A stretch of 63,747 nucleotides of DNA, the filler included, from Pelomyxa schiedti (lineage: Eukaryota; Protista; Evosea), in the NCBI GenBank assembly GCA_020536535.1. It is 5 parts of 5 records of this genome, joined end to end, with 100 filler letters (N's around TTAATTAATTAA, not from the genome) between each part and the next. Parts side by side here need not be neighbours in the genome. Positions count along the whole stretch, not along the records: positions 10,088 to 36,754 come from JAHLWZ010000318.1; 4 more parts are not named here. The stretch is one strand, 5' to 3'. Below, piece after piece: positions 1-63,747 of this stretch. The notes beneath the pieces are model-generated. The model did no database searches and had not been told where the DNA came from. It saw nothing but the letters and a program-made list of their open reading frames with translations. A program made the translations under genes and the position numbers. Within the stretch, counting starts at the first letter, position 1; every line of letters starts with the position of its first letter.

Positions 1-70
1 CTGTCAGCACTGTTAAATATTGAGTTAGATTAAGAGCAACATAAAAAAAAGTTTTTTTCTTGTGGTTAAC

Positions 71-236
71 CCTGGGCGGTGATTTTACTGACTGGCTTAT
101 GTGCTCAACCACCGCCTGGGGCGGTGATCCGATTTGACTGCAAAAAGTGCATCATCACCGCCCAAAATCACCGCCCGGGCGGTGATTTTGGGCGGTGATG
201 ATACACTTTTTGTAGGGAAAAAAATCACCGCCCACT
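71..236. repeat. Palindromic GGGCGGTGAT repeat cluster (perfect 52-bp palindrome at 151-202)
   Basis: 151-176 atcatcaccgcccaaaatcaccgccc is the exact reverse complement of 177-202. The stem extends via caaaaagtg/cactttttg (141-149/204-212). Further motif copies at about 74, 119 and 224. Confidence 0.9.
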
Positions 237-579
237 GCTCCAGATATGCATAGTGTTCGCCCTGGTGGGTTTCAAAATCTATCCCACCAATAGTGTATAG
301 TTGGCTAAAGTTGGTTCCCAAACAGTGCACATAAGGCCAACATCTTCTCTCTTGCTTCTTCCCATTGGCAATGAACCTCAGTTCTACTTGGAAAGTTGCA
401 CAACAGCAAATAAATCTATGGGGTGTTTGACACCACTGGTGTTTATGATGGTACCCTCACAAGTACGTGGCTCTTACTTCAGCTCCTCGTAATCACTGGT
501 CCTGGCCCATCAGCACCGTGCTTTCCTCTTCGAAAATGCTGTGTGAACTGAAGAAAACGGTTTTTTGATCTCTCTGCAA

Positions 580-2252
580 ATGAGAAAGTCGGTGCTCCGG
601 CAAGAACAGGCGGAAGCTAACAAAGCATTGTTGGAGAGATCGAAGGAGGCCGCGTCCGAGTTGTGTGCAGGGTGTGTGTCGTGTGACAGGCTCCAAGAGT
701 TGGTTGTAGTTTTTTTGGGGGGGGTGGGGGACGCTCTCCCGTAAAAAATCGTAACAAGTCGCGCCGTCGCACACAGAGTTGTTGTATCACGGTGTCGCAG
801 TATTTGGATGTAATAATTGAGAGATCTGTTTCGGGACTTTGCGGGCACCCTGTTTGCAGTAAGCCTCCAATGTCGACCCGGGTATTTTTTTTTTTTTTCC
901 CCTTCAAAAACAAGCCTGTATGACATTATCTAACCATTGTTTTGTATGGATGTTGTTATCTTAGCCACATCAAAAGTATCATGTATCTGTGAAGGAGAAC
1001 CGCCTTCTTGATATCAACGAGATTCGAAACTTCTGCAGGTGTGGAAATAAGTGGGTCTTGCACACATCCAATAACAGTTCTCAGTGAACACTGCGCTGTG
1101 TCTTCCAAATTATTCCAGTCTCAGCTTTCCTCCGACCCCATCACAGTGCGCACAAAACCTCATCCGTACTGACACCGTTCATGTTTAAGATGACTTAGTT
1201 CCTTTAAACAGTGTTCATGTAGTTGAGAATGCTGATGGCGATTCAGTAATCAAGCCTCCTACTGCAACTACAGGCACAGAAAGGTGCATTGAAGGCTATA
1301 AGGTTTCCTCTTTGCCAATAATTCTTTTAAATAAAGAATTTTTCCGCCAATAGTTGATAATTTTCAGCCAAAAGAGAAACTTTCACACACTGAAGCACTT
1401 GCATCAGCCATTACCAAAGCCAGCGCAGTATCCACTCCAACTCCAGTCTCCACGTCAAAATTACCCATCACCCCAGCACAGCAACTGACGGCTACAGGAG
1501 GACCTATTTCCAGTGAACCAAATCATGTTGAATCCTGTGCACCACTACCAGTGCCTAAGCCGGCTACGCCTCACACAGCTGATAAAACATCTGGTCAATT
1601 GGATTTGTTTGATGTGGAACCTTTCGCAGCACCACAACTAAGCCCCTTTGGACAAGTTATACTTGCATTAAATAGATGGTGCACAGATTCCACCCACAAG
1701 TATTTGCAAGGCAAGGTACATTCAAAAAACAATTTTCTCAATCTCACAAATTCTAGTCCACAGAAATCCCCTCATTAGAAGAGCACTTCCAGTATGGTGA
1801 AATGGATGATGCAGATGAAGAACACTTGAATTCCATTGTTACAATGCGGTTGGATGCACTCACAACTCAAGTCATTAACACGTATATATCGAAAACCTTG
1901 TCTATTTCCCAACCAAGTTTTGAAGAATGAGGTCCATTGCTTTGGACCTAGAATTCGAACCGGGTGAATGTCAAGGACCTCTGACCGAGTTAGTGAATAC
2001 ATTCTGCCTTGCTCTGCCCATACCAAATCTTCTGACAAAACAGTGGCATCTTCTGACACTCTCTTTCCTTGAAGCGTATATTTCTGTGGCTGTTCTAATA
2101 ACTCACTAAAAACAAATACTAGACTTTCCCAAAGCTCTACACCCATCCACCAGCAACTGCACGGAGAACAGAACAAAATTGCTGCTGCCGCCTCCCGTTA
2201 TTCACTGGACAGCTCTCACATAGAATGTTTGCGGGATACTTTGTGGGGCTAG
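580..2252 (+). CDS. RPAP2: RNA polymerase II CTD phosphatase RPAP2/Rtr1 homolog (spliced)
   Basis: Manually joined exons give YLDVIIERSVSGLCGHPVC (~800-860) and EIRNFCS/EHCAVSSKLFQSQLSSDPITVR (~1020-1150), the Rtr1/RPAP2 zinc-finger signature. GT-AG introns; last exon ends LRDTLWG*. Confidence 0.8.
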
Positions 2253-2301
2253 AGGCAAAAATTGAGCCAATGAAAGAAAAACTTTGTCTTTACTGTTTTT
2301 T

Positions 2302-3660
2302 TTATAAACCCAAATCCACAAGGAATTTATTCACAGAGTCTGTGTAGTGCTGTGGGGAATGAAGCAAGTGAGCAACGTGATGTGAGCCAATGAACTTCTC
2401 GAGTCTCACAGAGTGGCCGTGGTAACGTTGTAGTGATGCGAACTTCTCAACGTTGGTGTACGGAACAAGCCTGTCTGTGTCACTGTAGAGAAAGAGCTGT
2501 GATGTCCCCGGTATCTGTTATTATTATGAGTGCTTCCGGTTGGAAGTTAGAACGGTGTTTGTGGAGAGTGGGTACTTGGTGGTTGTCAAGGTGGTGTAAC
2601 AATCGGTCAAGGCACTTCTTGGCAGGGGTATGTTTCATGTAAACGGCGCAAAGGCCACGGGCTACAGGGGATATTAGAGCGTGCTGGTACCTGCAAAAAG
2701 GGAATAAAAAAAAAGTAGGCTGAATCGAGCAATGCCAAAATGTGATGAAACAAACTGTGGTGGTTTATGACTGCCTGAACGAAGTCTTCCAAGAATTGCA
2801 GAGGTAATCGCCTCAGATGCCATGTCCAGGGTAAGAGGGGGTGGTGCAGAGTCAAAGATAACTCCTTTTACATTTGCCTTTACTAGTGACTGTAGTGGCG
2901 TTGGCGCTTTGAGAGGTTTTTCCCAGGAGCAAGGAGGCTGCTGACAACTCTGCAAAAAAAGTAAATTGAAAGAGGAAATGCTGCTCCACCCACATATACA
3001 TTACCATCCCCCAACTCTCAAGAAGAGAAGCATAGAACGCTGCCCCTGCATGAATAACAAGTTTTCAAGTTAAATTCACGAGTTCCACAGATAGCACACA
3101 CACCATTGCCGCTGAATAGGTGGAACACAATTGGCCTCTCTGGATCCGCCAACAAAGTTCTGTTCACATCCCCAACCATACGAGCCCGCAATCTAGGAGC
3201 CACTCTAGTCACAGGTAAGTATACATACATCTATATGTGTACAAACAGTCCCCCACCAAAAAAAAAAAAAAAAAAGAGAAGATTGAAGAGAGACATGTAC
3301 CCAAAACGAAACACGAAACACCACAACAGCAACATTCGACATCAACATCAACATCCACACAACACACGAGAGGTGCATCGGGGGCATCACGCATAGGGTG
3401 TCGCGGTAGCCCAGGGCCGCGTACATCGCCCTGTACTTGTCGAGCGGCCTGGCACTGCACCCGAACCACCCAATCAGCACGACCCTGACCCTGACCCTCC
3501 CCCTTGCTGTCGTTGTGGTCGAGGCGGATCCACCTCCCGCTGCTCTGGCTCCACCCCACCCACGCCCGCCCCGGGGGGCATAAGCAACACCGCGGCGCTC
3601 AGGAACACACGCTGTAAATGGAGCAACGTTATAACGAGACGGCTCGGGGAGTACCAGCAT
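2302..3660 (-). CDS. TMEM53/DUF829-family alpha/beta-hydrolase-fold protein (spliced)
   Basis: Exons encode VVLIGWFGC..LDKY...Y, IVFHLFSGNG, GVIFDSAP, QLFLYSDTDRLVP and FIGSHHVAHL..PQHY, which are the DUF829 motifs in order. Confidence 0.8.
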
Positions 3661-4027
3661 TTTTTTTTTTGATGGTTTAGCGAGTAAGAATCAAGGACAA
3701 GGAGGTGTTGCAGGTTTTGCCTGTCACCCACCAGGGACACCACTGGCATAACATGAACTGCAGCCGCCTTGATCCAGATCTGAGAATCACCTTGAGCATT
3801 ATTCCATTCTTCTTTCTTTGCCTGATTGGGTTCAATCAACTTCTCGGAATAAAAAAAAACCAGACCGCACAGGGTTCTGGAGAATGGAGTTGCAGAAAGC
3901 TCTGAAAAAAGGGCGTTGGGTGTTCGTTTTACCAAGAAGAACGCCTGCTCGTCTTGAATTATGGGTGGAAGACTCAAAACTGGGTCTACATGATGATGGT
4001 GTTGGTAATTATGGCACTCTTCTCGTT

Positions 4028-6413
4028 CTAGTGTGAATGGTGAACCCTGGGTCGCTTGGAGACGGATTGGTTGGCCACAGAGCTTTCAACGAGGCTAAGC
4101 CACAAGCGAGTGGCACACTCCGTCCAGCTTTCCTGCCGCATTCCACAGTAGGTGGCAATTTCGGAGAATGTGAGTGAGAACCTTTCCATGGACCACTCGG
4201 CAATCGCGGGCGTGGATACAACGAGGTCCATGTATTCTCTCCTGACTGTGTCGCTTTCGAGGGAAGGAAACTTGTTCGCGAGGAGCTTCCATGTGGAAAG
4301 TAAACTGTATACTGGGTGGTAATCATCAATAACCTTTTAGGGAGTGAGGGACTAGAGGAATGGTGGATGGATTTAACCTCACTCAGTGGGATGTGAAATG
4401 TGTCAATCAGCCACGTGGCACACTGTGTTTTGCTCAGGTGAAATAATCTGGAATAGAGCTTCTCTGTCTTCATGTGTTCCACTCCGACCTGTGATACAAT
4501 CCACTTGGATATTTTGCTGGACTCTACTTTCAATAAGGGAGGGGTAATACTCTGCTTCACATCATCAACTGACACCGGAACCATGGATCGAAGTCGCCTA
4601 ATATCGGACATTGTGCCCCGCATGAAAATACTTGTGAGTAAGTGGCGGAGTAGCTTGGATTCTCTTTGAACAGAAATATGGAATGCCTCCAATAGAAAGA
4701 AGAGTAGGTCTGGGTCCCATATTCTACAAATAATTTCTTCTGCTGGTATTACTGGCGCTTGGGGCTTATTTGTATACCGCACTAACCATTTCAAACCAGC
4801 CAAACTTGGGCAAGAAGCCAGGTTCCTCCATATTTTGACTAGAGTGGGACAAACACCAGGAGCCTTGGAGCTAACCACATTGTAAGTGTTGTCAAGCCAA
4901 TCAGCAATGCCAATGTTGCTGTTCGAGAGTGCCTGCTCCAGTGCTTTTTGTAAATCCAGATGTGAAAGAGTCATCTTCTGTGACAGCCACCTCACAAGTT
5001 CCAGATTTTCTTTCCTGGAACTACACGCCATGAGAAAAGTCCAGTTGGTTGGTTTGATGAACTTCTCTGTCACCAACCACTTAACCACTTCCAGATCGCT
5101 ACTGTTGCTACAAATTTTGCCTAAAAGGGCGTCACTTATTGGTGATTTGGAATCTTCGATCGCCCATCTCAGGCACTGTGGATTCTGTGGGGTCTGGGGG
5201 AAATAGGGGACACGCCCTAAAATTCCCAACTGGCTCTTAAGCCACTGACAGAGTTCCACAGAACTGAATTCATTGCACACCAATGTACGAAAGGTATCAT
5301 CCTTGTCCCCGCCTTGTGGAAATGAAAAACTCTCAATCCACCATTTCAGGAGTGATGGACACCTTCCTTCCGCACAGTGTGTAGCAATGAAAAGAAAATC
5401 GGCACTTCGGCGATTGAACACCTCCGCGAGGTTGAATGTTGTGACCAGCCATTGCACAACTGGCGCATTTCCAGCATACATGGCAGTGCGAACCATGTGA
5501 ATCAACTCCCAAGGCTGCCTCAATCCCAGCCACCCCACAACCCACTTCACAGACTCCACCGGTGTATTAGTGCAGGAGCACAAAAGCCGCTGGAACCAGT
5601 CATTCCCCTTTATGTCCTCCTTCATTCCAGCGTCCTCGAGGGATCCTGGAGCACCTGGCCACTTCACACCCAATTCTCCAACAGGTGTTCTCATTGTTGG
5701 CTGTGCCCCATGCTGTACCCCGCTCTGAACAGACCCATCACGTACCGTGGGTACTATCTCAGTGCTGTTGACGAATTTGATAGCCAAGTCCACATGCCCG
5801 CCACACAGAAGCCCAGTGAGAATATTCACACATGCTTTCTTCTTCCTGTTTGCAAACTATAAGTGTTTTTTACGGCCAAACCGCTTTATTTCCAGCACAC
5901 ACTAACATAATATAAATAGGCATTAACAGATCAATGCACACAATCAGAGAATGGCTAGAGGAGAGCTAATAAATACCTTCCCATAATGTACCCGTCGCCG
6001 TCATTCCAGCACAGATGCGACACAATCCACCTGGCGCAAGTAGTGGCGCCGGCCCACGCGGCGCACCTGAGCCTGAAGTAGCGCGACCCCCTGGGCACCG
6101 TCTCAGCGACCGTCGCGCACGCGCGCGCGACGAGCGGGAACAGCCCCGAGCCCACCCGGTACAGCGCCACCGCCCGCGCCTCGTCGCGCGACGACGCCCC
6201 GCCGCGGGCCTGCTCGCAGCGGTCGACGATGCAGGGCCCGCCGTTGGGCGGGGCCGTGAGCCACCCGGGGACAACGACCCACTCCCAGATTATCTTGGAC
6301 ACTGCAACGATGTGCTCGACATCTTCTGCCTTGTGAGAGGGAAGAGTCGAGGTGTTGTGGAGCATCACTTGAATTCGGTTTTTTTGATTATTTTGTGGTG
6401 GGGGGGACTCCAA
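4028..6413 (-). CDS. Lineage-specific protein with degenerate ankyrin-like helical repeats (spliced)
   Basis: ORFs 5955-6413, 4009-5829 and 4028-4231 are joinable by short introns. Repeated 'ACS..NLELVRWL' and 'LEVVKWLV' helices. Paralog at 35944-36754. Confidence 0.65.
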
Positions 6414-6426
6414 GTTGCCTTTTTTG

Positions 6427-7923
6427 TTACAGGGAAATTACTATCATGAGTACAGTCAAGGCAAATATGCCAGCAACACATTGACTGAGGGAGGAGGATG
6501 ATAGGGGGAACCCAAATGCAGTGAATGTGGATTTGCATAGCTGCTCAGAGAACAGGATGTGCCTCTGCAGGAGCACCGGTGTTGTTGTTGTTGCCTGCTG
6601 TTGAGGTGTGGATGCAGGGTCTGGTGGTGTGACCAGTGATAAGCTCGCAACGGCTCGTTCCAGGCTGAGCGAGACTGCAGCGGCATCAGCAAGGATATGG
6701 CCGGCAATTATCAGGAACACAATCGGCAGGCATAAGATGCGCAGGAAGTCAGAGAGCGCGAAGGTGTAGTAGTCTTGGGAAGTGTATATGCCCCCGTGAA
6801 TGGCGCAGACAGTGTTCATCCCTATCACGACGCACATGAAGGTGAGCCAGTCTGCAAATGTGTGGGAACTGCTGAGAATCTTTCTTTTTATCTGGGTAAT
6901 ATTAGAATGTGAGGTGGTGGGAGAGGGGATTAACATTTGTGTAACGTTGCATCTGTTGTTCAAAGGGAGGTGGGTGGAGTTGGCAGGCCCACATTGAAAG
7001 CTCAGAGCAGTGCGTGAAACATACAGACCCGAATATCTGAACAAGTGTGCATGTAATCTGAATACGGGTATTAGAAGTGCCAAAGCAGTCAATTCGAATC
7101 ATACAAAGCACTGAGAAAGCAGACACAGTGTGGAAATAGTGAGATCCAGTATGTCCCAATTGCCGTAAAAAGGAAACATGTCTGTCAAATAAAAGGACAT
7201 TGTATTGCATACAACAGTAACCACAGTAAAAAAAATAGCACATGAGAGGGCAAGGATCCCTCTGTGTATAAGTAAGGAACGTGTGATTTAATTTTAAAAG
7301 ATATGTGTTGAAGTAAATATGTACCTCTACCTCTTGTGGAGTGCATTTGCCAACAGAGCTTGATGCGGATATACATTACATAGTTCAGTGAACTGGCCTC
7401 GCTTGATATAAAAGAATCCCACAACGTGGCAAACTATAGGTACAAGGCCGATCAAAAAGTCCATTACTACAACAATGGAGTATGTTTCTCCTTTCATCCA
7501 AAACCATCCAGGAATCCCCTATTCATCACACTGAACAATGAAAAACTACAATAAAATCAGTCATACTGGCATATTTTCCTTGTAAATTCCCTAAGTTAGA
7601 AGGCCATTAAGTTAGAAAAACAGGTAAGAGGACTAATGCATGCATGCCTTTACGATACATCCAACAGGTAAATACAACAGCAGTATCAGTATAGCAAAGA
7701 ATTTTACGATATGTGCCAAAAGAATTCGGGTGCAACTGCATTTTCTGGCACTTGGTAAGAAACGCAGTGGGAACAAGATAAATCATAAATCTCGCTCCTC
7801 AACCTGCGCCTGGGTCCAGTGTCATCACCCACAAGTGAAGGCGGTCTATTTTTATTGCTGCTATCCACAAACCAAGCGCATTTAATCAGCACCACCAAAA
7901 TACACTTCTCCAAACCAGCCCAT
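6427..7923 (-). CDS. Multi-pass membrane protein, possibly 7TMIC/gustatory-receptor-like (5' exons uncertain)
   Basis: ORF 6427-7092 has several hydrophobic helices and the C-terminal STFTAFGFPLSSSSLSQCVAGIFALTVLMIV. Upstream short exons are inferred. Confidence 0.5.
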
Positions 7924-8275
7924 CTCGCCCAGTTGCCGTCACGCCTTTAAACGTAAGGCACCAAGAAGTAATTACGGGTCACTTTGTTGTTCGCAACGCG
8001 GCCTACCAAACGAGGGGAGTGTACCTTACATTTTCGGCAGCGATTTTTGGCTCTTGAATTGACGTTGACGTCGACGCCGTTGTCGTACTTGTGGGAGTTG
8101 AGGTCACCAACGCAACGCCCTCATCTCCCATCTCTCAAAAAAGTTTTGTTTGAAACATCAGTTCCAATGAAAATTTCATCATTTTTTTTCACCTTTTTTC
8201 ATTCAGCACTGCAACGGCGAGCGTTGCGGTTGTTGGGTTTTCTCACATAGGAGGTGCACTTGTGCTATGACAGTG

Positions 8276-9424
8276 TCACCAAGTGGTGAAAGTAGCAATA
8301 CAACAGAGTTTGGGTGTTGGCTGAAAGGCGTTCAGTGCCTTGAGTACGGATTCGCACAGTGACATTGCTTGTTTGGCGGCTATGATGCTGCTGTACCTGG
8401 TCAACATCACGCAGCTAGTAGCGGGTGCTTCGCTGCTGCCGGCGGGTGCCGTATTCGTTGTGGGGGGTGTGGTTTCTGCGTTTGTGGTACTGCTTGGAGA
8501 CGGTGGTGAAGATGGGGGTAATGGGGGAGTTTGCGAGTGTAGTGTGCCTACTGCACATATTGAACATGAGCCGCCCAGAGTCTGGACAATTTCTAGTGCC
8601 ATAGACTTGATAACCGCTTTCATTTCGGCCATATGGGATGTCGAAAATACTCTCACTACTAGTGGTATTACTCCTACTGCATTTAATTGTTATTATAGTC
8701 CATACAAATCTACACATACAGGCTTTAGAGCAGATCGTTGCGGCATCAAAGACAGGGGCGACATCCCCTTGGAACGATTTACTAGTCAGACTTTGGCTTG
8801 AATTAGAACAAACTGAATGCTTGGGGTTATTTGTTTTCAGGTTTTTGATCTTGAATGGAGCAGTGGCATATCTAAGCCCTGCAAAATCCAGTTCAATTAT
8901 TAACTCAGATTCTCGCGCATGAGTTCTGATAGGGGATAAGTGTATTTGGAAACCTATCGTTAACTCTAAAGAATTGCAGTTCCCATGACACCTAGGTGCA
9001 GTACAGAAAGGTACTATTGTGAACGCGTATGATTCCAGCTTTTCGTCTTCCTTTACAAACTTTAACTCCAGGCCTCTATTATTGTTTTTCTGTGAGCGCT
9101 CCGGAGGTATAACTCGAAATATCAAAGTAAACCTTTCCTAGAGTGGAACCCATAGCATACAGCAGATTTAGCGGCATTCATAATGTCCTGGCGTGTCATC
9201 CCCCTTTCCCTTCTCACCATACTGTTCACAACGAGATACAACTGGGGGGAGAAAAATAACATACTCAGCATCAAATGGACACTCTACAATAGAATAACCC
9301 CACACAGAAATAAAAAAAAAAAAAAAAACACCTGAGGGCGAGGCCGAGACCGAGGCGAAAATTCACACGAAGACAGCTCCAGAGCCTCCAATAGTCCTAG
9401 TTCTCCACCAACCACTGTCGCCAT
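8276..9424 (-). CDS. Hypothetical protein (spliced)
   Basis: ORFs 8276-8656 and 8415-9125 plus a first exon MATVVGGELGLLEALEL followed by a GT donor and a T-rich intron. Confidence 0.55.
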
Positions 9425-9832
9425 ATGCCGTACTCTTACCCGCCTTTGTCTCCTTGTGTGAGGCAATCTGTGATCTGTGATTGTTTCTGCTTTGTTATGA
9501 ATTTTGTGGATCTCGCCTGTCCCCAAATTTGACGCAGGGAACTAATCTCTTTTCCGTAATGACAACAGCACAATGCTCCTTACCGAAAATCTCAAAAAGC
9601 AGTGACACCTCCCACAATGATCTTTGATTTGATAACTACCACTTCGGAGATCTGAGACATTAGCCTAAATGGCTGAATAAAATAATCAACAGACCGGAAC
9701 GCTATCATTTTCTTTGTCATCGCTCGGGATCGCGGTCTGGTGTTTTTTTTATTCAGCCAAATACAATATTGTCCAATAAAGTACCCGAAGGGTGCGGCAA
9801 CGCAGAGGGACCGTGGATCTAGATCCAAACGC

Positions 9833-9987
9833 ATGGACCCATTCTTGTTGAGTGACGACGATCTCAGTGACTTGGACTTTCCTCCCAGTAACAGTGGCGT
9901 CGTTGTGGGTGGCTCCGACGCGAATGTTGCCGACGCAGCAGATACGTCCGCGGGAGACCTTCTGGACGACGCATCGAACTTTGACAT
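9833..9987 (+). CDS. 5' fragment of an acidic hypothetical protein, truncated at the contig end
   Basis: MDPFLLSDDDLSDLDFPP... is open to the spacer. Confidence 0.4.
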
Positions 9988-10087
9988 NNNNNNNNNNNNN
10001 NNNNNNNNNNNNNNNNNNNNNNNNNNNNNNNTTAATTAATTAANNNNNNNNNNNNNNNNNNNNNNNNNNNNNNNNNNNNNNNNNNNN
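9988..10087. other. Artificial contig spacer (N44-TTAATTAATTAA-N44)
   Basis: Six-frame stop linker flanked by Ns; identical at four places. Confidence 0.97.
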
Positions 10088-13000
10088 AACGATCTCCTCT
10101 CTAAGTACATGCGGTGGTTGCAGTCACAGGACCAAAAAGAAGGAAAAGACTTCTGGCTGAAGCTCCTCGACGGTTTCACAGAGCCAACCCCGATCCCCTT
10201 CTGTGAAGATTTGCACGTTTCTCATAACACAGGGGAAAGGTCTATTGACAGTATGTCCTTGGAGCTCGATTGTGGAACTGTACAACATCTTCAGCAGTAC
10301 GCGCGTAAAGCAGGAACCACGCCAAATGTTGTGTTGCAGCTTGTGTGGGGTGTTCTCCTGTCTAAGTGCTGTAAAGATTCCAACCCAGTTGTGTTCGGTA
10401 CCGTGACATCAGGAAGGCCTGCTGAAGTGACTGGAATTGAGCAAGGTGTTGGCTTGTTTGCCACTACACTTCCTGTGGTTATCAAACTCTGTGAACAGCA
10501 GAGTGTTGATGATTCCTTATTACAACTGCACCAACACCTCACAAGTGATATTTCCCACTATTGTTACATTCCGCTTTCTGACTTAACGCATTGGAAAAAC
10601 CAGGAATCTCAGCACAACAATTCACAGCCTCTATTCCACACAATTTTTGCATATGAAAACTACCCCTTGGAAGAAGAAATCTTGAAACAAATTTCCGGTG
10701 CCAGTTCAGGGGTTGAAATGGAATCACTTGGTGGATTACAAGTGAATTATTTTTACAACTCCCAAAAGACAAACTTTTCTTTGGCAATTGTAGTTACACA
10801 AACAGCGGGTGGAAAATTAAATGTTAGCTTTGAGTATGACAGTTTACTTCCCACTCAGGTTGTGAGTAAAATTTCCAAGACTTATGAGCAAATCCTCAGA
10901 AGTGTTATTTCATGTACACCTTCAACCAAGATTGGAGATGTTGATTGCATTCCAGCAGAGGACCGCCAAAAACAGCTGGTGAAGTGGAATTCCACAGAAA
11001 TTGACATGGGACCATTTGGAGAAAATGAGAACAAACCTGCACATGTCATGTTTGAAGAACAAGCACAGAAAACGCCAGATGCTGTTGCCCTTGTCTTTGA
11101 AGAAGTGGCAATGACATACAAACAGCTGAACGAGATGTCCAACCAGCTCGCACATTACTTGAGAACTTTGGGAGTTGGTGTTGACACCCTTGTCCCGATT
11201 GTGGCTGAGAGACTCCCTGAGACACTCCTTGGAGTGTATGGAATCCTCAAAGCCGGTGGTGCATACGTTCCGCTGGATCCAGAGTGGCCTGAAGAGAGGC
11301 TGGTTTCTGCAGTTCGTGACCTTTCTCCTTCTTTGATTCTTCTGTCTTGTTCCTCTCAATCATCAGCAATCCAAGTACTTGCACAACGCACTAACACCAA
11401 GTTAAAAGTGCTTGCCCTGGACTCAGACAAGGGCCTTTGGAGTGGCTTCCCCGTGAGTTGTGTCCCTCAAAACTGGCGTCCTGCCACTGGGCTTGAAGCT
11501 TCATATGCGATCTTCACTTCTGGATCCACTGGTGTTCCAAAAGCTGTAGTAAACGTACATCGTGGTACCACCAATTATATCGCATGGCTTCAGAACACCT
11601 TCCATCTTCTACAAACTGACCGTGCTTTGCTTCAATTTCCTTTCTTCTTTGATGCTTCCACGACGATGTTCATGTGGCCACTTGCAGTTGGTGCATCTGT
11701 GATCATGGCACCACCTGGAGCTCACAGAGATCCAGAAGCTCTTGCTCTTCTGATCAAAAAAGAAAGTGTAACCTTTGTCCATTTCATCCCCACAATGATG
11801 GACCACTTCCTGAAGATGGTACCTTTTCCAATCTCTTCTCTGAATCTGGTTTTTTGTGGGGGTGAGGCTTTGTCGTTTGACACTGTTGATCTGTTTCGCA
11901 AAACATTCCCAAGTGTTGAGCTCTACAACCTTTATGGTCCGACAGAGGCATCTNNNNNNNNNNNNNNNNNNNNNNNNNNNNNNNNNNNNNNNNNNNNNNN
12001 NNNNNNNNNNNNNNNNNNNNNNNNNNNNNNNNNNNNNNNNNNNNNNNNNNNNNCTCTTCTCTGAATCTGGTTTTTTGTGGGGGTGAGGCTTTGTCGTTTG
12101 ACACTGTTGATCTGTTTCGCAAAACATTCCCAAGTGTTGAGCTCTACAACCTTTATGGTCCGACAGAGGCATCTGTTGCAGTGAGCAGTTTCAACTGCAA
12201 AAACATTGACCCACAAATCCGCAACAAGTGCTCGACGGTTCCCATCGGATTCCCTGCAGCAAACACCAAATTGTTCCTCCTGAACAGCACCCTCGGGATT
12301 GTTCCGATTGGATGTGCTGGGGAGATATGCATCGCGGGCACTTGCCTCTCCAGGGGATACCTCAACAAACCCGAGCTGACGTCGGAACAGTTTGTGCCGA
12401 ACCCGTTTGGTTTGGGAACAATTTACAAAACGGGAGATCTTGGCAGGTATCTCGACAACGGTGCTGTGGAATACATTGGTCGGATCGACTCACAAGTGAA
12501 ACTTCGAGGCTTGCGAATCGAACTTGGCGAGATTGAAGCCGCCCTCAAGTCTCACCCTTCCGTTCTTCAGGTTGCCGTCAAACTGCGTGAGGATGCACCA
12601 GGTGTCCGTTCACTTGCAGCATATGTGGTTCCGTCACAGATTGGTGCTGGTGATGACATCGTGGAAGTTCTCCACGATCACCTCACGAAGAAACTGCCAG
12701 GTTACATGGTTCCAGCCTCATTCACGGTCATCCCGTCACTTCCAATGACCCCCAGTGGGAAACTGGACANNNNNNNNNNNNNNNNNNNNNNNNNNNNNNN
12801 NNNNNNNNNNNNNNNNNNNNNNNNNNNNNNNNNNNNNNNNNNNNNNNNNNNNNNNNNNNNNNNNNNNNNGGTGATGACATCGTGGAAGTTCTCCACGATC
12901 ACCTCACGAAGAAACTGCCAGGTTACATGGTTCCAGCCTCATTCACGGTCATCCCGTCACTTCCAATGACCCCCAGTGGGAAACTGGACATATCTCGGCT

Positions 13001-14762
13001 TCCTGTACCTACACGGCAATTATTTGGGAGAACTGCAGAACTTCTTCCACAAACTGCCCAGGAAAGGCAGCTCCACTCCATATGGTGCCAGGTACTGAGT
13101 GTTGAGTCGGTGAGCATTGATGCGGATTTCTTCCACCTTGGTGGGGATTCCATATTAGCCCTACAGCTAATTCAACGAATGCGTTCCAAGGGACTTAACG
13201 TCTCCCTTCAAACCTTGCATCATCATCGAACCATACAGTCCCTTTCTAACTTTTTGGAGTCTCAGCCGCACATTCCTTCAATAATGCAACTACAACCAGT
13301 CTTATCCCAAGCAGTTGAAACAGAAGCTCTTTTACTCACACCAATACAGCAATGCTTCTTCTCGTGGAACCTTGTTGAACCTAATCACTTTAATCAATCC
13401 TGCTGGATACACTTTCCCTGTGCGACAACAGTGAATGCTGTGGAGACGATGCTTTCCATTCTCCTCCGGTACCATGATTCCCTCCGCATTAGGTTTCCTT
13501 TTTCGGACGGTACTGTTAAGCCACAGTATGCAGATGATTTTACCGTGCGAGTCTGTGAGACAGTTCTTGCGCAATCCAATAAACCACAATGGAGGGATAT
13601 TATGTCAGCGAAGGTGGCACACCTTGAACAAAGCCTTGACATCATACACGGGCCTGTTGTTGTTGCCGAGTTGTTCACTTTTTCTGAAGTAGCAGGAGTG
13701 ACACAAGTCTTATTTTTAGTTATCCACCACTTAGTTGTTGATTGGATATCTTGGCGCATTATACAAGATGATTTACTATTGTTGCACCAACAAATACTGG
13801 AAGGCAGGGTCCTCTCCCTTCCTCCTAGAACCAGTTCATTTTCCAAATGGGGTAAAGCTTTATTGAATTACTTGCCAAGTGTAGAGAGCAAACAAATGGA
13901 CTACTGGAGGAATGTCGACACTTTACAACGCACAAGCAGCCTCCCAACTGACGAATGTGACACCCATCTCGGAGGACCACCCCTTGACGAGGTGAAAATG
14001 GTCATCTGCAAAGAACTCACGGAAGCCCTCCTCACCAAATCACATGCGGTGTACCGCACAAGTGCCAATGACCTCATTGTGACATCCCTGATGCTAGCAC
14101 TTGAGAACTGGCGTGGCCTGTCCGATCTTGTGATTCAGATGGACAGCTTTGGGCGAGACGAGTGTGTCCAAGGCGTTGATGTGTCCCGCACAGTTGGCTG
14201 GTTCACAGCAACCTTCCCAGTGCACCTCTCCATCCCACAATTCACCCAGACACAACGACAAGACTCCCGATTAGGCGCCGCAATCAAAGCCATCAAGCAA
14301 CAACTCTCACAGATCCCGGACAGAGGAATCGGCTACGGCGCACTCAAGTACATGACCCAACATCGCTCCCCGTCCCACTATTCCTTCACCGACCCAGTCA
14401 ACGCGCTGCATTTCAACTACCTCGGCGTTTTCGACAATTCCGGCTCCCGAATGTTCTTTGGCGAACCAAGCGACGCTGACACCAATGCCAATACCAATGA
14501 CCAGCAACAGCAGCAGCAGCAACAACACCATCATCACGCCATAGACCACACACAAGTGGTTGATGTCTCGCCGCTCAACTCGCTGCCCAAGGGGGTGGTG
14601 CTGCACGTCACGGTCGGCGTGATCCAGGGCCAACTCACGGCGTGGCTGTCCTATCACAAGCAGTTCTACAGACGAGACAGCATTATGGCACTGTCACAGT
14701 CGTTCCAGGCTTGTCTCGAGAAGGTCATTTCACACTGCACCAGCAAAGGATCACAACCCTGA
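10088..14762 (+). CDS. Non-ribosomal peptide synthetase, 5'-truncated: C(partial)-A-PCP-E-like
   Basis: C domain: FGTVTSGRP..GIEQGVGLF..TLPV and AYENYP. A domain: YAIFTSGSTGVPK, NLYGPTE, YKTGDLGR, GRIDSQVKLRGLRIELGEIE, PMTPSGKLD. PCP: FFHLGGDSI. E domain: LTPIQ, HFNQS, HHLVVD.ISW, SRTVGWFT, RGIGYG, FNYLG. A single intronless frame results once the 121-bp gap duplications are collapsed. Confidence 0.95.
11954..12053. other. Scaffold gap with 121-bp flanking duplication
   Basis: 11833-11953 recurs at 12054-12174. Confidence 0.9.
12770..12869. other. Scaffold gap with 121-bp flanking duplication
   Basis: 12649-12769 recurs at 12870-12990. Confidence 0.9.
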
Positions 14763-15003
14763 GTGAGATTGAGATGGAGTGAGTAACTACTACGACAGAT
14801 CTCCCTTTGGTTGCGCATGTAACATACACCAGCACCACCAAGTTTTCGTTCTATTCTTTTTTCCTATTGCCAGCGCTCTAAAAACCCTAATTTTTCCCTT
14901 TCATTCGTTTTCTGGATCTTGAGCCATCAAAATAAAAAAAAAACCTCGCCGTCTCACTCACGGTAATTACGGTACGGTCGTTAGGTGGACTACGCACTAA
15001 TAA

Positions 15004-16133
15004 ATGGGCTGCATCAACTCCCAGCCACGTCCTGATCCTGTGGAGTGTATGTCTTCTGTGCATATTTTTTTGTTTTGTTTTGTTTTATTTTTATTTTTTT
15101 CCCCCTTGTACGGCCGACCTAATTTGTGGCATTGGGTGCATTGCGGAAGTACAGCACTTAAGTCGGATAAGAAGAAAAACCCATCATTGGAACAGGGAGT
15201 AAAGGTGACACGTCGAATACTATACAATGACACTACTACAATACATCACTGATGTGGATTCAAAAACAAACAAACGAGACAGACAAATTGTGACTGACGA
15301 GAAATAAATCAGATTGTTCTGTTGGGTGATGCTGCCACAGGCAAGACTTGTTTGGTTGGAAGGGTTCTGCAGAATAAATTTTTGCAAGAAACCAGTGGAA
15401 CTGTTGGGTAATGTTTTGGCATACCGTTGAACTACTAAATTCCAGCAGGGCTGCATTTCAGGTGTTTAAAACTTTGGTAGATGGAAGAGAGATAAAACTT
15501 GAGGTGTGCTTGTTTACTCACTCTACATAAATTGATTTCTTTCTCAGATATGGGATACCGCTGGGCAAGGTGAACTACATCTACTGCACAAAAGTTTTCT
15601 AACATTGATATTAAGAGAGATTCAGGTCATTGGCACCCATGTACTACCGAGGTAATCCATCTACCTGTCTTCTTCCAATGTTTAACCTCACCCTTAGGTG
15701 CAGTGGCTGCAATTGTTGGTTTGTCCCAAAATAAAAAACAACAAAATAAAAATTGTATCGACACAAACTAACCGGTCTATTCATACAGTGTATGATATCA
15801 CGCGAAAGGTAGCTACACTTTCTTTGAAGCCCTAACTTTAACTACAAACTCCAGGAAACATTTGATGTAATGCGGCGATGGATTGATGAGCTCAACACTG
15901 CTGCCTCTGCCAATATAATTATTGCTATTGCTGGGAACAAGCTTGATTTGGCAGAGAAACGAGCAATTCCCACAGCCACAGCAGAAGATTACGTTCTAGA
16001 GATGAAGCAGGAAGGAATGAGGCCACCCATTTTCATTGAGTGCAGTGCCAAAACAGGGGAAAATGTTTCCTCCATGATCAACCAAATATGTAAGCAGCTC
16101 ATTGTCCTCAGTGACCAAGGACTTTTGGTGTAA
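15004..16133 (+). CDS. Rab5-family small GTPase with N-terminal MGC and no C-terminal prenylation motif (spliced)
   Basis: Exons: MGCINSQ.., IVLLGDAATGKT, TVGAAF, IWDTAGQ, ERFRSLAPMYYRGA.AAIV, VYDIT, GNKLDL, ECSAKTG; ends DQGLLV*. Confidence 0.9.
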
Positions 16134-16451
16134 AATTTAATAAAAAAAAAAAAGCAAAGAGTACTCCCCTTTCGTTCCCCCACTTTCAGTTTTCGAGATC
16201 GCCACCAACTTTGACCCAGAACAGTAAGAATGGTGAGGAAAACAATGAGACTACAGCTAATCTGAGTCGGTGAACCGGCATGCCGATCTTCCTTTTTTGC
16301 AATAATGAATTTTTCTGTATGCGGAGAACGGACAGCAACAGAGCAGCCCTTTCCTGCATTTTCCCGTCACAACGCAACAAAAACAGCACTTTACGGGTCA
16401 GTGGCAGTCACGACCACTTGCTTTGCTTTGCGCTGTTGTTGGGTGGGGATT

Positions 16452-19400
16452 ATGGGACTGAGAGGTGACGGCCGGGTGTGGCTGTCTGGGCCAATTGGGC
16501 TTGGACGCGGGCATAGTTTATCCTTTGTTGTTGGAATTTGTTTGTTGATCGTGTGTTGTGGTGCAGGCGTTGGTGCACTGAAGCAGGGCGTAAAATATTC
16601 TGAGTGCGTTTTTCTTGGTTTTTTTTTTTTTTCAAATGATCTATGGTTAGGGACAAAGTTGATGTGGTGTCAAGTGACATTGAGGCTTGTGCTGCAAACG
16701 TGGGAGTTGACTTTGGGACAATACAGAGTGTATTTCTCTAGCTTTTTTTTTTTTTTTTTTTTTTAACAAAACATAAACCAAATCACCAACTAGCTATTGA
16801 CTATTACTGCCGACACAATTGTGATCTCTAAAAAACACAATTGGAATGCGAAGATCACCAGTTCAGTATCCGACTTGTCTATAGGTCAAGATGCCACCAA
16901 CCCACCTCTGTGGCCAAATGGCATTCTGGTGGATAGGCGGCTAACCAGGAAATCAGAGGTAACCTCCTGCAGCATTATTGTGTTGACATCCATTACAGTT
17001 TCTGCTGGGTGTTGGCGAACTTGCACCGCGACCCTCATACTTTCCCAATTGCCAGTGCAACACCTCTGATACAATATGGGCTTCGTATTGTCAGAAGTTT
17101 TTTAATGACTCATCTATGTGTATCTCATGTCATGAGGCTTGTGAAGGGAATGACGCATTTCAGTTGTCCTTATTGATGGAAGTTTTGGCACCAACTTATT
17201 GCGATACCGTCCCTTCTGCATTCACTTGGATCCTTGGCACAGATACCTGGATGAGGTGCTTTACCCCTTTTGGTAGTTCAACACTAAAAGAACCAGGGTG
17301 GTTATATACTCAATTGGCTCACTTGTGCCCTATGGCATGGATATCCTGGCATACAAAAGGACCATTGACAACGATAGGTTTTACCTTGTAGCTCCAGCTA
17401 CAAATCCCAATCGCACGCTCCGATTTGCTGAGCCAACAGTATTAGCCTCACTTGCAAGTATCTACATTTGCACACGAAAAGGGACTACTTAATCACCTCA
17501 ATAGCGCAAGTAGTTGTAATTGCCTATCCTCTTTACGACGGGGATGAGTTTCTTATGGGTGTTTTCGTGGAAAATATCCTCAAATCTCTTCTGTCAACTA
17601 TGTCACAGTGGAATCCAGTTTCAGGATGCTTTTCATTCATATTGACTCCCAAAGGGAGTGTCGTTGCAGGCTCGGCTAAGTTTTATGAATCTGTCTTTGG
17701 TGCACCTTATGTATTCAATATTCTTTACAATATCAGCACCACAAATATATCTGAGGCATGGCCTGCTCCTTTCATTTCGATTTCTGATTTGACTAGGTAA
17801 TGTCTGCATTTGACTGTGACTCCTGCAGTCATAAGGTGGCGCTAACAAATGACACTTTCTTTGTGTTGCATGCTCCCATACCAAACACACCATGGATATT
17901 ATTCCTAGCATCGCCAGAGTCTTATTTCCTTGTCGAGGTACACTCTAAAGCTCTTATGGGGATGGGAATTGCTGTTGGTGTGGTGGGGCTACTGATGCTC
18001 GGCCTGGTGGGTTTGGTATTTGGTATAGCACTGAAGTACAGAAACAAGGTAAAACAGCCAACGCAACACTGTTTCTAATTTGTGGCAGGCGTCAAGTCTC
18101 CAAGAACAAGTCAGCTTATTTACAAAAGGACAAAATATGTTAGGAACACCTGAGGAGTATGTTGTGTCTGAATTACTGCGTATTCAGAAATTACCGAGTA
18201 CGTTCCATTCTGTGAATGTTGTTAGTTTTCTGACAGTTGTAGAACTATCCCGCAATCACAAAAAAAGGTTATCAGAGATCATTGGTATGATCTCGGGCAA
18301 CAATTTGTATAGACCAGATTACATCGCAAAGAAGCAGCTTGGAATTTTGCGTAAGTAACTTTGACACAGCCTTACCTACTCAATTTTTCATCACAATGTT
18401 AAACAGAGTTGGATACTGAAGTGGATAAATTTGTACAGGCCACACTACTCGGGGAGGGAGGAACAGACACTGTGAACCCCTGCTCCCACTCCCAGTCCCG
18501 CCCTGTATCATCATCATCAATGTGTGACTGCTCCTTTTCTTTACTGGTTGTAACATTAGTGCTTTCAGAGAACTGCAATTGCGTGGGAGTTTTGATGTAC
18601 CCAAAAACTTCTCCTCTTGGAATTTTGATGCCCTCAAATCTTGTGCCAGTGATGCAATGTCTACATTATTTCCCTCCGTCGCCTTACACATTCTTACCGA
18701 ATGTGGGATAATCGAGGCATTGGAGCTTTCTGAAAGGAAGGTTGCTTCCTTCTTCGAGCAGTTATCAGAGGGCTACTTCCCCAATCCTTACCACAACACG
18801 GTGCATATTATGGATGTTGTCCAGGCAATGACTGCACTTTTAAAAACTGTACAAGACCGACTCACTCCCACTGAGTTATTAGCCGGAGTGTTCTCAGCTT
18901 TTGTATGCTGAAACCCTTCTTTTTCGAACCTCGTAACTTTGAAATAGATTCACGATTACAAGCACCCAGGTAGGGAACGCACGACAACAAGATTAAGTTC
19001 ACCTAACTTCAACACAAGGTGTAAATAATAATTTCCTTTATGCGTCCCTTGATCCCATAGCCATCAATCACAATGGAATATCCGTAAGTATTTGTACATA
19101 CAGCTTTCCACTTAGATGTAACAGGTTTTGGAAAGTATGCATGTCTCGGAGGCTTTTGCACTGTTGTTTTCCAGAGAAGATCTTAATTTCCTTGACCATT
19201 GGCCCAAAGTACCAGCCTGTTATTCACTTTGTTTGGTGGTCACTAACTGGTTTTCCTCCTGCAGGCACAAATTCACGATTTTCATAAGCAAGTTGTGGGG
19301 TTGGTTCTGAGCACTGGTACTGTGACTCTTTTACCCCTCTCAGGTCTGATATTTCAACTAGATATGAGTAGACACGTCGAAATAGTTGGGCATGTGAAGG

Positions 19401-19935
19401 CAATTCTAGCCAGCAAAGCCGAACTCGACTTGAGCACTCAGGTGTGCACACATTCATGTCCCTTTATCAAGTAATTACCTCCAAGGTGGAAAGAGAACTA
19501 TGCCTCAAGATTTTTCTCAAGCTTGCGGATGTTAGCAATGCCACTCGTTCGTGGCCTACAGCAAAGGCTTGGGCTGGTCATGTGATGGAAGAGTTTTTCA
19601 ACCAAGGAGAACAAGAGAAAACCAACAATCTACCGATTTCTCCCTTCATGGACCGGAACACTGCTGTATGTGTATATATTCACCTTTTTTCATTCCAATC
19701 CAACGAGAATAAACTGACTATCCTTGACAATACAAAAATACAGAATATTCCAAAAGTCCAACTGGCATTCGTTGACTTCGTGGTGATGCCCTTTGTTGAA
19801 GCCATTGCACCACTTCTACCCTCAGAAATGGCCCACCTGCTCTCTCAGTCTATCAGGGACAATCGCTCCCAGTGGGCATCGCTGGATAGCAGGCCACCCT
19901 CACCAAGTGAACATTGTAATAAAGCAAGCAATTGA
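16452..19935 (+). CDS. Transmembrane class I 3',5'-cyclic nucleotide phosphodiesterase with a putative extracellular sensor domain (spliced)
   Basis: PDEase_I motifs NPYHNTVH..DV, HDYKHPGVNNNF, LESMH, LKLADVSNATR, EEFFNQG, PFMDR, QLAFVDFVV. Two TM helices (~16510-16580 and ~17955-18030) flank a ~350-aa region. Confidence 0.85.
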
Positions 19936-19979
19936 TTGTAGATGTTCTTTTTTGAAAAAACCAAAATTTTACAAGCTAT

Positions 19980-21470
19980 TTAGCTGGAATTAGGTGCAGG
20001 TTGCTGGGTTGTTGTACTAGTACTGGTGGAAGTTGATGGTGCTGTGGTTTGGGGTTCTGTGTGGGTTGCCGTATTTTTTCTCACCTTCTCTTGGTAATTT
20101 ATCAGTGCTTGCCGGAAGTTATCATTCATGGTTAGTTTTAGTCCTCTTAGCTGTTGCACTGTGCGGAATGCTTTGTCTGCATCCCACCCTAGTTCTGATA
20201 CTAAGTAGGCAATAATAAATGTGGGTGCCCGGCTGCGACCTGGAAAACTTCAGTCATCGTGAAAGAAAGCTCTGGCAAACCTTCATGGCAGTGAACTAGG
20301 ATTTTCTCGTTTTGTGCTATAACACCTTTGATGTGACTAACTACTTCATCAAAGTAATTGGAGACTGGGGCGTCTTCTGTATCTTTAATGGGGATCCTAT
20401 AAAGGAATATTAGGTTATATTATTTTATCCGTTATTTACCGCTTATAGTCCAATCCTTTTTTTTCAAAGTAATTTTTAACTTCAGAGGTCAAGTTTACAA
20501 TATGTCTGATCTTGGTTTCCTCAAGCCACTCTTCATTGGAGGCTGCGAATCTACTTCCAAAATACAAACCTACATTTGTTGTAGAATGAAGAGTGGTAAT
20601 TACTACAAGGTACCTGGTACAACTTGGAAACCTTCCGATTCTGCCTGCGCCTTTTTATTTCTAAGTTCTTGTTCAGTTTGCCTCTCTTCCCTAGCTTTTT
20701 TGAGAGCCATCTGTTTTTTCAGCCTTTGTGCCTAAGGCAAGGATGTGGTGAGATGTATATTTGTAATGGCAGAAATACATCCTGCTTTGCGAGTTGGTCA
20801 GGCGTTCTATGGAAAATAAGACCAAAGAGATAGAACTTATACTTACAACGGTTTTGGTGTCTTAGGAGATTTGGGTTTTTTCTTGTGCATGACTTTTACC
20901 CCGTTAGAGAAGTTCCAAAAGGTTCGAAGTGGAGGGCAAACCAAAAGTAGGTTCAAAAGTGGTTAGCTTTTTCCTGGTTCTTGATGTGTCCACGGATGTG
21001 TTCCAATAATTCCCATCCAGACCTACATCGGGCTTTCGTTTGCCCCTTTTAGCAGAGCACTTCTCCTCCAGCTTCTTTGTATGGATTTCACCCTTCTCTC
21101 CTCCCACTACTTTCTTCATCTCAGGGTAAGTTTGCACAAAAGCCAATACTCCCACATCCCTCCCCCTTCAACTCATTGCATGAGAATAATTGAAAGGGCA
21201 AAATTCCACTGGTAGTACCTTATCAGTACCGCTATACTCGGTACTCGTGAAAGTTCCCATAATGCCATTACATCCAAGCGATGGCGAATCCGCGGTGCCA
21301 TTGACTGGTGTTGCCTCTTGTCCCACAATGAGTTTAATGGAGCCGTCTCCTTTGCCGTTCCTAACTTGTTCGTTGGGTTCTGTCGTCTCACTGTTCACCC
21401 TTGCTCTCTTGCTCTCGGGGGGAACAATCGTTCCTGATGTTTCTGGCAATTGTGCCTGTTCATCACCCAT
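19980..21470 (-). CDS. Dual-specificity protein phosphatase (spliced)
   Basis: PIKDTEDAPVSNYFDEVVSHI...KILVHCHEG|RSRAPTFIIAYL...MNDNFRQAL; the HCx5R loop spans an intron. Confidence 0.85.
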
Positions 21471-21720
21471 TATAATTAAAACCTACCTCCGGACTTCACG
21501 CGGTTATAAAACTTGCTTGCGTTCAAACGAAAGAAGTGGAAGGAAGCACTTCAGTGATTTAGGCGAAACAATCAAGGACGTTGCGGTGATGGGTTTGTTG
21601 GCAAAACAAATATTGGATTTATTTCCTTTGCCTTAAGTTATTTTGGTAGGTTTTCCACACTAGTTAAACAATATTGCTGCTGGAGAGAGCATAACGCAAA
21701 ATCGCTCCACCAAACGGTTT

Positions 21721-22757
21721 TTACATGGCACTAGGAGTTCTGGGGGAAGGTAAGTGATGATAGTGTTCAAGTGGGGAGAGTACCTGTTTGGCCGTTCTGG
21801 GTTTCTTACTTGGGCTTGCTTGTGCTTCTTCTTCTACATTGGGCTCACTCGCGTTGTTTTGCGGATGTGTATCATTCGAATTGTTGAGTGCAGTGGCCAC
21901 CAATGTGAACAGCAACGCTATGTGCTGTAACACCGATGCAATGTTGGCTGCCTCCCGTCTTGCACTTTCCAATGAAGAAGGGCCACTTGAGAGAAGCGTG
22001 GTGAGGGAAAGAAGGCGGTCTTTCAGGAGGTCAATTAGATGAGCAGTTTCTCTCAATTGGCTGGCTTTGGGTCAGAGTTAGCACCACTCAGTGATATTTT
22101 AAGGAAGGCATACAAAGCGACGATTTTGGGAGAATCTGAGATGGATCTGAGAGAAGTGCTCTAACTTGCTCAATGACTTGTGGGATATAAGCCTGTCCCA
22201 GTAAAGATACTTGGTCTGAGGGTGAAGGAGGGATCCCAACAATCATCCCTCTGACTATCTGCACAAGGAGCTATTAAGCTATACCCCAGTTTGGAATAAA
22301 AGTTGCGAGGCAAACCTTATTGATTTGATCAACCTTCACGCCAACAGGGCTGCTGAGAGCAAACGATGACACAAAAGTAGGAGGAGGTGCTGGTGGCTTA
22401 CATATAACATAAACAGTAGTTAAGGCATCTGCAGGAGAAGGCGTGCAAGCTGAAAATGCACGTGCCCCGTCGCGCAACATACGACCGTTGTGCACCATCC
22501 TGAAAGCAGGAAGATCTGAGACTCTGCACGGGGCCAAGAGCGTAAGAACAACATAAACGAAGGAAAAGAAAAAGTCCCCCAACAATAAAAAGCTCTTGTA
22601 CTCACACATCACTAATCGTCCGTCTGAGATCTTCAGAAAGTACGTCTCTGCGAACGTGTACCACGAACGGAGGCACGGGCCTCACGTGTCCACTGGCCGA
22701 AATAACTTTGACTTCTACGTGCACCTCATCCTCAGATACGATGTTGATAGCAGACAT
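21721..22757 (-). CDS. Ubiquitin-like-domain protein (spliced)
   Basis: N-terminal VEVKVIS...EDLRRTIS...FRMVHNGRMLRD...TVYVICKPP is a UBL pattern, followed by a Pro-rich linker and a helical tail. Confidence 0.6.
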
Positions 22758-23059
22758 GAGTGCAAGGGTTTTTGTTGTGTCTTTTCTTCCTTCCTTTGTT
22801 CTTTCTCTTTTTATTTCGTTTCTACACCGGTTTTTGTTTGGTTTTCGGGGGGTATTAGGTCCTGAGTACACAGATTTCGCTGGCTTTTTGATTAGTGATC
22901 AGGTGTGTGATCAGGAAACAAACCCCAGCTGGGTCTGTCGAACCCCACTAAAAAATTGCCAACTTTTTGCAGTTGGGTGTTCGCGGGATTTTCCCGGTAA
23001 AAACAAAACAAACAATTGCCTTGTTGATCATAGTTCACTGTGCTCAATCCGGAATCCCG

Positions 23060-24471
23060 TTAGCACTCCCGGTTTTCTTTTTCCCCCAGCCAAAACCATT
23101 GATCTCTCACAAAGTAGCACGGTAAGCGTGGCCCAGTAAAAGTACTACGAGCAAAATAACCAACAAGTCATCTATCAGGCCTAGTATGAAGAATAGACCA
23201 AATGCACCCTCCGGCAAGATATCATAGGGTGCGATCACGTAACCCTGTTTTGGTGCATGGGGTGGATTTTTTTTTTTTTTGGTCTGTCAGTACGTACTGT
23301 TTTTGGGTTGGAGTGTTTTTTGGTAAAGGAAGGTACCAGAGCAACTATCAGGCCTATGATAAGGTAAATTCGATGAACCGCTCGTAGTGTAGAAAAGTTG
23401 AACAAAAGGTGCCTTGCCATACGTAGCCCAGTCATGACCTTAGCGAAAATTAATCGATTTTCCTTGTTTACCTAAATAGTAAACGGAAGAATCACGCACC
23501 CATCCTCTGAAAGTGGTAGGAGACGAGAAACGTGCATTGTACTCTCGTAGAGCGGCGTCAACGCGTCTCTGGAATTCTGGAACTTCCTGAAACATATATT
23601 GGAAACTATTCAAACAATAAATGACAAATAACACAATGGTTCACAACTACGTACAGGAAGTTGGCCGTCTAGTCTTGCTATACAGTTCCTGAGTGTGTGT
23701 GACGGTAAAACGGCAGTTAAAGGTATTCTATCAATTGGACACTGCAACTGAGCAGACCTCCGCTGAGAATCCCACAGTGACACCATGCAATCCCCTTTGA
23801 GAGCGTTTATTACAGAAAGGTATTCGGGCTAAAGCACACCGCAAAATGAATGACCACAAGGTACAGTCTCGCAAGCCAGCTTCAGTGTATTGTAGCAAAT
23901 TGCGCACTTAAAAGAGGCGAGTGAATATTAAAGCTACTGCATTACAACTCCCAAAATTACAAACCTGTAAATCACCAACAGACTCAGGAGGCAACCTTGT
24001 ATCAATTCTCTGTGGAGCTGGAGCAGCTGCAGGGGCCTCGCTAGCATTAGCAGAAGCCGGAGGCGCTGAAGTGGCAGCACCGCCCTCAGAACCTGAATCC
24101 GGAGCTTCGGCAGTATTGGAATCCGCCCCCGCTGCAGTCTGCGAATTAGCGCGTTTGTTCGCCTCGGCTCTTCTTGCCATTGCTTCCGCTCCCCTTTGTA
24201 CTCTCCTAATACATGATTAAAGAGGATGATTGGAAATTAATAAATACCAAAAACCAACACAACCACCACGGCAACAACAACGAAATGGAATAAAGGCGTG
24301 TGGAGGGTGCATTTCCTTCCCATAATCGCAGTGTGCGTAACGCCAACTCACGCAGGCCCACCTCAGGTCGTGTGTGATTGCTCTGTTGAGCGCATAGGAC
24401 ACACACAGCCCAATCAGACCCAGACCGAGCGTAACTACAAGAACAGCGTCGTCCACTCCCTCTATCAACAT
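23060..24471 (-). CDS. RNF170: RING-finger E3 ligase RNF170-like (TM, C3HC4 RING, DUF1232)
   Basis: MLIEGVDDAVLV start, CAIC..PCGHSFC RING, EYNARFS, YVIAPYDILPEG..ILGLIDD. Confidence 0.8.
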
Positions 24472-24624
24472 CCCCAACTTGGGTTCTCAACAAGGTTTTC
24501 TTCAAACTTCATCAAAGGACTTTCGGTTTGTGGGCCCACCTGGCGACTTTCCACTGGGTAGAATCTTTGCCATGTGCTTAATAACATGTACGCTTTTTTC
24601 CCAGATTAAGAGCTGATTGCCCTA

Positions 24625-27127
24625 AGTTCGGGGCACCACCCATGTCGTTCTTTTTGCCGCGGCGCACACCAGCCGCAGCTCAAGCACGACCGAGGCAACA
24701 GACGAGCCGTCACCCACGCCGGCTCCACGGAACCGGGGCACCGAGGCAGCGCCCACGAATCTCTTACCTGAACTGCGGCCGTTTATAGAGCCAAAGTTCG
24801 ACGCTAGGTCCCCGGCGTCCATCTCGCAATCCATAACGGCTTCACGTGAAAATACAGTCACTTCGTTCTTGGGTTACTTGGAAGATGCTTTGAAAACACA
24901 CCTTCCGAAGAGACGGCACCTTTGTGCTACAAGTGGCGCCCCTGGATCAGGAAAATCCAGGTTGCTTGACTACATTGCCACAGCTGACTGGGCCACTTAC
25001 TGTGCCAATGGGAATGTTCACGAGGCTGTGAAAAAAGCCAAATCATGGGTCCCAGTATTGATTACTTTTAACTCCACGTCACACTGGACTATCACAGAAA
25101 GGGACCACCCTGAGCAAGCCATTTCAGGCAGGATCCTGTCATCGTATGACCTTCACTCTAAATTCCACGTTCACCCCGTACAGATACTTTGTGAAACCAG
25201 AGTTCCATTCTTCTCTGATGAAGTGGATGGGACAAAACCTTTACGAGGTTTCCACGGCTGATGCTGTCCAGAGTGTTCTGGATCACAGTCACAAGGAGTG
25301 TATCTTTCTTGGCGTTGATGAAATTGCCGTCGCACAAGAATCCTCTATACATCTTCTCCCGTATATTTGTACCCTTCTAGATAGAGGCTTGGTGGTGCCT
25401 CTGATTACCACACTGGATGCCACCCAGCTTCAAAATGATTGTAGAGGCTCTGCACAGTAAGATGTCTTTGTCACGCTTTTTTAAAACATTTACAGGAGAA
25501 TACACTGGATTCCTTTACCATCACTGCAGCTACTCGACTCACAATCTCTGTTCAAAGACGACTTCAAGCCCAACGTGCTGGAAAATGTAAGCATCAAGTG
25601 TGCTATTACAGCTTGTGGTGGGCATCCTCGAACACTGGAGTGGCTCCATGACGCTGTGAAGGATTTGATTGAGGAGTCAGTCCCAAAAACTACGGAGCCA
25701 CTGTCACAATCACATGGGCTGAAATCTCCAGCTCCCAAGTCAACACCCGAAGAGGAACTAAAACCTGGGGTGGCGTTCGGCACTAGCGTACTTGACACAA
25801 TAGTATTCCATTATGGCGGTCTGGCCCTGAAACTGGAGAAAGAATCCAGAGAGAGGGGGAAAAAAGCGCGCTTCTTTTCCATTTCTAACGCATGGTAAGG
25901 TTCGTGACAAGCGTTCTCTCTGTTGCAATACTTAGGCCAGTTCTACTTGGTGAAGAATGTAGTTTGACAACGGATATCGGAGGCACAACAGTATCCAAGC
26001 TCATTGAAAGCGGAGTATACTACAATGGCTTGAACAGTGATGGATTCGATACTGGGCCTGTCATTCCATGTGTCCCACCCATGCATATATACCTGTGGGC
26101 GAAAAAGCAGCTTAATAAAAAATCTACTGAGCTGGAATGCATCCTGGCCAAATTAATTCTGAATGACTTGATTACTGATTTTGCGTGGATTCCTGGGAGC
26201 AAGGCAGGCACAATTTTTCATCACGCATGGGAAGTTATGGTTGGCACGCTCTGTGCGTCACAATGCCTAACTCTTCCTGATCACTTCAGAGGTGTAGTTT
26301 TCCCTGGCACAAATGCTGAAATTTTGTCGACGGAACTTAAATATCCTGAAATGTGCAAGCCAATTCGTGCTCTGGCTCACCACTTCAGTTACACAGAACA
26401 TGGTCCCTTCCTCAACAAATCTGTTCTCTTGCCTGCATCTGGTAATCCAGGTACGGCTTACACAATTCCTGCAACTAAGAATCTCTCAATCTTAAACAAA
26501 TAAAAAAATTGCACAGGTTTGATGTTGCTCGTGGCTTTGTGAGACAGAGCGACAATACCCTACTACCAACTGTCATTGAGCTGAAGTTCTCTGAAGAAGG
26601 AAAAAGTACCAGGTTCTCCACCAAAGATATCCTGAAGAAATACAATTTGGCAACGAGCTCTTTCCCAATCGGTACAGAAATTGCCTTTGTCTTCATCTCT
26701 CAACAACAGTTGCCCTCCAAACTGCCAAAATTGCCTGGAATCGTGGGCTTCATTGGAAAAGGCCAAATGAAGGAGCTCTATGGCCCCACCCTGGGTGGTG
26801 CGCCTCAGTTCCACTATCCCTTGGAAGTACTTTTGCCACAGCCTCCCCGTTATGACTGCTGTGAGGAACCTCCTTCCGACTCACATGGCTTCAGTCTCCG
26901 AGCCTCCTCCACTTTCAAGTGCTACACAACTACTTTCAGGAACCCCCCCTACAAACACCACTGCAACAGTCACCGATTCCGATGTTAAAGTCTATTCCAG
27001 CAACAGTAGCTGCAATGAAAGTAGTGACCAGGACACACATACAACCACCCCCTCACCAGTGGTCCCACAAGGAAATTGTCCTCACAAAGTCACTGCCCTC
27101 CAAACAGCAACAAACAAACGAATCTAG
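24625..27127 (+). CDS. P-loop NTPase plus C-terminal PD-(D/E)xK restriction-endonuclease-like protein (Crinkler/RHS-like); start uncertain
   Basis: Walker A GAPGSGKS, ITFN, Walker B IFLGVDE, LITTLD, CGGHPRTLE, then PASGNPG|FDVARGF...VIELKFS. Confidence 0.7.
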
Positions 27128-27247
27128 GAAGCAAAAGCCCACACATGATAAGCAGCGCGGAAAAACAACCACATGTGCCTTGTACAGTTGAAAATAAGAA
27201 AGTCCACAGTCAAAAAAAAAACCTCTTTTTCTTGGTTGTTATCATTT

Positions 27248-30200
27248 TCACCACCTTCTGAAAGCCTTGGATTTCTTGTTCTTTGGGGGTGCCACGTCCA
27301 CAGTGGGTATTGGTAAGTCCAACTGTTGCACAACTTCATCCACTGATCCACCTGATTCTTTCACTGCTGCCTTGACTTGGTCCACAACACCCTTTGGAAG
27401 CACGTACTTGGTGAGGTTCAATGCTGACACAAGCTCCTTGACACTCGCTTTGTCCGAAGCTGCTGTTGCCGTTGTTGATGATTCCCTGTCATTTCTTGGC
27501 CTTTTGCCAGTGGCAGTTGTGGTAGTGGTATCTTCGGCCGGAGGCTCAACTCCAAGTAGCTCCGCATCCTGCTTCTGAACAGCCGCAGGTAAAGTTCTTG
27601 GAATGGCTGGGTTGTTCACAACTCCAGCTTTCTGGGCAGCTTCTGTGGCAATCTTTTCTTCTGCAATGGCCTCTCGTGCTGCGTCGTCAATGTAGATTTG
27701 ACTGAGAACCGCTGAGCATTTGCGGATAATTTTGTTGAACATTGACATTACTTGGTTGACTTCCAGTTTGAGTTCCTCGGCAATAGCTGGGTTTTTTGTT
27801 TGGTTTGTTATCAAATAACAAATGCAGTTAGGAAGGCATACATTCTAGAGTACGATGTTGCAAAGACATCCCACACAACAAAGCCAACTGGCTTGGCAAG
27901 AAGTTCAGATCCACTTTGTGGGTAAAGACAAGGTATCCAATCCTTGGCATTAGATCCACCACAATATGATAGTCAACAAGCATTTTGGCGTAGCTAAACA
28001 AGGAAATAAGTTTGCTTACTGTGAAAGGAGATATTTACGATTTTAGACGCCTGATATCATGCTGTGACATCAACAACTTCAGTTCTTTACCTGTAATTTG
28101 ACTTCGGCATATTATTTTCCCTGTAAATGTTGTTAGCAATGGAAAAAGTTTTACATAAAAACCGTCAGGAACAAGTAGACGAAGCGCAAGAGATGTAGAA
28201 AACGTTCTAAACGCATAACTGTGGAATAAAATGAGATACTGGGAAGAAAACATGCAGAGTATTACCCCAAGAGAAAACTGAATCTGGTTCGGAAGTCTAC
28301 CACATAAGGAGAGAGCCAGTCAACTTTGGGAGGAAGTAAGTTTTTCAACTGGCGAAGCTGGAGCAGTGTTGAAAAGCTTATTGTAAAGGATGAAACTGAC
28401 CATAATGCAGGAAAATTCCCCAGTTATATCACTACTGACTTGTCGAAGGTAAACAGGAGAAAAACCTACTTTTTGTGAGATGATGATATGGAAAACCAAT
28501 GGGTACCATTTTTAATCCAGAAGTTACACACTTCAGGACTGATTCCATAAGCAACTCCAACATAATTTAGAGCTTCAGCCCTTCGTTGAGAGAGCTGAAG
28601 TAAGAGCGGAGGTAGATTCTTTCGTGGTTGAAGTTCACTTTTCAGTGCATCTAGGCCAATTAAGGAAATAATATGCTCGAATAATTTTACATTTTTTCTC
28701 GGCTTCAGTGGTGGGTGCAACAGAATCCGCTACCAACTCATCTGCAAGTGCGATATCCCCCTGGTAGTATTTGAGAAGTTCCTGAAGTGCATATGACGCA
28801 TAACTGCAAAAAGAATAAGGAGCCAGTAGAGGTAGGAAACACTGTACCCCATTCGGTTATAATCTGGGTGTGCAGCTATTCTCACGACACGGGCTCCGGA
28901 TAGTGAAGGGAACTCATTATCCTGGAATTGTTGTGAGAGGGTCCAGGGTATCAGATCTCCAAACTCGCCCTTCAGATGAGATTTGGCCATTTTCTCAACT
29001 GCGTCGATGGAAATCTTTCCTTCAAGGGCAACCTGTGTAATTCAAGGTTATGGAAATGGTAAAAAGTGAACATCCAACCTGAATCACCACCAAAACGTCC
29101 GGTAACTGTTGTAAATCGTGCACTGGACCCAGCAACGCAAAGAGATGATGTGCAGGAGCATCGGATAACAGCTGTAAGTCGTTTGGAGAGTTTTTATAAT
29201 GTGAAGTGACAAGCAGGCCCATTATCTGCTGCAGGAGGTCTTCACTGAGCTACGATAAAATAAGGAGACTGTTTCCTTTCTTTGAAGTTACCTTGTGATA
29301 GGAAAATAGAGAATCTCTGGTCACATAAAACAACTGGCACTCTGAGGGGTGAGGGGCACCATATTTAAGCGGTTGCAATTTAGATGAGGCATTAAGACAA
29401 AGAAGTTCATTTAACCAGCTTTCAATTGGGTCTCCTACTGAATACCTAAGTAACTTGAGCCTTTCTTCGTATTTTGGTATTACAGTACCTGATCGGCTCT
29501 TCAAGTGAAACCTCACGCAAGATTCTATTCAAGGACGAAGCTGAAGATAGTGCTACTCCCGATATCATATGTTGGATGTTTCCAGCAGCTGCTGCTGAAG
29601 GGGCAGATAAGGGTTGAGCTGATGTGGATGTGGATGTAGAAGTTGATGTTGATTCTGTAGTGGTGGCAGATAAATCTGTTTCTTCAGGTGGCACTTCTTC
29701 AGGTGCTTGCTGTTCGGTAAGAGGCTTGGGCATTCGTGGTAGATACCCGCGGTTGGCAACAGCCATCTCATTTTTAACTTTTTCTGCGCTTTGACTTGCT
29801 GCCTGTGCAGCTACTGCATGAGCGCTTTGCTGTCGGAGTTGCTTTATAAGTTTGAGAGAAAGCGATCGGCCTGTGCCTTCATATCTACGGGACTAGAATT
29901 AAACTATGTGTATAAACTGATCGACGAACCCGTTGATGGTCGAGGATAGAAAGACCAAATAAGGGCCTAAAAGAGCCTTAACCAGTGGTAGAGGAATTGC
30001 TGCTGCTTCATCAATTACAAGCAATTCAGCTTGACCGAGTTTATGTGCATCCTAGGGAAGTTAAGTGCCCTTATAAATGCCATAATATGATACATTTTGA
30101 TTAGTCAAAACATACAGTTGGGCTAATATACTGTATAGTCTGTCGATGTGCTCGGAAAATATTAATTCGGACAACCGGTTTCTGAAGATCCACATTTTCA

Positions 30201-31329
30201 GACTGGATAATATTGAAATCCTGATGCTCATGAAACCCAAGCGCATCAAAACCGCGGATCACGAACTCGAATACTGTGCGCAAGTTGTCTGGAGAAGGTG
30301 CCGTAACGTATACATTTGAGTAGCCCATCACAATTGCACCAGTTATTGCTAATCCCAGTGCTGCAGATTTGCCCCTACCACGTGCTGCAGTGAGAGTGAC
30401 TGTTGTGTGAAGAGCCTTATCCGAAATTGCGTCAAGGAAAGTAAGAACGGCTTGTGCTTGATCAAGAGTTGTTGTGATGGATATCAATTTGCCGGCTGGT
30501 TGCACATCTCTCAAAGACAATTTGAGATTTCTCAGTTCTTCTTGTGAAGGGGAGTTTGCGGAAATGCTAGGGGGCACTGGTGTAACGTTGAAGGCGTAGG
30601 AGGAAACACCTAGAACCTCGAGATGGGAGTCGAGGAATAGCACGTTTGGGGTTTGCGCCAGGCTCAGCACAAACCTCTCGTTAAATCTTCCGACCACATC
30701 TTGCCACGCATGTGTTCGGAATCGCTTGTGCACATCCATGCTCATGTGAAAGACATCTTCCCACATCTCTGCATCTCTCAGCAGAACGAGAATAATACCG
30801 CCACCTTCTACTGTCTCAATAGACCGAGCCAATATATTGGGGGTCAAGCCATTGAAATCCTGCAGAACACACATGCCAAAAGTTCGGCCCATAATTTTGT
30901 GTGACTCGTCGTATTTGCAGAATCGAATGTCAGCTGTTGATATCCAGTAGCCAAATGGGTCCTTAATTGCACGTTAGAGCCTGAGGGAAAATAGACAGCT
31001 TACGCCAGATGCATCAAAGGAACATCGTCCGATAACTCTGTCTTTTTCTACACGGGCTTTCTGGTCCTTTGTGAGATCGAGCTGTTTGCTTACGCAATAC
31101 AAAACAGAAGGCTGTGCTTTTGCTGCCGCTTTGGAAAGAATGTTGTACATGTGATAGCACTAGGGAGAGTCAGTTTCCGACATGAAACGTGGCGAATTTA
31201 AACGATGTGAAGAGGGCCCACCGAAAATCTGACCCTGGAACCGAGCATTACGAAGAGCGATCGGTGGTGCGTTTTGACACCATTTTCGATTACGGTTTTT
31301 ATTCGGGAGTCTAGTTTCCGTAGCGGCAT
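27248..31329 (-). CDS. NAT10: RNA cytidine acetyltransferase NAT10/Kre33 (spliced)
   Basis: MPLRKLDSRIKTVIENGV, LTAARGRGKSAALGLA, LVIDEAAAIPLP, YEGTGRSLSLKL, HYKNSPNDLQLLSDAPAH, GDLIPW, GARVVRIA.HP. Confidence 0.95.
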
Positions 31330-31568
31330 CTTGCGTCTTTGACAACCACGCAGGGGACTGCTGTAACACGGCGATGGGCGAAAAATGTAATTAATTAAAA
31401 AAGTGCAACTGTGCGGAGCAGGACATTCTCTGATTCTTCCGAAAGCACTGCCTGCAGCCTTCTACTACAGGCACGCTGTTTGGAGGAGGTATCGGTGGAG
31501 ATTCATTGGGTGATCTCCCTCTTTGTGGGACTCAGCACCGTGGAACAAAAAGGTTCTTTGGAATTTCG

Positions 31569-32736
31569 ATGCCTTCGGTGTGGAGCATCATTGTCGACGT
31601 GGCCGTGGTGTTTGCTCCCATCACTGGGTTTGCGATGCAGGCGGTGGAGATGCACAACCGCCGGTCGTCCGCGGGCTTCAACGCTGTTGTGAGCTTCGTC
31701 TCGATCGTGAGCAACGCCCTGCGGCTCTGCTTCGCCGTGGGCCGCGACATCGGCACGCCCCTCGTGGCCCAGAGCGCCGTGATGCTCGTGGCCCAGCTCG
31801 CCGTCCTCCGCGTCTTCTGCTGGCACCGCCCCCCGATATCCTCGGCGGCCGCCGACGACGCCGATGCCGATGCCGATGCAGCAGCGTCCTCGCCCTCGCC
31901 CTCGGCCTCCTCGGTGTCGTCGCAGCCTCCCACGCCAGCTGCGTCCCCGCCGCCGTCCGGGCTTGTGGGAGACGACTCGACGGCACGCAATGATGGGATC
32001 GTACCGTCCAAGGCGGTGTCGATCACAGCGAGACCTCCCCACGGCGACAGCAACAACGCGAATGATGACGACGAAGAGGAGGGCGGAAATCTGAAAAGAG
32101 CGACGTCGACGGCTGCGCGGGGCGCCGATTCGCGCGTGGAGCTCGTTGTCGAGGCCTCTCAATCCAAATCTGGCGCGCTTCCGGGATTGGGCATCGAGGA
32201 GGCATCAGCCTCTGCAAATTCCGCGGGCGGAATGATGACAATGACACCGCCGCGCCGGCGGGCAAATTGCCTTGTGGGATTCTGGGACTGGGACAACTTC
32301 TTCTACTATGTGGCGTTCACTGTTTGCTTTGGCTTGGTGTCGTTCCTGATAACCCTTGTACTCAGGAACAGCAGGATTGCCATTGAAGTTATTGGGTACA
32401 TAAGTTTGTGCACAGAGTCCTTGCTTGGGCTGCCACAAGTATGCAGCCTTTTTCTTCATTGAAGACTCTCTTGTTCACGAGGGTTTTTTTTTTTTTATCT
32501 AGGTCACTCACACTTGGCGAATTCGAAGTGCCAAGGGACTCTCCAAGTGGTTGGTCCTTTCTTGGCTGATCGGTGATGCTCTCAAGACTGTGTACTTCAT
32601 AGTCCGGGACTCACCCACTCAATTTCTTGTGTGTGGGATCATCCAGTCCACAATTGACAGTGTCCTCCTTTTGCTCTTTGTATATTTTACCTTCTGTGTA
32701 AGGGTGAAGAGACCAGCCGTTTCTTCCAGCATATAA
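31569..32736 (+). CDS. PQ-loop membrane protein (SLC66A2/PQLC1-like)
   Basis: SAGFN..VSFV.IVSNALRLCF..G, LVAQS..M, GFWDWDNF..Y, ESLLGLPQ, WLIGDALKTVYF, QFLVCG..Q..ID. Confidence 0.85.
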
Positions 32737-32906
32737 CATTGTAATAACAAAAGCCAAACCTCTTCCTATCCCAACCACATCATTTTACCTCAGCCCATCA
32801 CTCTACCCAACTTGTACCAGAAAAAATAAAAATTGCGTTACAATCGCACTCAGGATCAGAAAGGAAAAAAAAAAAACAAACCCAATTATTCTCAACACAA
32901 ACAACA

Positions 32907-35892
32907 ATGAGCCGACACAACCGAAGCGGCAACAATGATTACAACACCTACACACGCCGACTCCTTCGGAGACAGCCCTCCCCTGTCTCCTTAGATTTAA
33001 GTGACAGCTCGGACGACGATTCGGATGCAACTGAGCCTGACGACGACCCCAACCACCAAGACAACAAGAACGAGAACGAGAACGAGAACGAGAACAAGAA
33101 TGAGAACGATGCAGAGACACGGGAGGAGTCCCCAGCCGGTCGTGATAGAACACGCAGTCGTGGTCGTGACGGGGGTGATAGTGACGGCTCAGATACCGAG
33201 CCTGACAACCAAAGCCCAGCTTTCACAGCCGCCGATTCCGCCGCAGCCAATGCGAACTCTGATGGAGACACGGATTCAAATGGAGACCAAGAGAGCGCGG
33301 GAGGGCGAGATTGCGACGGCGACGGCGATGGAGATGGAAATGGGGATGAAGATGGCGAGGAAAAGAAGGAGAAAGGGGGACAAGCTGAGGGAGGTGAAGA
33401 TGATGCCAAGCCCAAAGGCCCCTTTTTTGTTGTGGATGATGCTCCTCTGTTCCACTTTGGCGATCGACTGTCCAACACTGGTAAATCGACACATTGATTG
33501 GTTGGTTGAGTGACGTGAATGTGTTATCTCTTGTTTTGGTAGTGACAAAACAACGCGGGAACTAGCGAGTTGTTTTAACTGAGCTCTCAAGTTTTCTAAA
33601 CACCAAAACCACACTAGACACTACAACTCCACCACGCTGGGAGTCTTTTCGCCCAACAGAAAAGCAAGAGATTCTGTCACGACACGTTTTACCATCAGAT
33701 TTATTGCAGCCACCTTCCTACTTCAACAAACCGCGAAGAAGATACAAGGGATACCGAAATACATCACCTCCAATGGTTTTCCGAGCTTGCTCATTTGCTT
33801 ATGCCGAAGTTGACACCCCTAATGACACAGATAAAGGTTAGTTCCTTGTAAGAAAAGAACTTTTTTCTTGTGTTTCTAATTGATGCCGCAGTTATCCTGC
33901 CACAGTCTGTTCTCTCTGGAATTCGTGTGCAATATTCCTCATCTCCTTTGAATTCCTCACAAACACTTACATAGCTGAGTGGGAACTGAAGTCAAATCCA
34001 CTAGTTTATGAAATGTCAACAATCGATACACACAAAAGTGTTTATTGTGGGGTTTTGGAATTTACGGCAAAACCTGGAAATGTATATGTGCCATATTGGG
34101 TAAACCCTTTATTACTTTGCCCTACTCCTCAATGTGGTCTGCAGTTGATGGAACACCTGGCAATCGAAGAGTCCACCCTTGTGAAACTTACACCAAAGTC
34201 TGTGCCACCATGTTCCTTTGTAAAGTTCAAGCCTTTGGACTCCAGTTTTTACCAAATCGCAAATCCAAAAGCAGAGTACAGTGACTTCCCTTGACTTTTC
34301 TAAAGTTCTAACCACAAAAGGTTGGAAAACATACTCAATAAATTTACTACCCTCACACTTGGAGCATCAGTGCCAGGAACTGACTCACGCGGGAACCCAT
34401 TCAAATTGACTGTAGTGGACCTGCAACCTCCGGGAGCAGCTGTACACATAGTAGATACGGATGTTCCTGTTGACTTTGTGCAACCTGATCCCGAGATATC
34501 CACTGAGAGCCAAAAGAGGAGTTCCGAACCTAGTACTGACACAGAGAATACATTGACAACATGTATCTTCTTTATCTTTTTCCTTATAGTGTTAATTGTG
34601 ATTCTTTTGTTCAATGTGTAACGGTAACTCGCAGCCTCAGCATTCACTGGAACAGGACATACCACTACAATGGATGCTGTTGACCAAGAAAATGCTAGTA
34701 CTTGCGCCAACTGGTTATCTTTCACTTCTAAAAGTAAACTAAAAATATCTGCAGTAAAGCACAAATTCCAAAAAACCAGTACGACTTGCACATTGCGAGA
34801 TGTGAACGGTTAAATACCCTGTGCAGTTTCTGTGGTGCAGTTGTACGGAAAGATCAAATAGAGGCACACATGCAAACAAATCACGGTTCGGTACGCGGCA
34901 TTCCCTCAATTAATTACATCACGGATGTTCAGGTCACTTGTAAATGCGGTCAAATTTTGGATAGATCCATGATGAAAGAACACGAAATCTCAGACTGTGT
35001 AATGAGACTGGTGCAGTGTCCGTTTTGTACTTTAACGGCAAGTATCCCCGTTAAAATCACAGTAGTAATCGATAGAAAGGTGTGTAAAAAAGATAGTGGG
35101 ACCCACTTCAAATATTGTGGTGCAAAGACTGCTACCTGTAGTGTCTGTGGAAAATCAATTGTAATGCGAAGTACTTCTTCTTTCTGGAAGAAAACAATTA
35201 TCATTGACATCATTCAAAGACATGGAGGAGCATGTAGCAAGTGGTTGTAAGTTTATGAAAGCTGCTGCTCTTAGATGCAGTGGAGATTTGCTGCTCTGTC
35301 CAAAATGTTTAGTGCCATTCGTTGACCCAGAAAAGCTCTATGTAATGCCGGCACCATTCTTCCCCTTTTCATACAAAACTAGGAACATATGGGGAACTGC
35401 CAAGTCGATGAATCAAGTGGCAAACAAAGTAAACCACCAGATACACCTGCCGTCTCTTGCCAAAGTACACAAACCACTCTTTATACTTCCGCCAGCGTTC
35501 CTCTACCACGTCTTCCCACCCCTCCACTTACAGCTACCACAACCACAACAACAGTAACACCAACACAAACACCAAGTGCTGTAGCACCACCGCCATCCCC
35601 CATTCCTCCCCAATTCAAACCAACACCTAAAAACAACCACACTCCACCAAGGACAGATGAAAGCCCCATCACCCCAGAAGACCCCAGGATGTGGGATATG
35701 TTCTGGAACAACACCACTGACAACAGCGGACTCTTCACTGCATCACCAACAATACCCACACCATCACCCCCACAAACACAAACACCAACACAATCAAACA
35801 CAGAGCAGGAACTCCCATTTGAATGTCCTCTGTGCCAAAAGAGGTTCCTCACCGATAGGCGTGTCAGCTTCCACATGGATGCAGACCACTAA
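32907..35892 (+). CDS. UFD1-like protein with an acidic N-terminus, TRAF-type zinc fingers and a terminal C2H2/UBZ finger (spliced)
   Basis: DK|VILPQSVL, CGVLEFTA..G.VYVPYW, LENILNKFTTLT, IVDTDV.VDF; HIARCERL..LC, HE..DC.MRLVQCPFC, CGAKTATCSVC; CPLCQKRF..HMDADH. Confidence 0.8.
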
Positions 35893-35943
35893 AGAAAAAA
35901 TAAACAACAAGTATCATCGAAAAAATTTTTCATCATCGCCAAG

Positions 35944-36754
35944 GTGATGTACTACAACCAACCAAACGTCGTTACCACCATTACCCTCGCTGGTGGTGGT
36001 AGTAGTAACACCCACGTTGCGAACGACGAGTCACCACAACCACCTCCACCAACACATCACAACAGCCACCCCCCCTCCGCCGTCTCTGAGACAGAGAAAC
36101 AACGGATCCTGGGGATGTCGCGAGTAGTGTGGGAGCAAGTGATCGTGCCGTGGGTGCTGCAGCCCACCCTCGCCCGGCGCCACAAGTGGGCGCGCCCGCT
36201 GCGGCGCCCCGGGGCCAGGCAGCTCGCCACGGTGTCGTGCCTGCTGGCCGCGGCCGAGGCCATGTTCCCCCTCGTTGCCCTGGCCTCCCGCGCCGCGGCG
36301 CTGAGCCCCAAGTTGGTGGGGTCGTCGCCTGGGCACTACCTCCGGATCGAGCACGCCGCTGCGGCGCTGAGCCCCAAGTGCGTGGCGTGGATAATCGCCG
36401 ACAACGCGAAGAGCCGCCGAGAGCTGCGTTGCGTGGCGGCAAGAATGGTTGCTGTGAGGGAGGGGGTGCCGCTGATCTCGGCGGAGCTAGGCGTGCAAAA
36501 CAACATGACAACTGGTGGTGGTGGTGGTGGTGGGGGCGAGGTGGCGAGTGACGATGTGGATAATAATAAGAGAGACGATGATGACGAGATGGAGGAGGAG
36601 AGGAGGATGAGGAGGGAGAGGGAGTGGGTGGCTGTGCTGACGGGGCTGTGCTGTGGGGGTCACCTGGAGATGGCAAAGAGGTTCGTGGAGACAAGAAGCT
36701 GGAATGAAGAGGGCAGTGGTGGTGATGGTTGTGGTGGTGTGGTGTGGCCGAAAG
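35944..36754 (+). CDS. Lineage-specific family protein, 3'-truncated (paralog of 4028-6413)
   Basis: SRVVWEQVIVPW, MFPLVALA and VLTGLCCGGHLEMAKRFV match SKIIWEWVVVPGW, LFPLVARA and ILTGLLCGGHVDLAIKFV. Confidence 0.7.
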
Positions 36755-36854
36755 NNNNNNNNNNNNNNNNNNNNNNNNNNNNNNNNNNNNNNNNNNNNTT
36801 AATTAATTAANNNNNNNNNNNNNNNNNNNNNNNNNNNNNNNNNNNNNNNNNNNN
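36755..36854. other. Artificial contig spacer
   Basis: N44-TTAATTAATTAA-N44. Confidence 0.97.
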
Positions 36855-37353
36855 ATGCCAAAACGACTGTTTTGTGTGGGAGTAAGTGTGGGCCCTCTCA
36901 AGCTGTCGCAACACCGACCAACCACACCCACCCATGCCATTAATGTTTCCAGCACAACGACGCACAAAATCGGGACTTGGGGTAAAATGCCAAACCTACC
37001 GTTTTGCGTGGGGAGCCAGAGCCACAGCTTGAAAGTCGGGGAGTCCCGATTTTTTACAAGACCCCGAAAACCCATCAAAAAAGTTCGGGAGGCTGGGTTT
37101 CGTTCTGAACGTCGTGTGTGACCATGCTTTTGTTGTTGGAGGGATAAAAAGGGGGAGTGTGGTCTCGATCACGGGGGTGCGACACCTTATTTGGGTGTCA
37201 GGATAATTCCACTACTGTTCTGGAGTGTGACGTCTTCAAAAATCACTGCAACACGACAGTGGGCAACACAGTGTTCACGTGTGTTTCTTGTTGTCACAAC
37301 CGAATCTGGTGTTTTTTGTATTACCCCAAACCATTATTTCGTTCTCTTTTGTT

Positions 37354-38932
37354 TCACAACGCCATAGAAAAGTGATACAAAATGAGGCTGGAAGGGAACG
37401 TGATGGAGAGGAGGGTGGATGGTGACGGGGAGGAGCCGTCAGTGACATCGACCTCGTATTTACCGGCGTGATTTTTGTTCCAGAGAGTGAAGAAGAGACC
37501 CCCCTCAGCAAAGAATATCTCAATAGAACGGGATTCCCCTATTTGGGTGGTCCTCAGTGCCTGCCTGCTGTTGTTGCAGTCCCAAATGTCGCACTTCGTC
37601 ACCACGCCATCATACACAATGCAGAACTGGGAACCACTCAGCTGATAGACTCCGTGAATGGGAGTTGCATTCTTGCTGCAAGACAGAAGAGTAATCCTGC
37701 CCGTAGTCTCTTCAATTTGAGCAACAGAGGTCTCTGCATCTTCTGACATGTAGCACAGGATAAATGAATGGGCACCACCCCGCCGGGTTAGAAGCAAGCA
37801 ATTTGATGTGTAGCCAGGATAACCAATCCACTCCCCTGTGGTTGAGCTCAATTCAGTGAACTGCTTTGTGGTCCACGACTACAGTCGTGTAGTATGTTAA
37901 ATACACTCAGTTTCGCAACGAATCTTCCAGCATCCTGCCTAAAAATGCCTTGAAAGCTGGCTATCAAGGCTTCATCAGGAGCCGCATGGTTGAATATCAA
38001 ACGTACATTATTGCCCCAAGGAACATCAAACGTGGGCATGACTTCAACTGTGTGTGTGATATTGTCACTGCTGCCTGAATTTGGTGGTGAATCTTTCTGA
38101 TTCTCACCATCCAAAGGGGTGTCAGACCCAGCTGTTTCTCCCACAATTTACTAACCAGCCACTTGCCGTTCACGAAGTAACTCCTATCCCAGTCGTTCCC
38201 CAGTGAGCCAAGAACTTTACAAGAAGAGGCTTCAATGACTTGATAGCCACGGTAATTGCCAGTACGCTCCTCGACCACAGATAGAACGGTGCCTTTGCTG
38301 ACACTCAGAAGATGCCACTGGGACCTCGGGTCTCTCCAGCACTGCACATCAGATGTGATTGCCCCAGTCAGTGGTGACACTTCGAAGGTGGCCAAGTTGG
38401 CTCTGTGAATCTTCTTTGGCACACCCTTCAGGAAGAACTTGAGGCAGAACAGCCTTTTTGGAGCTTCATTCACCCAGTCCCACACCACTCTGATTGCAAC
38501 AGCTGGAAATGGGCCACTTCTCACTGATGAAAGCAACTGTGGGAAATTGCAACTGCGATTAGAATTGCACTTGGCACCACAGCGAGGGTGGGATCCCATA
38601 ATCAGTGCCGCAAACTGGTCTCGCAAGCGCACTGATTTTGTTATCACAAGGGGTATTCCAGGTACTACAGAGGGCAACGGTTGAAGGGTCTCTGACGAGG
38701 CTGTAACAGTCAATTGTTGCTGTGGCTGTAGTTGTGGTGATGATGACGAGGCAAGGGAAGGAGAAGGTGGAGTGCCCATAACCGAGTTTCGTTGGCTTGC
38801 GTCGCTTTTGGGTGCCACCGGTGTAGTTGTGAACAACAACCTCCTCAACCTCGGTTTTTTGACTTTGGGCGAATGGGCCCTCTCAGGTAGCGTTTTGCCA
38901 TAGTCTTCGTCGTCGGCTTTTTTCCCACTCAT
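37354..38932 (-). CDS. Lineage-specific multicopy family protein (QFAAL..GSHPRCG N-terminal motif, beta-rich body); possibly frameshifted
   Basis: Overlapping ORFs 37997-38932, 37848-38144 and 37354-37851 in successive frames; a paralog lies immediately adjacent. Confidence 0.6.
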
Positions 38933-39023
38933 CGCGACGTGTCGAAGGGAAATAATAATCGCGACGCTGTTACGAACGAATTAGGGGAATCTACATCATC
39001 AGAACACTCAAACACTTTGATTT

Positions 39024-41412
39024 TCAGAGGCGTTTTTGTTTTGAATGAGGAAAGGGGGCTTCTAAGGGTGCTGGTTTCACAACACCACAGAGAAGTGATG
39101 CATAAAGAGGTTGGAAGGGAACGTGATGGAGAGGAGGGTTCAGTGATGTCAAGTTCATAGTGACCAGCGTGCTGGTTGTTCCAGAGAGTGAACAGGAGGC
39201 CACCCTCAGCAAAGAAGCTCTCAACAGCGATGGGTTCCTCGATTTGGATGGTCCTCAGTGCGTGGCTTGTGTTGTTGCAGTCCCAGATCTCACACATCAC
39301 CACCCAATCAGGCACAATGCAGAAGAGTGAGCCAGTCAGCTGATAGATACCAGCAATGGATCCTCCATGCTGACTCCAAGCCAGAACAGTAACCCTGCCT
39401 GTAATCTCTTCAATTTGAGCAACAGAGGTATTGGCATCTGACTTGTAACACAGGATAAATGAATGGGCACCATCCTGCCCAGTGAGAAGCAGGCAACTTG
39501 ACATGTGAAATCCATTTTTAACAATCTGTTCAGCTGCAATCGTAGTGGAGCTAAATTCAGCAAATTGTGAAGTGCTCCATGACTGTTTGATATTTGGGGG
39601 TCAAATAACTCCAATTTCTTGGTTTTTGACACAACGATGCGACAATTTCGATTTTTTGACACAACGCTGTAGATTGTACCATTCTGTGAAATCTGTTACT
39701 AACTTGTGGTCCGGAGCCAAGGTTTTAACGCTTTTGGGGTCGTTTTGGCTGAGGTGCTGTGGCAGTCTCCTTGGGAATGGGTGCCACTTGTGAAGCTGAA
39801 GGTCTGTGTTTGTGTGGCTGTTGCTGAGGAACAGCTTGTGCTTGATTTTCTTTGAGAGAAGCCACAGTTGTTTCCATGTTTCCAGTTTTTGCAGCCCAGT
39901 CAGAGATGGCTTTCCTTCGTGCATTTGCAGATGACTTTCCTGCAAGCTGTAGGTCTGTGTCAGTGAGATGCAGCTTGTAATGTCACCAGCAATTCAGAAG
40001 AGAAATGAGAAATCCCCAGATATGCTATAAACAGTTAAAACAAAAAAAAAACTTGTGTACTTCCACAATGTACACGAACTCAGCCTTGCTCGCGAGGCTC
40101 TGAAGTCTGGCACACTTTGGCAGGATTGGAGAGATTGAGGACTGAGCCGAATCTGGACCATTACCAGAATGAGACAGCGAAGGTAATGATCAGCGCACAG
40201 CACAGCTGGGTGCACAAATACAGCAACAACAATGTGGCAGGCGGTTTTGATTACATGCACACTTGTCTGAGAATCCATTTGAACATCGCAGCATTTTAAC
40301 CCAATCGCACAACCACTCTGCAAGATTTCACACACTTTTTACCCCCTTACAACAACAACGACCAAACAAACAAGAGAACATTCTTTATTCTCTTCACTCT
40401 CACTTGTTTTCTTCCTCTGTGGGACTTATTCTCAAGCCCACAGAAGCTAACAAACTGTGGTACCTACCCTTTTTTGGTGGTTTTAGCACTGAAGTTGTTG
40501 TGGTTGTCACAGAAGGTGGAGTTTGAGGTCCTTCTTGAACAGCACATGTTGGTAGGAGTTGTATGTTATCTCTTAGAGGTGGTGGAGCTATTGGTACCAA
40601 CACAGCAATAGGAACTGTATGTTTTGGTGGGGGAAATTAGAATTCCACAAGGGGTAATCAAGACCATACATTTTATGCAACAACTCAGAAAATAAACTCT
40701 GCTCTTCAGTGACACAAGAATGAAACAACAGCTTTTTTTCAGCTGCTTTCATATGACCAATGAGCAGCTGCCCTGAGCACACCTTCAGTCAATTTGTGCA
40801 CAATCTTCAATCTTCTCTTTCTGAGTTGATGTATAAAATGTATGGTCTTGTTTCACCAGAGAAGAGATTACCCCTTGTGGAATTCCAATTTTCAGAAGAA
40901 AGCCTTGGTGGAGGAGGATTTGGGGTGTCAAAGGTGTAGAAATGTGAAGCCAATGTCATATTTGGGGACAGTGGTGATTGTGGATGTGTGTTAGACCTCG
41001 AAACCATCATGCCACAACTTCTTATGCACTACCACATACCACAACAGTTTGCCCACAATCAAACAGGTTTTTTGTAATCAATTTAGGAGAATGATACAAT
41101 CTGGTCCAGGTGCCAGAAAATTGTACTTTTTTTTTCCGGCACCCGTCCGGTTACCGCCACTTTTTGGGTTTCAAAATTTCAGCACCAATCTCCCAACAGT
41201 TGCAAAGCCGACTAATAATGCCTCATCAGGGGCTGCATGGTTGAACACCAACCGCACATCCTGTCATATGGGTGGGTGAGATAAGCTGTGTGAGTGCCCA
41301 CCAATAAAAAGGGGTGTGAGAGACAAATGGGTCCACCAGTGTTCACGAACCAACCACTTGCCATTCACGAAGTAGCCACTGTCATTCAAAGGTACTCCTG
41401 ATCCAAGAAGCT
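39024..41412 (-). pseudogene. Second copy of the 37354-38932 family, interrupted by a ~1.55-kb insertion
   Basis: 39070-39505 encodes GAHSFILCY..DA.TSVAQIEE.TGR and CEIWDCNN..ALRT as in copy 1. 41175-41385 matches the NHAAPDEAL and YFVNGKWLV exon sequence. Confidence 0.75.
39619..41174. mobile_element. Putative degenerate insertion element
   Basis: Its removal rejoins the host frame (RLVLK-LELFD versus paralog RFVAKLSVFN). AATTTC at both junctions (39613-39618, 41175-41180); internal inverted repeat; no intact transposase seen. Confidence 0.55.
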
Positions 41413-41512
41413 NNNNNNNNNNNNNNNNNNNNNNNNNNNNNNNNNNNNNNNNNNNNTTAATTAATTAANNNNNNNNNNNNNNNNNNNNNNNNNNNNNNNN
41501 NNNNNNNNNNNN
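41413..41512. other. Artificial contig spacer
   Basis: N44-TTAATTAATTAA-N44. Confidence 0.97.
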
Positions 41513-41699
41513 GAAAGATGAGAAGGACAGCATACGAGTCAGCAGAAGTATTGGAGGTAACACCCCAAGTGTTTCCAATTGCCTGCAGGTTGGTGTCCAC
41601 TGTTATTGATGCTGTGGGCAGCTGTGTCCCGAAGCTTGCTGATGCCATTCCGAACAAACAGAACGCCACCACCACTGTAACCAGGTTTGTGATTGTCAT
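41513..41699 (-). CDS. 5' fragment of a secreted or surface protein (signal peptide), truncated by the contig edge
   Basis: MTITNLVTVVVAFCLFGMASA-SFG... is open to the spacer. Confidence 0.6.
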
Positions 41700-42144
41700 T
41701 TGTATTTTATAGGTTGTTTTTGGTTTGTTGTTTTGCTGTTGCTTGCTGTTTGTGGTTGCTTTGCTGTTGCTGTTGGTTTCTTTGTTGGGTCTTAAAGCTC
41801 TCTTTTTTATATTATATATTTTGAGTTTCTCCACGACAAAAGGCTTGTTTATAAAGGCAGCCAGTTTGCCGTTCGAGTAACGAACAAATTGCTCACTGTA
41901 AGTGAAACCAATAAAAAATCGCCCAGCTCCGCTTTTCGTTCTCCCCTTTTTCCAGGCGTTTGAATCTGGGCTTGATGACCCGGTGTCCCACAAAGGCAAT
42001 TCACCGGCTTTCCTCTAGCCGTTTTTGGGCGTCTATCAAGTCCCCAGATTCCGCCCAACGGAAAAAATCCTTGTTGTTTGTTCCAAAAGCCCCTCTGGGG
42101 TTTTGTTGGCCAAACAACAACTTTTAATCAAGTGCCAGTTGATA

Positions 42145-43966
42145 TTAAGACCCCTTTCTTCCAGGTAGCAGTGGTGGTGTTGAAGAGGGCTGAATTGGCA
42201 GTCCAGAAGCAGAAGGTGAAGCCTGAGATAGTGACTGAGGTGGGTTTGCACCAGCACATATTGCCACGCACGAGGTGTGGTCCAGCTTGCCTGGGTACGT
42301 GGCGTAGTCACATGGCGTCTTGAGCTTGGGGTTGTCCTCCATCCACTTGCGCTGCACTGACGTGGCCTTGTGTGCGTAGTTGAGAAGCCGGTCCGCTGCG
42401 TTGGAGGGTGATATCAGGTGCGTGTGTGATGCCCTCATCGATGCCGGTGTCTCTTCAAGCACTTTTTTCAGAAGGTTTTGTCTGTGTATATATCGGAGTT
42501 GGAATTGTTAGATGGAATTTATTTTATTCATATAATAGTATAGTAATAATAAGGGAAATGGGAATGGGTTCTGGCCGTGTATTTTTTGCGGAGGTGTTCC
42601 CGGGCAAGGATATTTGGTTAATAGACTGAGAGAATTACCTGAATGCGGTTTTTACTTGTACAACAAGTTCACGATTATCTTGGCAGGCTGTGTCCCAGTT
42701 GGGAGCCTGTATTCTCCAAGTGGATGGAGTATCCCCGAGGACTTCAGGGTCAAGGTTATCGTGGACGCCATCTGTTACCTTGATTTGGGGTTGAATTAAC
42801 TTGGCTATTTCGGCAACCTCCGTACCAAAAGAATAAGATCACCGGCTGCGCATGCTTGGTACTGAACAGTGAGGTTTCTCAAATCTGTGGAGAGAATATA
42901 CTGTATTAAGGAAAGGATATCCTTCAAATCTGAAGCCATGCATACCGGGATCTTTGCTGTTTATGATGGGGCCCAGTCTGCCCCCAGGATCTGTAGGGTC
43001 ATTTCCACCTCTGTTATTTCCGGTGATGTCTTTAACAGTCCCGGTCTCTGCACTCCACAGGAAGGCCTGCCATCGATTGAGTGCGGAAATAAATAAAAAA
43101 ATTACTGAATACCTTGCAGTCACCAACAGATACAAATACAAACAGCCAAGTTGCCGTTGTTGGGTTTGGTTGCTTAATACGCGGGTCATCAGACTCCATC
43201 AGAATCCCGCCAATGAAAGTTGTTGACCCAACTTGTTATCAATGTATTGTAGCTAGAGTGAATGGATGTCCACGAAAAAAAAGAATACCTGACATCGTTG
43301 ATGAGTAGTGTTCAGTAATTTTTGACTCTGCTGCATTCAAAGCAAGTATTAAAACGTCGCCCGCTTGTGTTGCAGTAGTTATTTTATGCTGAATTGGACT
43401 GAGATAGTCCACAAAGGCATTGCTGGCTTTGGTGGCTGCTTCAGCTGACTGCACACCCCATCCACAACTGTAGTGAAGTGAGTTCTTGACAACCTTCATT
43501 GGTTATTTTCTTAAAAAAAGTGTGAGCACACCCATCGGCAAGAGCGGCAACAACTCGGGTTTGCCATATTCGCACGCAAAAGTGGTCACAAATAGGATCA
43601 CCCATGCGTTTTACATTTTCCCATATTGAAGGGTCTGTACCAGTGAGAGCGCCAGGTTTTTGAGGGGCACGAGGGTAATTTGAAATCGTCCTGTATTTGC
43701 ATATTTAAACAAAATGCCGAATGCCTGGAAAACAACTTGCAGGCGACCAAATTTCCACATGTACTATTGATAGGTCCACTATTGGGCCCCTCGAGAGTGC
43801 TCAAGTCAGGGGTATCTCTCACAACCGCTATCTGAAAATTGTTAAGAAAGTCAGTAGTTACTTGTGGTCTTACTCTAAAGGGAGGAACTCGAGAATAGTT
43901 ATCGGACATCATCCAGTCAAGTATCGCACTTCCTCCAGTCAAAGTTTCAGGTGGCGGTGCCGTCAT
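42145..43966 (-). CDS. PP2C-like (PPM) phosphatase-domain protein (spliced; may extend upstream)
   Basis: DPICDHF, VVAALAD|GCGWG, DPGGRLGP, GDLILL|VTDGVHDNLDP, GKLDHTSCV: the metal-binding Asp motifs of PP2C-like proteins. Confidence 0.75.
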
Positions 43967-44029
43967 AGGAGAAATTGCTTACATGTATAAGTGGGTAAAG
44001 GAAAAGAAATGCGACATACCACAGTAAAT

Positions 44030-46221
44030 GGATTCCCGCTTCTTCCTAAACATATTTCCCCATACTGGGGCGGGGATTACTTCATCTTTAGTCCTAGGAA
44101 CCTTTTTGTTGTTGTTTACGCCATGCCTATTTGCAAGCTGGAATTCTATCTATCATCCAGGTGAGTTTTGGGGAAAATGTGCAATTCAAACCTTCTCGAT
44201 GTACTGCGACACAGAATCCCGCTCCTTAGTAAGGGATTCTTTTTGTGATTCCACGGAAACCCATTCGTTCCACAATCTTTCACCAACAGAATTTATCCTA
44301 GTAAGGGACGCATCCACTTGTTCTATCTTATCGAGAAGAGTGTTCAAGTGATATGTGGAATGGTCAAGATCAAGTTGCAGAAGAGTAATTTCTTCAGCTG
44401 GAGAGGAAGTTGAGCTGGTTGCAGACGTGTTCGAAGGTCCATCGTCATCGAACTAATGCAATCAGAATTTTATTCTAATCTTATACCTTCATACTGTAGT
44501 TAATGTGTTCTTTGCGGACCGCCACTCACCCTGAAGACGCAAAGCATCACGAAGAAGCCGCTTGATGCCTATCATCCAGTATACAGCTTCCTGTTTGCAG
44601 ATGAGGAATCTAAATGAGAAGCGGCCCTACTTGCTCATTCTGTGTCTGCAGAACAACTGCCCCACTCTTCGTCCAAAGGTCTATGACAACTGCTCGATTT
44701 GTAACTTGAGACTTGCTCGCTTTCTTGTTTATAGATAATCCAAGGGCAGTGGTGAGATCAACCGTCCTCAGACAGTCTGTGTCCTACCAGGGTCAGGAGG
44801 AAAAGAGTAAAGTGCAGGCGTACCCGCTCGGAGTTAAAAAAACGTAACTTCCACAATTTGGGTTTATTTGAAACCCAGTATTTACCCGGTGGCTGAGTAG
44901 GAGTGAGTTCAGTGATAACGTACCCTTGAAGGATGAGTGAATTTTGTAAGGAACTCTCCACAATAGACTCGAAAGATTCCCCACTTACAGTAGGATGTGG
45001 TGCAGGTGTTGTTACTGGAGGTGGTAATGAAATTAGTGTCGGGGTTGGTGTTGGTGCCGCACTCTGTGGTGAGGAAGTAGTAGATAGGGAGGGTGATGGA
45101 GAAGTTGCTGGCCGAAGAATTGGGGAGGTTGGCGGTGTGCTTATGGGTGGGTTGCAAGAAGTTGTTTGGGGTAAGGGCTGCCGAACAATGGCAGGAGGTG
45201 CTTTCCGGGGTTCGGGTAATGGAGGTGTGGGTGAATGAGATGGCACTGAGGTGGGGTCAGCTGAAGGAAGGTCCGTTATCGGGGGTGGCAGAATGTCTGG
45301 GGTGGGTTGCTGCAGAGAGACTATTTTAGCCTCCAACTCGGAAAGAAATGCGTCCCCAAAATGAGCTTTCAATGGGACAAGAGACGAATAAGACAACTCA
45401 AGAGTTTTTTTCAAGTCACCTTTGAGCAAGGCAATTTTATTTCTTGTGAAGGTCAGTTCTATTTTGAAGAAATCCACCCAATATTCCCTCTTTTATTCTT
45501 TCTGTTACCCATCAATAAGGCGAAGGACATATTCAATAATGCATTCTATCTCCCACAGACATAGTAATAGTGCTAGTGTAAATTTAATAACACTTGGGTT
45601 CTAAGGAACTTTCTTAAGAGGAAAATAATGTGATCTAATGGAGAGTACAGAAGCAGCTTCGCCAGAGAAGAAAGATAAAGAAGGCTCGACATATTCTTTT
45701 ACTCGTTCCACATCAAATACACTCAATACCTACTCATAACAACATTAATACTTTGCCCGAGTACGAACGGAATCGATTCTGCACACAGATATACACACCC
45801 TTTTCAAGTTTCCCAGAACCGAAGTGATGAGCCTCATATTAACCTGGTCCACAAAGTCCTTCAGTGAGTCTATCCTCCTGACACAAGTGACCTTTGCCCT
45901 CACAGAAGCCACACAACCCCCAAGTGCCACAAGTCCCTCCCTGGCCACATTCACCTGCCCAATTCCCATCCCCTGATTATTGCCACTAATACCAGCACTA
46001 ACAGTAGTATTAACATTGCTTCCTTGTTGTTGCTGTTGCTGTAATTTCTGAAGTGTTGTGACACTTGCATCACTTTGTGAGTGTTGATGATGGTATAATT
46101 GTGTTGGTTGTTTGACGTTGTTGCTGTTGTGGGTGTTGGTTGTGGTGGGGGTGCCAGGTGGGCGTGATGGCGGTGGTGGTATTATGGGAGGTGGAGGTAT
46201 TTCATATGTGTCTGGTTGCAT
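44030..46221 (-). CDS. Pro-rich, coiled-coil protein with a PH-like domain (spliced; ends uncertain)
   Basis: ORFs 45745-46221 and 44758-45477; LQGYV..K.WKLRFF and VVLQTQNEQ|EAVYWMIGIKRLL form a PH-like pattern, followed by heptads. Confidence 0.5.
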
Positions 46222-46514
46222 TTCCTAGCTTTCCTTCCTTTTCTTCCTCCCCTTTTGGTGCTTTTGTTTGTTTGTGTTGGGTACTAGTGCTGCTGTTGCT
46301 GTGTTGACACTGTGACTGTTGGAAATTTTGTGTTTGTTTTTGTTTAGGGTTGATGTTGATTCGGCACGATTCGAGCGAAAACAATTTTTGCATCAAAAAA
46401 ATGAATACGACGAAAGATGTGGGTGGCTGTAACTATGTTGTGTGGATGTGCTATTTGTTTGTGTACAGGGTACTTTGAGGAAATGTGGCGTATGGCATAT
46501 CAGGGCAGTCAGCA

Positions 46515-49500
46515 TCAACCCCAGATGTGAAAGAAGTCATCTTCCCATGAGCGGGGTGGGTTAATGAGTGACTTGCTGGTTTGTTGATGGTTTTTCTGTG
46601 TGGCGGATGCGGATGTGGATGTGGATGTGGGTGTGGGTGTGGGTGTGGATTTTGTTGGTCCGTAGGACTGTGTGAGTGACCGGATTGTACCGGAAGATGT
46701 GCGGAGTAGTGAGCCGGGTGCCGGAAGGTTGGGTGATGATGCTGTTTTGAGGCCGGAGTGGTTGTTTATTGGAATTGCTGGCGGAGGTGATGTCGATGGT
46801 GAAGAGGATGGAGAGGAGGGTGACGAAGGGAGAGACGGTGAAGAGGAGAGTGACGAGGTTGAGGTGGATGGGGAGGTGGAGGTGGAGGAGGAGGAAGAAG
46901 TGTTGGGGGATAGAAGTGTGGCTAGAGATGGAGCGGAGCATGATATGGTGTTGCTGGAATGAAGTGCGTTAAGAGACGGTCTCTGGGGGATTGGCTTGGC
47001 CGGAAGCGGGACGGGTGAGGGTGGGTTGGAATGTGACTGAGGGGTTTGTGTTTGGGAAGGTGCTGGTACTGAAGGGGATCTGCTAGGAACTGATAATGCC
47101 ATTGTAGGAGTTGGTGACCGACTAGTGGATGGTGGAGTAATGGGAAGTGTTGGAGTTGGGGTAGGTGATACGGCACAAGGTACTGGTGCCATGAAATTCA
47201 GGTCCCGCTGGGTGTATAAAGTTAGCCACATTTCCGAAGATGGTATTTTTTGACCTCAACAAAACTTTTAATGACTTTATTTATAACTGTTATCCATTCA
47301 GAGCTTATTTCTGGGTCACTGGCTTTGAATGTATGCTCAACAAATTTAGTTTTATCGCTTTGGAACGTAAGTACAAATTTGAATTGGAAAAGAGGGGATA
47401 GGTGCCTTATGTTACAAGTTACAACTCTGAACATGCATTTTACACTCGGGGTTATGATTCGTGTTGTAGGACACGCAGCATGAACGATGTCATGCATTGG
47501 AAGAACTGTAGAGGCACCGTTTCCCTAGGAAAATGTAAGCCTCTCGTAGTTTATGCCCAATTACTACATCATGCGGTCGGAAAAAAGTGATACACTCGGA
47601 AGTGAGCTGGAGACTGTAATTCCATGAGTATACAACGTTATTTGCGCAATAAAGCACACCTAATTACCTCCCAACTTGTGGACTTGGTTGTGAGGTGCTG
47701 CAGAACTCCGGCTTTGATTACCGAAGAAATACCACGTAGTTGCTGAAATCGTTTGGCAAGGTTTCTTGCTTCATCGGATTTATCTGAAGCGGATTAAGAC
47801 TTCAAAACAAAGGTGTCAATGTAAACCTTTCACTGGATTGAACCAACAAACATCTCCTCCCATTTGGCACTGGGCAAGGGTTTTGTTAAGAAGATGCCCA
47901 AAATCTTGCATCTCCTTAGCAGCGGTGAATTTTGAAATGGAAGTGGTGGAGCTTACTTTATTGGCTATGTGTGTTGGAGGAAGGTTGGCGACATCTTGTA
48001 GCGTGAATTCAATTGAAAAGTGTGGTGGAAATCTGGTCAACTTTAGAGGCCAATAATGTCATAAAATTGCACCTTGAGTCATCATGCGCCATATCAATGT
48101 TATCTCGGTCCAGAATAATAGTATTATCAAAAAGAAATCCCACATGAAAACTTATTCTGTGTGGGGTGAGTGTAGCAAACTCTCAAAAGGAATCACCTGC
48201 ACACAAGTTCGGGTCTAATATATTGTTAGACACTTCTGTATGGAAAGGGGTGACTCACTTTATCATGTAATTAACGTGATCTATTCGCACTAGGACATCA
48301 CCCCACACAATACAGTTGATGTCTATCTCGAAGGGATTATCTGATACCTCATAGGTTCTACAGCAGTGAGAAAAAAACCACAAGACCAAGCATACGGTAC
48401 TACATTGGCTCAACTCCAGAGTTAGTTGCAGAGTTAAACAACAGAGCCATGGTCTTGGAGTCAAAAATAGATACCACAGGTCTAAAGCCATTTGCACCAA
48501 ACCCAAGTGAAAACTAAAAGTCTACTGTAAATATGTGTTTATATCGTCAAGAAAGTCACCTTGGGAACACAACTGAATTTCATTTTGTTGAAAAGGAGTG
48601 GCTGGAAAAAATGTAAGTTACATTGAACAAAACAAAGTGCACAACCTGCATGTGCAGTGGAGGGGCAGGGGGTGGCATTTCCGCTGCAACAGCTGCGCAG
48701 TGGTGATGGTGATGGTGTAAAAGGGCAGCAACATAAGAGACATAGCGTCTCTGAGATGGATAGGTAACACCATGATGTGAAACAGTGCGTTTGTGTGCAA
48801 ACATATTCAGGGCATCTTCAGCAGTAGAAACGAGCCCTGAATATGAAAAATATGCATAAAGAATTAAGGGCAAAATAGAGAGGATACCAGAATAAAGTAG
48901 GTATGAGGCAATGACTGTGCCAGTTCTTCCTTTCCCGGCCTAGGAGATAACGTTCGACATAGAACGATGGTATTGTTTTATCGAAGAGTGGGTACCTGAC
49001 AATGAACAGCAACCACATTAACGGGATCCGCAGAGAGCCAAAGGTGCATGTGATAAAGAATTTGCAGTAACAACGGTAGAGGTGGTGGGTGGTGGTCAGG
49101 AAATCGACACCAACTGTGAACCTTGGAAGTAAGTGATCAGTGAACGACAGAAGTAGAAAAGGTAAACCTTGTTCCCGAATTTTGTTTCGTCATACTCTTT
49201 TTCCGAGAGATTAAAGACATAGTAGTGAGATGAGCCGTGCTTTGTTGCCAAAAAAGCGGCCACATCGTCAATGAAGTTTCTCCAAGTGCTGGCGACACCT
49301 GTGCATGGTGTGAACTCCCCCGCCACAATCAAAACCATACCATCAGCTGGAAATGACATGGCAATTACTCTATCAGTAATGTATGTCAAATCCAAATTGT
49401 AAGTCTCGTCCGCATATCTAAGTTTAGTCGTCAACAAATTAGAAGTACAAGGTTTTTTCCTCATTGTGCGGCCCACAAAGCGACGGGTTTCGTTCCCAAA

Positions 49501-49579
49501 GAAGAAGACCACGAAACGCAACGTGCCTGACTTTGTCGTTTGATACGATCTGCCTCAGCGCATTGCTAAGCATGTCCAT
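46515..49579 (-). CDS. PTEN/tensin-type phosphatase + C2 + PH-like domain + Ser/Pro-rich tail (spliced)
   Basis: LRQIVS..K|LRY....NLDLTYITDRVIAMSFP, YYVFNLSEKEYD, FPDHHPP, VAVHCQ|AGKGRTG, GVTYPSQRRYV, GDVLVRI, FKASDPEISSEWITVI. Confidence 0.88.
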
Positions 49580-49897
49580 TCTACTTGTCAGTTTTCACAA
49601 CCACCCCCACGCGCCACGACCGTCGTTGTCGCTGTTGTCGCAGTTACGGCAAGGCACCACCCCCTTCGCTGTTGTTGCACGTCAATGGATCCCCTTTGTA
49701 TTTTTCTTTCACAATTTCTCTTTCCGCGAAACGCCCGTTTGATTACATACCAGTGTGGCCCCGAAACCCTGAGAGGCGACTCTGGAAGGTCATGGTGCAA
49801 TCGTACAGTAGTGGGGCCAAGGAAGGGATGGGTTCTTTTCTCTGGATGTCCCACCCACCGGAAACTTGTCCGTTCGGCTGTTTTTCCTCAGATCGTC

Positions 49898-52389
49898 ATG
49901 CGCGTTGGGGGTTGGCTCGTGTTTTCCGGTCCCACAATAACGAGTGAGGGTGGCGATGCGCGTCCGTTGTTAAGTGACAGCGTGTTGAGTGACGCAGGAC
50001 AGGTGAGGGCGGCTATAATAGCCGACCCCTCGTGCGTATACCAGACGGACTCATGGGGTACAATTTACTACGAGTTGTAATTGTGAATCTTGTGTTGGTT
50101 TGGCTCTTTTTTGTGTTATAAATATGGCTGTAAGGCCACAATCAAAACCAATATTGGCTGAGACTAATCAGGAGGCAATTACTACAGGAAAAATGCCTAT
50201 TCACATTGCCTGCAGCAGGGGATACATTGGTGCTATTAGAGTGCTACTTGAGGAGGGTAACTGTGATGTTGATGTGAGAGCACAAGATGGATCCACACCA
50301 TTGCACTGTGCTGCTTCTTTGTTGTCCTCTTCTTTTTTTTTGATTTTACTAATTTGCTTATTTGTTTCTACCCCCTATTCCTCCTATTTCCAGTGGGCAA
50401 CTTTATGTTGTATTCCTACTTATTCACGAGTATGGTGCACGGGTTGGCGCGCGAAGACTACCAAATGGAGACACAGCACTATATTTGTCTTGCTTTCGTG
50501 ACCGGGTAGATGTAGCCAAGCTTCTCATTGATAGTACCTTCATATTCTTTTTGTTCTTGACAAGTAGCCCCATGTAGGTGGCGCTCTTCTAATGGCAAGA
50601 AATTCACTGGGACAAACAGCAATTGACGCTGCAAGCCGGTCTGGCTATTCTGACTTAGCCTGCTTCTTGAGGTACCACGCTAGTGGTACACGCAGAATAG
50701 TGTCCTATCTGAAATTTGAAAATTATGTTCAATTCACTTTTCAGGAGCCTCCAGTGGTGAGGCACTTGGCAGAAATTACAGCAAAAACAGAAGCCGAGAT
50801 CCAGAATAAGAGTAACCTCCTACGTCGTTGGCAACAACAAGATTGTTTAAGCGCAGTTAGTCCACCTGGGCTCATTTTCCTTTCTCTGATAAAAATAGTC
50901 TTGGATGAAACCAATTGATTTAGACGGACTTCGCACAAGTTCCCTTGCCATAAAGATTATAGTCACGTCTTGGCTGGTATCAAGCTTTGAAAACCACTCC
51001 CTAATCCCAATTAAGGGACGAAAGCTGTTGTCTGGGAGGGATTGCCTTGCCTGCAGCCAAGTTTGCCATACTTGGCGACGGGAACTCTGTGATGATAATG
51101 TCTGGCTTCATTATATTAAGTAACCTCCTTATGAAATATTACTTGGGATAACCCTTGGTAATGTACTAGATATGAGATTTCTGATTGTGCCAGCAACATA
51201 CTTAACTATCATGACAGCACCATTCCCTCTTATAATGAAACCTTATGGAAGAACGTGTGCACCCAAGTTACAAGCCAGGATAAGCAGGTTGGTCGTTAAT
51301 TATAACTGTTTCCCACAAAAAGAACACAGTATGTGACCAAGTGGGCTGCATCTCCTGCCGAAGTGTTTAGAGGAAACTCAAAAACAAAGTACCTGTGGAT
51401 AGCACGCAAAAAAGGGAGAGTAAGAATGCCCCTATATAGTCCACCAGTGTACAACCCGTTTATCCACAACAAGTGGTGCGCATCTAGTAATTTCCTTGTC
51501 TGGTTCAAAGCAAAACCTTAGGTGGAATCCACTGGATCTAACTTTGTGCCTTTGGTGTTACATCTTTCACCATAATTGGATGGCTTTTTTCATCAGTCAA
51601 TCTATGTTGGTGAAACAGCAATGCTATGACAAGAAAATTCTTTGTACTGTACGGAATTCTTTTGGAGCCATTGGAATATTGTGGACACTTGTTCTACTTT
51701 ACAAGTACCTGTACTTTCCCAATGGCTCTCTGTTCCTTGCGAATTACATTATTTCTTTAATAGTACGTTTAAAAAAGCACCTTCCACCTTTACAGAAAGT
51801 AGTTTTCCAACTGTTGTGCGCATATTCTACTAGCCTTTTCACTTACATCGCCGGTAATTTTCAGCCTCCCGTGATTTTAATCTCCCCCCTTTATAGGGTG
51901 ATAGAATCTACTGGTTTCCAGTGACTATGTTTATTATCGCCATCTTTCCATTTCCATATGAGTGGATTTATGTTTTCCGGACAGTGTGGTAAGCATTTCC
52001 CCCACAATTCTCTTCCACAAACAATAAATACAGCCAAATGGGGACCATTCTCTTGATTGGCACTCTTTCCGCATTGAACCTCATTGCATTCTTCCTTCTC
52101 TGGTGGAAGAAATACTCTATGCTCGAGTCCGCGGTGATAATAATTCCAATTTCACTATGATTTAATAACTAACTATCTGTTTCAGTTACTGGCTCCATTG
52201 CTTTGCACCACAGCTTTGTTTCTGTGGTATGGCAGATTCCTTGTAGTTCTGAGGCTTGTGAGTGTGGGACAGTTACATTTGTTCAAGGCTTATCACACAT
52301 ACAACATAACGTCACACAGCCACGCAATTGCAATGATACACTGGTTGTGTGTTTTGGTTGTATCCAGTTTCATGGTTGTAAAATTCTAA
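49898..52389 (+). CDS. Ankyrin-repeat + F-box-like + multi-TM protein (spliced; 3' end uncertain)
   Basis: PIHIACSRGYIGAIRVLL, GSTPLHCAA, GDTALYLSC, GQTAIDAA; LSGRDCLACSQVCHTWRRELCDDNVW; hydrophobic exons at 51500-52390. Confidence 0.65.
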
Positions 52390-52489
52390 TTACTCAAACT
52401 CATGGAGCTCCCTGGATTTATTTGTGCCAGAGTAAAGAAATTTGCTATTAGGTAAATAACTGTTACTGATAGATGTTTTGGTTGTGTGG

Positions 52490-55238
52490 CTAGTTTGCTG
52501 TTGGGGAACAGTCAAAGTGGTGCCTGTGGTTATGAAAAGGAATGGTGTTCATACTACATTGTGGGTTGTGATGTTGGTGTGAAGTGTATGTGGTAGTTGG
52601 AGATAGAAATTCCTGAAGGTTTTTGTGTTCCACCAATTGCTGGAAGATATTAGCATATGCCTCAGCTACGCGGAATTATTCAAAAGATTACAGCCGTAAG
52701 TCAATTACCTAGCGTCTTAATCTCATCTTGATTAATATTGTCAGTTGTATCGCATGCTCTGTGGTGGGATTAGAAAATGGGCGGTTCTGTGTGTCATACT
52801 CGTGATAACAAGGGTCTGCGGGAGTATCCGCAATGCCATTGAATAGAACCCGCTGTTCAGTTGTCTTAATCTCACCTTTTTTTTCCATGAGTACATCATC
52901 TTTCTTCCTTGGTTTCAAACTTGCTCCAGCAAATAGTCCACTAGCAGGAATTCCGGCGGCAACAAATGGGTAGTGGTCAGACGCGCCGAACATATCTTGC
53001 ATCTGGTAATTGAGGCCCTTATCTTCGAAATATGATAGGAACATATCCTATCGGGGTTGTGATTCAGTGCTTCACAAGTAAGTTGATGAAAAACGCACAG
53101 TTATAATGGCACTTCCATAGTTCGCGGGGTATGGCATTGTTGAGCCATTGTATATCCCAGTTATATAGTTTGGGCTCGCAATCATGTCTTCAGGTGTTTT
53201 AACAATAGAGATGGCACAATAGTTGTTACCTAAATTCAAGTTGCATGCAATCGCTGCCCGCTTTTCATCGCTGAGGGACTGAAAATTGTGAATGAAGAAA
53301 GGGTACACATAACTGTAGTACATCAATGTAAGCTTGAGAACCTAAAAGGCCCTTTTCCTCTGCCGCCCACCACGCAAATATTATCTTATTTTCCACCCAG
53401 GGTTTCATCCTTTAAATGAAGCTAAAAAGGGTGAAGTACTTCAAGTGGTTGTATACCTTGACTTAAGAGTTTCCAGGGCAATTTCCAACATCACCATACT
53501 TCCACTTCCATTGTCATTGATGCCGGGCCCCTTGTTTTCGACCTTTAGATGCACACAGACGTAAAAATAAAGGAAGGCACATCACTGTCCAAGTGTGCCC
53601 CCATAAGAACAATCGAGTTGGGATTCCCCTAGGTTAAACCTCGATTCACACACTTAAAGAGATAAGGGATAATACAGATTCAGTTTCAGCAATAAGGTTA
53701 GCAGTTTCCACGGTCTCTACGCGTGTATCTATCTTTGGAAGTTAGAAACCCACACCACTATTCACACTCTTACATTAACATCCAACGTCAATGTAGGTAA
53801 AAGCCCAAGCAGCATTATCCCCGTGGAATATGTCACACCAATTCCTCCAATTGCTGATCCGTCTTGGATCGGCGCAAATCCATAAAATGGCATATATGGT
53901 GTGCTGGAGTCTGCACTTGCGGAATTATAACCAATCATCAGAGACACCCCATAGCTGGTTGAAGGTAAAAAATTTGAAGAAACGATGGAATTTCATACTT
54001 GGATGCAAATGCAGATTTTGTTAGCCAAGTACAGCCGCCACCTGCAGGCAGAATTGCAACTGCCCCAATAACTGTCTCTGTTTGTAGTGAGGGAAAAAAA
54101 TTGAAAGGCAAATAAGAAACCACTCCAGTCAGAGTCCAGGCATCCGTAGTTGCGAATTCCTACGACAGGCGAAGAAGAAATTGCAGCTGCAGATGGTGTA
54201 TTATATCCAGTCTCGTAATCCACACCAAGTGAGAATGTCAGTTCTACAGGTTGAAGTACTTTGAACCATGTAGTGGAAGGAAGCGTCTCCGAATAGCTGT
54301 AATTGAAGTTCTGCTGGGAGATTGTAACTGGGTACTCTGAAATTGCTTCTTGTATATATTGTAATGCCGCCATGTAACCGCTACAAATTATAGTTGAGTG
54401 AGGTGGGAATTGAAGATAGAAGTACCCTGTAATATCGTCTCGCGTGTTATTGTATTGAGTGGAAATGTCTTGTAGATGATTTAGTTTTAGCATAATGTTG
54501 TCAACGTCAATATGCTGATCGAGCTTGATCGGTAGTGCGTAGTAACACACAACAGGCACCACTTATCTGAGTAAGAAAATGGCTGAAGTTACGCGAATTT
54601 CAAACCTATTAGAGAAACCACAATGGTGGCGATCACCACTGCAAAGCCAGAAATAGTCTTCTGCTTCTGAGTCATGCACACAAAGCAACATACTCTATCC
54701 AAGGACCCTACAAAAAAGAGTTTATAAACAACTTCCCTTACTCCCACAACACAAAAATTCATAACAAACAAACAAACAAACAAACAAACAAACAAACAAA
54801 CAAACAAACAAACAAACAAACAAACAAACAAACAAACAAACAAACAAACAAACAAACAAACAAACAAACAAACAAACAAACAATAAAAGTGTGTGTCCAA
54901 CACTAATTGCCACCAAAAAAAAAAGAGATCAACAACAAATCGCCAACATCGCGATTTGGTCTCAAGGGACATCACATCAGATCGAAATTCACACTTTGCA
55001 CCGACGACGCTGCACGGTACACGGCGTCCATGTGCCCGTCCGCGAACTTCGCGCTGTCGGGCTCGTCCTCGTAGTCGTAGTCGGCGCCGTCGGGGCCCGA
55101 CGCGTGGTCGGTGTCGCGTGGCGCATCACCACCGGCGTCGTGGGTCCCCAGGCCCTTCATGGTCACGCCACCGTTGTGTTCCTCGTCGTATTCGGTGCCT
55201 GTGGCATAATCCCCCGGTCGTGAAGCCGCTGTAGTCAT
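52490..55238 (-). CDS. M28-family aminopeptidase with PA domain, probably type II membrane-anchored (spliced)
   Basis: GAHLDS, GPGINDNGSGS, AWWAAEEKGLLGS, LNL|DMIASPNY, SDHYPF..AGIP.SGLF, DPCYH. TM segment at ~54600-54660; the acidic first exon 54972-55238 probably belongs to this gene. Confidence 0.85.
54763..54883. repeat. (AAAC)n microsatellite, about 30 units
   Basis: Uninterrupted acaa repeat, probably intronic in the M28 gene. Confidence 0.95.
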
Positions 55239-55449
55239 TCCTCGTTGTGGCGTATCAAGAGGTGACACAACGCCCAAGACGTTTTCACGGAACTACCCAG
55301 CAGATGTTCCAAAATTCTGAATAGAAAATAGAATAGAACAGTACAGAGTTAAGAGGGATGACAAGGGAATTTCGCGGGAAATGCTGTGATTTATTGGTGA
55401 CTTGGTGTGGAGAAGTACACGATTTTGGTTGGTCTTGGTATTTTTAAGC

Positions 55450-55459
55450 AGAACGTTCC
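55450..55459 (+). promoter_or_regulatory. Possible heat-shock element (nGAAnnTTCn) upstream of HSP20
   Basis: agaacgttcc about 100 bp before the ATG; only two pentamer units. Confidence 0.25.
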
Positions 55460-55558
55460 TGTCGCTGCAAAACACAACAAAAAAACTAAAAGCGCAACAA
55501 CAGCGAAACAAACAACAACAAAAACAAAAAACAATATAACATAACATATACTGTAAGA

Positions 55559-56377
55559 ATGGCATGGTTTGGACTTGACCCATGGGCCGAGATGTACCGC
55601 ATGGAATCACAGATGAATGACCTCATGGACATGATTGACTATGCTCAGTTTGTTCCCACAACTGGCAGGCACCACAGGCAACAACCCCGCATGTCGAGGC
55701 AAATTCAACAGCAGCAGGCCAGCACCCCGATTGCATCTGCCCCAGCCAAGGATACTTCCGCTGATTCCGCTGCGGCTCCAAAGGAAGGTACTGCTGCTGA
55801 GCCACAGGCAGATAAGGCGCCATCATCACCCACAGCAACAACAACGGCAGTGACGAGCACCACTCCAACATCAAAGGCAGTGCAGCCAAGGGAGCCCGAG
55901 TGGGAGTCAATATGGTGGCCACGCACCGACCTCAGAGAGACTGATGCCCAATACTCTGTATGGTTTTTTAGAAATTTATCAATAACTATAATACACATAC
56001 GTTCAAACAACAACAAAGTATTTTCTACTATTAGTTGTTAATAATACATAACACGAAACACGCGGGATATATTAACACGAAAATCGCAGGTGATCATGGA
56101 ATTGCCGGGAGTCAAGAAAGAAGACGTGGCAGTGGACGTGTCGCCGGACCACGTGCTCACGATTATGGGAAAGAAGGACGCGGTGGCCGAGAACACAGGG
56201 GACAGGTGGCACCGCGTGGAGCGATCGTTTGGCAAGTTCCGCCGGTCGTTTGTGATCCCCGAGGGCGTCGACCACTCGGCCGTCGCCGCGTCGTTCGACA
56301 ACGGCGTGCTGACCCTCACGATACCCAAGCCACCTGCTCCTCCAACACCCCAGAACACCAAGATAGAGATCCACTGA
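55559..56377 (+). CDS. Small heat-shock protein (HSP20/alpha-crystallin), one intron
   Basis: WPRTDLRETDAQY|IMELPGVKKEDV.V...LTI.G...WHRVERSFGKFRRSF..P......ASFDNGVLTLTIPK. Confidence 0.93.
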
Positions 56378-56587
56378 TGTGAGGGTGAACACCAATAAGG
56401 CCCCGTTGAGGCAGAACAAAATAAATTTTGAGAGTTTTCGTTCCCTGTTTGTTTTGGCATTTCTTACGGTTCTCGCCCCCTTCCTTGTCACCTGAGTCTC
56501 AGGTGTAATCTTGCAGACTTCCTGAAAATCTGTTAGCCTTAATATTGCGCCAAGCACATACGTAGCTACGAGTTTGTCGTGTGGGGA

Positions 56588-57501
56588 ATGGGTCGGGGAC
56601 GCAACAAAGGTATTTAATTAATTTGCCTGCTATGTTGTTGTTCGAGTGCGATGGCTATTGTTGATTATTTATTGAAAATAAATACAGGGCGAAGTAAGCC
56701 GCTGCTAAAAAACAAACCAAGAGGTAGCCTGTCTGACAAACTACAACGCATTTCTCTCTTTCATTATGAATGGTTTTGTTAAATGAAAAAGAGTTCGATC
56801 AAATTCAGCAGGATGCAAAACCCGAAAATAAAGAAAAAATGGACAATTTGCCACAAGACCCCGACCTACCAGGTATTGCAGCATCATTTAATTACTTTGT
56901 CATTTACTGGATTTCTCGCTTTCCGAATTTTCTCTCACCAAACAAGGGTGCGGGCAGTGCTACTGTGTTCAGTGTGCAAAGCACTTCATGTCCAAAGAGG
57001 CCTTGGAGAAGCACTTCAACACAAAAGATCACAAGCAAAGGTTAACGACTCCAACTCCCCTCGTGACTGACTTTGTTAAAAAGAGCCAAAAAGCTTAAAA
57101 CCGATAAGCCTTGGACCCCGGAGGCAGCCCGTGGTCTGGTAGACAACGGCCCAAAGCTAGGTAACAACATCCTAAAACCGCCTACAACAGAGACACCCGC
57201 AGCAACAACAACTACCACCCCAAAAACTACAGCAAAGCCCAAGAAGCCCAGTACCACCACCGGTACAGTTAAAAAAAACCCCAAGACCCTCAAGGGCATC
57301 CGCGGTGCCTCCAGGCGCCCACCACCACCACAACAACTACAACCACAAGCACCATCATCCTCAGCAGCAACAAACTCAGCCGCAACAACCCAGCCAATTG
57401 AAATTGAGGACTCTGACTCGGATGATGACACTCCAGTGTCATTCTTTGACCATCCCACTGACGTCTATGCCACAGCAACAACAACGCAGCAGCAAACCTG
57501 A
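56588..57501 (+). CDS. ZNF593: Zinc finger protein ZNF593/Bud20 (pre-60S factor), spliced
   Basis: FDQIQQD..P......PQDPDLP|GAGQCYCVQCAKHF..KEALEKHFNTKDHKQR, then AKKLK..KPWTPEAA. Confidence 0.85.
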
Positions 57502-57854
57502 AGTACCCCTATGCAAGATATACACATCCCTATATCTTTGAATCCATTATCGCCACACTGGAAAGTTCAGGGAAAAAAGAAAAAAGCAGCACCAAGACTT
57601 GTAACCCGAAACGGCAAAAAGAAAAAAAAAACAAGCTAATTTCAGGGCACGAAAAAAAAAACCAGAGGTACACAGCGACATCGGCCGCAAGTTGCTCACA
57701 TCGACAACAAAAAAAAAAAAACCCACCTACGCACAGAGAACCATTCGTTTTTGAACCGGCAAAAGGACCGGCGCGGTGAGTGACGTCGAACGAACCGTCG
57801 TTTGTTGTGTGAGAGCACTGGGTACATCATCAACATCATTATAATAATAAGAGC

Positions 57855-60496
57855 ATGAGTGGGGTAGTTACTGGTGAGGCTGCTGTGTTGTTGTTCTGTC
57901 AGAGGAGGACAGCTCCTTATGCCGGCGTAGACGTGCAGGACTTCTCGTATGCAGATGCAGTTGCAGTTGTTTGCTTAGTATAAGATATTTCTATTTAAAT
58001 ACGTATTTATATCTATGTTTGATGATATTTGATGGTGGTAATGCTAATGAGGAATTAGTTCTTAATATTCATTAGGTCGAGTTGGACAAGTGGACTGGCC
58101 ATTGCAGCGCTAGCACATTCCCTGGATCCAACTGCCATAGACTACTACAAGATCGACCGTAGCGACCCTGTCGTTCTGTGGAAGGCTGCCTTGGAGGCTT
58201 TTGGTTATTTTCTCACTTTCCTTCCTTGTGATAACAACCAACAGAAAAAATGGGAATTGGAAAGTTGGTCACTGCAGAAGATATTGTGAAGTGCCCAGAT
58301 TCCAAATGTATTTTACTTCAATTATCTGAGTAAGTCTTTTTTTGCCAGTTATTACTCAAGTATTTACTGCATCCAAGAGTGTTAACTGGATACCAGGCTG
58401 GTGTCAAGGTCACTGATCCAAAGCGAAAAACACAGGCATACGATGAAATGGATAGAGAGGAAGCAGAATTACGAAGAAAGGAGCGAGAAGAAAGGGAATA
58501 CTTGATGGCTCATGTACTTGGCAACCAATAAATACTTCCTTTAACGTTACCAAAAGCCCCCTGAATGTCCAGGGTGTCACGATGGGGTCATGCCTGGGCA
58601 ACAAAGTATCAAAGCCTGTGGTCAAACATATCATGTCTTATGCCTTTCTTGTATGAAATGCAAGAAAAGAATCGGAATTAGTAAATTCTTGGATGTTGGG
58701 GGTGAACCCTTTTGGTATGATACTCCAAGATACTAATTAACCTGAATCGGCACTAGCGACATGTGCGGAAAACTCGCCAAAAAGAAGTGGGATTCAGAGC
58801 ACCCTGGAGGTAATCTTGACTTTTGTTACCTAATGTCACTGATAGCTAAATTTCACATACATTGACAGAAGCAGTGCCCTTGCCAGTCCCCAAAGGTTTT
58901 CCATTTCAACACTATTATTTGGTTAATATGTGCCAGCTACAACCGTGGAAACGCCTGAACCTGTGAAACCAAAATTTGTTGAAGATGGTATACACAGTCA
59001 CTTCTTCTTTTCTAACTATATCACTAAGATGGAACCAATGCCTTGGGTCTAAGAAGGTCACAACCTTCGCAAACAACAACCAAAGAGGCACCACCTCTTT
59101 CAAGGAAAGAAGCTGAAGTTCTGGCAGCTCTTAATGCCAGACGTTCCCGGTAATTCCACTATCCCTGTCCTGGGTGTTTCTTCCCTACCCAAAGGCTTGA
59201 GCAAGGAGGAGAAGCTATTGAGATCAAAAAATCTACTCCAGCAGCAGTTCCTGCGTCAGCTCCTCTGCAGAGCAGAAGACTTTCACCACAAGAAGAGGTT
59301 CTTGCAAGATTGCAGGTTCGGCTGTAATAATTCGTCATCGTTTTCACTCTCCACAGAAACGGCGGGAAAGGTGACAATATTTCCACAGGCTTCTATAACT
59401 TACCTTACAAAGAGTTGAAGAGACAACGATTGCTGAAGAGACCGCTAGTGCAACGGCTTTCCAGAAGGTGGTTGTGGAAGCAGCAGCCGTGTATGTTCGA
59501 CCAAATTTTACAACTCTTAGTGTCACTTAGAGCCAAGAAGCCAACAACTACACCTCCTAGTGCCAAAACTGCAACTCCAGCTCCCCCTCCGGCCGCCGCA
59601 GCAACCCCTGATCCAGATGCGGCTGCACTTTTAGAAAAAATGAAACAACGGTGAGAAGGCACCCTTTTTTCCATTTCTCACCTTTTGCAGGCTGGCCGAA
59701 TTAAAAAAGAAAAAGCAAGAAGAAGAAGAACGAGACAGACTTCTTAAAGAAAAACTTGCTAGAATTGCTGAACTAAAAGCTAAACTGGCTGCCCAACAAG
59801 CAGCTGAAGAAAAGTAAGTACTCTATCCCATAGACACTCTTGACATTTCTGTAGCCCCCCTCCCGAGGAAGATGAGGATGAAATTCTTCGCCGTAAACAA
59901 GAGGAGTTACGTCTTAAGCGGGAACGACTTGAAAAGCTCAGAGCATCCATGAGAAATTCCGAAGAACCGGCACCACAACCAACCACTCAGGAACCCAGTG
60001 AAACTGCAGACACCCAAGCTGAGGATTCCAATACTCTAAAAGAACCCGAGGCTTCAATACCCGAGAAGCCGGCAGAGGAACAACCATCAGAAGTAACCTC
60101 CAGCAAGGACCATGACAGCTTCTCACCAAAAGAGGAATTTAAGGTGATCCCCCACCAACACAAATAGCCCAATATAATTACACACACAGGCCTCTGTAGA
60201 CGATGTAATTGCACAACGCCGGCAGCAAAGGGAGGAAAAAATGCGGGCCCTTCTCGCGGATTCTGAAACACTGGCAACACCACCATCATCAACTTCAGCT
60301 ACTGCTGCGGCTCCAGCAACCCCATCAGTGGATGCTACCACCAGTGCTATCTCTAATTTGGACCTGACTGCTGAGGTAACAACACATACAATCACCCAGC
60401 AAAACCATTAATTCGAACTCTACATAGGAGGAAGAGATGCAAAGGAAGCGTGCAGAGAGAGCCGCTCGCCTCAAGGCAATCCTTAGCCAGTCTTAA
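57855..60496 (+). CDS. Calponin-homology + LIM domain cytoskeletal protein with a charged/Pro-rich tail (spliced)
   Basis: LLFCQRRTAPYAGVDVQDFS|SWTSGLAIAALAH..DP.AIDY (CH); CPGCHD...ACGQTYH..CLSCMKCKK...GEPF|C (LIM). Confidence 0.8.
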
Positions 60497-60977
60497 ACCA
60501 ACATTGGATGATGGGATGGACAGGTCAGAACAACTCAATCCTGCTCCAAAAAAAAAAAAAAAACAAAAAATACAAGTAAACCAGGATTTTTGGGTCGGCC
60601 TGGCCTGTCTCCTCTATGGCTACCCATAAATAGCCTCTGTAACTAATCACCAGCATAATCCACGAAAGGGAAACATCCTAAAAGAGAACGAAAGGAAAAC
60701 ATCGGTGAACGACACTACTCCCCTGCGCGGTGCACAACACACCCATTCGGCACCCCACCGAGACCAGCTCAATCCCCCGCCCCCAACAACACGCTCCACC
60801 CATAATCGTAACTTGTGCGTAGTCTCCGGCATCCGGACTCGCACTCACATCACCCTCTCCCAGTCTCCACCACCATCCATCGATCTTTCCTCGCTTTTTT
60901 TTCCTGTCCCAACCTCGCCCCCCCCTTTGCTACCTACACCCCCGCACCAGTACCAACCCCCAAACAAATGAAGAAGA

Positions 60978-61077
60978 NNNNNNNNNNNNNNNNNNNNNNN
61001 NNNNNNNNNNNNNNNNNNNNNTTAATTAATTAANNNNNNNNNNNNNNNNNNNNNNNNNNNNNNNNNNNNNNNNNNNN
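60978..61077. other. Artificial contig spacer
   Basis: N44-TTAATTAATTAA-N44. Confidence 0.97.
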
Positions 61078-61639
61078 TGGTGAATTTCCAAGTCGGTAAT
61101 TCCTCTAACCATGACTTGTTATTGGGCAAACGCATGCTCTCCCAAGAACAGCTTATGCCAAGTTTTGATGAACCGATCATGATCTTTCCATTCCCACTTT
61201 TTGAAAAAAATTGGTGTTCTGACAGGCAATTGCTGCTGGTGAAATTGTGCATCATTTCACAGGTTCGATTGTCACTTCTGAGTGTTTCAAATTTCTTTTT
61301 TTGCTGTGCGCCTATGTGACCTACAATGTTGTCAACCACTTCCCACTGTTGCCAGCTTGATTTGATGTGTCCTTAGGACACAAATAACTGACCATCCCTT
61401 CAATCAATTCCCAATGTTCACTTAGAAATTCTGCTTTCAAATCGAAAATATTTTTTGAAGTCGTTTTTTTGTACTGTGAGCCATTTGGTGTTTTGCTAAA
61501 TGGCACAGATCACTATCAGTGTGCCCTTCATGTCAAAATGTTCCCTTCAACACAGGGAACATCATTCAAAGCGTTTTCCTTTGCATGAAGAGGGACAGAC
61601 CACACCACAGAGCAGTCTTTGACATAATTGTGCATTGAC

Positions 61640-62530
61640 TTGTCTGTTTGTGCAGGTGTTGCACCATTGTGAACAAGTGAGTGCAGCTGAATTGCCTGGG
61701 TCATTGGTAGTGCCTTGGCACTGTTGACACTCTGATCTTCAGGTGTCTGGATGGCAAAAAATGATGATAAATTTTTTCCTTGGACAGATTTGACTTAGAA
61801 AAATAAATTGTGAAGAAAAATTCTTCGCAAAAAAAAATTTTGAAGTCAGAGTTTTCGACTTTGTGACAGTGAGTGTACTGCACTGTTCTGCCTGTTGTTA
61901 TCAACGTGCCATTCATGTCAAAGTGTTTCCTTAAATGCAGACTACACTGGACAATGTGTTTTACTTTGATTGAAGAGCAGTGGACACCATGACACTGTGG
62001 TGATTCAACAGTTTCTGCATTTAGTCATTTGTTTGGAGATGTGTGGCACAATTGTGGAACATTTGGTGCATGTGAACTGCCTGGGTCATTGGTAATTCGT
62101 TGACGCAGTTCATATCGTGCTTTGTCGCTCTCTGATGGTAAAAATCGATCATCAACTTTTTCCCCCTTTTTTTTTGACTTAGTTTTTTTTTTCCTGAAGA
62201 AAAATTCTTCGAAAAAAAAAAATTTGAAGTCAGACCTTTTGAGTTTCTGGCAATGGGTGTACAGCACTGTTCCACCTGTTGTTATCGACGTTTTTTCCTT
62301 GGACACTTTGACATGAATGGCAACGACACGGTGGTGATTCAACACTTCCTGCATTTAGTCATCTTTTTGGAGAGGTGTGGCACAATTGTGGAACATTCAA
62401 TGCACATGAACTGCCTGGGTCATTGGTAATTCGTCGACGCAGTTCATATTGTGCTTTGTCGCTCTCTGATGGTAAAAATCGATCATCAACTTTTTCCCCC
62501 TTTTTTTTGACTTAGTTTTTTTTTTCCCAA
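61640..62530. repeat. Tandem ~335-370-bp repeat, about 2.5 copies
   Basis: tgcctgggtcattggta recurs at ~61693, ~62078 and ~62412. 62018-62193 is nearly identical to 62352-62527; the first copy is more diverged. Confidence 0.85.
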
Positions 62531-62539
62531 AGAAAAATT

Positions 62540-63490
62540 AAGGCAATGCCACCACAAGCAGGCTTTTGCCTGCTAGTCAGGCTTTTCAAAATAAACAGAA
62601 TCAGTTTTTTTCCTTTTTTGGGGGACTTTTCCTTTGCTTTGGGGGGCAGGACTGGGACTGGTACTTGGGTGACCCTCTATTGGGCAGTGGTTGTTTTCCT
62701 TTTCCACCATGCTTTTCTTGTGGAGCTTTAGATTGCTTATGGGCTGCCACTTGGGTGGGAGAGTCTGATTCACTGTCACTTGCTTCTTGCCCACAAGACA
62801 AGTCAGAAGCATGCTTAGGGGCACTGGGGAAGCTATCTTGGTCTGACTCTGAAGAGGACTGATGATCTGTGATTAATGATTTAAAATCAAAATGCCAACT
62901 GAAAGATTTACCTTGGGGTTCAGCACTATTTGATGTACACTCTTCATCAAGGGTTCATGTGGTGCTTGTGTCATGAATGCTGAAGTACTTGTTGGAGTGC
63001 TCTCAGGAGGTACCAGAGTTGCAGTGGCTATATCTCTTGTGGGATGCTTGAGTGGGATGAAGGCCAATCAGCTTGAGAGGTTGTGGGAGTTGGGACAAGG
63101 GCTGGGGTGCCAGTAAGAAGTAATTGTACTTGAGGGGCAAAAAGCTGCTGAGGTTGCAACTGTTGCCATGTCTGTTGAGCCTCTGTTCATGACTTGAACA
63201 ATACTGTTTCTTTCATGCACTACAATTGCAGAAATGGAACCCATCAGTCTGAACCAAGTGCTGTGTTACTGAATGCCTTTTCCACCGTGGAACTAGTTAT
63301 CATCAATTTAATTTGGAGAGTAGACAAGTCCATGTGTTGACATACACTTGAGGGCTGATTCCCTCAAGGCACCGACTGCCCTGACGGAGTTTATCCCAGA
63401 CGGCCGGGTCGTTACGCCACCCCACATGCAGAATGTCCCTCTCCCAATCTTTGATTCTGCCCACATCCAGATCTCTGTCAAAATGGAGAA
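62540..63490 (-). pseudogene. Probable decayed gene fragment (S/P/T/K-rich, broken frames, CpG-depleted)
   Basis: Short ORFs 62601-62801 and 62873-63067 with protein-like low complexity, interrupted by stops. Confidence 0.35.
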
Positions 63491-63747
63491 AAACAGTGGT
63501 GTTTTAGCAATACTGGGGGGCAGTAGGGTGAGTGAGGCACTGTGTTGTGTGTTTTGTGTGCTTCTGTGGGGATGTGTAGTTCGTTGTGTGACGGCAAAGC
63601 AGAGAACAAGAACGAGATCAAGAAAGGATTCTATTATTTGTTCTGTTTTGTTGTTTGTTTTGATTTATGAGGTTTGGGTTGTGATTCTAAGGTCGGAGTG
63701 TGTCGGGCTTATAAGGACTCGAAAACGACTTGAAATCGAGGTGAACG

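Follow-up and report, generated by a model that had tools for sequence, protein, structure and literature searches.

A nuclear, transcribed bacterial-type non-ribosomal peptide synthetase of Pelomyxa schiedti ending in an altered epimerase-fold domain

Organization of the locus

The window analysed here is a 63,747-nt stretch joined from five parts of five records of the Pelomyxa schiedti genome. At positions 10088-14762 it carries a non-ribosomal peptide synthetase (NRPS) sequence whose Pfam matches, in pieces around two gaps, follow the order Condensation, AMP-binding, AMP-binding_C, PP-binding and Condensation (C-A-PCP-E); the last domain scores above the cut-off of NCBIfam TIGR01720, and both resources thus agree with the domain order read by an earlier note on this DNA. 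The features are as follows:

10088..10975, + strand: C-terminal half of condensation domain C2, DCL clade (Pfam PF00668 profile positions 177-455)
11051..12762, + strand: adenylation domain A2 (Pfam; C-terminal subdomain to 12762)
11516-11542, 11648-11665 and 11927-11947, + strand: A2 motifs A3, A4 and A5, respectively
11954..12053, no strand: scaffold gap 1 (11833-11953 repeated exactly at 12054-12174; continuous and in frame, the X1 unitig joining 11832 to 12054)
12770..12869, no strand: scaffold gap 2 (12649-12769 repeated exactly at 12870-12990)
13068..13256, + strand: peptidyl carrier T2 (PF00550, 51.3 bits; GGDS at 13140-13151)
13326..14762, + strand: terminal E-fold domain E* (HHLVVDW at 13725-13745, DSFGR at 14142-14156, stop at 14760-14762)
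14502..14537, + strand: poly-Q/His insertion (8 Q and 4 H; low-confidence surface loop, model residues about 378-412)
14763..14886, + strand: 3' untranslated region (RNA contigs ending at 14840 and 14886)
15004..16133, + strand: spliced Rab5-like GTPase gene, a eukaryotic anchor outside the pathway (Ras family matches, exon translations, four GT..AG joints in RNA)

Both 100-N gaps are bordered by an exact direct overlap of 121 nt, the largest k-mer used in the P. schiedti assembly, which combined SPAdes runs up to k = 121 with scaffolding by RNA pairs (PMC8887013). Once gap and overlap are taken out, 4233 nt remain as one frame of 1410 amino acids whose sole stop is that at 14760-14762; a frameshift or missing DNA at the gaps is ruled out by these overlaps and by the X1 unitig, which skips 221 nt per gap. 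C, A and PCP lie in module order within one frame, as a multimodular NRPS requires, and the A-domain core motifs A3, A4, A5, A7, A8 and A10 and the carrier GGDS are all present. Gap-collapsed and spliced models served for frame, length, motifs and codon use (with the spliced A1 as one tree row), while homology searches were run with the separate pieces and not with those models.

The gene had been described as about 4.2 kb of uninterrupted, intronless coding sequence. The 4233 nt are indeed in one frame, but the edge of the contig truncates this frame within the C2 domain, and the gene continues on another contig (C123, 135,637 nt), whose part of the gene is GenBank KAH3766625.1, 'non-ribosomal peptide synthetase, partial [Pelomyxa schiedti]'. 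Over its first 121 nt, the window segment matches C123:2015-2135 (minus strand) exactly, and a 12.8-kb X1 unitig reaches 12.4 kb upstream of the segment without a break. From the shared 121-mer and this unitig span, we infer that the window segment is the 3' end of a longer two-module NRPS starting on C123. That contig encodes an N-terminal carrier T0 (over the Pfam cut-off), an LCL-clade condensation domain C* with Asn at the catalytic His (HNIVSDP), A1, T1, E1 (HHLAVD, EGFGR, TISDF) and the N-terminal half of the DCL-clade C2 with HHVILDG. The joined frame of 3372 aa would read T0-C*-A1-T1-E1-C2-A2-T2-E*. Only the visible part is free of introns: A1 contains an 82-nt GT-AG intron inside its A5 motif (NLYG^PTE), whose removal restores both motif and frame.

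Nuclear location and transcription

The NRPS sits in the host nuclear genome and is transcribed. In DNA run X1, a single 5518-nt unitig (depth 16.7) extends from 10814 over both gaps to beyond Rab5, and in DNA run X2 a 12,105-nt unitig extends from 12961 through Rab5. Although X1 and X2 were probably input to the assembly, their unitigs were built separately and hence test its joins; read placement omitted the repeats at 14472-14540 and 15059-15107. The putative Rab start lies 242 nt past the NRPS stop, and unitig continuity over 14700-15100 is unbroken in X1 and X2, which bears out the earlier statements that PCP-E runs without a break into a spliced Rab5 gene about 240 bp downstream and that this is not a contaminant contig.

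RNA contigs (X3, X4) cover 13625-14886 and 13806-14840, ending 80-120 nt past the stop, and parts of C and A are also covered by X4 RNA, whereas cover is empty at 14950-15150 in both runs. The four GT..AG introns of the Rab gene are spliced in RNA contigs, its 5' exons being without RNA cover. The protocol of X3 and X4 probably captures bacterial RNA too, so that these contigs show transcription and not poly(A) status. Codon use of the NRPS correlates at 0.62 with host exons, and no higher than 0.38 with any of 78 bacterial NRPS loci. Downstream ORFs match the Rab, PDE, NAT10, PQ-loop (weakly) and UFD1 families; as noted earlier, no tailoring or transport gene of the pathway is seen among them, nor is there a TE, R or CT domain or a downstream partner NRPS, the frame ending at the E-fold domain and the next gene being Rab5.

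These data bear on the view that the locus is a chimera, created in assembly, of host DNA and that of a symbiont or contaminating bacterium, a view for which the intronless window segment, a genome obtained from amplified single cells carrying symbionts and an X2 depth higher over A than over E could be adduced. The depth step, however, is explained by a second C-A copy (see the last section), and the spliceosomal intron upstream, the poly-Q insert (8 Q and 4 H, close to the run reported earlier), the host-like codon use and paralogs on several 50-137 kb contigs all speak for the host. Since single unitigs cross the NRPS-Rab5 boundary in two DNA runs, one of them linking A, PCP, E and Rab5, and since RNA ends 80-120 nt past the stop, such a chimera is ruled out for practical purposes and is given next to no probability.

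A lineage-expanded family and its origin

The gene belongs to an NRPS/PKS family that has expanded in the lineage and is spread over about 20 contigs. The search for other modules that had been suggested, made over the genome (52.4 Mb in 5337 contigs), returned matches to condensation (36, on 20 contigs), carrier (66) and KS (39) domains, some of which are allelic or split copies; 13 A domains were scored among 122 candidates. On contigs C151 and C753, KS, carrier, C and A follow in succession, as in PKS-NRPS hybrids, and C1181 bears a DCL-clade C domain directly after a carrier, in an internal position. Two spliced PF01648 PPTase genes on C561 have AASDHPPT/Sfp-like motifs, from which carrier priming is predicted.

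The best homologs are bacterial; identity is 30-37% for C-A and for PCP-E and reaches 46% in A cores. Among the 360 top homologs, no named eukaryote other than P. schiedti itself occurs, and Atlas neighbours are 100% bacterial. In the A tree, all 13 Pelomyxa domains fall in one clade (SH-aLRT 100); the LCL clade holds 12/12 (support 100), the DCL clade 2/2 (99), and E1, E* and a metagenome protein (P0001) form one clade at 100/100. Trees were computed under LG+G4 from Pelomyxa, bacterial and P0001 rows, without fungal, animal or other protist NRPS; the bacterial rows were gathered with this gene as query, and a HMMER search of representatives, ranked by module number, served as bacterial backbone only. 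In these trees the Pelomyxa A and C domains nest among bacterial homologs, with no donor resolved, on long stems (0.42-0.79 changes per site) of a kind that can attract.

The pattern fits the acquisition of one old bacterial NRPS toolkit (LCL, DCL, E and a Ser-type A), subsequently expanded in the lineage. The monophyly of the domains and their identity of only about 30-46% to bacteria argue for an old rather than a recent transfer, and an intronless recent import is ruled out by the A1 intron and the A-domain clade. Of the proposal that the gene was horizontally acquired and domesticated, its nuclear, expressed, bacterial-type and domesticated character thus stands, while a single import gives way to a family of old descent. 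Trees without eukaryotic NRPS rows leave room for vertical inheritance, and donor and direction are not proven. In that case, the family would descend from an early amoebozoan or eukaryotic ancestor and have been lost in most lineages, the bacterial likeness reflecting database bias; the long stems, the want of a specific donor, the intron in A1 and P0001 as a possible second eukaryotic carrier agree with it. It is nevertheless improbable, given that P. schiedti is the sole named eukaryote among the top homologs, that Atlas neighbours are exclusively bacterial, and that both the fold and the set of motifs belong with bacterial E/DCL/LCL domains rather than with fungal CT; the Mastigamoeba genome paper does not mention NRPS or PKS, which is weak evidence in the same direction.

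Adenylation pockets

Substrate codes were judged against known specificity codes. The bacterial A domains nearest to the Pelomyxa clade nearly all carry DVWH-x-SL-V/I-DK, which we take to be the serine code, and the pocket of A2 (DATHFGLVAK) appears to derive from such a serine-type pocket, Pelomyxa A pockets having diverged into at least nine codes. The A1 pocket ends in Asp-Asp, resembling bacterial TEASDD domains and the Dab code, and its substrate is perhaps a diamino acid; for A2, a small or polar residue is predicted.

The terminal domain

The earlier note took the last domain for a plain E domain, which does not hold. The E-domain fold is present (model pLDDT 88.5; structure matches to E domains at Z 38-40, with 40 for TycB3 E and 25.4 for fungal CT, 5dij), and HHxxxD, RTVGWF and FNYLG are kept. 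However, E* reads DSFGR (DSFGRD at 14142-14159) where bacterial domains read EGHGR, with Asp in place of a catalytic Glu that the internal E1 keeps together with its His, and that is conserved, with only a handful of exceptions, across about 340 scorable bacterial E domains. The Glu at this position of the EGHGRE motif is, we assume, Glu882 of TycA. In TycA the Glu is needed for epimerisation, the E882A mutant losing 99.5% of product (PMC8905534). E* also lacks the TPSDF/COM tail present in E1 and most bacterial terminal E domains, its stop falling 9 codons after the HC motif begins. Compared with a canonical E domain, E* has the fold and HHxxxD, and departs from it in the catalytic Glu and in the end motif, tail and DCL partner.

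P0001 (JGI 3300026161; a 1.9-kb contig of 35% GC) is 41% identical to E*, has HHxxVDWIS, Asp at the same place and the same terminal position, and its codon use correlates at 0.61 with Pelomyxa exons; it probably comes from a related protist. The loop of E* that bears the poly-Q/H run is disordered, and P0001 has an acidic insert there. Beyond P0001, the metagenome scan yielded bacterial-level matches only (at most 35%). No support was obtained for kinship between E* and the Asp-type terminal E domains of bacteria (P0471, P0518), as those group elsewhere, and membership among fungal CT domains is rejected on motif (HHLVVDW, not SHxxxD) and structure.

Because P0001 shares the Asp, Trp and terminal signature, E* is read, with about an even chance, as an altered release domain for a D-residue dipeptide; its Asp may still serve as a base. 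Most of the remaining probability goes to an epimerase or inert spacer role. An alternative of the same origin, a minority reading that still deserves to be taken seriously, would have E* as a working epimerase with an Asp base, or as an inert spacer like the E domain of LgrA, with the dipeptide leaving spontaneously as a diketopiperazine or passing to another Pelomyxa synthetase. The intact fold and motifs and the GGDS of the carrier would suit it, LgrA does terminate in an inactive E (PMC10510592), and C1181 offers a DCL domain directly after a carrier. Yet that DCL domain is internal rather than an N-terminal acceptor, E* is without the tail found in E1 and most bacterial terminal E domains, and conservation of the Asp/Trp signature in P0001 suggests selection for a new role.

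Proposed mechanism and product

The reading considered somewhat more probable than all others together is that of a nuclear, transcribed two-module NRPS, built from an old bacterial toolkit that multiplied in the lineage, with E* most likely releasing a dipeptide. The AASDHPPT/Sfp-type PPTase of C561 would prime the carriers; A1 would load residue 1, perhaps a diamino acid, which E1, with His and Glu intact, would turn to the D form; C2 (DCL) would then couple it to residue 2, loaded on T2 by A2. Given the Asn at the catalytic His of C*, the T0 starter is perhaps not added. E*, a presumed duplicate of E1 (His and Asp kept, Asp for the Glu base, tail lost), would release the dipeptide by cyclisation or hydrolysis, acting like fungal CT domains, which release products from the assembly line (PMC10510592), though of different descent. 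The predicted product is a small D-residue dipeptide, diketopiperazine or N-acyl dipeptide: with C* probably inactive, the free amine would favour a cyclic dipeptide, whereas a working C* would give an N-acyl dipeptide. Bdelloid rotifers (PMC11258130) and anaerobic gut fungi (PMC8106346) suggest, by analogy, that the product is probably used against bacteria, whether prey, competitors or symbionts.

Relation to known systems

Canonical multimodular NRPS have been described from bacteria, fungi and a few animals. Expansion of bacterial-type NRPS has precedents among eukaryotes; the Pelomyxa repertoire and E*, which resembles neither E nor CT in full, are undescribed in the literature found. Nothing on NRPS or PKS in Pelomyxa or Archamoebae was found there beyond the automatic GenBank name, the genome and symbiosis papers being silent, and a 2025 review states that in slime moulds no NRP has been identified beyond glorin (PMC11900508).

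A close parallel is the horizontally acquired NRPS/PKS of bdelloid rotifers (Nowell et al. 2024, PMC11258130), which likewise comprises dozens of bacterial-type genes in a eukaryotic genome, has condensation domains that make up a single large lineage-specific clade and is hard to assemble. Pelomyxa, in contrast, is an anaerobic archamoeba with endosymbionts; the gene described here includes E and DCL domains and closes with a derived domain of E fold, and the system is known from genes and RNA. The gut fungi (Swift et al. 2021, PMC8106346) are, like Pelomyxa, anaerobic eukaryotes that live amid bacteria and methanogens and have numerous biosynthetic genes, in part transcribed, but belong to another supergroup, and their products have been seen by mass spectrometry, while here there are genes and RNA only. 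Bacterial E-terminated subunits (TycA, GrsA, TycB3, LgrA; PDB 2xhg, 5isx, 6ta8) share the PCP(GGDS)-E arrangement at 27-33% identity and the E fold (Z 38-40); they differ in the catalytic Glu, here Asp, in the Trp that here follows HHxxxD, in the COM donor tail, absent here, and in the Rab5 gene that here lies downstream. Fungal CT domains (TqaA, PDB 5dij), too, are members of the C superfamily that stand at the end of the assembly line instead of a thioesterase, and a release role is proposed for E* as well, but its HHxxxDW motif and closer structural match to E (Z 40 vs 25) make it CT-like at best and not a member.

A fermenting amoeba with NRPS, PKS and hybrids represents an unmined natural-product source: Pelomyxa, an oxygen-avoiding amoeba with antibiotic-type peptide enzymes in its own chromosomes, may make small molecules that nobody has sought. 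The repertoire gives a testable idea of how the amoeba manages its three endosymbionts, and an independent natural experiment in A-domain specificity change and possible E-to-release conversion. A bolder and distinctly tentative extension would be that a new release domain arose in Pelomyxa and a related uncultured protist from an epimerase duplicate (Glu to Asp), that one serine-type A radiated into at least nine pockets with two- and three-module variants between cells, and that the peptides and PKS-NRPS hybrids control endosymbionts or prey.

Variation in module number

Between the same two 121-mers there is an alternative path, C123:1914-1, a mosaic, in part identical over runs of 311, 116 and 89 nt and in part made of blocks at 43-56% amino-acid identity, with another pocket code. 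Together with a second in-frame exit after 12769, it is present in runs X2 and X4 and absent from X1; this exit was not found in the released assembly. Most simply, some cells would carry one additional E-C-A-T unit, with gene conversion homogenising the two- and three-module haplotypes; the path would also be compatible with a dispersed paralog. The grouping of C2 with DCL domains was made using the shared N-terminal half plus this paralogous path.

PKS, NRPS and PPTase genes elsewhere in the genome

Type I PKS genes and PKS-NRPS hybrid genes are numerous in the Pelomyxa schiedti genome (contigs C151, C753, C171, C291, C508, C693, C176, C351, C750, C891 and C1192), with open frames reaching 2700 aa, and several ketosynthase (KS) domains are fragmented in a way that suggests splitting by introns. 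Near-identical copies occur among NRPS units: two adenylation (A) domains of one gene (L012 and L004, C753:5734-7166 and 9151-10583) are 99.8% identical at the DNA level across 1433 nt, reflecting either a recent module duplication or gene conversion, while a pair of C-A units at C1326:2333-5916 (L015), 98% identical and in inverted, divergent orientation, is either a true inverted duplication or an amplification artefact. The PPTase gene, a candidate primer of carriers, is also present in two copies on C561 (L036 and L037), about 3.6 kb apart and 93.5% identical across 500 nt.

At C1181:891-2378 (L014), a GGDS carrier leads directly into a DCL-clade C domain, with no E domain between them, and contig C48 holds two highly divergent condensation-like genes (L028 and L029) with the motif HHVWLDALG, which share 94% identity with each other and both fall outside the NRPS clades.

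The studied NRPS and its surroundings

Two bacterial proteins, P0471 and P0518 (the latter marked partial), likewise have a terminal E-like domain in which the catalytic Glu is replaced by Asp, and they lack a COM tail. Their terminal domains form a clade separate from E*, the terminal domain of the studied NRPS, and thus possibly represent a convergent bacterial class of Asp-type E-like domains.

At window positions 11300, 11308 and 11352, a DNA run (X1) and an RNA run (X4) disagree with the window, which matches the paralogous path (C123:1914-1, an alternative C-A copy) at all three; at these sites the released sequence is possibly a mosaic consensus.

The downstream Rab5-like protein (window 15004-16133) has an apparent N-terminus, MGCINS, of the myristoylation/palmitoylation type, its 5' exons lacking RNA-contig cover, and no C-terminal cysteines, resembling plant ARA6/RABF1 or Plasmodium Rab5b.

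Follow-up and report, generated by a model that had tools for sequence, protein, structure and literature searches.

An epimerisation-family domain with aspartate in place of the catalytic glutamate ends a non-ribosomal peptide synthetase of Pelomyxa schiedti

The synthetase gene and its real end

The window analysed here is a joined stretch of 63,747 nucleotides from assembly GCA_020536535.1 of the anaerobic archamoeba Pelomyxa schiedti (52 Mb in 5337 contigs, genome from single-cell amplification). Its positions 10,088–36,754 correspond to contig JAHLWZ010000318.1 (C318), which carries the terminal stretch of a non-ribosomal peptide synthetase (NRPS). The gene is spread over three open frames (10109–11953, 12091–12969 and 12882–14762), the last of which encodes the tail of an adenylation (A) domain, a carrier domain with a GGDSI core and, at full length, a domain of the E type, hereafter E318. 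The NCBI entry KAH3764041.1 (“non-ribosomal peptide synthetase”, Pelomyxa schiedti) is a cluster mate of a fragment of this NRPS; in the P. schiedti genome paper NRPSs go unmentioned (PMC8887013). The following features were located:

10109–10975, plus strand: condensation (C) domain, C-terminal half (PF00668 positions 186–455, 129 bits); its N-terminal half lies on a second contig, C123
11051–12769, plus strand: adenylation domain of the last module (PF00501, 226 bits, and PF13193), with a 100-N gap at 11954–12053
13068–13256, plus strand: carrier (T/PCP) domain (PF00550, 51.3 bits; aa 63–125 of the frame 12882–14762)
13140–13154, plus strand: GGDSI core of the carrier domain (motif position)
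13326–14753, plus strand: E-type domain, complete and last in the protein (PF00668, 171.6 bits; aa 149–624 of the same frame)
13725–13754, plus strand: His motif HHLVVDWISW (by alignment to TycA)
14142–14159, plus strand: E4 motif DSFGRD (by alignment to TycA)
14457–14564, plus strand: Asp/Asn/Gln/His-rich low-complexity insertion in a surface loop, missing in TycA (pLDDT <50)
14760–14762, plus strand: TGA stop codon, with an in-frame TAA eight codons on
14763–14886, plus strand: 3′ untranslated region; transcript contigs stop at 14840 and 14886

Two 100-N scaffold gaps lie inside the gene (11954–12053 and 12770–12869), and their 121-bp flanks are exactly duplicated. Both gaps are unmerged graph overlaps across which the reading frame is continuous, and from 12870 onward the stretch from the carrier domain through E318 to the stop codon is free of gaps. 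On C318 the gene is cut at the contig edge (10088), and an exact overlap of 121 bp links its start to C123 (minus strand). The latter carries, in order, a weak T-like region, a C domain with an LCL-type start, A, T, an internal paralogue of E318 (E123; C123:2730–4172, minus strand) and the N-terminal half of a C domain, which follows E123 directly and begins with the DCL-like LTPLQGGLLFH. Together, the two contigs give a minimal architecture of ...T-C-A-T-E-C(DCL-like)-A-T-E-stop, whose module count is not fully certain. Between the shared 121-mers, C123:1–1914 and C318:1–1866 form alternative branches of ~90% identity, which may be alleles or a collapsed repeat; the stretch of A end, T and E is present in a single copy in the whole assembly. 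E318 and E123 are the only two E domains of the assembly.

Downstream of the NRPS, C318 carries genes for a Rab GTPase, a cyclic-nucleotide phosphodiesterase and NAT10, and C123 carries a gene for a RING-finger protein, all of them housekeeping genes. The sequence of C318 runs gapless from the NRPS into these intron-rich, spliced neighbours. P. schiedti genes contain 7.43 introns on average (PMC8887013), whereas more than 4.6 kb of the NRPS gene are free of introns, and for this reason a bacterial origin is suggested. The best matches outside the lineage are cyanobacterial and other bacterial E domains of ~30–34% identity. As a whole, the comparison points to a laterally acquired, bacterial-type, intron-free gene.

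According to the initial annotation, the protein ends after the E-like domain at HCTSKGSQP, before the TPSD motif and the COM donor, and lacks a thioesterase (TE) or reductase (R). The open reading frame, the Pfam matches and the RNA contigs all bear this out. The TGA comes seven residues past the Cys of the HC motif. Single-cell RNA-seq contigs of runs X3 and X4, both from one sample, cover 13625–14886 and 13806–14840, cross the stop without a joint and finish 80–125 nt past it (X4 record 10, X3 record 4). In the same libraries the adjoining Rab GTPase gene is spliced (GT..AG introns of 41–108 nt); these libraries therefore report mature RNA, and the 3′ end of the NRPS transcript is unspliced. 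Short contigs of run X5 from a second study, which was taken as RNA because its Rab contig is spliced (the library type is not on record), also map onto the NRPS gene. RNA and DNA differ at two residues, R459Q (within a variable loop) and V615I, and both changes are conservative. Furthermore, one DNA contig of the genome's own study (run X1, depth ~17) spans 12870–16732 and thereby the NRPS and the Rab gene.

Three explanations for a misplaced end were considered and rejected. A missed downstream exon coding for TE, R or C is contradicted by the open reading frames after 14762, which belong to the Rab, phosphodiesterase and NAT10 genes, and by the RNA, which has no joint at the stop. A non-standard genetic code does not fit ~1500 NRPS codons free of in-frame TGA, TAA and TAG, followed by two stops eight codons apart. 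An origin from contaminating or endosymbiotic bacteria is at odds with the gapless connection to spliced eukaryotic genes and with the independent contig that joins NRPS and Rab. More generally, it is highly improbable that misassembly, endosymbiont contamination or a hidden intron conceals a protein that really runs on. Suspicion might arise from the single-cell-amplified genome, from the scaffold gaps and the 90%-identical alternative branch within the gene, and from the bacterial endosymbionts of P. schiedti that are described in PMC10579272. However, the relevant stretch has no gaps and runs on into spliced eukaryotic genes, it is covered by the X1 contig, its transcripts pass the stop unspliced towards a further in-frame stop, and P0001, a homologue from another organism (see below), stops at the same place. 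The NRPS gene is nuclear and transcribed, and it truly terminates in the E domain.

Motifs and fold of the terminal domain

E318 passes the E-specific model TIGR01720 with 89.4 bits (cut-off 74.2). Its phmmer alignment to the E domain of TycA covers the whole domain (2xhg/9bfd; E ~1e-62, with 2e-62 over residues 11–482 of 487), and the E domains of GrsA, TycB3, BacC and PvdL align with it as well. The motifs HHLVVDWISW and DSFGRD, which had been read from the sequence beforehand, were recovered at the positions listed above. The first is aligned with HHLVVDGISW of TycA, both His and the Asp being kept and Trp replacing the usual Gly. For the second, the alignment of VIQMDSFGRDE with VIHLEGHGRED of TycA settles the position of the catalytic residue: the Asp of DSFGRD falls on Glu882 of TycA, which corresponds to Glu892 of GrsA. 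The third motif, VISHCTSK, matches IIAHCTEK and is followed by GSQP and the TGA. PIQ, a DxLLxA-like motif, GR, RTVGWF, PxxGxGYG and FNYLG are likewise kept and aligned. The catalytic second His of HHxxxD is retained in E318; the catalytic Glu itself is not, although the carboxylate is kept.

An AlphaFold (AF2) model of E318, built on a 96-sequence alignment, reached a pLDDT of 88 and a pTM of 0.88, with disorder (pLDDT <50) only at residues 387–422. Each of its 13 best PDB matches is an E domain, with E values from 1e-41 to 1e-33 and TM 0.75–0.82 (2XHG: TM 0.81), and C domains begin at E ~1e-24, ten orders of magnitude weaker. By sequence and predicted structure, E318 is a bona fide, fully folded member of the epimerisation family, for which epimerase function itself is predicted. 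With the terminal E domains of TycA and GrsA (PDB 2XHG, 9BFD, 5ISX) it shares the fold, the length, the order of motifs E1–E7 and the aligned catalytic His, as well as the GGDSI carrier ahead of the domain and the place at the end of the protein. In contrast to them, it has Asp for Glu882 and DSFGRD for EGHGRE, Trp for Gly after HHxxxD, a disordered Q/H-rich loop insert of ~36 residues, and a eukaryotic host.

In the initial annotation a role analogous to that of the fungal CT domains had been proposed; by motifs and branch, E318 itself is not of the CT type. Both are condensation-superfamily domains that occupy the C-terminus of a eukaryotic NRPS, where a TE would otherwise stand (e.g. TqaA CT, PDB 5EJD). 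However, CT domains carry SHxxxDx-type motifs (PMC10510592) and fall into the C branch, whereas E318 has HH and the E-specific motifs except for the Glu, passes TIGR01720 and finds E domains in all of its top 13 structural matches.

Relatives and rarity of the substitutions

The frequency of the substitutions was determined in two surveys. One comprised 122 aligned E domains; the other covered 298 E4 motifs from 149 long NRPSs, which had been collected by searching 1.84 billion representatives exhaustively. The catalytic Glu is retained in 119/122 and 293/298 domains, together 412 of the 420 surveyed. Across the two surveys Asp occupies this position only in E318, in a 254-aa fragment of the same gene and in P0001, a 630-aa protein encoded on the 1.9-kb JGI metagenome contig Ga0265425_1014713 (3300026161; 35% GC). 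The residue after HHxxxD is less constrained: it is Gly in 96 of the 122 domains and otherwise A, S, T, I, N, R or W, and a review gives the E-domain motif as plain HHxxxD with no requirement for Gly (PMC10510592). Replacement of the E4 His by Phe or Tyr was observed five times, in each case alongside a bulky residue that replaces the Gly of the His motif, namely in E318 (W), P0001 (W), E123 (T), P0021 (I) and P0025 (I). The latter two are cyanobacterial (Dendronalium and Nostoc), keep the Glu and possess a normal TPSDF/COM tail. Since changes of the Gly and of the His are found in ordinary E contexts (P0021, P0025 and E123), the Trp and Phe of E318 look like an alternative packing that ordinary E function would tolerate, and the exchange of Glu for Asp is the sole special change in the E318 motifs. 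To call the catalytic motifs “rewired”, as had been done initially, overstates the change: no replacement of the Glu could be more conservative, an acid/base group being left in place, and the Gly and His changes recur in COM-bearing cyanobacterial E domains and partly in E123. Two unrelated C-terminal E-like domains also lack the Glu, with QSHGRQ in Tieghemiomyces parasiticus and with AGHGRE and HHLAVDWVS in an Egibacteraceae MAG.

As to the role of this residue, TycA forms D-Phe only with both His743 and Glu882 in place, and E882A causes a loss of 99.5% in the D-Phe-L-Pro diketopiperazine assay; for GrsA E892A a loss of only about 6-fold was reported (PMC8905534). A literature search for the effect of a Glu to Asp exchange in E domains found no data.

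P0001 is the only close homologue of E318 (41% identity over T-E, 44% over E); in the exhaustive search of representatives, whose ranking is dominated by long multi-domain proteins, nothing closer was found. It resembles E318 in its T-E arrangement, in a genuine TGA a few residues past the HC motif and in its motifs HHLAVDWISW and DNFGRE. It differs in its organism (35% GC vs 44–50%) and in the second and last residues of the E4 motif, which are Asn and Glu instead of Ser and Asp. A search of JGI metagenome contigs with a degenerate DNA pattern for D-x-F-G-R...RTVGWF returned four matches and no true new member, three of them not being E domains and one being a canonical EGHGRE domain; the contig of P0001 itself is missing from this result, so that the contig collection searched is not exhaustive. 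The paralogue E123 carries EGFGRQ and HHLAVDTFSW. Like E318, it carries Phe within E4 and another residue than Gly, here Thr, within the His motif; unlike E318, it keeps the Glu and continues into a TISDF linker and the DCL-like C domain, a normal elongation context. The initial annotation had recommended a look at paralogues: E123 keeps Glu beside its Phe and Thr, and Asp, Phe and Trp are common to E318 and P0001.

In a FastTree phylogeny of 96 E domains, E318 and P0001 pair at 99% support and E123 joins them at 100%. The terminal and internal E domains thus split before the two organisms did, and the Asp, together with Phe, Trp and the terminal position, has been held since the E318 and P0001 lineages separated. 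Bacterial E domains have 109 columns with a conservation of at least 90%; E318 retains 73% of these, P0001 74% and E123 79%, compared with a bacterial minimum of 88%. Judged by these columns, the lineage as a whole is divergent, and the terminal domain is not markedly more decayed than the internal one.

These values bear on the possibility that E318 is weakened or inert and merely caps the protein structurally or offers a docking surface, the transferred NRPS fragment having lost its bacterial partner and the peptide leaking off by slow hydrolysis. The low retention of family-conserved columns (every surveyed bacterial E domain keeps at least 88%), the low-complexity insertion, the replaced Glu and the lack of COM and partner would all fit. 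However, E123 has a low retention as well and sits in a normal E-DCL context, the catalytic-site motifs of E318 are intact except for the Glu, and runs of two studies contain transcripts of the gene. The identity of Asp, Phe and Trp in a homologue that is only 41–44% identical argues for purifying selection, and with P0001 being terminal too and having these residues in common, decay of E318 is unlikely. We regard an inert domain as doubtful. The scenario of a decaying, unexpressed gene with unique substitutions, raised in the initial annotation, is not what we found: transcripts are present, and the substitutions recur in the equally terminal P0001.

Epimerisation, release and the fate of the chain

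The most likely reading, to which we give an even chance, is that E318 is a functional, slightly atypical epimerase acting on the last residue, with release of the peptide in trans or spontaneously. The domain would be served by the E-type (GGDSI) carrier; such carriers are reportedly paired normally with E domains (Linne et al. 2001). Its active site keeps the catalytic His and a carboxylate, the Glu to Asp exchange presumably being compensated by the neighbouring Ser/Asn and Phe, and would deprotonate and reprotonate the C-alpha of the thioester-bound last residue reversibly, yielding a D-configured C-terminus. As no downstream NRPS subunit would receive the chain, no COM tail would be needed. 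Release could proceed in trans, with a separate hydrolase or cyclase doing the work as it does in TE-less systems of the SurE type; alternatively, a short peptide could be freed by hydrolysis or self-cyclisation. Both the retained activity and the mode of release are inferred. E-family identity, the kept motifs, the GGDSI carrier, the real terminus, the homologue P0001 and the contexts of E123, P0021 and P0025 count in favour of an epimerase, whereas the Glu kept in 412/420 surveyed domains, the 99.5% loss in TycA E882A, the lack of a releasing enzyme on C318 and C123, the housekeeping neighbours and the 73–74% retention of conserved columns count against it.

The missing tail is evident from the comparison with bacterial terminal E domains, in which 27–31 residues follow the HC motif (xGGYTPSDFPxxxLxQxELDxLL) vs seven in E318; TycA and GrsA carry a COM donor tail of ~30–40 residues (TPSDF and an acidic helix), which E318 lacks. 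Many bacterial NRPSs, long and compositionally actinobacteria-like, likewise end a few residues past an E domain without COM, with canonical EGHGRE. TE-less NRPSs ending in C-A-T-E are established for surugamide SurD and for the pentaminomycin/BE-18257 synthetases, which are served by trans-acting PBP-type thioesterases (PMC11012974; bioRxiv 10.1101/2020.10.23.352575). Therefore the mere lack of TE, R and COM after a terminal E domain has precedents, and the novelty here lies in the Asp variant and the amoebozoan host. SurD with SurE, and the pentaminomycin CppB/CppM with CppA, share with E318 the final C-A-T-E module and the lack of a TE or R in cis. Unlike E318, they keep EGHGRE and encode a PBP-like cyclase in the cluster, whereas no Beta-lactamase-family gene lies near the amoebal NRPS: PF00144 (Beta-lactamase/PBP family) gave no match on C318 or C123 and, elsewhere in the genome, at best 23–31 bits over single exons. 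A genome search for thioesterases and reductases (PF00975, PF07993) found none on C318 or C123, and the TE-family matches elsewhere are weak and unlinked. With an assembly as fragmentary as this one, the absence of an acceptor subunit or of a releasing enzyme is weak evidence.

Release by relatives of the condensation domain has precedents in the fungal CT domains and in the hydrolytic C-like release domain of crocacin. It is conceivable, if rather unlikely, that E318 is an E-derived terminal domain that was turned into an off-loading catalyst by means of its retained His, acting by hydrolysis, head-to-tail cyclisation or transfer to a small acceptor. In support of such a catalyst, the searches found neither a TE, R or COM nor a DCL domain of a partner or a hydrolase nearby that could act in trans, the altered residue is a near-invariant Glu, P0001 has both the altered residue and the terminal position in common with E318, and the Glu-less terminal E-like domains of Tieghemiomyces parasiticus and the Egibacteraceae MAG hint at drift away from epimerisation. 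On the other hand, the swap to Asp preserves the acid/base group, the remaining changes occur in ordinary E contexts, the domain clusters by sequence and structure with E and not with C or CT domains, its His motif is not of the CT type, and trans PBP-type thioesterases offer a known explanation for a terminal E without TE. A narrower version, to which we assign a small probability, takes E318 and P0001 as a small eukaryote-borne clade (HHxxVDWISW and D-x-F-G-R) in which the shortened carboxylate would shift the chemistry toward off-loading, possibly as epimerisation-coupled hydrolysis or cyclisation. What remains of the original proposal of a novel release domain is that E318 is of the E type and conserved, that it truly stands last in its protein, and that TE, R and COM are lacking; its release function is unsupported, and the domain is best described as belonging to a known type, with a rare exchange to Asp and an unusual host.

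Should E318 epimerise despite its Asp, then even the nearly invariant Glu of this family would be replaceable in nature, and the domain would allow the debated acid-base mechanism of His and Glu to be tested on a natural variant. Were it to catalyse release, it would represent a new off-loading solution in the condensation superfamily, undescribed for its E branch. Either way, a multi-module, transcribed, bacterial-type NRPS with predicted D-amino-acid chemistry resides in an anaerobic amoeba. The practical value of the finding is modest at present.

Finally, E318 might epimerise normally and pass the chain on to another NRPS protein with no need for a COM helix of the bacterial type; the gene for this partner would be missing or fragmented in the assembly. 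The 5337 contigs with their many NRPS fragments (at least 36 condensation-domain matches in the genome) leave room for such a partner, and a search with the DCL-like N-terminal half of the C domain behind E123 detected one further relative, on C1181 (39% identity). Against a hand-off, the DCL-like domain of C1181 is internal (A-T-C in one open frame), all but one of the P. schiedti C domains retrieved start with LCL-type motifs, and the COM/TPSD tail is missing from both E318 and P0001. The initial annotation had named normal epimerisation together with a partner NRPS starting with a DCL domain as speaking against its proposal; no such partner was found in the fragmentary P. schiedti assembly, and we consider the hand-off very unlikely. 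Elsewhere in the genome, a separate NRPS on C424 terminates in an R domain.

Motif variation among E and E-like domains

In the alignment of epimerization (E) domains (A1), five domains carry Phe or Tyr at the His position of EGHGRE, the motif with the catalytic Glu, and all five (5/5) exhibit Trp, Thr or Ile at the Gly position of the HHxxxDG motif. Judged from this alignment the Gly position of HHxxxDG appears to co-vary with the His of EGHGRE, the support being weak because the five domains represent only two independent lineages. C-terminal E-like domains without the catalytic Glu were also identified in a 7870 aa protein of Tieghemiomyces parasiticus (P0165, KAJ1925785.1; QSHGRQ together with HHLVVDLVS) and in a 2547 aa protein of an Egibacteraceae MAG (P0267, MGH8908707.1; AGHGRE together with HHLAVDWVS). 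Both are independent instances of an altered acid in terminal E-like domains.

Assembly and extent of the NRPS gene

The NRPS gene, whose 3′ part lies in the window and whose upstream part lies on contig C123, is interrupted by the following scaffold gaps:

Scaffold gaps in the NRPS gene
window 11954-12053: 100-N scaffold gap, 121-bp exact flanking duplication
window 12770-12869: 100-N scaffold gap, 121-bp exact flanking duplication
C123:1915-2014: 100-N scaffold gap, 121-bp exact flanking duplication
C123:4173-4272: 100-N scaffold gap, 121-bp exact flanking duplication

Since an exact 121-bp duplication flanks every one of these gaps, the adjoining pieces truly overlap. KAH3764041.1, an annotated protein of 1361 aa, comes from a gene model that runs through the gaps. 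Furthermore, the stretch of C-half and A domain is present in two versions (window 10088-11953 versus C123:1-1914, minus strand), which are ~90% identical with many indels and are both bounded by shared 121-mers. They could represent two alleles, variants that differ from cell to cell or a repeated module that has been collapsed, rendering the module count uncertain.

No in-frame ATG was found close to the start of the upstream NRPS ORF (C123, 8290-8345, minus strand), which is preceded there by a pyrimidine-rich stretch with a terminal TAG. This stretch looks like a 3′ splice site, suggesting at least one further 5′ exon of the gene.

NRPS repertoire of the genome

Across the whole genome at least 36 condensation-domain matches were obtained (contigs C1181, C424, C753, C151, C259, C150 and others) and intron-free NRPS open frames reach 2545 aa. 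This repertoire, which goes unmentioned in the P. schiedti genome paper, is large for an anaerobic amoeba. One NRPS (C424) is terminated by an R domain. On C1181 (1-3878) a GGDSI-type carrier domain leads directly, with no E domain in between, into a DCL-like condensation domain that lacks a second N-terminal HH motif and shares 39% identity with the DCL-like domain after the internal E paralogue of C123.

Introns and cDNA ends of neighboring genes

Very short GT..AG introns of 41-46 nt, plus one of 108 nt, occur in the downstream Rab GTPase gene and in the one that follows it (window 15203-15695 and 16957-16996), and spliced RNA contigs confirm them. Remnants of the SMART template-switch oligo (GTACATGGG) mark cDNA 5′ ends at window 15312 and 15613.
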